Assembly (NCBI GenBank): GCA_964016885.1
Contig: OZ024748.1
Span: 48,112,001-48,176,000 of the forward strand
DNA: 64,000 nt
Source of the DNA: Eledone cirrhosa
Taxonomy: Eukaryota
Reading direction: 5' to 3'
The position numbers and the translations under genes are program-made. Shown one piece after another: positions 1 to 64,000 of the stretch; the first letter of the stretch is position 1, and each line of letters opens with the position of its first letter. The notes under the pieces are model-generated. The model saw nothing but the letters and a program-made list of their open reading frames with translations. It was not told the DNA's origin and ran no database searches.

Positions 1-104
1 GTCTCCCCTTTTCATATATACATGATTATATAATAATAAAGAAACAGTTTTGCATCATATATGATTATATATAATAATATATATACATTAGGAGGGTCAT
101 GTTG

Positions 105-416
105 CCAATAATATATATATATAATAAAATATATATACAATTATATATATATACAATTATACATATATGATTATATATAATAATATATATAGGATTATAT
201 ATATATATATAATTATATATATACAATTATATATATACAATTATATATATATGATTATATATATATGTAATTATATATATACAATTATATATATGCAATT
301 ATATATATACGATTATATATATAATAATATATATATGATTATATATAATTATATGTATACGATTATACATATATAATTATATATATAAGATTATACATAT
401 ATAATTATATATATAC
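105..416. repeat. AT-rich (TA)n-derived minisatellite
   Basis: Degenerate ATGATTATATATA/ACAATTATATATA repeats. Confidence 0.85.
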
Positions 417-1350
417 AAGGAAAACCGTGATATTGTCGGGGAGAAGTGTGTCCGTAATGATGATGGTGTACTTGCCCTCACTGATGCTGATAAGAAGGGA
501 GCTTGGAAGTGTCCCTACGAGAGACTACTAAATGAGGAGAATAAATGGGAAAAAGATAGTCTGCACCAAATCGATCCAATAGAGGGACCAGCGGTGCAAG
601 TTGGTTGTATAATAAGTAAGGCAATCAAAGATATGAAGACAGGCACGGCAGCTGGGCCTTCGGAGATAGTTGCTGAGATGTTGAAAGCATCTGGAATGGT
701 GAATATGGTCACCGAGTAATACAGAATGGTGTCATACCAAATGACTGGCATAGCAACAGCATCGTTAACTGTTACAAGGGTAAAGGAGATGCTCTAGGTA
801 GGGGAAACAGAAAGAGTTATAGCACAACTAATCAGAGAGCGAATCGATCTAGATGAAATGCAGATTGGGTTTGTGTCAGATAAAAGTACCACAGATGCTC
901 TTTTCCTTGTACGACAACTACAGGAGAAGTACCTAGCTAAAAGTAAACCCTCTACTTAGCTTTTGTTGACTTGGAGAAAGCCTTTGACAGAGTCCCGCGC
1001 TCCATTATCTGGTAGGCTCTTAGAAAGCTAGGAGTAGATGAAGAGCTATACAAGCCATGTATAAAGATACTCTCAGTAAGAATTCACAATGAATATGGTG
1101 AATAATTTAGCGTAAAAGTTGGTATTTATCAAGACTCTGTACGTAGCCCCCCTCCTATTTATTATTGTCCTTCTGGCTAAAACAGAGGAGTTTAAGACTG
1201 ACTGTCCATGGGAGCTTCTATATGCTTCTATATGCTTCTATATGCTTCTATAGCTGAATCTATGGCTGAATTAGAGAAGAAATTCCAACATGCTTTGTGG
1301 TCGGCATATAGCTAGCAAAGGAAATGCAGACATTAAAACGATGATGATGA
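417..1350 (+). mobile_element. Decayed, internally deleted RTE LINE (same family as 26898-30193)
   Basis: Colinear DNA similarity with ~27959-28905 (RT region) but with stops and frameshifts; then jumps to an RTE-type tail GACATTAAAACGATGATGATG. Confidence 0.85.
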
Positions 1351-1444
1351 ATATCAGAAATTATTTAATTATTTAATGTTATGAATGAATTAAAAATAAG
1401 TATAAGGTGAGACATGAACAAAATTTGTCAATGATGAAATAATG

Positions 1445-1665
1445 GTTTTTGATTTAGACATAAGGACAACAATATTTTTTGGAGGGGGCGAGGAAAGTCG
1501 ATTAGATAGACCCCAGTGTGTTACTGGTATTTTATTTTATCAACACTGCAAGGAAGAAAGGCAAAGTTAACTTTAGCAAGATTTGAACTCAGAACATAAA
1601 GGAACATAGCTATATGCCGGCCACAAAGCATGTTGGCTAATTCCCTACCGATACTGACAATCCAC
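1445..1665 (-). mobile_element. tRNA-derived SINE family A, diverged copy
   Basis: Matches the family A head, B box and central CTTTGCCTTTC...GATAAAATAAAATACCAG domain. Confidence 0.7.
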
Positions 1666-1789
1666 AACTCTAAATAATATGATAAAATAATAAAATAATA
1701 AAACAGTTGAATACTTACTATAATAAAAAGATTGCCCAGCGACTGATTTAAAGTCACAATGACGAGGATGAATCCCTTGCATATATTGA

Positions 1790-2665
1790 GGAAGATATAG
1801 AACCAAGGGCACTGTAGAGAATAATGATATAAAATATATTAAAGAATCCTTAATGAAATGGAGCTACAACCAATCATTGAAGAATTTGACAACCTTATTA
1901 CCATGAAAGAACTTGAGACAGCACTCAAAAACACTAAACTCAAGAAGAGTCCCGGTCCTGATGGAATAGTCCTAGAAGTTTTAGTTCATAGTGGCAATGC
2001 CTTGAGAACATCTCTGTTTTCTATTTTTAATTAGTTCTGGATCTCAGAAAGCTTACCATCTGATCTTGTTGATGCTAACATTTCTATTCTTTTTAAGAAA
2101 GGTGATCATAGTCTTTGTGCAAACTAACATGGCATATCATTGCTTAGCGTGGTTGGGAAACTCTTTGCCAACATCATACTCCAGAGACTACGACTTGCTG
2201 AAAAATTCCACCCTGAATCACAATCTGGATATAGGAGGTACCAATAGAAGTACCATAGACAGTATATTCACCTTACTTCAAATTATGGAGAAACGCAGAA
2301 AACAACAATGTAATTTACACATCGCCTTTATAGACTTCCCCAAGACTTTTGACTGCATCAATTGAGAACTACCTTTCGAAATCCTGAGAAAGCATGGCTG
2401 TCCAGCTACATTTGTTAGCATCATTAGGACTCTATATTCAAATATGAATGCTAGGCTTATTATAGATGGTGAATTGTCGAACCCTATCAACTACAATAGT
2501 GGGGTGAAGCAAGGCTGCAAACTTGCTCCTACTCTATTTGGGCTCTATGCTGCTGTGCTGCTCTTTATAGCCATCAAAGAATTCAGTTCCTCACACAGCC
2601 TCAATGTACACTTTAGATATGATGGTTATACTTTAGATCTGCATCGTCTCAAGTTCAACATATGC
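1790..2665 (+). mobile_element. Decayed RTE-clade LINE RT fragment (second family)
   Basis: KSPGPDG, FKKGDHS..HGISLLSVVGK, IAFIDFPKTFD and GVKQGCKLAPTLF motifs spread across frames. Confidence 0.8.
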
Positions 2666-2694
2666 ATATATGAGATACATCTCAGTGTTAATAA

Positions 2695-2840
2695 CATGTA
2701 GTGTTGGTATCACATAGTGTTGGTAACATGTAGTGTTGGTATCATCTAGTGTTGATACCATGTAGTGTTGGTACCATGTAGTGTTGGTAGCATGTAGTGT
2801 TGGTACCATGTACAGTTGGTTCCATGTACTGTTGATACCT
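2695..2840. repeat. Short minisatellite (~16-bp CATGTAGTGTTGGTAC)
   Basis: About 9 degenerate tandem copies. Confidence 0.85.
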
Positions 2841-3454
2841 CCTAGTATCATGGAAAAAGCACACAGGTAACGATTGTGGTGCCATGAGAAAATGAACTCA
2901 GTTCATGCCATAAAATGGTTGGCATTAGGAAGGGCATCCAGCCCAGAAACCATGCCAAAATGTAATGTATGAGCTAGACGCAGTCACCTGACTTGTTTGT
3001 CTGGCCACCAAACCTGACAACCCATCACATTAAATAGGCATAAAATGTTGATGATGATGACCCATGTCTAGTTTCATTTGAAGATGTGTAATGTCCTTGA
3101 ACAAGTCACTTTATTTCATGTTCCTCTTTCTGCCAGGATTTACAACTAGTAGACAGAATCAGAGGGGGGTGAAGGGCAGTCTAAAAATGATGTTAACTGA
3201 GAACAAACTTGAGGTTCTACCTTATTACTTTTACACCAACTTTAGTACACAGGATTTACGACTAGTAGACAGAATCCGATTTGATGAATTCCACCCCACT
3301 CTGTAAGTGAGTGAGTTCTGGAATCTTGCTGATTGATTAAAACAAAAGAAGTGAAATACCATTGAAATGACCTTGGTTCTAAATTATATTTAATGGTATA
3401 TGATACTATCTCAATAAGTAGAGAATTATGTTCAATGGTAAACATATGATACTA

Positions 3455-3564
3455 TCTCTCCTTCCTTCTCTTTCTCTTCCCATCCATTTCTCTCTATACC
3501 TTCCTCTTTCTCTCTTTCTTTCTGTTTGTCTGTCCAACTCTGTCTTATTTTCAGTATCTCTCTA

Positions 3565-3628
<64 letters not shown>

Positions 3629-3712
3629 CATCTCTCTCTTTTTGTCTATCTGTCTCTCTGTCTGTCTTTCTCATTCTCTCTATATATATATCTCTCTCTG
3701 TCTATCTATCTA

Positions 3713-3755
<43 letters not shown>

Positions 3756-3915
3756 TTGCTTGTTTGTCTTTCTCTCACTCATCTTTTCTCTATATATATA
3801 TATCTTTTTTTTCTCTATATATATATCTTTGTGCCTTTCTGCTCCTTTCTGTTTCTCTGCATGTTTATCTGGTTGCCCAACCATCACCACCACCACCATC
3901 ATCACCATCACCACC
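3455..3915. repeat. (CT)n-rich compound microsatellite with (CAC/CAT)n end
   Basis: Direct inspection. Confidence 0.9.
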
Positions 3916-3967
3916 ATATTTTTACCTGTTATTTAAGAAAGAAAATATATTAATATATGTCACTTAC

Positions 3968-4204
3968 TTCTTTTCACTCTCACCATTACGAAACCACTGG
4001 CAGAATAAAGATTATAATCTGGTGCATCATTTTTTGAAAAATAGCAATTTTGGTAATTAATATCTGCTTTAAATGACATGCATTGGTTTTTACTCATACA
4101 GAACTTTACACAGCTTGACAAATTTCCACCAGCAGAACCCAAAACATAGGCATCATTCATCAACTTGTTGAAGATAAATTCTAACGGGCAGGCTGATGTT
4201 ACAT
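3968..4204 (-). CDS. Exon encoding a PAN/apple-like domain (host gene not identified)
   Basis: Acceptor ATTTCAG and donor GTAAGTG; 237 bp, symmetric phase 1-1, open frame: DVTSACPLEFIFNKLMNDAYVLGSAGGNLSSCVKFCMSKNQCMSFKADINYQNCYFSKNDAPDYNLYSASGFVMVRVKR, with the C-x3-C-x5-C-x-SF...C-x-F PAN pattern. Confidence 0.7.
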
Positions 4205-4351
4205 CTGAAATAATTTCATATATTTCTTAATGAATCAACAAAAATATAAAGAATTTAAACCATTTAAATTTAATTTGTTTTTATTTTATTGTTATTGAAT
4301 ACAATTCCTAAGAAGAGTGCATTTCTGTTTCATCATCATCACTGTTTAATG

Positions 4352-4512
4352 CAGGGATTCCCAACATAAGGTGTGAAACCCACAGAGGGGGGTGAAGGGC
4401 AGTCTAAAAATGATGTTAACTGAGAACAAACTTGAGGTTCTACCTTATTACTTTTACACCAACTTTAGTACACATTACTGGGGCATGGTGCACAAAAGGT
4501 TGTGAACCACTG
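4352..4512. mobile_element. hAT (Charlie-like) MITE
   Basis: Imperfect TIRs CAGGGATTCCCAAC / GTTGTGAACCACTG; about 160 bp. Confidence 0.6.
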
Positions 4513-5779
4513 GGTTTTAACATCTATTTGTCATGCTTCTATGGGTTACATGGGTTGTTACATACTGTGGTTAGATTAGTCAGGTGAATACATCTTGCTT
4601 GTATGCCCCTTTTCTGGTATAATTTCTAAAGCTGGATACTTTTCCTAATGCCAACCACTTTACAGCATGAACTAGGACCATTTATCATGATTCCAGTGAC
4701 ATCTCTCAGTCTTCTTCCTTACTTTCCATGAGAACTGTATGCCTAACATTTTTTTTATACCAAACTGCTTGAAACTGCCCTGGATTTACTGGCTGCTTTT
4801 TGTTGTGACATCATATCATCTTGCAGAAATACCATCTAAATAATGAAATAATTAACAATTTTAATCAATCCCTCCAAATTCTTCATTAATTAATTGAAAT
4901 ACAGAGTATTTCATTAGAAATATTGTAATGAAAGTGTTAAAGTTCCATCTTCATAAAGCATATCAAGAGCAAGTCAGTTCATTTTTCAATAGTATCTATC
5001 TACAACCTTTCAAAGTAAATAAAGATTTGCATGTCTTTCTATATGATTGTATGTATTTCATGATTAACCCTTTCATTACCATATTTCTGATATAATACAC
5101 TGCCTATGATTTTAAAGTAAATTTGAAAATAACCAAACATTTGTGGAAATCAATTAAATAACCAACTTTTTCACTCTCAAGTCCATCTTGAGCTGCGAGG
5201 CTCATCAGGCTGTTACTTATCCCATTTTCCATGGCATTAAGCGACAGAGAGGTCAAGACTCCCCCTTGAACAAGACACCAGTCCATCATAGAGTTAAATT
5301 CCTAGCTATTTCTGGTACTCATTTTCAGCTGAGTATACTAGTGTTTTTCGCATTTTTTTTATGCTCTACTACTTCCTCATAACACCTTGCTTTAGATTTA
5401 GGAAGTCAAAGTGATTGAAATATTGTGGCTTTGTTCTCTCTCTCAACATATTTAATTTAGGTTTTTGGATTAAACTCACTGAAAACTTTTTCTATCCAGC
5501 TATCTAGAAAGTAAAGCTATCATACTCTTAAATATAATTATCTCCTCACAAATTACACGCCCCACCTCTAAAAAAACCCGACTATTTCACTAAGAAATAA
5601 ACCTTTAATCACCAACATACTTCAACTACAGGCTTACTGAAATATCTCTCCTTATTCTACAGCAATGACCACAATTCTCCCACCTCTGAACACATACCAG
5701 TCAAGTACTGGGGTTGATTCTTCCTCTGTATCTCTTCCTCACTTCCATTCTCTCATTCTTTATCCTTCTCTGGAAGAAA

Positions 5780-6635
5780 TCTGTTGTATTCAGACCTGGA
5801 GAGGAGATGGGATCCATCAGGTTTAAAAAATGCCCTAGAGATCCACAGGCATGGGACTGGTTAAAAAGAGGGGACCTCAAGAAAGCTACAGAGGGAATGC
5901 TACTGGCTGCACAGGAGCAAACCCTAAGAATGAAGTGGATGAAATATCATATTGTCACGGAGAGAGCTAGCCTGCTTTGTAGGATATCTGGAGAGAGAGA
6001 AGACAGGGGCTCATATCGTATCTAAGTGTAAACTCCTGGCCCAGACTCATTATATGGGATGGAGGCATGTTATTATAGGAAAAGTGATCAACTGCCATTT
6101 GTGCAAATAGAATGATTTACCCCACGCTGAGAGGTGGTATGAACATAAGCCAGAATCGGTGATGGAAAATGATTAGATGAAGGTGTTATGGGATTTCAGA
6201 ATACAAACTGATAAAGAATTAGAACACAATAGGACTGACTTTGTGGTTTTCAACAAAAAAAAGTTGTGCTTGATTATAGATGTAGCTTGCCCATTCAACA
6301 CAAGAGTACAGTAAAAGGAGAGGGAAAAAAATTAACTGGTACCAGGACCTGAAGTGGGAACTGAAAAAGATTTGCAACTGTCGTGAGATGAAGGTCATCC
6401 CCATCATCATAGGAGCACTGGGTACCATCTCGAAAGGTTACCAAGGCTGGCTAAAGACCATAAGCCCACACCCCTGTTTTGGAACACTTCAAAAGGCATG
6501 TCTACTTGAAATGCAAGGGCCCTCAGATATGTCCTGAATATCTGAAGCTGTGGGTAGCATCTTGATATTCATTAGGGCAATTATTCCGGTTGAATAACAT
6601 CAATGACTGTGACATCGAGTAAAAAATAATAATAA
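5780..6635 (+). mobile_element. R4/Dong-like RLE non-LTR retrotransposon, decayed 3' fragment
   Basis: WLKRGDLKKATEGMLLAAQEQ, WYEHKPES, LWDFRIQTD and IDVACP motifs; ends in (AAT)n. Confidence 0.8.
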
Positions 6636-6728
6636 TTGTTTCTACTTTAGGCACAAGGCCAGCAATTACCCAGTGCATTACTGGTACTTTATTTTATCGA
6701 CCCCGAGTAAAAAATAATAATAATAATA

Positions 6729-6914
6729 ATTGTTTCTACTTTAGGCACAAGGCCAGCAATTACCCAGTGTATTACTGGTACTTTATTTTATCGACCCCCG
6801 TAAGGATGAAAGGCAAAGTCAACCTCGGTGGGATTTGAACTCAGATCGTAAAGGGACATAACTATGCTGGAAAGCATGGCGTCCGACCCTCTACCGATAC
6901 TGCCAATCCACCAA
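6729..6914 (-). mobile_element. tRNA-derived SINE family A, full length (partial duplicate at ~6633-6703)
   Basis: A box TGGCAGTATCGG, B box GAGTTCAAATC, central GCCTTTCATCCTTACGGGGGTCGATAAAATAAAGTACCAG, (ATT)n tail. Confidence 0.88.
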
Positions 6915-7436
6915 TAATAATGATAATTTAATAGAAACAGGAAAATATGTCTCTTACCTCCTATGTATTGAAAGAGAAAGAAATGTTGCACTGGAATGAA
7001 ACAAAAGCAGAAATCAATTCACTGAATAAGATCTCATAATATAAAGATAACTAACCTTGGAAGAAAGCCATAATATAGTGAATCTTCCACATAGTGTTGA
7101 CAGCAGATTAACCATTAATAAACACTTGCTTAGGGCCTCAAGTAAAGTGGGTCCCATAGAATATTTCAGCATTTAGGGTTTGAAGTAAAGACTCAGGTGT
7201 TCCACCAATCCTGAACCACCCAGTGCTTTGAGAGCACACCCCTCTCCTCCTCATAGAGTATTTTTCCTGGACAGTATATTGGAGTACATTGGAGTTCGTT
7301 CCATATACAATATATTGAGACACCATAAACTATCCAGTGCTTAGAGGCCTCTGAAGCTTTTTAAACAGTGTCCAAAATAAAAAAATTAAAAGAAAATGCT
7401 ATACCAAGGAAGACTATATTGAAGTTGCGTTCCTAC

Positions 7437-10400
7437 TACATAGTAGTAATATAACATAGTAGTAATATTACATAGTAGTGATATTACATAGTAGTAATAT
7501 AACATAGTAGTAATATTACATAGTAGTAATATAACATAGTAGTAATATAACATAATAGTAATATAACATAGTAGTAATATAACATAGTAGTAATATTACA
7601 TAGTAGTAATATAACATAGTAGTAATATTACATAGTAGTAATATAACATAGTAGTAATATTACATAGTAGTAATATAACATAGTAGTAATATAACATAGT
7701 AGTAATATTACATAGTAGTAATATAACATAGTAGTAATATAACATAGTAGTAATATTACATAGTAGTAATATAACATAGTAGTAATATAACATAGTAGTA
7801 ATATTACATAGTAGTAATATAACATAGTAGTAATATAACATAGTAGTAATATTACATAGTAGTAATATAACATAGTAGTAATATAACATAGTAGTAATAT
7901 TACATAGTCGTGATATTACATAGTAGTAATATTACATAGTAGTAATATAACATAGTAGTAATATTACATAGTAGTAATATAACATAGTAGTAATATAACA
8001 TAGTAGTAATATTACATAGTAGTAATATTACATAGTAGTAATATTACATAGTAGTAATATTACATAGTAGTAATATTACATAGTAGTAATATAACATAGT
8101 AGTAATATAACATAGTAGTAATATTACATAGTAGTAATATAACATAGTAGTAATATAAGATAGTAGTAATATTACATAGTAGTAATATTACATAGTAGTA
8201 ATATAAGATAGTAGTAATATTACATAGTCGTAATATTACATAGTAGTAATATTACATAGTAGTAATATTACATAGTAGTAATATTACATAGTAGTAATAT
8301 AACATAGTAGTAATATAACATAGTAGTAATATAACATAGTAGTAATATTACATAGTAGTAATATTACATAGTAGTAATATTACATAGTGGTAATATAACA
8401 TAGTAGTAATATTACATAGTAGTAATATTACATAGTAGTAATATTACATAGTCGTAATATTACATAGTAGTAATATTACATAGTAGTAATATTACATAGT
8501 AGTAATATTACATAGTAGTAATATTACATAGTAGTAATATTACATAGTAGTAATATTACATAGTAGTAATATTACATAGTAGTAATATTACATAGTAGTA
8601 ATATAACATAGTCGTGATATTACATAGTAGTAATATTACATAGTAGTAATATAAGATAGTAGTAATATTACATAGTCGTAATATTACATAGTAGTAATAT
8701 TACATAGTAGTAATATTACATAGTGGTAATATAACATAGTAGTAATATTACATAGTCGTGATATTACATAGTAGTAATATTACATAGTAGTAATATAACA
8801 TAGTAGTAATATTACATAGTAGTAATATTACATAGTAGTAATATTACATACTAGTAATATTACATAGTAGTAATATAACATAGTAGTAATATTACATAGT
8901 AGTAATATAACATAGTAGTAATATTACATAGTCGTGATATTACATAGTAGTAATATTACATAGTAGTAATATAACATAGTAGTAATATTACATAGTAGTA
9001 ATATAACATAGTAGTAATATAACATAGTAGTAATATAACATAGTAGTAATATAACATAGTAGTAATATAACATAGTAGTAATATAACATAGTAGTAATAT
9101 AACATAGTAGTAATATAACATAGTAGTAATATTACATAGTAGTAATATTACATAGTAGTAATATAACATAGTAGTAATATAACATAGTAGTAATATAACA
9201 TAGTAGTAATATAACATAGTAGTAATATAACATAGTAGTAATATAACATAGTAGTAATATAACATAGTAGTAATATAACATAGTAGTAATATTACATAGT
9301 AGTAATATAACATAGTAGTAATATTACATAGTAGTAATATTACATAGTGGTAATATTACATAGTAGTAATATTACATAGTAGTAATATAACATAGTAGTA
9401 ATATAACATAGTAGTAATATAACATAGTAGTAATATAACATAGTAGTAATATAACATAGTAGTAATATTACATAGTAGTAATATAACATAGTAGTAATAT
9501 TACATAGTAGTAATATTACATAGTGGTAATATTACATAGTAGTAATATTACATAGTAGTAATATAACATAGTAGTAATATAACATAGTAGTAATATAACA
9601 TAGTAGTAATATAACATAGTAGTAATATAACATAGTAGTAATATTAAATAGTAGTAATATAACATAGTAGTAATATAACATAGTAGTAATATAACATAGT
9701 AGTAATATTACATAGTAGTAATATAACATAGTAGTAATATAACATAGTAGTAATATAACATAGTCGTGATATTACATAGTAGTAATATAACATAGTAGTA
9801 ATATAACATAGTAGTAATATTACATAGTAGTAATATAACATAGTAGTAATATAACATAGTAGTAATATAACATAGTAGTAATATTACATAGTAGTAATAT
9901 AACATAGTAGTAATATAACATAGTAGTAATATTACATAGTAGTAATATAACATAGTAGTAATATTACATAGTCGTGATATTACATAGTCGTGATATTACA
10001 TAGTCGTGATATTACATAGTAGTAATATTACATAGTAGTAATATAACATAGTAGTAATATAACATAGTAGTAATATAACATAGTAGTAATATTACATAGT
10101 GGTAATATAACATAGTAGTAATATTACATAGTAGTAATATAACATAGTAGTAATATTACATAGTAGTAATATAACATAGTAGTAATATTACATAGTAGTA
10201 ATATAACATAGTAGTAATATTACATAGTCGTGATATTACATAGTAGTAATATTACATAGTAGTAATATAACATAGTAGTAATATTACATAGTAGTAATAT
10301 AACATAGTAGTAATATAACATAGTAGTAATATAACATAGTAGTAATATAACATAGTAGTAATATTACATAGTAGAAATATTACATAGTAGTAATATTACA

Positions 10401-13102
10401 TAGTAGTAATATTACATAGTAGTAATATTACATAGTAGTAATATTACATAGTAGTAATATTACATAGTAGTAATATTACATAGTAGTAATATAACATAGT
10501 AGTAATATTACATAGTGGTAATATAACATAGTAGTAATATTACATAGTAGTAATATAACATAGTAGTAATATTACATAGTAGTAATATAACATAGTAGTA
10601 ATATTACATAGTAGTAATATAACATAGTAGTAATATTACATAGTCGTGATATTACATAGTAGTAATATTACATAGTAGTAATATAACATAGTAGTAATAT
10701 TACATAGTAGTAATATAACATAGTAGTAATATAACATAGTAGTAATATAACATAGTAGTAATATTACATAGTAGTAATATTACATAGTAGTAATATTACA
10801 TAGTAGTAATATTACATAGTAGTAATATTACATAGTAGTAATATTACATAGTAGTAATATTACATAGTAGTAATATTACATAGTAGTAATATTACATAGT
10901 AGTAATATAACATAGTAGTAATATTACATAGTAGTAATATTACATAGTAGTAATATAACATAGTAGTAATATTACATAGTAGTAATATAACATAGTCGTG
11001 ATATTACATAGTAGTAATATTACATAGTAGTAATATTACATAGTTGTAATATAACATAGTAGTAATATTACATAGTAGTAATATAACATAGTAGTAATAT
11101 TACATAGTCGTGATATTACATAGTAGTAATATTACATAGTAGTAATATTACATAGTAGTAATATTACATAGTAGTAATATTACATAGTAGTAATATTACA
11201 TAGTAGTAATATTACATAGTAGTAATATAACATAGTAGTAATATTACATAGTGGTAATATAACATAGTAGTAATATTACATAGTAGTAATATAACATAGT
11301 AGTAATATTACATAGTAGTAATATAACATAGTAGTAATATTACATAGTAGTAATATAACATAGTAGTAATATTACATAGTCGTGATATTACATAGTAGTA
11401 ATATTACATAGTAGTAATATAACATAGTAGTAATATTACATAGTAGTAATATAACATAGTAGTAATATAACATAGTAGTAATATAACATAGTAGTAATAT
11501 TACATAGTAGTAATATTACATAGTAGTAATATTACATAGTAGTAATATTACATAGTAGTAATATTACATTGTAGTAATATTACATAGTAGTAATATTACA
11601 TAGTTGTAATATTACATAGTAGTAATATAACATAGTAGTAATATTACATAGTAGTAATATTACATAGTAGTAATATAACATAGTAGTAATATTACATAGT
11701 AGTAATATAACATAGTCGTGATATTACATAGTAGTAATATTACATAGTAGTAATATTACATAGTTGTAATATAACATAGTAGTAATATTACATAGTAGTA
11801 ATATAACATAGTAGTAATATTACATAGTCGTGATATTACATAGTAGTAATATTACATAGTAGTAATATAACATAGTAGTAATATAACATAGTAGTAATAT
11901 AACATAGTAGTAATATAACATAGTAGTAATATAACATAGTAGTAATATTACATAGTAGTAATATTACATAGTAGTAATATTACATAGTCGTGATATTACA
12001 TAGTAGTAATATAACATAGTAGTAATATTACATAGTAGTAATATTACATAGTCGTGATATTACATAGTAGTAATATTACATAGTAGTAATATAACATAGT
12101 AGTAATATTACATAGTAGTAATATTACATAGTAGTAATATTACATAGTAGTAATATTACATAGTAGTAATATTACATAGTAGTAATATTACATAGTAGTA
12201 ATATTACATAGTAGTAATATTACATAGTAGTAATATAACATAGTAGTAATATAACATAGTAGTAATATAACATAGTCGTGATATTACATAGTAGTAATAT
12301 TACATAGTAGTAATATTACATAGTAGTAATATAACATAGTCGTGATATTACATAGTAGTAATATTACATAGTAGTAATATTACATAGTAGTAATATTACA
12401 TAGTAGTAATATAACATAGTAGTAATATAACATAGTAGTAATATAACATAGTAGTAATATTACATAGTAGTAATATAACATAGTAGTAATATTACATAGT
12501 AGTAATATTACATAGTGGTAATATTACATAGTAGTAATATTACATAGTAGTAATATTACATAGTAGTAATATAACATAGTCGTGATATTACATAGTAGTA
12601 ATATTACATAGTAGTAATATTACATAGTAGTAATATAACATAGTAGTAATATTACATAGTTGTATTACTACATAGAGTGTAATATTACATAGTAGTAATA
12701 TTACATAGTAGTAATATTACATAGTAGTAATATTACATAGTTGTATTACTACATAGAGTGTAATATTACATAGTAGTAATATTACATAGTAGTAATATTA
12801 CATAGTAGTAATATTACATAGTTGTATTACTACATAGAGTGTAATATTACATAGTAGTAATATAACATAGTAGTAATATTACATAGTAGTAATATTACAT
12901 AGTAGTAATATTACATAGTAGTAATATTACATAGTAGTAATATAACATAGTAGTAATATTACATAGTAGTAATATTACATAGTAGTAATATAACATAGTA
13001 GTAATATAACATAGAGTGTAATATTACATAGTAGTAATATTACATAGTAGTAATATAACATAGTAGTAATATAACATAGAGTGTAATATTACATAGTAGT
13101 AA
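7437..13102. repeat. 16-bp minisatellite array (CATAGTAGTAATATWA)n, about 350 units
   Basis: 5.67-kb uninterrupted tandem array with a few recurrent variants. Confidence 0.98.
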
Positions 13103-13104
13103 CA

Positions 13105-13287
13105 CTTGTTTCTACATTTGGCACAAGGCCAGCAATTACCCAGTACATTACTGGTACTTTATTTTATCGACCCCGTAAGAATGAAAGGCAAAGTTAACCT
13201 CGATGGGATTTGAACTCAGACCGTAAAGGGATGTAACTATGCTGCAAAGCATGGCGTCCAACCCTCCACCAATGCTGCCAATCCACA
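13105..13287 (-). mobile_element. tRNA-derived SINE family A
   Basis: Close match to the 6729-6914 copy. Confidence 0.85.
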
Positions 13288-13311
13288 TCATCAATAATAA
13301 TAATAATAATA

Positions 13312-13728
13312 ATGCTTTCTTTATCAACCACAAGGGTTGACATAAAGTATAACATTAAGGACAGTACAGGACAGTACAAATGTGCATTTCTACATGTAAA
13401 GAAAAAAAGACAAAATCAAAGAAATTACAAAAAAAAAGAAACAAAGGAAAATTCCCCAATTAGGGGGAGACTTCAGAGGGACACTTGTGGAGAAAGCCCA
13501 TTAAAAAAGCCACAGTGACCCTGACCACCAGGGCAAGGGCTCTCTCCCAGTTTTCCACCACCTCCAATTTACAGGCACATACTCAGAGTAGGCTCATTCA
13601 CTCGGGTCATGCTTGCCTCACTCACTCATCTTTCACCAAATTGCTGGGAAGTGAGCACTTCCCTCTCCACCCTGATTTTCCTTTTCAAATGAAATTTGAA
13701 AAAGTTAATCAGGACATCACCGAATAAG
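13312..13728 (-). mobile_element. Tx1/L1-like LINE 3' fragment
   Basis: C-terminal LINFFKFHLKRKIRVEREVL..QFGER(W) remnant, then a 3' UTR ending GATAAAGAAAGC(ATT)n. Confidence 0.6.
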
Positions 13729-13844
13729 GGATGATGATAATAATAATAATAATAATAATAATTGTTTCTACTTTAGGCACAAGGCCAGCAATTACCCAGT
13801 GCATTACTGGTACTTTATTTTATCGAATAATAATAATAATAATA

Positions 13845-14575
13845 AGGCTACAGAAGGAACGTTAGTGGATGAAACACCATATTTACAAGGAGGAGGCTAG
13901 CCCACTGTGCAGGATCTGTGGAGAGAGAGAGAGGAGACTGTGGCTCACATTGTATCCGAGTGTAAACACCTAGCCCAGACTCACTATAAAGGCTGGAGAC
14001 ATGATGTGATGGGCAGGGTGATCCACTGGCACCTATGCAAAGTAAACAATTTACCACATTCTGAGAAGTGGTATGAGCATAAGCCAGAGTCGGTGATAGA
14101 AAACAATCAGGTGAAGGTGCTGTGGGACTTTAGGATACAGACGGACAAGAAACTGGAACACAATAGACCTGACCTGGTGGTTTTGGACAAAGAAAAAAGA
14201 TTGTGCCTGATTGTGGATGTGGCCTGCCCATTCGACACGAGAGTGCAAGAGAAGGAGAGGGAGAAAATTAACCGATACCAGGACTTAAAGTGGGAGGTAA
14301 AAAGGATTTGGAACTGCCATGAAGTCAAAGTGGTCCCGATTGTCATAGGCGCACTAGGGACTATCTCCAAAAGTTTCCAGGGATGGTTAAAGAAAATTGG
14401 CCCCGCCACGTTTTTTGGAACGCTTCAAAAGGCATGCTTGCTGGGAACAGCAAGAACCCTCCGATACATCCTGAATATCTGAGGCTGCAGGTAGTGGCTC
14501 AACAAACTTTCCAGTTAACTAACATCAATGACTGAGACTCAAAGAACAATAATAATAATAATAATAATAACAATA
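13845..14575 (+). mobile_element. R4/Dong-like RLE retrotransposon, 5'-truncated, inserted in (TAA)n
   Basis: ORF 13907-14482 with a CCHC remnant (HIVSEC), RHD and RPD..D restriction-like endonuclease motifs; (AAT)n on both flanks. Confidence 0.88.
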
Positions 14576-14921
14576 ATGGAAGAAAACGCACGTGTTATGG
14601 AATCGCTCTGGTAAGTTTTTGATTTTTTACATATTTAAAACAATTGTGATAGAATAATTCTTATTACAAATGGGATATAAGGCACCAAATAATTCTTATC
14701 ACAAATGGGATATAAGCCTTAGCTCTCAGGAAGTGAGAACCCATAACACCCTGGCATATGGCTCAAATATTTAATTTTGTATTCAAAATTTTATATTCAA
14801 AAAAGAAAATGGTTACAAATGGAAGAAAACCCCTGTGTACACTAAATACAACAGCCAAATAATGGCAATTTTACCACCACCAATCAATCCCAGCACAATA
14901 ATAATAATTATTATTGTATGC

Positions 14922-15112
14922 CGAGGTGAATTGGCAGTATCGGTAGAGGGTCGGACGCAATGCTTTCCAGCATAGTTATGTCCCTTTACGATCTGAGTTC
15001 AAATCCCGCCGAGGTTGACTTTGCCTTTCATCCTTACGGGGTCGATAAAATAAAGTACCAGTAATGCACTGGGTAATTGCTGGCCTTGTGCCAAAAGTAG
15101 AAACAATTATTA
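14922..15112 (+). mobile_element. tRNA-derived SINE family A
   Basis: A/B boxes, central domain and ACAATTATTATT tail. Confidence 0.88.
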
Positions 15113-15299
15113 TTGTATCTCAAGTTTCCTGAAAATGTTTAGTTGAAATATTAAGGAAAGATGTGAACATATTAAAGATAGGCAAGAAACCACATAGCTA
15201 CTGCTAACAAAAATACCAAACAAACAACAATACATTGCAGTGGCTACAACATTTAGCCAGAGACAAACCAACAGCGGCAACAACACCATTACTACAGTA

Positions 15300-16008
15300 C
15301 CACTACCCCATCACCACCGCCACCACCACTCCATCATTGCTACCATCACTATTACCCCCCCCCCCCCCCCCACTACCTTCTGTTAACTTAAGAAAAGTTG
15401 ATGGTGGTGATGGTGTTGATGATGGTGGTGATGGTGATGATGATGGTGGTGATGGTGGTGATGATGGTGGTGGTGGTGGTGGTGGTGGTGGTGGTGATGG
15501 GGGTGATGGTGGTGATGATGGGGGTGATAATGGGGGTGATGGTGGTGGTGATGGGGGTGAAGGTGGTAATGATGGTGTTGATGATGTTGGTGATGATGGG
15601 GGGGTGATGATGATGGGGGGAAGGTGGTGATGATGGTGTTGATGATGGTAGTTATGATGGTGGTGATGATGATGGTGGTGATGATGGTGGTGATGGTGGT
15701 GGTGATGGGGGTGAAGGTGGTAATGATGGTGTTGATGATGTTGGTGATGATGGGGGGTGATGATGATGGGGGGAAGGTGGTGATGATGGTGTTGATGATG
15801 GTAGTTATGATGGTGGTGATGATGATGGTGGTGATGATGGTGGTGATGGTGGTGGTGATGGGGGGGGGTGTAAATGATGGTGGTGATGATGGTGGTGATG
15901 ATGGTGTTGATGATAGTAGTTATGATGGTGGTGGTGGTGATGATGATGATGATGATGATGGTGGTGATGATGGTGGTGATGATGGTGGTAATGATGATGG
16001 TGGTGAAG
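15300..16008. repeat. (GGT/GAT)n compound microsatellite with an internal ~150-bp duplication
   Basis: Direct inspection. Confidence 0.9.
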
Positions 16009-16242
16009 GTGTGTGGCTTAGTTGTTAAAGTGTTGAGCTTATGATCATAGACATACAGTTGTTTGTTGCTCCAGTCCAATCAGCTGCAAACAATTAGTTG
16101 TAACAGTAATTCAAAGAACAAACCTTGTTACGCACTGTGTCATGCTGAATCTCCCTGAGAATTACATTAAAGTTACATGTGCCTGTTTAATTTCATGAGC
16201 AGGCTGCTCCATTGATTGAACAACTGGAACACTCATCTAAAC
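16008..16242 (+). mobile_element. Diverged tRNA/CORE-type SINE interrupted by a hAT MITE
   Basis: Head GGTGTGTGGCTTAGTTGTTAAAGTG and CORE-like TTGCTCCAGTCCAATCAGCTG. The 3' end appears to continue after 17754 into (AAC)n. Confidence 0.5.
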
Positions 16243-16253
16243 CAGGCATGCCA

Positions 16254-16925
16254 AACATGCAGCCCTTTACAAACATGCCTGCAGCCCTTTACAAGAACAC
16301 CTGCAGCCCTTTACAAACATGCCTGCAGCCCTTTACAAGAACACCTGCAGCCCTTTACAAACATGCCTGCAGCCCTTTACAAGAACACCTGCAGCCCTTT
16401 ACAAACATGCCTGCAGCCCTTTACAAGAACACCTGCAGCCCTTTACAAACATGCCTGCAGCCCTTTACAAGAACACCTGCAGCCCTTTACAAACATGCCT
16501 GCAGCCCTTTACAAGAACACCTGCAGCCCTTTACAAACATGCCTGCAGCCCTTTACAAGAACACCTGCAGCCCTTTACAAACATGCCTGCAGCCCTTTAC
16601 AAGAACACCTGCAGCCCTTTACAAACATGCCTGCAGCCCTTTACAAGAACACCTGCAGCCCTTTACAAACATGCCTGCAGCCCTTTACAAGAACACCTGC
16701 AGCCCTTTACAAACATGCCTGCAGCCCTTTACAAGAACACCTGCAGCCCTTTACAAACATGCCTGCAGCCCTTTACAAGAACACCTGCAGCCCTTTATAA
16801 ACATGCCTGCAGCCCTTTACAAGAACACCTGCAGCCCTTTACAAACATGCCTGCAGCCCTTTACAAGAACACCTGCAGCCCTTTACAAGCACACCTGCAG
16901 CCCTTTACAAGCACGCCTGCAGCCC
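16254..16925. repeat. 44-bp dimeric (22+22) minisatellite
   Basis: Alternating CCTGCAGCCCTTTACAAACATG / CCTGCAGCCCTTTACAAGAACA. Confidence 0.97.
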
Positions 16926-16998
16926 GCACAAAGATTTTTACAGTGCAAGCATAATATAAAATAAAAGAATATTAGTTGTATTGTACACAATTAGTTGT

Positions 16999-17715
16999 CA
17001 TGTGTGGCCCTCAGACAACACATATGTGACCCATGTGGCCCTCAGACAACACATGTGTGATCCATGTGGCCCTCAGACAACACATGTGTGATCCATGTGG
17101 CCCTCAGACAACACATATGTGATCCATGTGGCCCTCAGACAACACATGTGTGATCCATGTGGCCCTCAGACAACACATGTGTGATCCATGTGGCCCTCAG
17201 ACAACACATGTGTGATCCATGTGGCCCTCAGACAACACATATGTGATCCATGTGGCCCTCAGACAACACATGTGTGATCCATGTGGCCCTCAGACAACAC
17301 ATGTGTGATCCATGTGGCCCTCAGACAACACATATGTGATCCATGTGGCCCTCAGACAACACATGTGTGATCCATGTGGCCCTCAGACAACACATGTGAC
17401 TCATGTGGCCCTCAGACAACACATATGTGACCCATGTTGCCCTCAGACAACACATTTGATCCATGTGGCCCTCAGACAACACATATGTGACCCATGTGGC
17501 CCTCAGACAACACATTTGATCCATGTGGACCTCAGACAACACATGTGACTCATGTGGCCCTCAGACAACACATTTGTGACCCATGTGGCCCTCAGACAAC
17601 ACATATGGGACCCATGTGGCCCTCAGACAACACATATGGGACCCATGTGGCCCTCAGACAACACATTTGTGACCCATGTGGCCCTCAGACAAAACATATA
17701 TGACCCATGTGGCCC
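16999..17715. repeat. 31-bp minisatellite CCATGTGGCCCTCAGACAACACATRTGTGAT
   Basis: About 23 tandem copies. Confidence 0.97.
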
Positions 17716-17928
17716 CTCGGGTGATCCTCAGTTTGACAAGCCCCTGATCTAAGCCCCCCAGAAGTCCAACAACAATAACAATAACAATAGGAATAACAAT
17801 AACAACAGCAACAATATCAACAACTACAACAATAATAAAATAGATTAAAAAATTAATATCACTAAGATGAAATTCTTTTTTTTTTTAATGCAAATATCTG
17901 AATAGAAATGTCAGAATTGTTAACTTAC

Positions 17929-18110
17929 GAAAACATATTGATAGTCTGGAGTATATGTTGTACATGTTTGAAAATGGCTGCACAATGAAATCTGGACTGA
18001 TCTGGTTTAACTTGAATAGTTCACAGGAAATAAGAATACAATCAACATTTTTATATACAATCTAATCTTTATTGGATCTTTATTGTCACAGAGTTTAATC
18101 ATCCACAGCA
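17929..18110 (-). pseudogene. Possible decayed PAN-like exon
   Basis: GTAAGTT donor at 17922-17928. IKLCDNKDP, then after a frameshift, IVYKNVDCILISCELFKLNQISPDFIVQPFSNMYNIYSRLSICF, resembling the second half of a PAN domain. No good acceptor. Confidence 0.3.
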
Positions 18111-18645
18111 TCAACACCACCACCACCACCACCACCACCAACACCACCAACACTATACCACCACCACTACCAGCACCAGCACCAGCACCAACACCACCAA
18201 CACCACCAACACCACCATCAACACCGCCATCACCACCACCACAACCACTGCCACCACCACCACCACCACCAGCACCAGCACCAGCACCAACACCACCAAC
18301 ACCACCATCAACACCACCATCAACACCGCCATCACCACCACCACCACAACCACTGCCACCACCATCACCACCACCACTGCCACCATCAACACCACTACCA
18401 CCACCATCAACATCACCGACCGTCACCACTACCAACACCACCACCACCACCACCACAACCACCACAACTACCACCATCAACACCACCACCACCACCACCA
18501 CTACTTCCACCACCACCACCACTGCCACCATCACCACCACTACCACCACTACCAACACCACCACTCCCACTACCACCATCAACACCACCACCACCACCAC
18601 CACCAATACCACCACCACCATCAACACCACTGCCAACACCACCAA
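18110..18645. repeat. (ACC)n compound microsatellite
   Basis: Direct inspection. Confidence 0.9.
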
Positions 18646-18851
18646 TATTATATATGAAAATTGAGAAAAAACTCTAATTATGGAAGTATAAACAAGATAG
18701 ACAAAAATGTATTCACTTATATATAAATCTCTCTACCATGGTTTCATACCAGGAAGAATTCTTATTGGAACCACCAATAATTGAAGAACCTGCTATACTC
18801 TTCAGCGAAGTTTAATTGTTCAAGAAGAGCTAAGAGAAAAGGAACAAGATA

Positions 18852-19040
18852 TAATTGTTTCTACTTTAGGCACAAGGCCAGCAATTACCCAGTGCATTAC
18901 TGGTACTTTATTTTATCGACCCCGTAAGGATGAAAGGCAAAGTCAACCTCGGCGGGATTTGAACTCAGATCGTAAAGGGACGTAACTATGCTGGAAAGCA
19001 TGGCATCCGACCCTCTACTGATACTGCCAATCCACCGCCC
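18852..19040 (-). mobile_element. tRNA-derived SINE family A
   Basis: Close match to other family A copies; flanked by a CAAGATATAAT direct repeat (probable TSD). Confidence 0.88.
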
Positions 19041-19914
19041 AAGATATAATACAAACTGTTTCCTTTATTGAGGCAACATTGTGGAATAAAAACATTCGTA
19101 GTGTTTCGTTATCAAAATCTCATAGCATATTAGAACTATTTGAGAGGCTTATAATGTCACTAGAATTAACAGCCAAAAGACCGCCTGGTACAGCTCAACA
19201 AATTAAGAGTATGGTGGATTCTTCAATTATTAGTAGTTCCAATATGAATTCTTCCTCATATGAAACTATGGTAGGGAGATCTATAGTGATTATTTGTATG
19301 GTTGAGGTGGTGAATTGATTGTGTTGTGGTGTTGATTCATTTGTTGCATGTGTGCTCACTTATAGCTTGCTGTGGTGTGGTCACTATTGTGTGATACAGT
19401 GTGACCAGAGGTTGCATGTGTCTAGTTAAGTGAGGAAGTGTTCAATAAGATGATGATGATATGATAGTTCCTTGATCACACAGAAAATGAATATATATAA
19501 ATGAACCACAATAACACCAAACCCCTATATTATTAATTTATTGAAAATAGCTCACGCTGAAGCTATGCGAAAAATGCACAAGAATTATGTACTTTATTTG
19601 TTTGTTTGTAAAAGTAGAGTTGATCTAAGACAGGCTATTTATATCTGTCACTTCCCCTATTCCCTGGTTGTCCACTTTCAGACTTGTTTATATCTGAAAG
19701 GAAATAACTCAGAAAATGACCGTTAAATGTCATCCAGGGGTGACATTTAACAATGCGGACAGATTTTGCTACAGATCTGCATATAGGTAAGTTTAGATAG
19801 AATATTTTATTCTCTATCTTGTTTATACTCGCATGATTAGAGTTTTTTCTCACTTAATTTTAATATATAACACACACACACACACATATATATATACATA
19901 TATATATATATATA

Positions 19915-22030
19915 TTGTTATACTTTGGGAGGGTCATGTTGCCAATAAGAAACACATGCACCAGTTGCTTTCACTTCAATTTATTATAATAAATTTATAA
20001 ATTTAGGAATTTATAAATTTCCGGTTGGTTGGTTGGTTGGTTCCACAACCAGATGTTTGTTTATATATTGTCAAAGTTCTTTCGTCACACATTCTGTGAC
20101 CTCTTCAGTGACTGGGGGTTCTTTTCTTTGTTTTTTGTGCCTCTCCTTTGTTCTGTCCTATGCCATCTTGTTTTTGTGTGTGTGTGTTGTGTGCTTAGTT
20201 TGCGCATGTGTTACATCCGGGTGTCTGTGTGTGTTTATATTCGTTTATTTATTTGTTTATTTACATGTTACTGGTTGGTTGTTTGTTCTATGTGCGTGTG
20301 TGTTTTCATTTTGTCCTTAATTGTAAATTGTGATGTTGCTGTTCCACTCATGTTTTCTATTTTATTTTGGTTGTAATTCATTTATGTTTATTGCCTCTGT
20401 GATTTGTCTAAACATTGCGTCTTTTCTGTGTGTAGATTCTATTTTTATTTCTATGTTCTCTAATTTACCCTTATGTTCTATTTTAGCATGTTGGTAGAGT
20501 ACAGATGATTCTTTACTATCTTGAAGGTCTCACCAGTGTTCATTTATCCGTTCCCCTATACTACGAGCTGTCTCACCTATGTACACTATATTTTTATCTC
20601 TACATTGTCCTTCAGTACATCTTATGCTATATACTACATTTCTAGTTTTACAGTTAATATGGGGGCTTAATTTACAGATTATACATTTCTTATCTATACA
20701 GGGAGGTCTTTGAAAAGGGTATGTCTTGCTAATAAGTGTTTTTATGGAGGTACCTGGTCTTTCTACTATCTTAATATTGAGTTTATGTTTATCTAGGGCC
20801 CTTCTAAATTTGTAAGCTAATTCACCTCTAGGGGTTGTATCGATGAACATTACACTCTGGTATTTATTGCTATCATACCATGAATTTATTCTATTAGCCT
20901 TATTCCTAGTTCTTTCTATTCTATTCTAAAATTTGCTCCTATACAAGGGGCAGGTCCCATTTGTGTCATTATTTCCCATTTTTTCCCATTTGGTTCTGGC
21001 TCCTCTATACAGTCTGATTTTATCTCTCTGATTGTAACCAGAGAACTGCATACGGTGGATGAAGTGTTGTATGTGTCTCTCTAGTTCTTCGGGGTTGCAC
21101 ATGCGGGACACGTTTCTCATCACCCGTACCAAATCCGCAATCAGTATGTTGATTTTGGTATGGTCCGAAACAGCTGAGTTTCGGTGGATCAGATATTTGG
21201 AAGTCATGGGATTGGCATAATGGGAATGGAGGATTTGTTTTTTGTTATTAATGGTATCTAACCAGAGCTATGTGTCTAGTACAGGTAATCGATGGTTGGG
21301 GTGTTTGCTTGGGTAGTCTATAGTAACTCTAATACTCTGGTGGATGGAGTTAGCTATTTGCTGGATGCTTTCCATTGTGTTTTTCTCTAATTCCTGACTG
21401 TTCTCTAGTGGGGGTGTTTTAACTACGATGTTTATATCATCAACGTAGTGGGAGTACATTATCAGGGTTAAGGGGTCTTCTAATTGTTCTTTAAGTTTAA
21501 GTTTAAGTCTACTGTCCCACCATACCATGAATAAGTTAGCTATGTCACCTGCAATGCTAACACCAATGGCTGCTCCCTCCTCTTGGGCATATGTTTTTCC
21601 ATTAAATTTGAACATATGTTCCTTAAGGGTTAATTTTATACTGGCCCCCACCGCATGTGCAATCATTTTCTTTAGTTCATCATGGTTTTCGGGGGTCCGT
21701 ATGGCTCTGGTCCACCCGTTCCATCTATCTGTGTGGGTTTTCTTGGCCATTGAGCTAATGGTAGGTGGTCTGCCTCTTGCTGGTCTTGTAGGGCACAGGT
21801 TGCTAAGGTCATATGTGTCTAGATAATTATTACTATAGGTAAGTTTAAGTAGGAGTCCCAGCTCACTGGTATCAATCCCACGGAATTCAACATTGCTCTC
21901 ACTGATCATATCTACGTTTTTCTCCACAGCAAAATCCACGTCAATAGATGGATACAGGGACACAACATCCATACTACCTATTATGCAGTTTGTTAGGTCC
22001 CTAAATTTGGTAGACAGAAATTCTGTAAAA
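19915..22030 (-). mobile_element. Penelope-like element, 5'-truncated (RT + GIY-YIG + pseudo-LTR)
   Basis: RT motifs SMDVVSLYPSI, QEEGAAIG and YVDD; GIY-YIG domain CKTRNVVYSIRC..YIGETARSIGERINEH; a few stops; (TA)n at both ends; hammerhead motif in the 3' pseudo-LTR. Confidence 0.92.
20070..20112 (-). ncRNA. Minimal type-I hammerhead ribozyme in Penelope pseudo-LTR
   Basis: GUCA-CUGAAGA-G-GUCACA(GAAUG)UGUGAC-GAAA-GAAC-UU-UGAC: stem I GUCA/UGAC, core, 6-bp stem II, tiny stem III. Confidence 0.72.
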
Positions 22031-22087
22031 GCCCAGTATATATATATATTTAAGTAAGTATGTTTTGAAACAGCGAGCAAGTTTGAA

Positions 22088-22381
22088 ATTAGAAAATAGA
22101 AGCTTTCACAGTATTTTTTGACTAAAAAAATTTTAGCCTGATAGTGGGGTTTAGAACCCTCAGAGAAATGGGAAAAGATGAGTACTGACATACATGGGAG
22201 TCGAAACCACATCTTTACAATGTGTAATGGTAGCACAGTGGTCTGGATAACCAAAGATGTGGGTTCGACTCCCATGTACGTTAATACTCATCTTTTCCCA
22301 TTTCTCTGAGGGTTCTAAACCCCACTATCAGGCTAAAATTTCTTTAGTCAAAAAATATGGTGGAAACTTCTATTTTCTAAT
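22088..22381. repeat. Fold-back (about 130-bp inverted arms) built from a tRNA-derived element
   Basis: Arms 22088-22216 and 22253-22381. The spacer and right arm carry A box TAGCACAGTGG and B box GGTTCGACTC. (TA)n flanks. Confidence 0.85.
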
Positions 22382-22769
22382 ATATATATTTCTTAAATTG
22401 GCAGAAGGTGATCTCTAACATACACTTGATAGGTTTGATGCTGAACGCTGCATGGTTGGAATGAAAATTAGTGCCGTGATGACTGTATGAGTATATTATT
22501 TTTAACATGCAAACACAGACACACTTACAGAAATACACACTCACACACACATTCACACAAACACACACATACATTCACACAAATACACACAAACATACAT
22601 TTACACAAATACATACATACATTCACAAACAGTGTAGCAAATGGAACACCAGCCGCTATTTTGCTGCAGTTTTTTCACCATCCCCTTCCTTCCTTTAACA
22701 CACACATACATTCACACACGCACATTGTGTGATGGAGGGAAGTCGCTTAAATTTATATATAGATTGTAA

Positions 22770-24760
22770 AGACAGAAAGAGGGTGGCATACGCCCCATTG
22801 CTGTGGGCAATGTCTTCCGGAGGCTGGCTGCCAAGGTGATCTGCAAGTCCGTCACACATGAACTGGGTGAGGAGTTTAGTCCGGTGCAACTGGGTGTCGG
22901 CGTGTCCGGTGGCTGTGAGGGAGCCTCTCATGCAATCAGGCAGTTCTTCAGCAGCTGCCCATTGGTACCGGCATCCAGGGACTCCAGGCACCTCATTGTC
23001 AAGCTTGACATGAGGAATGCCTTTAACTCTTTACACCGGAATCATCTGCTCGAGGCCTGCCTCAGCCGAGACCCCTCTGCCTACCTGTCATATGGAGCCC
23101 CGACAATGTTCCTAGCTGCTGATACGGTCATACCCTCGGCTACTGGGGTCCAACAGGGCGACGCTTTGGGACCCCTCCTGTTCGACCTTGGTATTGACCA
23201 CATCGCCTGGAGTATCACGGCCCCTCTCAACGTTTGGTATCTGGATGATGCTACGTTGGGCGGGCCCGTACAAACGGTCTGCCAAGACCTTCAATCGGTG
23301 GTTCCTGCCCTGGTGGGAATCAGCCTCCAGGTCAACTCGGCCAAGTCGGAGGTGGTGAACGTCAGCCTCGATGCTGTGAGCTTTGCAGCCTCCGTCTTGG
23401 ACGTGCGGTCCATTCTCCGCCAGGTTCAGGTGACCCCCAAAGCGGGTGTCCTCATCCTCGGGTCACCGATCCACCCGCCGCTCATCCGCTCCACTATCAG
23501 GTCCAGGCTTCAACAGCTCCAGATTCTCACGAGCCGACTGGGTTTGATTGACGGCCACCCAGCTCTCTTTCTGCTGATGAACTGCTTCGCCATGCCGAAG
23601 CTCCTCTATATACTCCGCAGCGCTCCATGCTACACCCAGACATCTCTCCTCGCTGATCTCGATACTTGTATCCGAGCAGCAGCCAAGGGGATATGCAATG
23701 ACAAGTTTGACGACATAGGGTGGCAACAGGCCACTTTACCGGTCAGGTATGGTGGCCTAGGCCTCCGGTCTCCGATCTCACTAGCTTTGCCAGCGTATCT
23801 TTCGTCGGTAACCTCGTGCCGCGTCCTCGTCAGCAGGGTTCTTCAAAATACAACAGAACCCTCTGTGTTCAGAGAACGTGAGGCCGCCTGTGAGACGTGG
23901 GACCGGCTGGGACTTAGCCCAGTAGACGTCCCTCTTCCTTCTCCCCCTGTTGACGTCAAGTCCCGTCAACGCACTTGGGATGCCATCCAGTGCAGCCTGG
24001 CCTCAGACAGGCTCACACGCCAGCTCGACCAGCACCACCTTGCTTGTTTTCGTGCGGCCTCCAAACACCACAGTGGTGCCTGGCTCCATGCTCTGCCCTC
24101 CTTCTCCACTGGCACACAGCTAGACAACCATAGCCTGCGAATCGGCATTTCCCTGAGGCTCGGCCTCCGGATCTACCAGCCACACCAATGTCGCTGCGGT
24201 TCCACCGTGGACTCTTTCGGCCTCCACCCGCTTTCCTGTCGCCACAGTGCCGGCTCATTCCACGCCATACTGCCCTCAACGAGGTCATTAAGCATGGCTT
24301 GGATGCTGCAGGCTTCCCTTCCCAGCTCGAGCCGGTGGGGATGGATCAAGGGGATGGCAAAAGGGCAGATGGCATGACCATCTTCCCGTTCCGCGGTGGC
24401 AAACCCCTCGTCTGGGATGCCACTTGCACCAACACTTTCTGCAGCCGCAACCTGGTGCAGTCTACGACTGACCCAGGTTCTGCTGCACGTCGGGCTGAGG
24501 GGGCCAAACTCCTCAAATACCGGTCGCTCTCTGATAGGTTTGCGGTCGTTCCCCTGGCAGTGGAAACTTCTGGTGTCCTCGGCCCCAGGACTACCTCGTT
24601 ACTCACCACCATAGGCGCTGAGCTGGCCAGCCATAGGTGTGAGCCCCGCGAGTTGGAGTGGCTTTTCCAGCGCGTCTCCCTTGCTGTCCTCCGGGGAAAC
24701 GCCTTCTCCATTCTGTTCGCTGGGGCTGTGGGTGGGCCCCATCGCGTACCATTACATTAG
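22770..24760 (+). mobile_element. CRE-clade-like non-LTR retrotransposon (RT + restriction-like endonuclease), 5'-truncated
   Basis: GGIRPIAVG, KLDMRNAFN, GVQQGDALGPLLF and WYLDD; CRCG..HPLSC zinc knuckle, RH, RADG, WDAT and K..KY. One frameshift near 24250. Markedly GC-rich. Confidence 0.85.
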
Positions 24761-25014
24761 TTAAATACCATTCTTTCACTTTATTTTATCGACCCCCGTA
24801 AGGATGAAAGGCAAAGTCAACCTCGAGTGACATATGGCACATGAACTGAGGGTCTGCTGTGTGAAGGGTTCGGCACAGCTAATGGACTTGTGACTCTGCA
24901 GTGAAGAGGGTTTGGTGTGGCCAACTGGCCTGTCTCTCCTCATTTAGCAGCACCACCCAGTTCCAGGCTCCTGGACTATGGTTCTACTGTGAGATGGTGA
25001 TGGTAGTAGTAGTA

Positions 25015-25240
25015 GTGTTCTGTTGCCAGTTTCTTCTAGCTCTGACTATAAGGTCGCTAACTACTAAGTTATGTTGGGCGGTACATTCTTCACTGGGAGG
25101 GATTTTGTGTTCCTAGCCGGCACTCTGTCTTGACTTCTAACGAGAATGAAATTGATTTGGTTGACGTAATCTATAGGTGATTAAGTGGTTGTTTTGTTAC
25201 AGATAGATAAGTCTTTTGCACCACAGATTTTTCAAGAACC
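25015..25240 (-). mobile_element. Decayed RTE LINE endonuclease fragment
   Basis: Reverse complement aligns with ~27275-27520 (NHLITYR..EECT.QH.L.VSDLIVR). Confidence 0.7.
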
Positions 25241-25489
25241 TGAAGCATGATAATGATCATGACAATGATAATAATGATGACAATGATGACAATGATGATA
25301 TATTGTGTAGCTATTGGGCATCAATACAATGCATTTTTTCATCCGAATATATTTTTTGTCTGTTTAAAAGGCAGTAAATTCTGATTAGTTCCGTATCAAT
25401 AATTGCTATCAATTATAGCTGAAAGAGATTATAAACGTATGAATAACTTCAATTAAATTGATCTGCTTCTTTTATGTTGACCAGTATCA

Positions 25490-26897
25490 TTGATTTATAT
25501 GAAGCCATCCGACATATTTTATTTATATGAAGCCATCCGACATATTTTATTTATATGAAGCCATAGAGCATATTTTATTTATATGAAGCCATCCGACATA
25601 TTTTATTTATATGAAGCCACAGCACATATTTTATTTATATGAAGCCGCAGGACATATTTTATTTATATGAAGCCATAGGACATATTTTATTTATATGAAG
25701 CCATAGGACATATTTTATTTATATGAAGCCATAGGGCATATTTTATTTATATGAAGCCATAGGGCATATTTTATTTATATGAAGCCATAGAGCATATTTT
25801 ATTTATATGAAGCCACAGGACATATTTTATTTATATGAAGCCATAGGGCATATTTTATTTATATGAAGCCACAGGACATATTTTATTTATATGAAGCCAT
25901 AGAGCATATTTTATTTATATGAAGCCATAGGGCATATTTTATTTATATGAAGCCACAGGACATATTTTACTTATATGAAGCCATAGGGCATATTTTATTT
26001 ATATGAAGCCACAGGACATATTTTATTTATATGAAGCCACAGGACATATTTTATTTATATGAAGCCATAGGGCATATTTTATTTATATGAAGCCACAGGA
26101 CATATTTTATTTATATGAAGCCATAGGGCATATTTTATTTATATGAAGCCATCCGACATATTTTATTTATATGAAGCCATCCGACATATTTTATTTATAT
26201 GAAGCCATCCGACATATTTTATTTATATGAAGCCATCCGACATATTTTATTTATATGAAGCCATCCGACATATTTTATTTATATGAAGCCATCCGACATA
26301 TTTTATTTATATGAAGCCATCCGACATATTTTATTTATATGAAGCCATAGGGCATATTTTATTTATATGAAGCCATAGAGCATATTTTATTTATATGAAG
26401 CCACAGAGCATATTTTATTTATATGAAGCCACAGGACATATTTTATTTATATGAAGCCATACAGCATATTTTATTTATAAGAAGCCATAGGGCATATTTT
26501 ATTTATATGAAGCCATAGAGCATATTTTATTTATATGAAGGCACAGGACATATTTTATTTATATGAAGCCATACAGCATATTTTATTTATATGAAGCCAT
26601 AGGGCATATTTTATTTATATGAAGCCATAGAGCATATTTTATTTATATGAAGGCACAGGACATATTTTATTTATATGAAGCCATACAGCATATTTTATTT
26701 ATATGAAGCCATAGGGCATATTTTATTTATATGAAGCCACAGGACATATTTTATTTATATGAAGGCACAGGACATATTTTATTTATATGAAGCCATACAG
26801 CATATTTTATTTATATGAAGCCATAGGGCATATTTTATTTATATGAAGCCATAGAGCATATTTTATTTATATGAAGGCACAGGACATATTTTATTTT
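25490..26897. repeat. 28-bp minisatellite (ATATTTTATTTATATGAAGCCAYNNNNC)n, left part
   Basis: About 50 units with an invariant core and a variable 5-6-nt segment. Confidence 0.97.
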
Positions 26898-29800
26898 TAT
26901 AAAAAAAACGATGTTATAAGCTTTTCTGGGTGGGAAACGACGATGGGCTGGGTGGAGTAGGAATCATGGTAGCAGAAAAGTGGGCAGATAAGATAATAGA
27001 CGTAAATAGAGTGACCGACAGAATAATTAAAATACGACTTGTCCTCAATAGAACTACGGTGACAGTAATATCTGCGTACGCACCCCAATCCGGACTGCCC
27101 GGCACTATAAAAGACAGATTCTATGAGACACTGATGCTAACTACCTCCCAAATATCCGACAGTGACTATATAATTATCGCAGGCGACCTAAATGGTCACG
27201 TTGGACAACATTGTGACGGCTACGACGAAATCCATGGAGGCTATGGGTTTGGTACTAGAAATGAGGAAGGCTCCAGAATCCTGGAATTCTGTGATGCAAA
27301 TAACCTAACTATCTGTAACACTAACTTCAAAAAACGTGACAATCACTTGATCACCTATAGATCCGGGGAACACACAAGCCAGGTAGATTATATCCTTACC
27401 AGAAGACGTGACAGAGTGTCTGTTGTAAACACTAAATCCCTCCCCCATGAAGAATGCACCTCCCAACATAGACTGATAATTAGCGACCTCATAGTCAGGA
27501 CGAGACGTACTCGACAACAGAAGAGGACTATCCTCAGGAGGAAAATATGGAAGCTAAAGGACCCCACAGCCAGGAATAAATTTCAAAGCATATTACTTGA
27601 TGCTTTCGACAGTAAGGAAGAACATTTAGAGTCGGACAATATAGAGGGAGAGTGGGAATTTCTGAAAGCAAACCTGCTGTTGGCGACAGACGAAGTCTGT
27701 GGCTGGAGCAGGCCTGTAGGCAGGAGGAGAGTAACATGGTGGTGGAACAGTAAGGTGGAGGGGTCAATTAAGGCCAAAAAGCAGGCTTGGAAAGTATGGC
27801 GGGATGGGGGAAGTAGAGAGGACTATCAAGTGGCCAGGAGGGAAGCTAGGAGACAAGTGTACTTAGCAAGAAGGGAAGCTGAGGAAAGAAAGTTCAAGCA
27901 TGTTCTACAACGCGATGACCAAAAACGTGAGGTGTTCAGGATTGCTAGGCAATGCGTCAAGGAAAACCGTGATATTGTCGGGGAGAAGTGTGTACTAAAC
28001 GACGATGGCACACTTGCCATCACCGACGCTGATAAGAAGGTAGCTTGGAAGTGTCACTATGAAAGGCTACTAAATGAGGAGAATAATTGGGAGAAAGGCA
28101 GTCTCCCCCATATCGACCCAATAGAGGGACCAGCAGTGTTAGTCGAGGGGAGTATAATAAGTAAGGCAATCAAGGATATGAAGACGGGTAAGGCGGCTGG
28201 GCCTTCGGAAATAGTTGCTGAGATGCTGAAGGCATCTGGCACGGTGGGACACACCATGGTCACCCGCATAGTTAACCAAGTCGTACAGAATGGGGTTGTT
28301 CCGAAGGACTGGCATAGCAGCATCATCGTTAACTGTTATAAGGGTAAAGGAGACGCCCTAGATAGGAGTAACTATAGAGGCATTAAATTAATCGACCAGG
28401 TCATGAAGGTCACGGAAAAAGTAATAGCGCAACTAATCAGAGAGAGAATTGACCTAGATGAAATGCAGTTCGGGTTTGTGTCAGGCAAAAGTACCACAGA
28501 CGCTCTTTTCATAGTACGACAACTACAGGAGAAGTACCTAGCTAAAGGTAAACCCCTCTACTTAGCTTTTGTCGACTTGGAGAAAGCCTTCGACAGAGTC
28601 CCCCGCTCCATTATCTGGTGGGCTCTTAGAAAACTAGGCGTTGACGAATGGCTTGTGAGGGCTATACAAGCCATGTATAAAGAAACAGTCAGCAAGGTTA
28701 GAATTAACAACAAATATAGTGAAGAGTTTAGCGTAAAAGTTGGCGTCCATCAGGGCTCTGTTCTCAGCCCACTACTATTTATTATTGCCCTTCAGGCTAT
28801 AACAGAGGAGTTCAAGACAGGCTGCCCATGGGAACTCCTATACGCAGACGACCTGACACTCATAGCGGAATCAATGGCCGAGCTAGAGAAGAAATTCCAA
28901 ACATGGAAGCACGGCCTAGAGTCAAAAGGACTTAAAATTAACCTGGCTAAGACCAAAGTACTAGTTTGTAGGAAAGAAAACAAGGCGGCGGTCCCTTCTG
29001 GGAAATGGTCGTGCTCGGTGTGTAGGAAAGGCGTAGGTAGAAACTCCATTTTATGTCCTAAATGCAAAGTATGGGTGCATAAAAGATGTAGTGGGATCAC
29101 AGGTAAGCTAACTAAGAACATAGATTTTACATGTGGCCGGTGCTCTGGTGCAATAAGTAGCAGCAAGTGCCCACAAACTACTAGCTCTTTCAATTGCGCA
29201 GAGGGTTCTATAGAAATAGTGGACAGCTTCCGTTACCTGGGCGATAAAATCAGCAGTGGGGGAGGGTGCTCTGAAAGTACTGTAGCTAGAGTCAGAACTG
29301 GTTGGAAAAAGTTCAGAGAGCTTATACCACTATTAGCTGCTAAAGGGTTCTCACTAAAAATGAAAGGCAGGTTGTACGATGCCTGCATACGAACAGCAAT
29401 GCTGCATGGCAGTGAGACCTGGGCATTGTGTGCAGAGGATATACGCAGACTAGAGAGGAACGAAGCTTGCATGCTCCGCTGGATGTGTAACAGTAATATA
29501 CGTGAACGGCAAAGCATAAACGAACTAAGGAAAAAATTAGAGATAAGAGGGATCAGATGTTGTTTACTCGAGAGAAGGCTACGTTGGTATGGACACGTGA
29601 TGCGCATGAAAGTCGATAGCTGTATAACAAAGTGCAGGGCAATAAAGATAGACGGTAGTCACGGAATAGGCAGACCTAGAAAAACCTGGGACGAGCTGAT
29701 AAACTCCGACATCACACACTTACACCTCTCCAAGACAATGTCACTGGACCGAGACCTTTGGCGGTACTCAGTAACAGAGAAGACCCGCCTTACCTAAATA

Positions 29801-30193
29801 TATAGTAAAACCTACTCCAGCCAGTAGGCATCCCTAACAAAATACACCCCGTCCCACCACCCCCACCCCTACCCCATCCACACCACCCCGTTCTATGTAA
29901 AGTTATGTTGGTGCCGCGCCATCGAGGCCGAAACAAATGAGATCGTGTAGGTGTCACGACAAAAAAACACACAGTCCACGCTGTAATGTGGCCGTGTAGG
30001 CAACACGGTAAAAACCTCCCAGACCCACACTGTAAATGTGGTTGGTGTTAGGAAGGGCATCCAACTGTAGAAAACCTGCCAGACAGTCCTATGCGAGCAA
30101 GACAATCACTCTTGCCTCAAGTGGGACTACCCCCGTCCAAACCCATGCAAGCGTGGAACACGGACGTTAAACGTTGATGATGATGATGATGAT
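26898..30193 (+). mobile_element. RTE-clade LINE, slightly 5'-truncated, inserted in the 28-bp satellite
   Basis: Single open ORF to 29797, then a ~400-bp 3' UTR ending GGACGTTAAACG(TTGATGATG)n; the satellite resumes at 30194. Confidence 0.95.
26930..29797 (+). CDS. RTE LINE ORF: AP endonuclease + reverse transcriptase + PHD finger (N-terminus truncated)
   Basis: 955 aa without stops: YAP, GDLNGHVG and SQH(R) APE motifs; FVDLEKAFD, GVHQGSVLSP and YADD RT motifs; C4HC3 CSVC..CPKC..VHKRC..CGRC. Confidence 0.93.
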   Translation: MGNDDGLGGVGIMVAEKWADKIIDVNRVTDRIIKIRLVLNRTTVTVISAYAPQSGLPGTIKDRFYETLMLTTSQISDSDYIIIAGDLNGHVGQHCDGYDEIHGGYGFGTRNEEGSRILEFCDANNLTICNTNFKKRDNHLITYRSGEHTSQVDYILTRRRDRVSVVNTKSLPHEECTSQHRLIISDLIVRTRRTRQQKRTILRRKIWKLKDPTARNKFQSILLDAFDSKEEHLESDNIEGEWEFLKANLLLATDEVCGWSRPVGRRRVTWWWNSKVEGSIKAKKQAWKVWRDGGSREDYQVARREARRQVYLARREAEERKFKHVLQRDDQKREVFRIARQCVKENRDIVGEKCVLNDDGTLAITDADKKVAWKCHYERLLNEENNWEKGSLPHIDPIEGPAVLVEGSIISKAIKDMKTGKAAGPSEIVAEMLKASGTVGHTMVTRIVNQVVQNGVVPKDWHSSIIVNCYKGKGDALDRSNYRGIKLIDQVMKVTEKVIAQLIRERIDLDEMQFGFVSGKSTTDALFIVRQLQEKYLAKGKPLYLAFVDLEKAFDRVPRSIIWWALRKLGVDEWLVRAIQAMYKETVSKVRINNKYSEEFSVKVGVHQGSVLSPLLFIIALQAITEEFKTGCPWELLYADDLTLIAESMAELEKKFQTWKHGLESKGLKINLAKTKVLVCRKENKAAVPSGKWSCSVCRKGVGRNSILCPKCKVWVHKRCSGITGKLTKNIDFTCGRCSGAISSSKCPQTTSSFNCAEGSIEIVDSFRYLGDKISSGGGCSESTVARVRTGWKKFRELIPLLAAKGFSLKMKGRLYDACIRTAMLHGSETWALCAEDIRRLERNEACMLRWMCNSNIRERQSINELRKKLEIRGIRCCLLERRLRWYGHVMRMKVDSCITKCRAIKIDGSHGIGRPRKTWDELINSDITHLHLSKTMSLDRDLWRYSVTEKTRLT

Positions 30194-30472
30194 GAAGCCA
30201 TAGAGCATATTTTATTTATATGAAGCCACAGGGCATATTTTATTTATATGAAGCCATAGGGCATATTTTATTTATATGGAGCCACAGGACATATTTTATT
30301 TATATGAAGCCACAGGGTATATTTTATTTATATGAAGTCACAGGACATATTTTATTTATATGAAGCCACAGGACATATTTTACTTATATGAAGCCATAGG
30401 GCATATTTTATTTATATGAAGCCACAGGACATATTTTATTTATATGAAGCCATAGGGCATATTTTATTTATG
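30194..30472. repeat. 28-bp minisatellite, right part
   Basis: Same unit as 25490-26897. Confidence 0.96.
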
Positions 30473-30627
30473 TACTTTTTTTATTATTGATTTTTGTGTA
30501 ACAGGGTTGTCTGCAGCTTCATTTTCAAATGGAATAAAATTTTAAAACTAATTCTTTTCCATCCTGTGGCATTTGAGTGGAGCTGAATCACAGCTCTGAC
30601 ACTATGAGCATCATCATCATCATCATC

Positions 30628-30872
30628 ATCGTGCTTAGAATGTCTCAGGAAAGAATCGTTGGACAGATTTTACAAGCAAAACCAATTGGCAGGAAACCGA
30701 GGGGTAAACCCCAAGCAAGCCGGTTAGATAACATCCATGAGCTCGGCTGATCTAGCTTGGGAATCCAGCTGAATCAATTGGGGATGATTGCTTCTGACAG
30801 GACTTGTTGGACAGTTTGTTTGAGGACTCTGCACCCCTACGGCCTTCCCAGAAATAACTGGGCAAAGAAGAA
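30628..30872 (+). mobile_element. RTE-clade LINE 3' fragment (third family)
   Basis: VLRMSQERIVGQILQAKPIGRKPRGKP C-terminal motif. Confidence 0.6.
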
Positions 30873-31039
30873 GGGTCACTGATAACGAGGTTCTTATCAT
30901 TGTTGGTGGCTTGCTTTACTGACATAACAGGTGATACCTGTGAGGGTGCTTGGATATTTCAGCACCCGAGGCTCACTATCATCCAGCCTTACTGACATAT
31001 AAAGTAATACCTGTGAGGGTGCTTGGATATTCCATCACC

Positions 31040-31285
31040 TGAGGCTCATTAGGCTGGTGCTTATCTCAGTTTCTGTGGCATCAAGCAACTAAAAGTACAA
31101 GACTTTCGCCTGGACAGGATGCCAGTCCATCACAGGGTTAAACTCCCAGCTACTGTTGGTATTCATTTTCAGCTGAGTATACTGGAAATGAAGTGTTTTG
31201 CTCAAGAACACTACACACAACCTGGTCCAGGAATTGAACCCACAACATTATAATCATAAATCCAACACCCTTATCACTAGGTGCT
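31040..31285 (-). mobile_element. Diverged tRNA/CORE-type SINE (related remnant at ~5190-5345)
   Basis: B box GGTTCAATTCC and CORE-like TCTTGAGCAAAACACTTCATTTCCAGTATACTCAGCTG. Confidence 0.65.
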
Positions 31286-31402
31286 CAGCTATTCCAGTGT
31301 CTTAACCATGCTATCATCCATGGCAATGTTACTTTAAAGACTCCAGTGCTCCTTATTGTAGGATGTAATTAAGCCTGCAGTTTATGAATTGCTACATATT
31401 AA

Positions 31403-31623
31403 CCCTTTAGCATTTACATTACTCTATATATACTATTGTATTTTCACGGTAAAGCCTTTATCTCGCATAATTATCTCACATAATATTGAATCTATGAGAT
31501 TTTGATATTCTTTATTTTGAGAACAATACCTTAACATCAGTATGAGTGGTAAGTTACGGCCAGTTTGAACAGAAAGAAGTGAGAGAATTCTGGCTGGTTA
31601 CAGCCTGTTTAAATGCTAAAGGG
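31403..31623. mobile_element. piggyBac-like MITE
   Basis: 14-bp TIR CCCTTTAGCATTTA / TAAATGCTAAAGGG with TTAA on both sides. Confidence 0.85.
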
Positions 31624-31689
31624 TTAAAGGCACTATCAAATGATATATAAAATACTATGTAATGTTTTCAATGGAAATATATTATGTTA

Positions 31690-32185
31690 TATTGTTATTA
31701 TTATTGTTTCTTTGCTCAGCTTCTAATGCTGAAAATGTATTACAGTGTTAGCTGTTCACTACCAGTGAACTGAGGTAACAACCCTTATTTTTCGGGCACC
31801 CTCTGGAGTATTTGAGCTGTTCCAAGCAATGTTGTTTTTTTAAGTGTTCCATCTGTATTGCAATCCCTATTTGTTTAATGTACTTCTCAAGATCTTTACT
31901 CACTGTTTCCAAGACTCCAACTATTATTAGTATTACCACCACCTGGTAATATGCCATTCATGCCACAAATTCTACACTTATCACTTTCTGCTGTGAGGTC
32001 TACTCTATGTTTGATGTAGTTAGTTCTTAGTACTTGTTCTTGAACAGCACAGATTAAGGTTTCTGTTTCCAGTTTTATATCACTTTTAGTTATCCATAAT
32101 CACCTTTTTTCTCTGTCTTATCTTCAACATCGCTATGGAATTGTCCATACATTCTTCCTTCTGTCCATCTACTTTCAGTTTACAT
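31690..32185 (-). mobile_element. R4/Dong-like 3' fragment, decayed
   Basis: RMYGQFHSD, KSDIKLETETLICAVQEQ and IIVGVLETV motifs; (AAT)n tail. Confidence 0.7.
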
Positions 32186-32189
32186 ACAC

Positions 32190-33853
32190 TGTTTGAGCTG
32201 CCCACTCTGTGTGGTCAATTTTTTCAATCACTCCCATTATTGCCAATCTATCTAATTTTTTGTTGACTTGATCTAATGTTGGAAACAGTACACTTCATTT
32301 GGGTTTAAATACACGTGTTGCATTGTTTTTCACTTGAAATTTAGCTTTAGTTTTAGTACAATAACCTAACTCATCTGAAAAAATATCGGAGAACCACCTT
32401 TTAAATTCTTTTTTTTAATTTTCTGACATTTTGTTTGAACTGGCTGACGACCCAATTACATTTTTACAAAACATATTTATGGGTAAATCTCATAACTCGA
32501 ACAGCTACATCCAGTCAGTATACAAAAAATTTATTGTATTTCTTAATACATAAGCTTTAGCTTTTACAGTCTTGCCACGAAATGTAACGTTACTTACTAT
32601 TTTGCCTTTAAAAAATAATTTCTTCCCCAAAACGCCACGTGCAATATTCAAGGTTTTATTTAATGTAAATTTCCCGGTTACTGATCACATGTCTTCACGG
32701 ATTATAGTAATGTCACTACCTGTATCTAACTGCAATTTCACATTCACGTTGTTCATTTTTACCTACACAAATCTCCTTTGAGTTTCATTAACTTTTTTTC
32801 CACTGATAACATGTTTACATATTTTTTCCTGTTGAACCTTTTTCTTGGTTTTGTTTTGTAGCATGATTTTTTATGTCCTATTCTCCCACTCAAAGGACTT
32901 TAAGCTTTTAAAAGGACAATCCTACCTGAAGTGCAATCCTCCACATCCAAAACATAGATTAATTTTTTGTTTTCCATTTTTTTTACTTTTGGTCACACCG
33001 ACTGTACATGAGAGTAGTCTCTCTCTTCCATTCTTTCCATACCATGTCTCAGATTCATAATTCTCTGATATTCCTCAGAAATTTCCTGTAATGTTAAGTT
33101 CTGATTCTGCTCTAATTTTGTCAGAATTCTTGTACGAATTTCCGCATCTTTCTTTGCAGTTAATCCTTGCATGAAAATGAAGCATTTAAACATGTTTGGG
33201 GTTAGTTCGTTAAGTTTAAATTTTTCGCATTCCTTGTTAACATTCCCAGCAAACATAACAAAATATTCGTCCTCTTTTTTCGCCAGATTCATACACTGCC
33301 AATGGGTGTTAAATAAAGAACTTTTTTTGCTATAAATTTTTGACAGGATATTTACTGTTTCCTCAAAACAGATCCCACCTGGTTTCTTCGGTAGTATATA
33401 GTTGCAGTATTTTTCATGCTCAACAAAAGTTGTATTTTTTTCTCATCTTCTTGGAAAATTTCCTCCTGTCTTCTAAAGTAAGTGGAGAAGGTAATGCCTT
33501 CATCTGGGTGAACATACTTGATGTATTTTCCATTTTCTTCAGTATTAATTCTATTAACTGTTGTTGTTGTTATTGAAAGTGTACCACTTTCATATTAAGG
33601 AGATTCTATTTTATTATTATTTTTTTTTGACAAGAAAAAAACCCCAGTCTAATGTAAGCTTTGAATAACTCGTCGCCACTGTTATAATGGGGTGTAACAC
33701 CTGTTAGTATATCTGTACGAATGAAGGTAAAACCAAAGTATTCACCAGACCTAATTTCGAACTACCAATGAAATCACTACAATGAGACTTTGTATACACA
33801 GTCTACTTCAGTTATTATTTAGAGACATTTCGCCTAGTCCGATTTTAGTTACA
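32190..33853 (-). mobile_element. Ty3/Gypsy (Mag/K02A2.6-like) LTR retrotransposon remnant: 5' LTR, PBS, gag, protease, start of RT
   Basis: LTR 33680-33853 (TGTAAC...ATAACA), PBS TGGCGACGAG at 33669-33678, gag FKCFIFMQGL, knuckle CFGCGGLH..DC and protease LQLDTGS. Confidence 0.85.
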
Positions 33854-33997
33854 TGGGGTGTTCATGTTTTCCCTACAACAGTCCTTCAAGAGAGTATCTA
33901 TACTGGCCTGTATTCTCCTTTTTCACCATGGCTCTTTTTTTTGTCTCCTTTATTGTTTTTCTTTGCCTTAACATCTACACCCATAATTTCAGCTACA

Positions 33998-34172
33998 ATA
34001 ATTGTTTCTACTTTTGGCACAAGGCCAGTAATTACCCCAGTGCATTACTGGTACTTTATTTTATCAACTCCATAAGGACGAAAGGCAAAGTTAATCTTGG
34101 CGGGATTTGAATTAAGAAAGCAAAGGGTTGCAAAGCATGTTGTCTGATGCTCTACCGATATTGCCAATCCAC
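33998..34172 (-). mobile_element. tRNA-derived SINE family A (diverged)
   Basis: Family A head, central domain and tail. Confidence 0.8.
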
Positions 34173-34174
34173 TG

Positions 34175-34680
34175 CCCTTTTTGCTACAACAATACTTGCT
34201 GACTTTACCAAGTCATTTGTTTCTGTGATGTTATTTCCTTTGATGTATTTCAGAACTTCATTCACCTTATAAGTTTCTTGGCTCAGTTTGCATTGGTCAA
34301 CCTTCTTTAGGTTGCAAATAAGATTCCTATTTTCCTCCTGTAACCTTGTCTTTATTCTGCTGTATGTCACCTTCTGTTCACCAGTCATGTTTTCATCAAT
34401 TTCATTGTCTTCCATACCATCTACATTTCTCTTACCAAATAAACCATCTCTATCCTGTTTCTGTGGGTTACCAGAAATCTCTTCACTCTTGTCCTCTGCT
34501 GTAGTTTCCCTTTCCTCATTAAAACCTTCATTTTCACCATTTCTTTCACTGCTGTTTTCTGATACCCATCTTTTGATAGCTTCAAATTCCACTTCTGTTA
34601 ACCAGCGGTTTTTTCTTATTGCTCTGGCTTGGTTACATAACCTCTGCTCCGTGAGTTGAAACAAGCCTCTTTCAGAACGT
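34175..34680 (-). mobile_element. N-terminal fragment of an R4/Dong-like ORF
   Basis: LFQLTEQRLCNQARAIRKNRWLTEVE and ITETNDLV motifs, recalled as typical of this family's N-terminus. Confidence 0.6.
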
Positions 34681-35242
34681 AAAGGGTCATAACTCTATGC
34701 TGCTTTATTTATTTAACATATGAGGTAGCGATTATTAGGTTGCACAACTCCCAGTGTTTTTATAATGACACCATCACTATTGTTATTATAATAAACAATT
34801 ATCACCATCATCATTATTGAACTTATCACCACCATCATCTTCCCCATCACCACTTGGAGATTGGAATGTCCTCAGGCGCTCACTGCCCTAGACCAGTCGG
34901 GCAATGTGATCGGTGGAAACTCCATCTTGGCGTTCTATAGAGGATTAGTGGTAGACAGTATAGACAGTATGGCTTCACCTCTTCCCACTGTAAAGTGGTC
35001 ATGTAGGCGCCACAGCAAAAATCACCCAGTACACACTGTAAATGAGGTTGGTGTTAGGAAGGGCATCCAGTTGTAGAAACCATGCCAAAATCAGTTCTGT
35101 ATGAGCAAGACATGGTCACCTGACCTGGCATTGCCCACAACAGAACTCGTCTAACACATGCTAGCATGGAAGAATGGACGTAAAACGGTGATGGTGATTC
35201 TTCTTCTTCTTATTATTATTATTATCTACTTAGTAAATGAGG

Positions 35243-35465
35243 GTGGTGGTTTGGCAGTATTGATAGAGAGTCAAACAACATACTTTGTGGCATATAGTTA
35301 CAGCCCTTTACATTCTGAGTTGAAATACTGCCAAGGTTAGCTTCACTTCCCAGCCTTACGAGGTCGATAAAAGAATGACCCAGTAATGCACTGGGGTCAA
35401 TTTAATCGACTTTCTTTTCCCCCAAATTGTTGGCATTGAGCCTAAATAAGAAACCATTATTATTT
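35243..35465 (+). mobile_element. tRNA-derived SINE family A (old copy)
   Basis: GGTTTGGCAGTATTGATAGAG head and CCTTACGAGGTCGATAAA core. Confidence 0.7.
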
Positions 35466-35578
35466 ACTTAGCAAATGATTATCCATAAAGGATTTTGTCT
35501 CTTTTGACTATTTAAAAATTGTTACTTAATTCTTAACATCCTGTAATGATTTAGTAGAAAATTCCTATAAACAGATTT

Positions 35579-35954
35579 CATCATCATCATCATTTTACAT
35601 CCGCTTGCAAGGGTGGGACGGGAACTGATTCTGGCTTGATTTCTATAGCTGGATGCCCTTCCTAACACCAACCTCATTTACAGTGAGTGCTGGGTGTTTT
35701 TTTTCTGTGGTGCCTACACGTCCACTTTACAGCGAGTGCTGGGTGATTTTTTGCCATGGCACCTCTACGACTACTTTGCAGTGGAATGATAGGGACCCCA
35801 GTCCCTATCATCTCATTTCTACAGCTGAGTAAACTGGAGCAATGTGAAATAAAGTGTCTTGCTCAAGGAAACAACGCATCACGTGGTCTGAGAATTGAAC
35901 TCACACCTTTCGATTGCCAGGCCAATGCTCTAACCACTAAGCCATGTGCCTCCA
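35579..35954 (-). mobile_element. tRNA-CORE SINE family B with RTE-derived tail
   Basis: Reverse complement matches 38776-39118. Confidence 0.88.
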
Positions 35955-36538
35955 TTTGTTCATTCCAATACATATAGTATCTTTCCTGGTGGACAGATCA
36001 TTGGGAAAATGTGCAGTAAACTATCTTCAATTTTTAATGTTGTGCAGTCACAGTGCTATTTTGTACTTTTCAAGAATGTCTTGTTAATGTAGTCTTGTAC
36101 AGTATAGGATGTTAGGAGTTAAAGTATATCTCTTTCAGTTAACATCTCACACAGAGTGTTAAATGGCTGTTAATAGCATTTATGAAATTCCATATTCGTT
36201 TATTTAAATTTGTAGGTCCTCAAGATAAGTCGCATATGGAGACATAAACAATTGAATCTTAATAAATCAAAATATGGTTCCACTATGAACAGGGTATAGT
36301 GCAGTCAACTGGCCAGACCCCCTCATAACAGGACCACCCAGTTCCACACTGTAAACATGGTTGGTATTAGAGCGGGCATCCAGCTGTAAAAAACCCCAGC
36401 CAAAATACAGTTCCATTTGAGTAAGGTACGGCGTAGCCAAATAGTCAGACTTTTCTCATAATGTTGATACGTCTAAACTATGCTAGCACGGAGAAATAAG
36501 ACGTTAAATGGTGGTGGTGGTGGTGGTGGTGGTGGTGG

Positions 36539-36599
<61 letters not shown>

Positions 36600-37151
36600 T
36601 AAATCTTATTATTATACAGTCCAGTAACAGATTCATGGGTGTTAATTTTCTGAGTACAAGGCAAACACAGGCACAAACAACTGACACTTATATATATATA
36701 TAAATTTTTCTTGATAATCTATTTATTTTATATTCTGTTTACTGATTTATTTATTTAAGTACATATTTATGCCTAAAATATGAGTGATTTCTGCAGCTAT
36801 GCCATGCAAAGAATGATGGTGTATGTTGAATGCCATGAAATTTGTAACAGGATCCCCAATATCCTACATGACTAGGAAAAACAACAAGACTCGTTAAAAC
36901 ACGTCTTGCATTGAAATAAAAGATTAATCATGTATTGAATTTAACACTTTGAAGCCAATCAATTCCTATCTTTCAATGATGCAAGCAGCTTATCTCCAAC
37001 ATATATTAAATGGAGCTTGAAATAACTCTTTTATGCATCTGTTTCAGCATGCTCAAACACAGGACTAATACTTACAATAATATTGATGTGACACTGGCCT
37101 CACTCTCCTAAAACCCAGTGGTGATACAAATCTTGGTTAACACCTACAATA

Positions 37152-38217
37152 ATATTGATTTCTAATTGAGTTACAAGGCCAACAAATTTGGGGAAGGGGT
37201 AAAGTTGATGAAATCAACCCCAGTACTTAACTGGTACTTTATTTTATTGACTCTGGAAAGATGAAATGCAAAGTTGACCTCAGAATGTTGAGAGCCAGAG
37301 CAAATACTGCTTTACTAATCCTGCCAATCCACCACCCTCACCTACAACATTGGTCTCACTCTCCTAAGAAATTATCTGATGTTGTTATTTAGATCCAGTT
37401 GAGGGCAGTGCAGTGGAAAAAGGCATTAAAGCATTGAATGAAAATGTTTTGCTGCATATAGTAATGGTCCTTTATGTTTTGAGTTCAAATCCCACTGAGG
37501 TTAACTTTGCTTTTCATCATTCTGGAGTCAATAAAATAAAGTACCAGTCAAGTACTGAGGTCTGTATAATTGATTTCTCACTACCCAAATAGCTGACATT
37601 GGGCCAATGTTAGAAAGAATTATTAGGGTGGTGGATTTGCAGAATGTTTAGAGTGTTGAACAAATACTCCACAATATTTGTTCCAGTACTTTATGTTCTG
37701 AGTTAAAATCCCACGAAGGTCAACTTTGCCTTTCATCAATCTAGGATTGTTAAAATAAAGTACTAGGCAAGTACTGGGGTTGATATAATTGACTTTCCTC
37801 TCTTCTAAATTTCTGGCTTTTTGCCTAAATCAAAAACAGTTCAAGTAGCAATGATCAAGCAAACTTAAGATTAAAGGTGTTCCAGTTTGTTTTTACTCAT
37901 CATCATCAGTTTTTATCAACTCTTAAAAGTATGAAAGACCACACTGACCTCAATGAGAATGAAACTCAGAGCAAAGAGAGCTAAAATGAATACCACAAAA
38001 GCAATCTATATGATGTTCTAACAACTCTACCAATTCCCACCAACATCAAAAATATAAAAATATAAAATATAGATCTACTGAGATTAGCTTTGCCTTTCAT
38101 CCTTACGAGAGTCGATAAAATAAAGTAACGCACTGGGGGCGATTTAGTTGACACCCCCACCTCACCCCCTCTCCCTTCAAATTGTTGGCCTTGTGCCAAC
38201 ACTAGAAACAATTATTT
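37152..38217. mobile_element. Cluster of five old family A SINEs in mixed orientation (-,+,+,-,+)
   Basis: Copies at ~37152-37335, 37400-37622, 37626-37840, 37905-38045 and 38075-38217. Confidence 0.75.
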
Positions 38218-38236
38218 AATTTTATAATAGTTTTTT

Positions 38237-38248
38237 TTTATTTTTATT
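38237..38248 (-). terminator. Candidate polyadenylation signal(s) AATAAA for AARSD1-like gene
   Basis: Two adjacent AATAAA hexamers on the minus strand 20-30 nt after the stop codon. The context is A-rich, so specificity is low. Confidence 0.35.
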
Positions 38249-38269
38249 TTTTTAGTTTTTTTGTCTTCT

Positions 38270-38393
38270 TTAAGATTCAGTGAGTTTCTCTCGAATAATC
38301 TTCACTGCTTCATCACGGTTGATCATCTTATTGGCTTTTCCTTGGTAACGTCCCTTCTTGCCAGCACCTTTACCATCAAGAATTTTTGCAACA
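38270..38393 (-). CDS. AARSD1: Terminal coding exon of AARSD1-like gene
   Basis: Acceptor TTTACTTTTATATTTTGGTAG; (S)VAKILDGKGAGKKGRYQGKANKMINRDEAVKIIREKLTES*, resembling the AARSD1 C-terminus 'VAEVLEGKGAGKKGRFQGKATKM' (recalled); TAA at 38270-38272. Confidence 0.92.
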
Positions 38394-38525
38394 CTACCAA
38401 AATATAAAAGTAAACAAAAAGAAATATAATTATTTACATTCATACATGAACCCACATACACACACATTTATATATTAACTGTATATAATTATTTACATAC
38501 ATGAACACACACACACATATATATA

Positions 38526-40990
38526 CAGTTGTCCCCAGGTATTCTCAGGGGTTATGTTCCTACAGCACCCAGGAAGAGTGAAAAACCACGAATATTGGAT
38601 GTGGTCCATAAAAATGCCTAGAAACAGCAAAATATAATGTAAAATATAATTTAAAAAATATATAATATTTAATAATAATTTAATAAAAAATACACTAAAA
38701 TGTATGGGTACTCACCAATAATGAATGATATTGATTGAAGGTGATGATGATGATGAAAATAATGAAGATAATGATGGAGGCACATGGCTTAGTGGTTGGA
38801 GCATTGGCCTTGCAATCGAAAGGTTGTGAGTTCAATTCTCAGACCGGGTGATGTGTTGTTTCCTTGAGCAAGACACTTTATTTCACATTGCTCCAGTTTA
38901 CTCAGCTGTAGAAATGAGATGATAGGGACTGGGGTTCCTATCATTCCACTGCAAAGTGGTCGTGGAGGTGCCACGGCAAAAAAGCACCCAGCACTCACTG
39001 TAAATGAGGTTGGTGTTAGGAAGGGCATCCAGCTGTAGAAATCAAGCCAGCATCAGTTCCCGTCCCACCCTTGCAAGCAGGGAAAAGCGGACGTAAAATG
39101 AAATGATGATGATGATGAATGACTGCACAGTAAGGCAGAGGATATAAAGCTCCTCAGGTGGCACCTCATCTGCAGGCATTTCAGCAGATGTGGTATCTTT
39201 GTGCAAGGTTTTCTTGGTGTGCTTGAGGAACATTGTGATGGGAAGTTGCTGTCGCTGTTTCTTCATGGTGGTGAGGAGAGTTTTATATGTCTGCATGGCA
39301 GCATCGATGGCATTTTTAAATTGGAGAGACCAAACCATATAGGATCGCATGCTTCTGCTTTCCCTTGCAACTCCTTTGCTGTCCTCAAAAGGTTGGACAG
39401 ATGTTCCATTGTCAAGCCCTACTCCTCCTCTTCTTCGCTGGCAGACTTTGTTAACTCCAACAAATCCTCGTCCATCAGGGCTTCAGAGTGGGCATCAATG
39501 AGGTTGACCTCATCTTGCATGATATCGTCAAAACCTTTGCCACCAAGTACCTTTCCCAGTCTCACCGCATTGTCGACAGCCTCGTGCTGAATTTCTTCAG
39601 GTGAGAAGACCTTGTAGTCCTGAACACACTCTGGCCACACCGTCTTCCAGCATGCAATGAGGGGTTTCTGTTTGCATGTCCTTAAGAGCAGCTTGGATGA
39701 CTGACAGGCACATTGCAATCATGAAGTTACGCCAATACCCTTTAACTTGAAATTCTCATCAGAGTCCATTGCATCCACAAGGTTGGAAAGGGTTCAGAGT
39801 GTAAAGTGCCTTGAAGGCATGGATCACGCCTTGATCCATAGGCTGGATGAGGTGGTGTTGGCAGGGAGGAACTCAACTTGAACTCCCTCATAATACAAAT
39901 CCAAAGAGTGACCACCAGCATTATCCATAACTAGCAACACCTAAATTTCATGCATACGTTGGCTTGAGAGATGAAACATTGGTGGAACCAGTTCAAAGTT
40001 AGACTTTTGGTAATCCAGGAATTGGAGTTGTGCATCCACTGGACAGGCATCAGATTAAGACCCGATTTCATCATGAAACCAGCAGCATTGCCACACATAA
40101 TGTGTCACTCTGTCCTTCTGTGCCTTAAATCCTGGGGCTCTGGCTTCATCCTTCATGATGTACTATCTGGAAGGCATCTTCTTCCAGAACAAGCCAATCT
40201 CGCCCATATTGAAAACCTGTTCCAACTTGTATCCCTTGTCCTCGATGATCTACCTGAAGGTCTCGAGGTACTTCTTGGCAGCTTCTTTGTCAGCTGATGC
40301 TGCCTCTCCATGCAGGGAAACACACTTTATTTTCAACTGTTTCTGAAAAAGGTTGAACCATTTCTTGCTGGCTTGAAAATCTTCGGGTTCTGGTGCTGTT
40401 GATGGTCATGGTTGCAGTTTTTGGTGACTTCTGCTCCATCTCTTCTATCGAACTGTTGGCATAATTTCCATGCTTTCTCACAAATTATGTTACCACTCAA
40501 GGGAATGTTTTTCTTCTTGTAATCGCTGATCCACAATGCCAAGGCAGATTCCATCCTGACGAAGTGCTTATTTCTCACTGTTGTTATCCTTTTTGCACTT
40601 TCACAGAAACTTTCTGCTACGATAGTTCTGATTGCTGCTTTGTTCTTTTTTATTTAGCGTATGGTGCTGTTGTTGATGCCATAATAGCAACCTACTGCAT
40701 CATAACTTTTGCCTTCCTGGAGCATAACCAGCAGTTGTACCTTCTCATGGAGTGTCATAACCTGCTTTTGCAGCTTAGATTCATTGTCAGAAGCCTTAGA
40801 AGGTGTAGGGCGTTTGGGCAGCATCTTAGGGTTTTAATAAACACACTGCGAAAAATACAACACTCAACAAAACACTCAAGATAGCTATATGATGCAGTTT
40901 TTCCCCAAAACACATACAAAAAATCTTGCCTGCATCTAATATGCATATGCCACTAATGGGAGATCGAGCAGAAGTTAAAAACAATCTTGG
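38526..40990 (-). mobile_element. Tigger/pogo DNA transposon fossil (TIGD1-like transposase pseudogene)
   Basis: TA|CAGTTGTCCCC terminus at 38526; HTH MESALALWI..NIPLSGNIICEKA; VFNMGEIGLFWKKMP, VMDNAGGH and QPMDQGVI DDE motifs; many frameshifts. Second TIR not found. Confidence 0.88.
38776..39118 (+). mobile_element. tRNA-CORE SINE family B with RTE-derived tail, nested in the Tigger fossil
   Basis: A box TGGCTTAGTGG, B box GAGTTCAATTC, CORE-like CCTTGAGCAAGACACTTTATTTCAC, tail GGTTGGTGTTAGGAAGGGCATCCAGCTG...GGACGTAAAATG(ATG)n. Confidence 0.9.
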
Positions 40991-41037
40991 TTTTTAAAAA
41001 TTTAGTTTGTATCACTATTAGATTACCTATACAGCAA

Positions 41038-41258
41038 TCTATACTATAATAAGAGAGAGAAGGACCAGCAAGTGACCAAATTTCAATGAGGCTATATCAG
41101 CTCTCGGCCTTAAAAATTAGCTTGTTGAAATAAACAATGTGTATGATCAAATGTAGCGCAGATTGAAAAAAGCACTGGTATAAAATTAACACCCAGTCCC
41201 ATGTTGTATATCTTTGATCTGTCATCGCAAGCCCAAGTAGTACTGGTGTGCTATACTG
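41038..41258 (+). mobile_element. Possible non-autonomous Helitron
   Basis: 5' TCTATACTATAATAAGAG start; 3' short hairpin CCAAGTAGTACTGG near the end; no canonical CTAG. Confidence 0.35.
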
Positions 41259-41264
41259 TATATA

Positions 41265-41315
<51 letters not shown>

Positions 41316-41583
41316 GTTTTATTATTTATTCTTTGTGCTGATAAATGTCTGTTTATGTATCCATATATGCATCCATACACATCTATACATATGACAAAAA
41401 GCACTCAGTACTCACTGTAAATGAGGTTGGCGCTAGGAAGGGCATCCAACTGTAGAAACAAGCCAAAATCGATTCTGTATGAGCAAGACATGGTCACCTG
41501 ACCTAGTAATACTCACAACAGGATAACTTGTCTAACCCATGCCAGCATAGAAAAATGGACATTAAATGGTGATGATGATGATG

Positions 41584-41621
<38 letters not shown>

Positions 41622-42120
41622 TTTCACTACAAGAGGTTGTTGTTATTGAGAGACAAATACAGAGAGGGAGTGTGTGTCTTTGTGTGTGTGTGTCTTTGTG
41701 TGTGTGTGTGTATGTGTGAAATATAGATATATGTCACCATATTAATTAAGAAACTTTGATTGAAAACGCAGAGTAGAATCAGTTTGAAACTGGTTAGACC
41801 AATTACTCTTGAGTAATGCAACATATGTTAAGAACTGCGCGATTTATTTATTTATTTTTACTTTTGTAGGATGGTAGACTTTATCTGTCGGCTGGTTTTG
41901 CATGATTATCTCTCCTTAGGCTACTTTAAATGGCATCTGCTCTGTTGCATGTATTTAAAACAGATCTCCAGTTTGAGGATAGCTTCCTCTCTCTCTCTTG
42001 GAAGACTTGAAAAGAGTCATAGGCACTCCCTCTCCCCACTCTCTGATAAGAAATAAAAATATAAATATTATATCGTACATGACATTCGAAGTAGGAATTT
42101 TTTTATTCATCAGTAGAAGA

Positions 42121-42164
<44 letters not shown>

Positions 42165-42321
42165 TGGAATAAATGCTCTGAAATAGCGATATATATGTGA
42201 ATATAGACATAGAATATTCGAAAATATTCTGTATGTTTATAATAAACATTTTGAAGACCTAATCGCTATAGAATAGAATACGTCACGTATTACAATTAGA
42301 TTCTCGACAAAAGCAAGGGAA

Positions 42322-42364
42322 GTAATCTACGCGTTTCATTCTCGTTAGAAATCATCAGGACTAC
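42322..42364 (-). ncRNA. Type-I hammerhead ribozyme (monomer copy 1)
   Basis: GUAGUC-CUGAUGA-UUUCU(AACG)AGAAU-GAAA-CGCG-UA^GAUUAC; intact core with palindromic ACGCGU stem III. Confidence 0.8.
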
Positions 42365-42631
42365 ATATCCAGTGCTTTTATCGAGAATGACACAGCTAGA
42401 GACTTATAGAATACTTAGCTGTGTACAGGAACTGGTTTGAAAGAGCGGTTGCCGGTCCGGCAGAAATTAGAAATTGGAATAAATGCTCTGAAATAGCGAT
42501 ATATATGTGAATATAGACATAGAATATTCGAAAATATTCTGTATGTTTATAATAAACATTTTGAAGACCTAATCGCTATAGAATAGAATACGTCACGTAT
42601 TACAATTAGATTCTCGACAAAAGCAAGGGAA

Positions 42632-42674
42632 GTAATCTACGCGTTTCATTCTCGTTAGAAATCATCAGGACTAC
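42632..42674 (-). ncRNA. Type-I hammerhead ribozyme (monomer copy 2)
   Basis: Identical to 42322-42364, 310 bp away. Confidence 0.8.
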
Positions 42675-43018
42675 ATATCCAGTGCTTTTATCGAGAATGA
42701 CACAGCTAGAGACTTATAGAATACTTAGCTGTGTACAGGAACTGGTTTGAAAGAGCGGTTGCCGGTCCGGCAGAAATTAGAAATTGGAATAAATGCTCTG
42801 AAATAGCGATATATATGTGAATATAGACATAGAATATTCGAAAATATTCTGTATGTTTATAATAAACATTTTGAAGACCTAATCGCTATAGAATAGAATA
42901 CGTCACGTATTACAATTAGATTCTCGACAAAAGCAAGGGAAGTAATCTACGCGTTTCATTCTCGTTAAGTATTCTATAAGTCTCTAGCTGTGTCATTCTC
43001 GATAAAAGCACTGGATAT

Positions 43019-43061
43019 GTAGTCCTGATGATTTCTAACGAGAATGAAACGCGTAGATTAC
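43019..43061 (+). ncRNA. Type-I hammerhead ribozyme (inverted copy)
   Basis: GTAGTCCTGATGATTTCTAACGAGAATGAAACGCGTAGATTAC on the + strand. Confidence 0.8.
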
Positions 43062-43354
43062 TTCCCTTGCTTTTGTCGAGAATCTAATTGTAATACGTGA
43101 CGTATTCTATTCTATAGCGATTAGGTCTTCAAAATGTTTATTATAAACATACAGAATATTTTCGAATATTCTATGTCTATATTCATATATATATATATAA
43201 GTATGTATAAGTAACAGCCGTACTAAGAGTGGGAAATGAAATTTCGTTTCATTTTTTTCCATCTATATATATATGATTTATTTCCCTTACATTTGGAAAA
43301 CTTGCTTATCTCCCTTGATGTTAGATTTGTTTACATTTAACTATTTTCACTATG

Positions 43355-43560
43355 AGGCGGCGAATTAGCTAAGTCGGATAGAATGAGTTGCGGTATTCAT
43401 TTCGATTCACAGCGATCTTTGAGTTCAAATCTCGCCGAGGCCAGCTTTTACATTTATTCGAGATCGATTAAAAAAAAAATACCAGTTCGAAATCAACCCG
43501 AGTATCGATTACTCTCTTGCTCTCTCTCTCCTATACTCGAAGAAATCGGCTATGTTCAGA
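43355..43560 (+). mobile_element. tRNA-derived SINE family A-related (old)
   Basis: GGCGGCGAATTAGC head, GAGTTCAAATCTCGCCGAGG B box and degenerate central domain. Confidence 0.6.
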
Positions 43561-43749
43561 CCTGGACATGGAGATGGGTTCCGCCAAATTTAAAATTCCC
43601 CAAACATGTTGTATGCTACTACGGCACTTCTACGACTCTGTCAATAGTTTTGAGTCCATACATACATATGAGCGATCTAAATTTTCGTGTTTATATTTCA
43701 AACATGGAAAATGAAAATTGTGTGTCAATTTATCAGTGGTGGTAAGATC

Positions 43750-44920
43750 CTATAACATCAGATATCTCTCTTTCTATTTATTCCTCAAGTCTGTCTGGAT
43801 GAGACAGACAGGGAGTTGAAAAGGAACTCCTTGAAAGGTACTCACTGCATGATAATTAAAAGCTCACACCAAGGGAAATCACCCAGCAATACTGCAGCGA
43901 ATCCATGGATGAAAAACTGCATGCTTATCAGCAAAAAATCATGCATGGATATGCTGGAAGTTCCAGAGTGAGAGTAATATAGATAAACAAAGCAGTCTAT
44001 CTTGGACCAACGGCCACTATATTGGCTCCCACTTTGAAGGATATACTTTTGCAATCAAAGAACAGGAAATCAACACAAAATACCTGATTCACAAAAGAGA
44101 TAGGGATGCAGGCAAAACACCTAGATGTGATAACAAGTGCAAACTGTAGAATTAACATCTGTCACCCATATCATAAGCAGCTGTCCAAAGATATCACCAC
44201 GATATTATCTACCTATGAGGCATGATGTAGTGGCCAAAACACTGTACAGTGCAATCCATAGAAAAGATAGCCCCGACAATAATCACATTATAAGTTACAG
44301 CAATGTGGAAAATATATCCATACATAATATGAAAGAGTACTGGTGGAATGTTCCAGTAAAATCCCCAATAAAATGCAGGCATAACAAACCAGATATTATG
44401 ATATGGGACAGGGAGAAGAAAGCATGCACAGTAGTGGAAATTAGCTGCCCAGCAGATGCCAATATAATATCAAAGATTAGCGAAAAGGAGAATATTTATG
44501 CAGAACTGATGAGAAATCTGAAGATACTCCACCCTGATTACACCTTCAGATTTATGCCTGTGATTATTGGGGCACTGGGGTATGTTAGTAACTGCCTCAA
44601 TACAAATCTTGAGAAGCTAGGCTTCACAGGAACAGAAAGAACACAACTAGTTAGGAAATTACATTAATGGAACAGTAAAAATATGTAAAACATTCCAAAA
44701 ATGTTGCATCTAATAACTGCATATACACATGTACAGATACAAAGCATATACACATGCACACATACAACTCAAAACATCCACATCCACACATACAATAACA
44801 TCCATATCTACACATGCATGCATGCATACATAATCTACCTAGTTGATGTTGTGTAAATTCCAATGAGAGAGTCTTGTGTCTATTGGGAAAAAATTTGTGA
44901 AATTATAAAACCAGAAGACC
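43750..44920 (+). mobile_element. R4/Dong-like RLE retrotransposon 3' fragment
   Basis: EGYTFAIKEQEI, HIISSCPKI..YYLPMRHD and HNKPDIMIWD..VVEISCP motifs. Confidence 0.8.
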
Positions 44921-45284
44921 ATACATACATGATGGCTTCCCCCTCGTTATTGAGTATGGCCATTGCACGATATACCATTATTAATAATTATTAATTAATT
45001 CTATCGTGCAATGCCTGTGAGGGAAGATATTTTTTAAAGTGAGGGAAGACTGTGCACTGAGCCAATCCCACTCTCTGAGCAACAGAAGCTATAACTTGAA
45101 AAGAAGAAAAGATCAACATCATCGGTAACTACTGAGCCGCAGGTTTTATATCGGAGTTATCCCAGGAAACATACATACATACAAACATACATACATACAT
45201 AGATACATACATACAAACATACATACATACATAGATACATACATACACAAATACATAGATACATACACGATGATGTCCCACCTT

Positions 45285-45740
45285 TCTCTCTCTCACACCA
45301 CCACCACAACACCGTCCACCACCTCTCTCACACCACCACCACACTGTCCCCCCTCTCTCTCACTAATACCTCCCCCCACCACACTGTCCCTCTCTCTCTC
45401 TCACACATACCCCCCCCCCCACCATACTATACCACAGTAATACACTGTCCCCCTCCCTCTCACTACATACCTCCCCCCACCACACTACACCACAGTAATA
45501 CACTGTCCCCCCCTCTCACTACATACCTCCCCCACCACATTGTCCCCCTCCTCTCTCACTAATACCTCCCGCCACCACACTGTCCTCCCTCTCTCTCACT
45601 ACATACCTCCCCCCACCACACTATACCACAGTAATACACTGCCCCCCCCTCTCATTACATACCTGCCCTCCCCACCACACTATACCACAGTAATACACTG
45701 TCCCCCCCTCTCACTATATACCTCCCCTCCCCCATCTCAC
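45285..45740. repeat. C-rich degenerate minisatellite (CACACTATACCACAGTAATACACTGTCCCCCCTCTCACTACATACCTCCCCC-like)
   Basis: Direct inspection. Confidence 0.8.
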
Positions 45741-45849
45741 AGCCAGTCGTAATACATAGATAACTGTAATTAGATTGACATTTTTGATAATTACACCTCT
45801 TAGGAGGAATAAATTTCTTGTCTACCATCTCACATACAAACACATGTAA

Positions 45850-45896
<47 letters not shown>

Positions 45897-45954
45897 GAGA
45901 GAGCGAGAGAGAATAGAGAGATAGGGAAAGAGTGAGACACACACACACATATAT

Positions 45955-46742
45955 ATCATCATCATCATCATCATCATCGTTTAACGTCCATCTTTCACGC
46001 TACCATGGGTTTGGACGGGAATTTTCCTACTAGAGGCAAGATTGGTTGTCTTGCTCATATAGCACTGTCTGGCGGGTTTTCTACGGCTGGATGCCCTTCC
46101 TAACACCAACCACGTTTACAGTGTGGACTGGGAGGTTTTTACCGTGTTACCTACACGGCCACATTACAGCGTGGACTGTGTGTTTTTTTGTCGTGACACC
46201 TACACGTCTGGCGGGTTTTCTACGGCTGGGTGCCCTTCCCAACACCAACCACGTTTACAGTGTGGACTGGGAGGTTTTTACCGTGTTACCTACATGGCCA
46301 CATTACAGCGTGGACTATGTGTTTTTTTGTCGTGACACCTACACGTCTGGCGGGTTTTCTACGGCTGGGTGCCCTTCCCAACACCAACCACGTTTACAGT
46401 GTGGACTGGGAGGTTTTTACCGTGTTACCTACACGCCCACATTACAGCGTGGACTGTGTGTTTTTTTTGTCGTGACACCTACACGCCCTCATTTGTTTCG
46501 GACTGGATGCTGTGGTACCAACATAACTTTACATTGAAAGGTGTGGTATGGATGGGTTGGGGGTAGTGGGGCCAGGGTGTATTTTGTTAGAGGTGCCTAC
46601 TGACTGTAGGTTTCGCTTTGTACTTAGGCAAGGCAGGTTTTCTGTATTACTGTGTAGCACCAAAGATCTCGGTCCAGTGACATTGTCTTGGAGAGGTGTA
46701 AGTGTGTGAGGTCGGAATTTAGCAAGTCGTCCCAGGTTTTTC
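45955..46742 (-). mobile_element. RTE LINE 3' end (same family as 26898-30193) with a 139-bp UTR segment triplicated
   Basis: Reverse complement aligns with ~29680-30190; repeats start at ~46067, 46206 and 46345. Confidence 0.9.
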
Positions 46743-46889
46743 TATATTATATGTCAATTTAGTTACTATCAAAATATTTCCCAAACAAAAACAAAGAAAA
46801 ATTGTATTAAAAGTAAATAATATAAAATATAACAAAAATAACAAACAAAAGTATTTTCTATAAATAAGACAAAGGGTGAGAGGAGAGAG

Positions 46890-47270
46890 ACAACAACAAG
46901 AATACTAACAATTGCAGCAGCAGCAGCTACAACAACAACAGTGGCAATAACCACAACAACAATTGCAGGGAAAACAACAACATCAATAACAATAATAGCA
47001 ACAACAACAACAATAGCAACACCACCAACAACAACAACAACATCAATAGCAACAACAGCAAAAACAATAGCAATAACAACAGCAACAAAAACAATAACAG
47101 CAGCAACAACAACAACAACAACATCATCAATAACAACAACAGCAAAAAGAATAGCAATAACAACAGCAACAATAATAGCAACAACAGCAACAAAAACAAT
47201 AGCAATAACAACAACAACAACAATAGCAATAGAAGCAATATAAAACAACAACAACAGTTGAAGCAACAAG
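46890..47270. repeat. (AAC/AGC/AAT)n compound microsatellite
   Basis: Direct inspection. Confidence 0.88.
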
Positions 47271-47445
47271 CTTCAGTTTTAGTGAAAATGTCAAAGTATG
47301 AGAGGTAAGGAATGAATGTAATGTAATTATTAAAAGAAAAGAAGCTTTAGTGTTTTATGTTGCAGGAAATTTCCAAGTGACCTTCCAAATGTATTTCTGA
47401 GATTTGTCATTGATTAGAGAAAACAAACAATTAAACAATAGATCA

Positions 47446-47500
<55 letters not shown>

Positions 47501-47624
47501 GGAAATTGTAGTTTACTTGAAGCATTACGTAGTGAGGTATAAACGTTTGAAGTTAGAAGGCCAAAACAATGCAGGTATGGAAATAGAATATAAATACAAA
47601 TACAAAAGATATCGCTGACAATTA

Positions 47625-47656
<32 letters not shown>

Positions 47657-48237
47657 GGAGGCCAGCCAGTGAAGAAACAATACCACGTGTTAGGATGGCC
47701 TCCTGAATCTTTTTTCGGGGAAATTATTAGATTTTTCCAAATTTTAAATGTTTCTTAGGAACTTTCAATGTTTATTTTAGGTTTTGCCGTCTGAAGTCCT
47801 CAGTGAAATATGTATAATGGAGTTTTAAATAAAGCTGAATCAACTGAATATGGCCTCCGATCTTTATTAATATATATATATATATCTTCATCACAGTTTA
47901 ATCTCTATTTTTCCATGCTTGCATGGGTTAGACGGGTTGCCCACGTCATGAGAAAAATCTGGCCACATTGGCCAAGCCATACCTTGCTCAGACAGAACTG
48001 CTAGGTTTTTACAGCTGGATGCCCTTCCTACCGTCAACCATGTTTACAGTGTGGAGCTGGGTGGCACCGTTATGATTAATGTCTGGCCAGTTGGCCACGC
48101 CATGCCTTGCACATAATGGGGCCATGTTACTGGTGCACAGCATTTGATCCCTCTTATGCCCAATTTCACTTTCAATTCATTTACACTTTGCCATTCACAC
48201 ACACTACTGTTACACATCCATTTGAGCATGCAGATTG

Positions 48238-48462
48238 TGACACAAAAACAAGATGTTGTAGGATAGAACAAAGGAGAGACAAAATAAAAACCCAGTCACT
48301 GAGGAGGTCACAGGATGTGTGACGAAAGAGCTTTGACAATATATAAACAACCATCCGGTTATCGAACCAATCAACCAACTGGAAATTTAAAATAAATTGA
48401 AGTGAAAACTAACAGGTGCATGTGTTTTTATTGGCAGCCTGACCCTCCCAAAGTACAACACA
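48238..48462 (+). mobile_element. Solo Penelope pseudo-LTR (same family as the 19915-20175 terminus)
   Basis: Aligns with the reverse complement of 19915-20175 and carries the hammerhead at 48295-48337. Confidence 0.85.
48295..48337 (+). ncRNA. Minimal type-I hammerhead ribozyme
   Basis: GUCA-CUGAGGA-G-GUCACA(GGAUG)UGUGAC-GAAA-GAGC-UU-UGAC. Confidence 0.7.
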
Positions 48463-48490
48463 CATTTTAAGAAATCATGTAAAACAAATT

Positions 48491-48555
<65 letters not shown>

Positions 48556-48558
48556 CAT

Positions 48559-49440
48559 GTGATGACCAATGTAGGTAGAAAGTTCCTAGCCCTTCTAGAT
48601 CTTTACTTCCCTGTAGGCCATAAATATCAACAAATATTAAATTGTCATACAGTGAAAATAGGCTACTCTTGTACCAGTAACATAAAATCCCACATCACCA
48701 ACAAACGCAAAAGCCTTCTGCTTTATAGATGCTTATGCAGAAGGCCAAAAGCATGCACCCCCAGATCAACAGTGCAACACTCCTGCAATGATATATGAAG
48801 TAGAAGTGACCTCCACCAACCAGAACCACCAAACTGAAGCCTGGACTTACGTTGGAATGTCTGAGAGCTGGTCTAAAAGCTGTTTCTTGAACCACAAAAC
48901 AACTTTCAGACATCCTGACAAAAAACATACTACCCTGCTCATGAACCTTGTATGGAAACTCAAAAATAACAGCACAGTATATGGAGTATACTGGAAAAAT
49001 TCACCCTATATCAATGGAACAGAATTTTACCAGCTGTGTAACTCGGAGAAGTGAAATATACTCTCGCAAGTGGCTTCAGGAAAATGTTGCTTAAATACAC
49101 ACCTCAACTGCTTCAGTCACTGTCTTGATGAAGCAAAATTCACTCTGAAAAACTGGTATAGACCAAATTAACAATTTATTTTCTTCAACTTTTCAACTTA
49201 ACTCTTGGACTCCTTGTGTAACACAAGTTGCTTCCCTTTTGTTTTTTTATAGTTACCTCCCTTTACAATTTTCAAGGGAGTTGTTTATTTATAGCTAAAT
49301 TCAAGGTTACCTAACCTTAGAACTCTCCTATAATTTATTAAACCCCCATGTGAGTAGCCATTTTTAATTATAAAGGCTGAATGAGTTGGGGTGAATAATC
49401 GAATGAAACTAAATACCTGTATATGTCACTGTTGTAACTA
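48559..49440 (+). mobile_element. Second Penelope-like family, decayed 3' fragment (linker + GIY-YIG + pseudo-LTR)
   Basis: TNVGRKFL.LLD.YFP..H....ILN.HTVKIGYSC and IYEVEV..TYVGMSE..K....NHKTTF; degenerate hammerhead at ~49374-49418; (TA)n flanks. Confidence 0.78.
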
Positions 49441-49472
49441 ATTATGGTATATATATATATATATATCATTAT

Positions 49473-49508
<36 letters not shown>

Positions 49509-49571
49509 GTCCCAAGGCTCTGATACCATCAACACTATACACACAGAGCTGGCATATCTAAGAACTGACTA

Positions 49572-49627
49572 ACTGCCTGATGAGGTCATAGCCATTCAAT
49601 GGCTATCATCGAAATATATATAGCAGT
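49572..49627 (+). ncRNA. Type-I hammerhead ribozyme in a ~160-bp (TA)n-flanked element
   Basis: ACUGC-CUGAUGA-GGUCAUAGCCAU(UCA)AUGGCUAUCAUC-GAAA-UAUAUA-UA^GCAGU. Confidence 0.78.
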
Positions 49628-49689
49628 AAATAAAGGATTATGAGTTCATGCAATTGACTTATGTTTCGTCACTATATATATATATATAT

Positions 49690-50400
49690 GTATATATATA
49701 AAACAGAGGATGTCTGTCTGTGTGTGTATCTGTCTGTCTGTCTGTGTAAATCCCTAAAACTCGAGAAGTACCTGACCGATTTTTTTCAAACTTTACACAT
49801 GCGTTACTTATATTTCTTGAAGTGCAATGGGCTAAAAATGTTTTAACTTTTTTGCTCTTTTTGCTCTTTTTGCCCTTTTTGCATTAGTCGAAAAACCGCA
49901 TTTTTTAGGCATTTTTAGGCTTTTTTTAGGTGTAACTTAAGGATAAACCAGTTGATTTCCTCAAAATTTGCAGCACACATTAATTAGTCCCCTCGCATTG
50001 CTGTAGACAAAAAAAAATTCCGATTCCATTAATGGTTTCTAGGAAATTTACGAATTAGCATTGGGCATTACATGCCATTTTCATTTTCAATATAAATGCT
50101 ACTTAAACATTGTATCGTATAATATTTCGTTAAAAATTTGTTTTATTTAACAGAGGACACAACACTTAATTACTTTTAAGCAGGACCATTTTCGGGGAAA
50201 TGAGGAGGACCTTAAAATTTTTGTCAGCGCCCTGTTGACGCTTCGTGCTTTCATCACGCACAAATCTGGGCCATGTGTACGTTGCCGTGTTATTGACACC
50301 ATAAAACTCACATCTGTGCTACTTCTACTAAGACAACTTTTGTTGCACCTACACCGCAGTATGAACGCTCTGCGCAAGTACGCCGAACAACAGTTGTGTT
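49690..50400 (+). mobile_element. Possible non-autonomous Helitron/Helentron-like element with (TCTG)n
   Basis: TATATATAAAA start and (TCTG)n tract followed by a CCGATTTTTTTCAAACTTT motif, recalled from such elements; 3' end uncertain. Confidence 0.4.
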
Positions 50401-50450
50401 AAGTAATTTTTATTTCTACTTTATGCTTTTCTGTTTCTGTTCAACTTCTA

Positions 50451-50497
50451 GCTGTTTGATAGGTCATAACGGTTATCACCGAAATATATATAACAGC
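50451..50497 (+). ncRNA. Degenerate type-I hammerhead (relative of 49572-49627)
   Basis: GCUGU-UUGAUA-GGUCAUAAC(G)GUUAUCACC-GAAA-UAUAUA-UA-ACAGC; core mutated, stems retained. Confidence 0.55.
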
Positions 50498-50574
50498 AAT
50501 TATGAATAAACGTAGTGGATTATAACCCGTTGACTTGTACTTCATGATTATGTATATATATATATATATATATA

Positions 50575-50907
50575 GAGGCACATGGCTTAGTGGTTAGAGC
50601 ATTGGCCTTGCAATCGAAAGGTTGTGAGTTCAATTCTCAGACCGGGTGATGTGTTGTTTCTTTGAGCAAGACACTTTATTTCACATTGCTCCAGTTTACT
50701 CAGCTGTAGAAATGAGATGATAGGGACTGGGCTCCATATCATTCCACTGCAAAGTGGTCGTGGAGGTGCCACGGCAAAAAAGCACCCAGCACTCACTGTA
50801 AATGAGGTTGGTGTTAGGAAGGGCATCCAGCTGTAGAAATCAAGCCAGAATCAGTTCCTGTCCCACCCTTGCAAGCAGGGAAAGCGGACGTAAAATGAAA
50901 TGATGAT
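50575..50907 (+). mobile_element. tRNA-CORE SINE family B
   Basis: Nearly identical to 38776-39118. Confidence 0.9.
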
Positions 50908-51435
50908 ATATATAGATAGATAGATAGATCCCAAGTGATATCGGGGATAGCCACAGTAAGTAAGAGACTCAATACATTAGTAGAGTGAAAACAACAGAAT
51001 TTAATATGGGAATGGTTTTTACAGGACTAGAATTGTTTCATTTGTATGAAATAGTTCTAGTCCCGTAGAAGCCATTTCTTTATTAAATTTCTTTATAATT
51101 TATATGTGGGACAATTTAAGGATGTTTGTTATCAAATAGTTTACCAAGGAAAAGGTGAAGTACCCTAACCCTAGCCTCAACACCAACCCCAACACCAATG
51201 CTAACCCTAATTCAGAACCTGGAGCGAGAAATTTGTATGTCTCTGGACCAATGTTTTTGTTTAAGGGGCTTTGTGACTAGGTTAGTCTACATATCCAGGT
51301 GGATAATAAATTAGAAAAGTGTACAGGGTGGCTCTCAATCTCATTCAAAACTGAGTTGAGAGGAGGAAGATATCTCTAAAAAGTCAAGCGGAAGTAACTG
51401 ACACTGATATAGCTTCCTTGGTGTACTATCACCTG

Positions 51436-53008
51436 ACCAATATATTTTATGGTACACAAGAAGTAGGAGGTATATGATATACCAATATATTTTATGGTAC
51501 ACAAGAAGTTGGAGGTATATGACATACCAATATATTTTATGGTACACAAGTGGTAGGAGGTATATGACATACCAATATATTTTATGGTACACAAGAGGTG
51601 GGAGGTATATGACATACCAATATATTTTATGGTACACAAGTGGTAGGAGGTATATGACATACCAATATATTTTATGGTACACAAGAGGTGGGAGGTATAT
51701 GACATACCAATATATTTTATGGTACACAAGTGGTAGGAGGTATATGACATACCAATATATTTTATGGTACACAAGAGGTGGGAGGTATATGACATACCAA
51801 TATATTTTATGGTACACAAGTGGTAGGAGGTATATGACATACCAATATATTTTATGGTACACAAGAGGTGGGAGGTATATGACATACCAATATATTTTAT
51901 GGTACACAAGTGGTAGGAGGTATATGACATACCAATATATTTTATGGTACACAAGTGGTAGGAGGTATATGACATACCAATATATTTTATGGTACACAAG
52001 AGGTAGGAGGTATATGACATACCAATATATTTTATGGTACACAAGAGGTAGGAAGTATGACATACCAATATATTTTATGGTACACAAGAAGTAGGAGGTA
52101 TATGACATACCAATATATTTTATGGTACACAAGAGGTAGGAGGTATATGACATACCAATATATTTTATGGTACACAAGAGGTAGGAGGTATATGACATAC
52201 GAATATATTTTATGGTACACAAGAAGTAGGAGGTATATGATATACCAATATATTTTATGGTACACAAGAAGTAGGAGGTATATGACATACCAATATATTT
52301 TATGGTACACAAGAAGTAGGAGGTATATGACATACCAATATATTTTATGGTACACAAGTGGTAGGAGGTATATGACATACCAATATATTTTATGGTACAC
52401 AAGAGGTAGGAGGTATATGACATACCAATATATTTTATGGTACACAAGAAGTAGGAGGTATATGACATACCAATATATTTTATGGTACACAAGAAGTAGG
52501 AGGTATATGACATACCAATATATTTTATGGTACACAAGTGGTAGGAGGTATATGACATACCAATATATTTTATGGTACACAAGTGGTAGGAGGTATATGA
52601 TATACCAATATATTTTATGGTACACAAGAAGTAGGAGGTATATGACATACCAATATATTTTTGGTACACAAGAGGTGGGAGGTATATGACATACCAATAT
52701 ATTTTATGGTACACAAGAAGTAAGAGGTATATGACATACCAATATATTTTATGGTACACAAGAAGTAGGAGGTATATGACATACCAATATATTTTATGGT
52801 ACACAAGAAGTAGGAGGTATATGACATACCAATATATTTTTGGTACACAAGAGGTAGGAAGTATATGACATACCAATATATTTTATGGTACACAAGAGGT
52901 GGGAGGTATATGACATACCAATATATTTTATGGTACACAAGAGGTAGGAGGTATATGACATACCAATATATTTTATGGTACACAAGAGGTAGGAAGTATG
53001 ACATACCA
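51436..53008. repeat. 45-bp minisatellite (ACCAATATATTTTATGGTACACAAGAAGTAGGAGGTATATGACAT)n, about 35 units
   Basis: Direct inspection. Confidence 0.97.
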
Positions 53009-53439
53009 GTAATGTCACTGGTACACTAGGGGTGGGGAGTATGAAATACCAGTTCATTTTTAGCACTGAAAGAATTAATAAGTTTATTGAAAATTCATCT
53101 GCAAAATATAACTCAAACAGACATCAGCTTTCTAATTTATAATTCTTTTATGACACAGGCATGCTACTAATTAATGAATACTTAAATAAAATTAATTAAT
53201 TATTAAAATTAATTAATTAATGAAATCTATAATTAATTATTAAAATTAATTAATAAAATGGGAAGAAGTTAATTGAAAATAATCTAATTGCTACATTGAA
53301 AGACATAGCTTTCTGATATTTGTTCCAAGTCACACATTTTTATAAGATGAGTAAAAGTCATAGTGTATAACTGGTATTTATTTTATCAAATTCAAAGCAG
53401 TATAGTGGCAGTCATTACAGTGTAGTACAAAATGTCTTC

Positions 53440-53770
53440 AGCACTTTTGATTATAGGTCTGTTTCATTAGAGATAGTCACATCTGGAGCACCTTTGATCA
53501 TGGGTCTACTCTATCAGTGATGGTCACACCTGGAGCACCTTTGATCATGGGTCTACTCCATCAGGGATCGTCACAGCTGGAACACTTTTCATTATATGTT
53601 TTACTCCATCAAAAATGGAGACAGCTGGAATGCCATTGATCATAGGTCTACTTCATCAGGGATAGTCACAGCTGGAAAGCTTTTAATCATAGGTTTTGCT
53701 CCATCAGAAATAGCTGCCAGTGGAAAGGCTGATCATAGCTCTGTTTGATCAAAGCTGACCAAGAACTAAA
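53440..53770. repeat. Degenerate ~47-bp tandem repeat (TTTGATCATGGGTCTACTCCATCAGGGATAGTCACAGCTGGAGCACC-like)
   Basis: About 7 diverged copies followed by (AAC)n. Confidence 0.75.
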
Positions 53771-54316
53771 CAACAACAACAACAACAACAACAACTACTA
53801 CTACTACTACTACTACTACTGTTGCTGCTGCTGTTGCTACTGCTGCTGCAGCAGTAACAAGAACTGCTACAATACCTACATCAGCAACTACAGCAACTAC
53901 AACAACTACAAACTAATCTGAGAAATCATTCCTAGAAAGTTGATTAAAACCATGCAACACACATACAGCACACACACACAACACACACACAACACATACA
54001 CACACACATACACACAACACTCACACATATGTAGCTGAATAGATAGAATCTATCCTATAATATGTACATATTAATTTCATCCCCTCTCCCTCACCTTATT
54101 TATCTCCCACCAACTAGGTTGGGTCCTTTTTATCATAAAACCAGCACTACCACATTACAGAGTAGGCTGAGTGAAATATTAATTTATTCAAAAACCTTCT
54201 AGCATAGTTTTATATAAGTACTTTTGTTAAGCTATATTCTAAACACCAACTAAAGTTAATTATCTTTATAAATCTTTAGAAATTTTTGATAATCTTAAAA
54301 AATATTTGAGTCATAA

Positions 54317-54695
54317 GCAGTGCCTTTCATTAGAAATATGGTCATAAAAGGGTTAATAACATGGACTATCTTTCATTAGAAATATGGTAATGAAAGATTA
54401 AACATTGACAGTGTCTTTCATTAGAAATATGGTCATGAAAGTGTTAAAGACATAGACAATGTCTTTCATTAGAAATATTGTGATGAAACAGTTAATGACA
54501 CAGGCAGTGTCTTTCATTAGAAATATGGTAATGAAAGGGTTAATGACATAGACAGTGTCTTTCATTAGAAATATGGTAATGAAAGGGTTAATGGCATAGA
54601 CAATGTCTTTCATTAGAAATATGGTAATGAAAGGGTTAATGACATAGACAATGTCTTTCATTAGAAATATGGTAATGAAAGGGTTAATGACATAC
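54317..54695. repeat. 48-bp minisatellite derived from a TTAA-type MITE end
   Basis: Unit GTCTTTCATTAGAAATATGGTAATGAAAGGGTTAATGACATAGACAAT, about 8 copies. Confidence 0.9.
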
Positions 54696-56350
54696 AGAAA
54701 ATAATCATTGAAGATCCTCCTTCCATGGAAGAAGTTGAAAACCTTTGGAGAAAGATTTGGAGCGATGAGAAGTCATATAATGCTAATGTAGATTGGATTA
54801 GTCGCTTAGAAAAATCTTTCACAAATTTACAAGAATAAGCATGGGAAGACATCTGAATAGCAGACTTGAGGATGGCATTCAATAAAGCTCATAAGTTGAA
54901 ATCTTCTGGTAGAGATAGGGTGCCATATAAATTCCCTTGTACAGACAGTTCATGCTTTCAGTACAGACATAGGAGTGGAATTTACTGAAGTTAGGCAGAA
55001 TTAATAAGATGGAAGGAATTGAATTACCAGAAGGACAAGTTATGAAGGAAATTGATGAAACAAACTAAATGAAAGAACTATTATCAAAAGGATATAAATG
55101 GAGACTGAAGTTGATGTTAAAGACAAAGTTAAGAGGTAGAAATAAGATACTGGCTATCAACACATGAGCTGTTGCAGGGCTACGGTGTAGTGCTGGTGTG
55201 ATAGAGTGGAGATGTGATGAATTTAAGGAGCTTGATAGAAAAACCAGGAAAATGATGACACTACAAGGGGCTCTAAACCCTAAAAGTGACATGGACAGGT
55301 TGTATCTATCATGTCAGAGAGGAGGAAGAGGTCTCGTTAGCTGTGAAATGTGTGTGAAGTCAGAGGTAAATAATCTGTCATGGTATGTTAAGAATTCAAA
55401 GGAGAGATTGATGGCAGGAGTAAGAAAGATAAAGGTCCTAAACAGGGATGAAGCAAAGGAAAGGGGAGAATCTATACAAGACAGGCAGAATGACATTAAA
55501 TAGATGGAAGAAAACAAATATGTATGGTCAATTCTTACATGAAATGTGTGAGACAGTTGAAGATAGGAACTGGGAATGGACTAGGAAAAGTAACTTAAAA
55601 GTTGAAACTGAGGCCCTTATTTTTGCAGCCCAGGAACAGGCACTGCAAACAAATTATATCAAGTTCAATATTGACAAGTCAGTGAATTCTCCACTTTGTA
55701 GGCTGTGTGGTGAGAAAGGTGAGACCATAAACCACATTATTAGTGACTGTAAGATGCTTGCTGAGAAAGAGTAGAAGAGAAGGTACGACAACATTGCCAG
55801 ATTGATTCACTGGAAGTTCTGTCATAAGTATGGCATTAGCAGAAGTTAGAAATGGTATGAGCACCAACCGTAAAGGGTGGCTGCAAGTGAACAGTATAAG
55901 ATCTTGTGGAGCATGACTATCAAGTGCAACCATTTTATCGTGGCTAGAATGCCTGACAGTGTTGTCGTAGAAAAGAAGAATAACAAGGCAAGTATTGTGG
56001 ATATTGCTTTTCCGTGGCAACACAAGGTGAATGAGAAGGAAAGTGAAAATACCAGGAGCTGAAGAGAGAAATCAGGAAATTATAGAGAATCAGACATGTA
56101 GAAGTGGTAGCGATTGTGGTTGATGTACTTGGAGCAGAAGGTTGAATGCATGGTTTGAGAAGCTAGGAGTTACCAGGATTGTTGCAGAAAACAGCCTTGC
56201 TGGAAACAGCAAGAATTCTAAGAAGGGTGTTGGGAAGTTGGAGAAAGAATGACCTGAAAGACCTTTGGCCATTGGCTATGGCTTGCTCTTTTGGTATAGT
56301 GTTGGTATAACATCTGCCAGAGCAAAAGCATTATGAATAATAATAATAAT
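54696..56350 (+). mobile_element. R4/Dong-like RLE retrotransposon, decayed and internally deleted
   Basis: ELDRKTRKMMT..GALNPKSDMDRLY..RGGRGL, LKVETEALIFAAQEQAL and CRLCGEKGETINHIISDC; (AAT)n tail. Confidence 0.85.
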
Positions 56351-56351
56351 A

Positions 56352-57300
56352 ATTCTTTCTTTATGGGCCATAAGGGCCTACATCTAGGGGACAATACAAA
56401 GGACAGGGACAGTGGGGGTTTTTACAAAAAAAAAAAATGAGTAAATAATATAAAAAATAATAACAATCAACAAGAAAATTATAATACTATAAATTCCCCA
56501 ATAGGGAGAGAACCACCCAGGAGCAACACAGGAACCCCACCAATCCTGAACTACCTGTCGCTCAGAGAACACCCAGGAAGGGCACCCCTCCCCTCTTCAA
56601 ATTCAACAACCTACAGCCGCATGCTCAAATAGGTCCACTCACACGGACCTATACTATCCTTATTTACTGTCCTAATAAAAAACCTATCTATATACGATGA
56701 CCCTAGATGACCCTACGCGGTTGGTTCAGGTCCACACTGGTGCATTAAGGAAATCTAGTTGGTACCTGTCAGACAGTTGGAACTGGCTGATCAGGTTCTT
56801 GAGGTTTTTGCACACACACCCCCCCTGCTCCTATCAGCTACTCCCACACAATCCCAGCTTGTATCTAAGATGCTGTTCCAGTCCTATGCTAACAGTAAAC
56901 AGCAAGACGTTCCCAGAAAGGCTTCCAGGTACCTAAAGAAATCCAGCCACCAGGGCGTAGACAGCCACCTTTGCTATTGCTTATGTCCAGAATCCTCAAA
57001 TTACCATCTGGGTCTAGTAAGATCATCCTTACCTCAAGGCCCAGCCTTTCCTAAACAGCACTGCCACCCCACCTCCCATTCCTGGCCGACTAAGAGATGC
57101 AAAGATCTGATAGTCATAAAAAATGGGGGCTAGTGTGCATGAGTCAGAAATCCTTGTCTTGCTGCCGGCAGTCACATCCATATATAGTGACCTGAGATCA
57201 TTCAGCAAACAACCCTGTCTCCAAGATGATTTCACGCCAAGAACAGTCAAACATCCCACTCTTAAGATAGCCATATTGTCTGGTTAAACAAGAGAGGAAA
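56352..57300 (-). mobile_element. Tx1/L1-like LINE, internally deleted (APE N-terminus joined to 3' UTR)
   Basis: MAILRVGCLTV.G..GGGVAVLFRKG..VYAP-like APE remnant; 3' end CCCATAAAGAAAGA(ATT)n, similar to 13312-13728. Confidence 0.6.
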
Positions 57301-57425
57301 GGTTTACTTACCTCCCAGAAATCTTGTGGAGGTCGGCTGGTTCCACCACAAAGAGTTCACATTAAGTAAAACATTAAGTACGACACAGGACAAAACATTG
57401 AGTGAATAAATCAAATTATTCTCAC

Positions 57426-57523
57426 CTGGGTCCTATATCAGCCACCAGATCTTCTTTGCCAAATAACAAGAATAAACCCAATCCTTTGTCATCTCCACCT
57501 GTCAGGAAAAGTGTCACCTCCTT
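57426..57523 (-). CDS. AARSD1: Penultimate coding exon of AARSD1-like gene
   Basis: Acceptor GGTTTAG and donor GTGAG; 98 bp, phase 0-2. KEVTLFLTGGDDKGLGLFLLFGKEDLVADIGP resembles human 'ETLLFLTVGDEKGGGLFLLAGPPASVETLGP' (recalled). Phases join both neighbouring exons in frame. Confidence 0.9.
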
Positions 57524-57619
57524 CTAAACCATGTGGGAGAGGGAAGAGTAGGAAAATAGAACAAAAACAAATATCTTTAGTTCAGAAAAATACACACAAC
57601 AACAACAGTAATAAACAAC

Positions 57620-57736
57620 AACAAACCTTAACACAGTCCTCCACCCTACCACTACACAACAAACCTTAACACAGTCCTCCACCCTACCACTACACAACAA
57701 ACCTTAACACAGTCCTCCACCCTTACACTACAACAA
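57620..57736. repeat. ~38-bp tandem repeat x3
   Basis: AACAAACCTTAACACAGTCCTCCACCCTACCACTACAC. Confidence 0.88.
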
Positions 57737-57914
57737 ATGCTCTGTTTTTTTAAGTTTGACATCTCTCACATTTTTCATCAGTCAAATTCCACTGATACCT
57801 TTTCAATTAAAGGGAATAAAACAACAGGAAATTCTGTGACTTCTACCATTCCAACCCTCTCCCACTTTACTGTCCCTTTCTCTCTCTCTCTCCCACTTTA
57901 CTGTCCCTTTCTCT

Positions 57915-58680
57915 CTCATGATCATCATCACATCCATTATCACCACCACATCATCATCATCATCATCATTACCACCATTACCATGGCAATAATCATCACC
58001 ATTGTCACACACCCATTATCATCACTGTCATCACCAGCACCACTATCATCATCATCATTATCATCATTATCATCATCATCATCATCATCATCATCACCAT
58101 CATGACCATCATCATCATCACTACCATTATAATCATCATCACTACCATTATCATCCCCATCACCACCACCGCCATGGCCATCATCATCATCATCATCACT
58201 GTCATCGTCAAAATTATTACCATAACAACAATTACAGCCACCTGCACCATCAACACGACTACCACCACAACCATCATCAACACTACTACCACCACCACTA
58301 CCACTACTACCGCTACCACCACCACCACTACTACCACTACCACCACTACCATCACTACCACCACCACCACTACTACCACCACCAATACCACTACCATCAC
58401 TACCACCTTCACAAGGACCACCACCACCACCACCACCACCACCACCATCACTACCACTACCACCTTCACAAGGACCACCATCACCACCACCACCACCACT
58501 ACCACTACCACCTTCACAAGGACCACCATCACCACCACCACCACCACCTTCACAAGGACCACCATCACCACCACCACCACCACTACCACTACCACCTTCA
58601 CAAGGACCACCATCACCACCACCATCACCACCACCACCACCACCACCATCACCACCACCACCACCAACAACAACTAACTA
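57915..58680. repeat. (CAT)n/(CAC)n compound microsatellite
   Basis: Direct inspection. Confidence 0.9.
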
Positions 58681-58782
58681 ACTAACCCAGCCCTGTTTTA
58701 CCATTAATTGCTTTCTTCAGTTTTAAAGGAAATGAAATTCTGTTGAAGATTGTCACAAGAATATGGAATGGCAGCAGGACTG

Positions 58783-58872
58783 GTAGAGAAAGGTGGAGAA
58801 AGGTAGAGAAAGGTGGAGAAAGGTAGAGAAAGGTGGAGAAAGGTAGAGAAAGGTGGAGAAAGGTGGAGAAAG
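58783..58872. repeat. 10-bp repeat (GGTRGAGAAA)n
   Basis: About 9 copies. Confidence 0.9.
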
Positions 58873-59344
58873 GATTGCTTCTCTCCAAGACAAAGACAAA
58901 AGAATATCATGAAAAAAAACCTCAATAGAAATCCAGCGTCTAATTCAAATTGAAAGCCATATTGGAAGAAATAATAGAATTTAAAGAAAAACAAAGTAAG
59001 AAAATAAAATAAAAAGTGATAAATAAAAACAATAAAGAAAAATAAAATATAAAAAAAAAGAAAAATAAAGAAAATTTAAATATTAAAAATAAATAAAAAT
59101 AATAGACTTTTAGAGAATAGAAAATTAAAAATAAAACAACGATGTAAATATTAATTTTGTGAAGATATTTTAAAATATGGAAATAATAATAATGGGGGTG
59201 GTGGAGGGTGACATTGGTAGTGGTGTGAGGGTGGTGGGGGAGGGTGGTAGGGTGACATTGGTAGTGGTGTGTCTGTGTCAAAATGAGGTTCGTGGAGGGG
59301 CTGGTGATGAGGACCACCTGGAAACATGGCTCCTTTATGAGTAA

Positions 59345-59887
59345 TGCTTGACACGGCCAACTGGCACAACTGCCATCATAATGGGTCCACCCAGATCCCA
59401 AATCACAGCAACAGTCCCAATATTTTGCAAGGTACAACGTGGCCATCTGGTCAGACTTTCCAGTAACACAGCTCCACTAGGTGTAAGACTTGGCGTGGCC
59501 AACTGGCCAGACCTTCCTCATAGTGGGACCACCTGGCTCCCAAACTATAGTTCCGTTGTGAGCAGGGTACGGCGTGGCCGACTGGCCCGCCTCTCCTCAT
59601 AGTGGGACCACCTGGCTCCCATACTATAGTTCCGTTGTGAGCAGGGTACGGCGTGGCCGACTGGCCCGCCTCTCCTCATAATGGTGCCATCCAGTTCCAC
59701 ACTGTAAATGTGGTTGGTGTTAGGAAGAACACCCAGCTGTAAACATCCATGCCAAATTTACAGCTCCGTCTGAGCAAGGTATGGCACAGCCAACTGGTCA
59801 GACTTGTCTCATGATGTGGGTGACCCGTCTAGCTCATGCAAGCGTGGAAAATAGATGTTAAACGGTGATGATGATGATGATGATGAT
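59345..59887 (+). mobile_element. RTE-type 3' UTR / non-autonomous element with 79-bp internal tandem repeats
   Basis: CACTGTAAATGTGGTTGGTGTTAGGAAG core and GATGTTAAACGGT(GAT)n tail; repeats at 59521 and 59600. Confidence 0.7.
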
Positions 59888-59945
59888 ATACACATATAGA
59901 CATAACTGCTTTTTATGAAGATTCCTTGTATCCAAGCCTGCTTAC

Positions 59946-60000
59946 CTCACTGCTCATCTCTCGACATATGTAATTCATAAAGTCCATATCTGCTTCCTTT
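59946..60000 (-). CDS. AARSD1: Internal exon of alanyl-tRNA editing protein (AARSD1/AlaXp-like); upstream exons lie beyond the window end
   Basis: Acceptor TTCTTGTTGTTCTGTCCACAG and donor GTAAGC; 55 bp, phase 2-0. Translates (R)KEADMDFMNYICREMSSE, similar to human AARSD1 'HRKEGDSEFMNIIANEIGSE' (recalled). Confidence 0.88.
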
Positions 60001-60109
60001 CTGTGGACAGAACAACAAGAAAAAAACTTAATGTAAAAAAAAAAGGACCATTCAGGATATCATTGGTTTGTCCATCTGATAGGTCCCTAACTTCTGGAGT
60101 CAACACATT

Positions 60110-60299
60110 AATAATTGTTTCTACTTTTGGCACAAGGCCAGCAATTATCCCAGTGTATTTCTGGTACTTTATTTTATCGACCCCGTAAGGATGAAAGGCA
60201 AAGTTAACCTCGGCGGGATTTGAACTCAGACGATAAAGGGCCGTAACTCTATGCTTGCAAAGCATAGCGTCCGACCCTCTACCGATACTGCCAATCCAC
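60110..60299 (-). mobile_element. tRNA-derived SINE family A
   Basis: Full copy flanked by a CAACACATTAATAAT direct repeat (TSD). Confidence 0.9.
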
Positions 60300-60394
60300 A
60301 ACACATTAATAATGGTTTGTACACAACCATGAAGTGAACTCATTTATGATGAAGTCACACCAGAGTCCCCCCAGAGATAGTATAACCTGGTTAA

Positions 60395-63300
60395 GTGGAC
60401 AGTTGTGAAGGTGGACAGTAGAGAAGGTGGATAGTAGAGGTGGTGGACAGTTGTGAAGGTGGATAGTAGAGGTGGTGGACAGTAGAGGTGGTGGACAGTA
60501 GAAGTGGTGGACAGTTGAGGTGGTGGACAGTAGAGGTGGTGGACAGTTGAGGTGGTGGACAGTAGATAAGGTGGACAGTAGAGGTGGGGGACAGTAGAGG
60601 TGGGGGACAGTAGAGGTGGTGGACAGTATAGGTGGTGGACAGTAGAGGTGGTGGACAGTAGAGGTGGTGGACAGTAGATAAGGTGGACAGTAGAGGTGGT
60701 GGGCAGTAGATAAGGTGGACAGTAGAGGTGGTGGACAGTTGTGAAGGTGGACAGTTGAGGTGGTGGACAGTTGAGGTGGTGGACAGTAGAGAAGGTGGAC
60801 AGTAGAGGTGGTGGACAGTAGAGAAGGTGGACAGTAGAGGTGGTGGACAGTAGAGAAGGTGGACAGTATAGAAGGTGGACAGTTGAGGTGGTGGACAGTA
60901 GAGGTGGTGGATAGTAGAAGTGGTGGATAGTAGAGGTGGTGGACAGTAGAGGTGGTGGATAGTAGAGAAGGTGGACAGTAGAGGTGGTGGACAGTAGAGG
61001 TGGTGGATAGTAGAGAAGGTGGACAGTAGAGGTGGTGGACAGTAGAGAAGGTGTACAGTAGAGAAGGTGGACAGTAGAGAAGGTGGATAGTAGAGGTGGT
61101 GGACAGTAGAGAAGGTGGACAGTTGAGGTGGTGGACAGTTGAGGTGGTGGACAGTAGAGGTGGTGGACAGTAGAGGTGGTGGACAGTAGAGGTGGTGGAC
61201 AGTAGAGGTGGTGGACAGTAGAGGTGGACAGTAGAGGTGGACAGTAGAGGTGGTGGGCAGTAAAGGTGGTGGACAGTAGATAAGGTGGACAGTAGAGGTG
61301 GTGGACAGTAGAGGTGATGGACAGTAGGTGGTGGACAGTAGAGGTGGTGGACAGTAGATAAGGTGGACAGTAGAGGTGGTGGACAGTAGAGGTGGTGGAC
61401 AGTAGAGAAGGAGGACAGTAGAGGTGGTGGACAGTAGAGGTGATGGACAGTTGAGGTGGTGGACAGTAGAGGTGGTGGACAGTAGAGGTGGTGGACAGTA
61501 GAGGTGGTGGACAGTTGAGGTGGTGGACAGTTGAGGTGGTGGACAGTAGAGAAGGTGGACAGTAGAGAAGATGGACAGTTGAGGTGGTGGACAGTTGTGA
61601 AGGTGGACAGTAGAGGTGGTGGACAGTAGAGGTGGTGGACAGGTGAGGTGGTGGACAGTTGAGGTGGTGGACAGTTGAGGTGGTGGACAGTAGAGGTGGT
61701 GGACAGTAGAGGTGGTGGACAGTAGAGGTGGTGGACAGTAGAGGTGGTGGACAGTTGAGGTGGTGGACAGTTGAGGTGGTGGACAGTAGAGAAGGTGGAC
61801 AGTAGAGAAGATGGACAGTTGAGGTGGTGGACAGTTGTGAAGGTGGACAGTAGAGGTGGTGGACAGTAGAGGTGGTGGACAGTAGAGGTGGTGGACAGTT
61901 GAGGTGGTGGACAGTTGTGAAGGTGGACAGCAGAGGTGGTGGACAGTAGAGGTGGTGGACAGTAGAGGTGGTGGACAGTTGAGGTGGTGGACAGTTGAGG
62001 TGGTGGACAGTAGAGAAGGTGGACAGTAGAGGTGGTGGACAGTAGAGAAGGTGGACAGTAGAGAAGATGGACAGTTGAGGTGGTGGACAGTTGTGAAGGT
62101 GGACAGCAGAGGTGGTGGACAGTAGAGGTGGTGGACAGTAGAGGTGGTGGACAGTTGAGGTGGTGGACAGTTGAGGTGGTGGACAGTAGAGAAGGTGGAC
62201 AGTAGAGGTGGTGGACAGTAGAGAAGGTGGACAGTAGAGAAGATGGACAGTTGAGGTGGTGGACAGTTGTGAAGGTGGACAGTTGAGGTGGTGGACAGTA
62301 GAGGTGGTGGACAGTAGAGGTGGTGGACAGTAGAGGTGGTGGACAGTAGAGGTGGTGGACAGTAGAGAAGGTGGACAGTAGAGAAGGTGGACAGTAGAGG
62401 TGGTGGACAGTAGAGGTGGTGGACAGTAGAGAAGATGGACAGTTGAGGTGGTGGACAGTTGTGAAGGTGGACAGTTGAGGTGGTGGACAGTAGAGGTGGT
62501 GGACAGTAGAGGCGGTGGACAGTAGAGGTGGTGGACAGTAGACGTGGTGGACAGTAGAGGTGGTGGACAGTAGAGAAGGTGGACAGTAGAGAAGGTGGAC
62601 AGTAGAGAAGGTGGACAGTAGATGAGGTGGACAGTAGAGGCGGTGGACAGTAGAGAAGGTGGACAGTTGAGGTGGTGGACAGTAGAGGTGGTGGACAGTA
62701 GAGAAGGTGGACAGTAGATGAGGTGGACAGTAGAGGCGGTGGACAGTAGAGGTGGACAGTAGAGAAGGTGGACAGTAGAGAAGGTGGACAGTAGAGAAGG
62801 TGGACAGTAGAGGTGGTGGATAGTAGAGGTGGTGGACAGTAGAGGTGGTGGACAGTAGAGGTGGTGGACAGTAGAGGTGGTGGACAGTAGAGAAGGTGGA
62901 CAGTAGAGAAGGTGGACAGTTGAGGTGGTGGACAGTAGAGAAGGTGGACAGTAGAGGTGGTGGACAGTTGAGGTGGTGGACAGTAGAGGTGGTGGATAGT
63001 TGAGGTGGTGGACAGTATAGAAGGTGGACAGTAGAGGTGGTGGACAGTAGAGAAGGTGGACAGTAGAGGTGGTGGACAGTAGAGAAGGTGGACAGTAGAG
63101 GTGGTGGACAGTAGAGAAGGTGGACAGTAGAGGTGGTGGACAGTAGAGGTGGTGGACAGTAGAGAAGGTGGACAGTAGAGGTGGTGGACAGTAGAGGTGG
63201 TGGACAGTAGATAAGGTGGACAGTAGTGAAGGTGGACAGTAGAGGTGGTGGACAGTAGAGAAGGTGGACAGTAGAGGTGGTGGACAGTAGAGGTGGTGGA

Positions 63301-63802
63301 CAGTAGAGGTGGTGGACAGTAGAGGTGGTGGACAGTAGAGAAGGTGGACAGTAGAGAAGGTGGACAGTAGAGAAGGTGGACAGTAGAGGTGGTGGACAGT
63401 AGAGGTGGTGGACAGTAGAGAAGGTGGACAGTAGAGAAGGTGGACAGTAGAGAAGGTGGACAGTAGAGGTGGTGGACAGTAGAGAAGGTGGACAGTAGAT
63501 AAGGTGGACAGTAGAGGTGGTGGACAGTAGAGGTGGTGGACAGTAGAGAAGGTGGACAGTAGAGGTGGTGGACAGTAGAGAAGGTGGACAGTAGAGGTGG
63601 TGGACAGTTGAGGTGGTGGACAGTAGATAAGGTGGACAGTAGAGGTGGTGGACAGTAGATAAGGTGGACAGTAGAGAAGGTGGACAGTAGAGGTGGTGGA
63701 CAGTAGAGAAGGTGGACAGTAGAGGTGGTGGACAGTAGAGGTGGTGGACAGTAGATAAGGTGGACAGTAGAGGTGGTGGACAGTAGAGGTGGTGGACAGT
63801 AG
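60395..63802. repeat. 16-bp G-rich minisatellite (GGTGGACAGTAGAGGT / ...GAGAA)n, about 210 units
   Basis: 3.4-kb array inside the inferred AARSD1 intron. Confidence 0.98.
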
Positions 63803-64000
63803 ATTTGGTGCAAGTTTCATGTAGTTTTATAATTAGTCTAGATATAGGTTTGGTACCAATATAGATTTAGAGGACATTTTGTAATCTACTTTGAAGACTA
63901 AATAAAAATACAGGTTTGAAGTGTAAAAAAGAAAGATTTTAAAATAAGTGTTGACTTAGCTCAGAATTTGAAGATTTAAATATATATTATTTTGAATTAC

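Follow-up and report, generated by a model that had tools for sequence, protein, structure and literature searches.

The 310-nt tandem repeat present in the 64,000-nt window (the whole stretch of Eledone cirrhosa DNA that was analysed) is best explained, with a probability of roughly 70%, as one recent insertion of a young, high-copy, non-coding retrozyme into a (TA)n target by a Penelope-like enzyme, probably from a circular monomer RNA, its position within AARSD1 being likely incidental. Read from the sequence, this explanation is based on arms lying back to back, on fixed outer ends about 30 nt apart (one of each per insertion), on scattered inner ends and on a single haplotype per locus. 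The original prediction had described an array resembling non-LTR retrozymes, with type-I hammerheads having a palindromic stem III and a connection to Penelope elements; this part is supported by both the family census and the rule followed by the ends.

At the window locus, a (TA)n target on the left (42129–42159) borders a long arm (42158–42967, ribozyme-sense on the minus strand), in which the period-310 identity extends over 810 bases, i.e. 2.61 units, with 0 mismatches. The inverted copy, or short arm (42966–43194, ribozyme-sense on the plus strand), is 229 nt long and 100% complementary to the array, and a second (TA)n target (43186–43199) is found on the right. The 2.6 identical direct copies, the inverted copy (first put at ~225 bp) and the (TA)n borders announced for this locus were all recovered. 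The two arms meet with a 2-nt overlap at 42966–42967, which is the junction of their 5' ends. In unit numbering, the long arm runs from position 291 (5') to position 170 (3'), and the short arm comprises positions 221–310 and 1–139. A stretch comparable to the Penelope-type "tail" described in PMC8557442 and PMC11167929 (unit positions 140–170; 42158–42188, minus strand) is restricted to the outer end of the long arm, the short arm being devoid of it.

The monomer running from one predicted cut to the next (42328–42637, minus strand) is 310 nt long with a GC content of 0.348. Its longest stop-free frame, with a trimer read through, is 59 codons, so the unit carries no ORF, and the RT and GIY-YIG frame of an autonomous Penelope-like element is absent from it. 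As a circle, the monomer has a predicted fold of -67.8 kcal/mol vs. -48.9 +/- 4.6 kcal/mol for 100 dinucleotide shuffles (z = -4.1).

Each full unit carries a predicted type-I hammerhead motif. On the minus strand, CUGAUGA occurs at 42668 and 42358, with predicted cuts after GUA at 42638/42637 (motif 1, 42632–42674) and 42328/42327 (motif 2, 42322–42364), both motifs being called from the core and the helices. The CUGANGA and GAAA core, a UH cut site and stems I–III in type-I order are present, with a 6-bp stem I, a 4-bp stem II resting on a U.U pair and a 2-bp palindromic stem III (ACGCGU), and, besides stem I, a GGA/UCC extension and a 16-bp helix. All these components agree with the original prediction, i.e. 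the CUGAUGA/GAAA core and GUA of each full unit, the palindromic stem III, stem I, its extension and the long helix, as does the U-U pair at 10.1-11.1 that it had raised as a caveat. The latter is judged minor because the axolotl HHR_Amex2, reported to have U.U at the base of stem II, cleaves (PMC7229834), and because a frequent variant of the 310-nt family converts this pair to A-U. All the hairpin sequences named earlier are present, although the one drawn with a single-nucleotide loop adopts a 6-bp stem and a 3-nt loop when folded. The count of two full ribozymes had to be revised: a third complete motif (43019–43061, plus strand, predicted cut 43055/43056) lies in the inverted arm, and a half hammerhead, with GAAA, stem III, GUA and the 3' strand of stem I but without CUGAUGA, occupies 42942–42967 (minus strand). 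The suggested comparison with hammerhead models had a negative outcome, since the Rfam scan of the element returned no hammerhead match at the gathering score, nor at E ≤ 10, and the motif is therefore called from its core and helices and from the way in which it varies. Rfam matches to miRNA families at the element were rejected, as they correspond to the inverted repeat itself.

As a whole, the ribozyme core pattern has 14,242 exact matches in the genome (0 for the reversed-pattern control), and a DNA search with the unit gave at least 294 near-identical matches, two counts that bear out the copy-number check proposed at the outset. The corresponding ~2,000 loci and 4.4 Mb are estimates, the first 100 core matches falling in 15 loci. 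The family is dispersed over many contigs, as dimers to multimers. Thirty-nine loci were examined, namely the first 15 along one contig (C1) and the 24 best-match loci, the window included, the latter 24 being those behind 150 listed of the 294 near-identical matches. Two arms joined at their 5' ends, with the 3' ends pointing outward, were found in 32 of the 39 loci (11/15 on contig C1 and 21/24 among the best matches), the seven exceptions being six single-armed loci and an atypical one. Arms reach 14–18 units with intact ribozymes. Two two-armed loci, one running off its contig and one meeting a gap, were left out of the end count. In the 30 loci with both ends readable, one outer end always falls at unit position 127–139 and the other at 163–173 (30/30), an outcome that an independent even-odds choice of ends would give at about 1 in 10^9. 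The inner ends are scattered round the unit, without clustering at the cut site. Most element ends lie in (TA)n, where a target-site duplication is unreadable.

Since outer ends at two fixed sites together with an inverted arm match the Penelope tail signature, a Penelope-type enzyme is the likely writer of these insertions. Penelope-like elements are described with an inverted 5'-truncated copy, a 30–40-nt tail at one end and microsatellite targets; in those with an endonuclease, the inverted copy lies next to the 5' end and the tail at one end only (Craig et al. 2021, PMC8557442), as in the present family (inverted 5'-truncated copy in 32/39 loci, one-end tail in 30/30). The Anolis Penelope-like protein, a predicted dimer, is reported to cut and extend both strands and to use two adjacent reverse-transcription starts, the tail being the stretch between them (Frangieh et al. 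2024, PMC11167929). Its start site is not homologous to the cut DNA in that account, whereas both start sites here end in A/T letters able to pair with the (TA)n target. A short palindromic stem III and a predicted action as dimers are also common to the hammerheads of Penelope-like elements (Cervera and de la Pena 2014, PMC4209133). Unlike these elements, the 310-nt family has no ORF, and its arms are many-fold multimers of one short unit.

In the proposed mechanism, tandem arrays would be transcribed, their hammerheads would cut as dimers and a host ligase would close the monomers into circles, inside which a lone dimer-type ribozyme would be inactive. Two reverse transcriptases would then be primed by the two DNA strands of (TA)n, each beginning at one of the two internal sites, and would copy 0.3 to 18 units on their way round the template, the cDNA ends being finally joined by microhomology. 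A fuller version, for which the scales seem evenly balanced, would make each insertion the record of two Penelope reverse transcriptases circling one viroid-like RNA circle from both strands of a cut (TA)n, one per fixed site. Only circles with a working dimer-type ribozyme would found arrays, and the mirror arm would turn host read-through transcripts (AARSD1 in this case) into double-stranded RNA, masking the ribozyme and sparing the gene. Counting against the preferred explanation, hammerheads of this type in Penelope-like elements are reported to cut poorly in vitro (PMC4209133), eight of nine dimers of Xenopus retrozymes failed to cut (10.64898/2026.07.22.740005), and insertion in vitro by the Anolis protein did not need cutting (PMC11167929).

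Concerning the template, a haplotype set of 238 full units from 30 loci was compared (a locus was included if the anchor caught at least one full unit in it). The mean number of differences between units is 0.38 within an arm, 0.39 between the arms of a locus and 2.21 between loci. Each locus has one haplotype, with 15 modal haplotypes in the 30 loci, and the modal haplotype is common to both arms in 17 of 19 loci, the two exceptions being single-unit arms with a private change. A minor variant is carried by 34 of 237 units. A substitution set, built with a body anchor, covered 232 units from 31 loci: all nine distinct array-wide substitutions fall in the ribozyme or its helix, although this anchor failed to catch one locus whose body has two array-wide changes, which the haplotype set does include. 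None of the nine is damaging, vs. 58–70% expected at random, while four of the six single-unit substitutions in the ribozyme or its helix are. Natural variation keeps the hammerhead core and helices in these samples, which were conditioned, one by requiring the core pattern to be intact and the other by resemblance to the unit of the window, so that the no-damage result is favoured by the sampling.

Taken together, the sharing of haplotypes, the spared ribozymes and the length of the arms favour a single monomer circle as the probable template, a dimer-only ribozyme being expected to cut multimers and spare the monomer circle (PMC4209133). The same two-ended Penelope-type insertion could instead have copied a long, uncut linear multimer from an existing array, with a ribozyme that is weak or acts elsewhere. 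Such a template recalls the unprocessed RNA reported as the dominant substrate of the Anolis protein in vitro (PMC11167929) and the autonomous elements of this genome, which likewise form tandems and inverted arms, and it fits the pattern seen at one locus (L031). There, G for A at unit position 20 is confined to the junction-most unit of both arms, the 8th of 8 in one and the 14th of at least 14 in the other. As the affected A is base-paired with U in the 16-bp helix, one possible cause is that a template common to both arms underwent RNA editing late, and the linear mosaic multimer and a circle changed late account for the pattern equally well. We nevertheless regard the linear multimer as unlikely, for arms of up to 14–18 units retain intact ribozymes, the array-wide changes spare the ribozyme, each locus has its one haplotype, and a single minor variant was common to both arms over 56 arm-to-arm unit pairs, where about eight would be expected had both arms been read in register from a multimer just as mosaic. 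An ordinary satellite or an assembly artefact, produced by DNA-level tandem amplification and fold-back inversion with the ribozyme-like motif as a relic, is hardly credible in view of the loci dispersed on many contigs, the variation that keeps the RNA structure and the paired fixed end points, found in 30/30 loci and recurring in two further families, an older sister and an autonomous one. Independent short reads (run X1) add a depth of ~2 × 10^5 on the unit vs. ~3–35 on unique flank bins, which looks genomic and backs the high copy number, together with nine joints of low depth inside the element, such as strand switches would give; the window's own arm junction is spanned by no independent read of this run, which, like the Rfam result, would suit an artefact.

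The original prediction had also placed the array so as to excise a circular RNA from the AARSD1 pre-mRNA. A homology query with the last exon gave Octopus sinensis AARSD1 (85% identity), and mapping with this homologous protein placed three exons on the minus strand (60005–59940, 57520–57428 and 38395–38273); a Pfam tRNA_SAD search of the genome did not recover this AARSD1. As the exons are on the minus strand, the array sits in the last intron (19.0 kb), between the penultimate (57428–57520) and last (38273–38395) coding exons, 3.9–4.2 kb before the latter. The two full minus-strand ribozymes are indeed sense to the gene, as predicted, and the short arm is antisense. This orientation is no evidence of function because every two-armed insertion has a sense arm, and excision from AARSD1 is unsupported as a special feature of what is one of an estimated ~2,000 insertions. 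In addition, the window copy does not differ from the unit that is modal in other young loci and is therefore recent, without sign of co-option. The place in a housekeeping-gene intron is thus likely to be incidental.

In the AARSD1 pre-mRNA, the 229-nt antisense arm precedes the sense arm. The predicted fold of the 1,111-base minus-strand cassette contains a 220-bp perfect duplex covering one full unit, ribozyme included; in three folds containing both full ribozymes, stem I is formed in at most one of them, and in prefix folds the stem I of the first ribozyme forms briefly and is then lost to the antisense arm. As this arm is made first and the duplex is predicted to mask one ribozyme, release of a 310-nt RNA from the pre-mRNA is doubtful; since it needs two cuts and one ribozyme is free at equilibrium, it is predicted to be inefficient, although kinetics could allow some. 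Read-through transcription of AARSD1 is predicted to give mostly a long double-stranded hairpin with one free ribozyme, and a single cut ~4 kb before the last exon could, if fast, lower AARSD1 output, by analogy with fast intronic ribozymes, which can lower splicing, slow ones having no such effect (Fong 2009 as cited in PMC10919898). That the array acts as a promoter-less source of 310-nt circular RNA, its ribozymes affecting AARSD1 output, draws on this analogy, on the two sense ribozymes shortly before the last exon and on the transient stem I; given that both ribozymes are never free together in any fold containing the two, that a sense arm comes with any two-armed copy and that the copy is recent, we find it distinctly improbable, and it would be compatible with the preferred retrozyme insertion as a side effect.

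The CPEB3 intronic ribozyme, which we take to belong to another class than the hammerhead, offers a comparison for this position. Like the motif predicted here, it is a self-cleaving motif sense to the pre-mRNA, a few kb before the next exon, but it is a single conserved ribozyme, as opposed to a recent mobile repeat copy with an antisense arm predicted to mask its ribozyme (PMC10919898).

With the metazoan non-LTR retrozymes (Cervera and de la Pena 2020, PMC7229834; Li, Clavereau and Pollet 2026, 10.64898/2026.07.22.740005), the family has in common a non-coding tandem unit in the range of 150–450 bp, a type-I hammerhead per unit, thousands of copies, a strongly folded predicted circle, a GC content of 35% and co-occurrence with Penelope-like elements. 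Its unit size, low GC, one hammerhead per unit and dispersed multi-copy occurrence are those of such a retrozyme. The circles were shown by northern blot in those papers, whereas here they are predicted. Back-to-back arms, fixed paired ends and per-locus haplotypes, all seen here, do not appear in the passages of the two papers considered, and the word "inverted" occurs 0 times in PMC7229834. Neither two-armed retrozyme arrays nor a hammerhead element from an octopus turned up in the literature search, supplements aside, and those of PMC7229834 (the model of Fig. S9, invertebrate examples) and of the 2026 preprint may bear on this novelty. The publications listed for octopus and hammerhead ribozymes, judged by title or abstract start, contained none on such an element, and no ribozyme passage was found in PMC3365414.

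Candidate enzymes are present in the genome. Intact autonomous Penelope-like elements have frames of 775 and 796 aa, in which Pfam recognises RT and GIY-YIG. Pfam gave no match for the 784- and 1217-aa frames (three queries in all, each matchless), which we assign to Penelope-like elements on motifs and structure; clade names such as Neptune or Nematis are, in our view, suggested by the motifs of the Penelope-like families here. In total, at least four young families with many intact frames of 775, 796, 784 and 1217 aa were observed (L168-L187; L188-L195; L196-L201; L223-L227), and several lie in (TA)n as tandems or inverted arms. In the 784-aa family the hammerhead core is apparently of the U3/A8 kind, and the 775-aa family has an overlapping upstream frame of ~470 aa.

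For another ORF-bearing Penelope-like family (L228-L264), 17,596 hammerhead matches were counted; it carries a TATA-like box ~30 nt upstream, its tail measures ~70 nt, and it obeys the rule of one short and one long end in 8/8 two-armed insertions. As 26 of 28 nt in the ribozyme core and stem II are common to this family and the 310-nt unit, it is, judging from this similarity, the best lead for the possible origin of the ribozyme. The search for a partner Penelope ORF, which the original prediction had called for, was thus only partly successful: ORF-bearing families exist, but only this 28-nt ribozyme stretch matches one of them. By blastn of five ORF-bearing families against the unit, an end region was common to none, and a by-eye reading of the sixth (1217-aa) noted no likeness. 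A match lying beside an endonuclease remnant (L087) was rejected as partner, being a separate insertion of a sister retrozyme. The non-autonomous Chlamys elements such as MRC1, also Penelope-like, resemble the 310-nt family in their multicopy head-to-tail insertions; they differ in that the Chlamys clade is described without canonical hammerheads and in that its elements mostly have a 3' end like that of their autonomous partner, a likeness that the blastn comparison did not find here (PMC8557442).

The sister retrozyme (L087:2552-3188; L155-L163; L118-L147) is older, 320–321 nt long and 75–78% identical to the 310-nt unit over unit positions 59–212. It has the same two end points and two-armed form, a UUGAUAA hammerhead core (U3 with A8) and a 12-nt stem III palindrome that varies yet stays palindromic. 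A third tandem hammerhead family, of 466 nt (L049:1-1550; L106:7600-8400), has short motifs in common with the 310-nt unit near the end region.

The return of animal retrozymes to DNA, by a circle, a Penelope-type enzyme and a tandem cDNA, was proposed before, from co-occurrence and phylogeny, without demonstration in the papers cited (PMC7229834; 10.64898/2026.07.22.740005). To this, the 310-nt family adds a Penelope insertion footprint on a non-coding multimer and per-locus haplotypes pointing to a one-monomer bottleneck. For testing rolling-circle reverse transcription directly, it provides a substrate of known sequence (310 nt), a pair of start sites and a handful of young enzymes to try. 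Moreover, with near-identical mirror arrays totalling an estimated ~4.4 Mb, an octopus-like genome would possess a large supply of double-stranded RNA. The interest of the family is mechanistic, the intronic story being largely incidental, and the AARSD1 copy matters mainly as a test case of whether a mirror arm neutralises an intronic ribozyme.

The unit was also encountered in public sequencing data. Twenty runs, with 18 organism codes, contain more than half of the sampled words from window positions 42160–42780, and of eight runs examined among 24 listed, five hold a single low-depth contig of 331–340 nt nearly identical to the unit (runs X3, X4, X5, X6 and X9; two overlapping pieces in X8). 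Tandem DNA yields contigs of this kind just as circles do, the circle junction being the tandem junction in sequence. No run recorded as RNA was among those listed, which speaks neither for nor against expression. For the presence in runs of so many organism codes, cross-contamination by a high-copy repeat seems the plainest reading. A raw Hi-C run (X24, same organism code as X3) had 0 reads and is not usable as an absence.

Other mobile elements were observed in the window. A LINE at 26903–29797 (plus strand) has a 964-codon open frame with AP endonuclease, RT and PHD finger. By their motifs, we take 48556–49054 (plus strand), adjoining (TA)n, to be a broken remnant of a GIY-YIG-type Penelope-like element, and 43800–44667 (plus strand) to be a broken remnant resembling a LINE with a restriction-like endonuclease, neither remnant having a Pfam match. 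Finally, a partial tRNA-like Rfam match (35.5 bits) at 22222–22275 (plus strand) is possibly the head of a tRNA-derived repeat.
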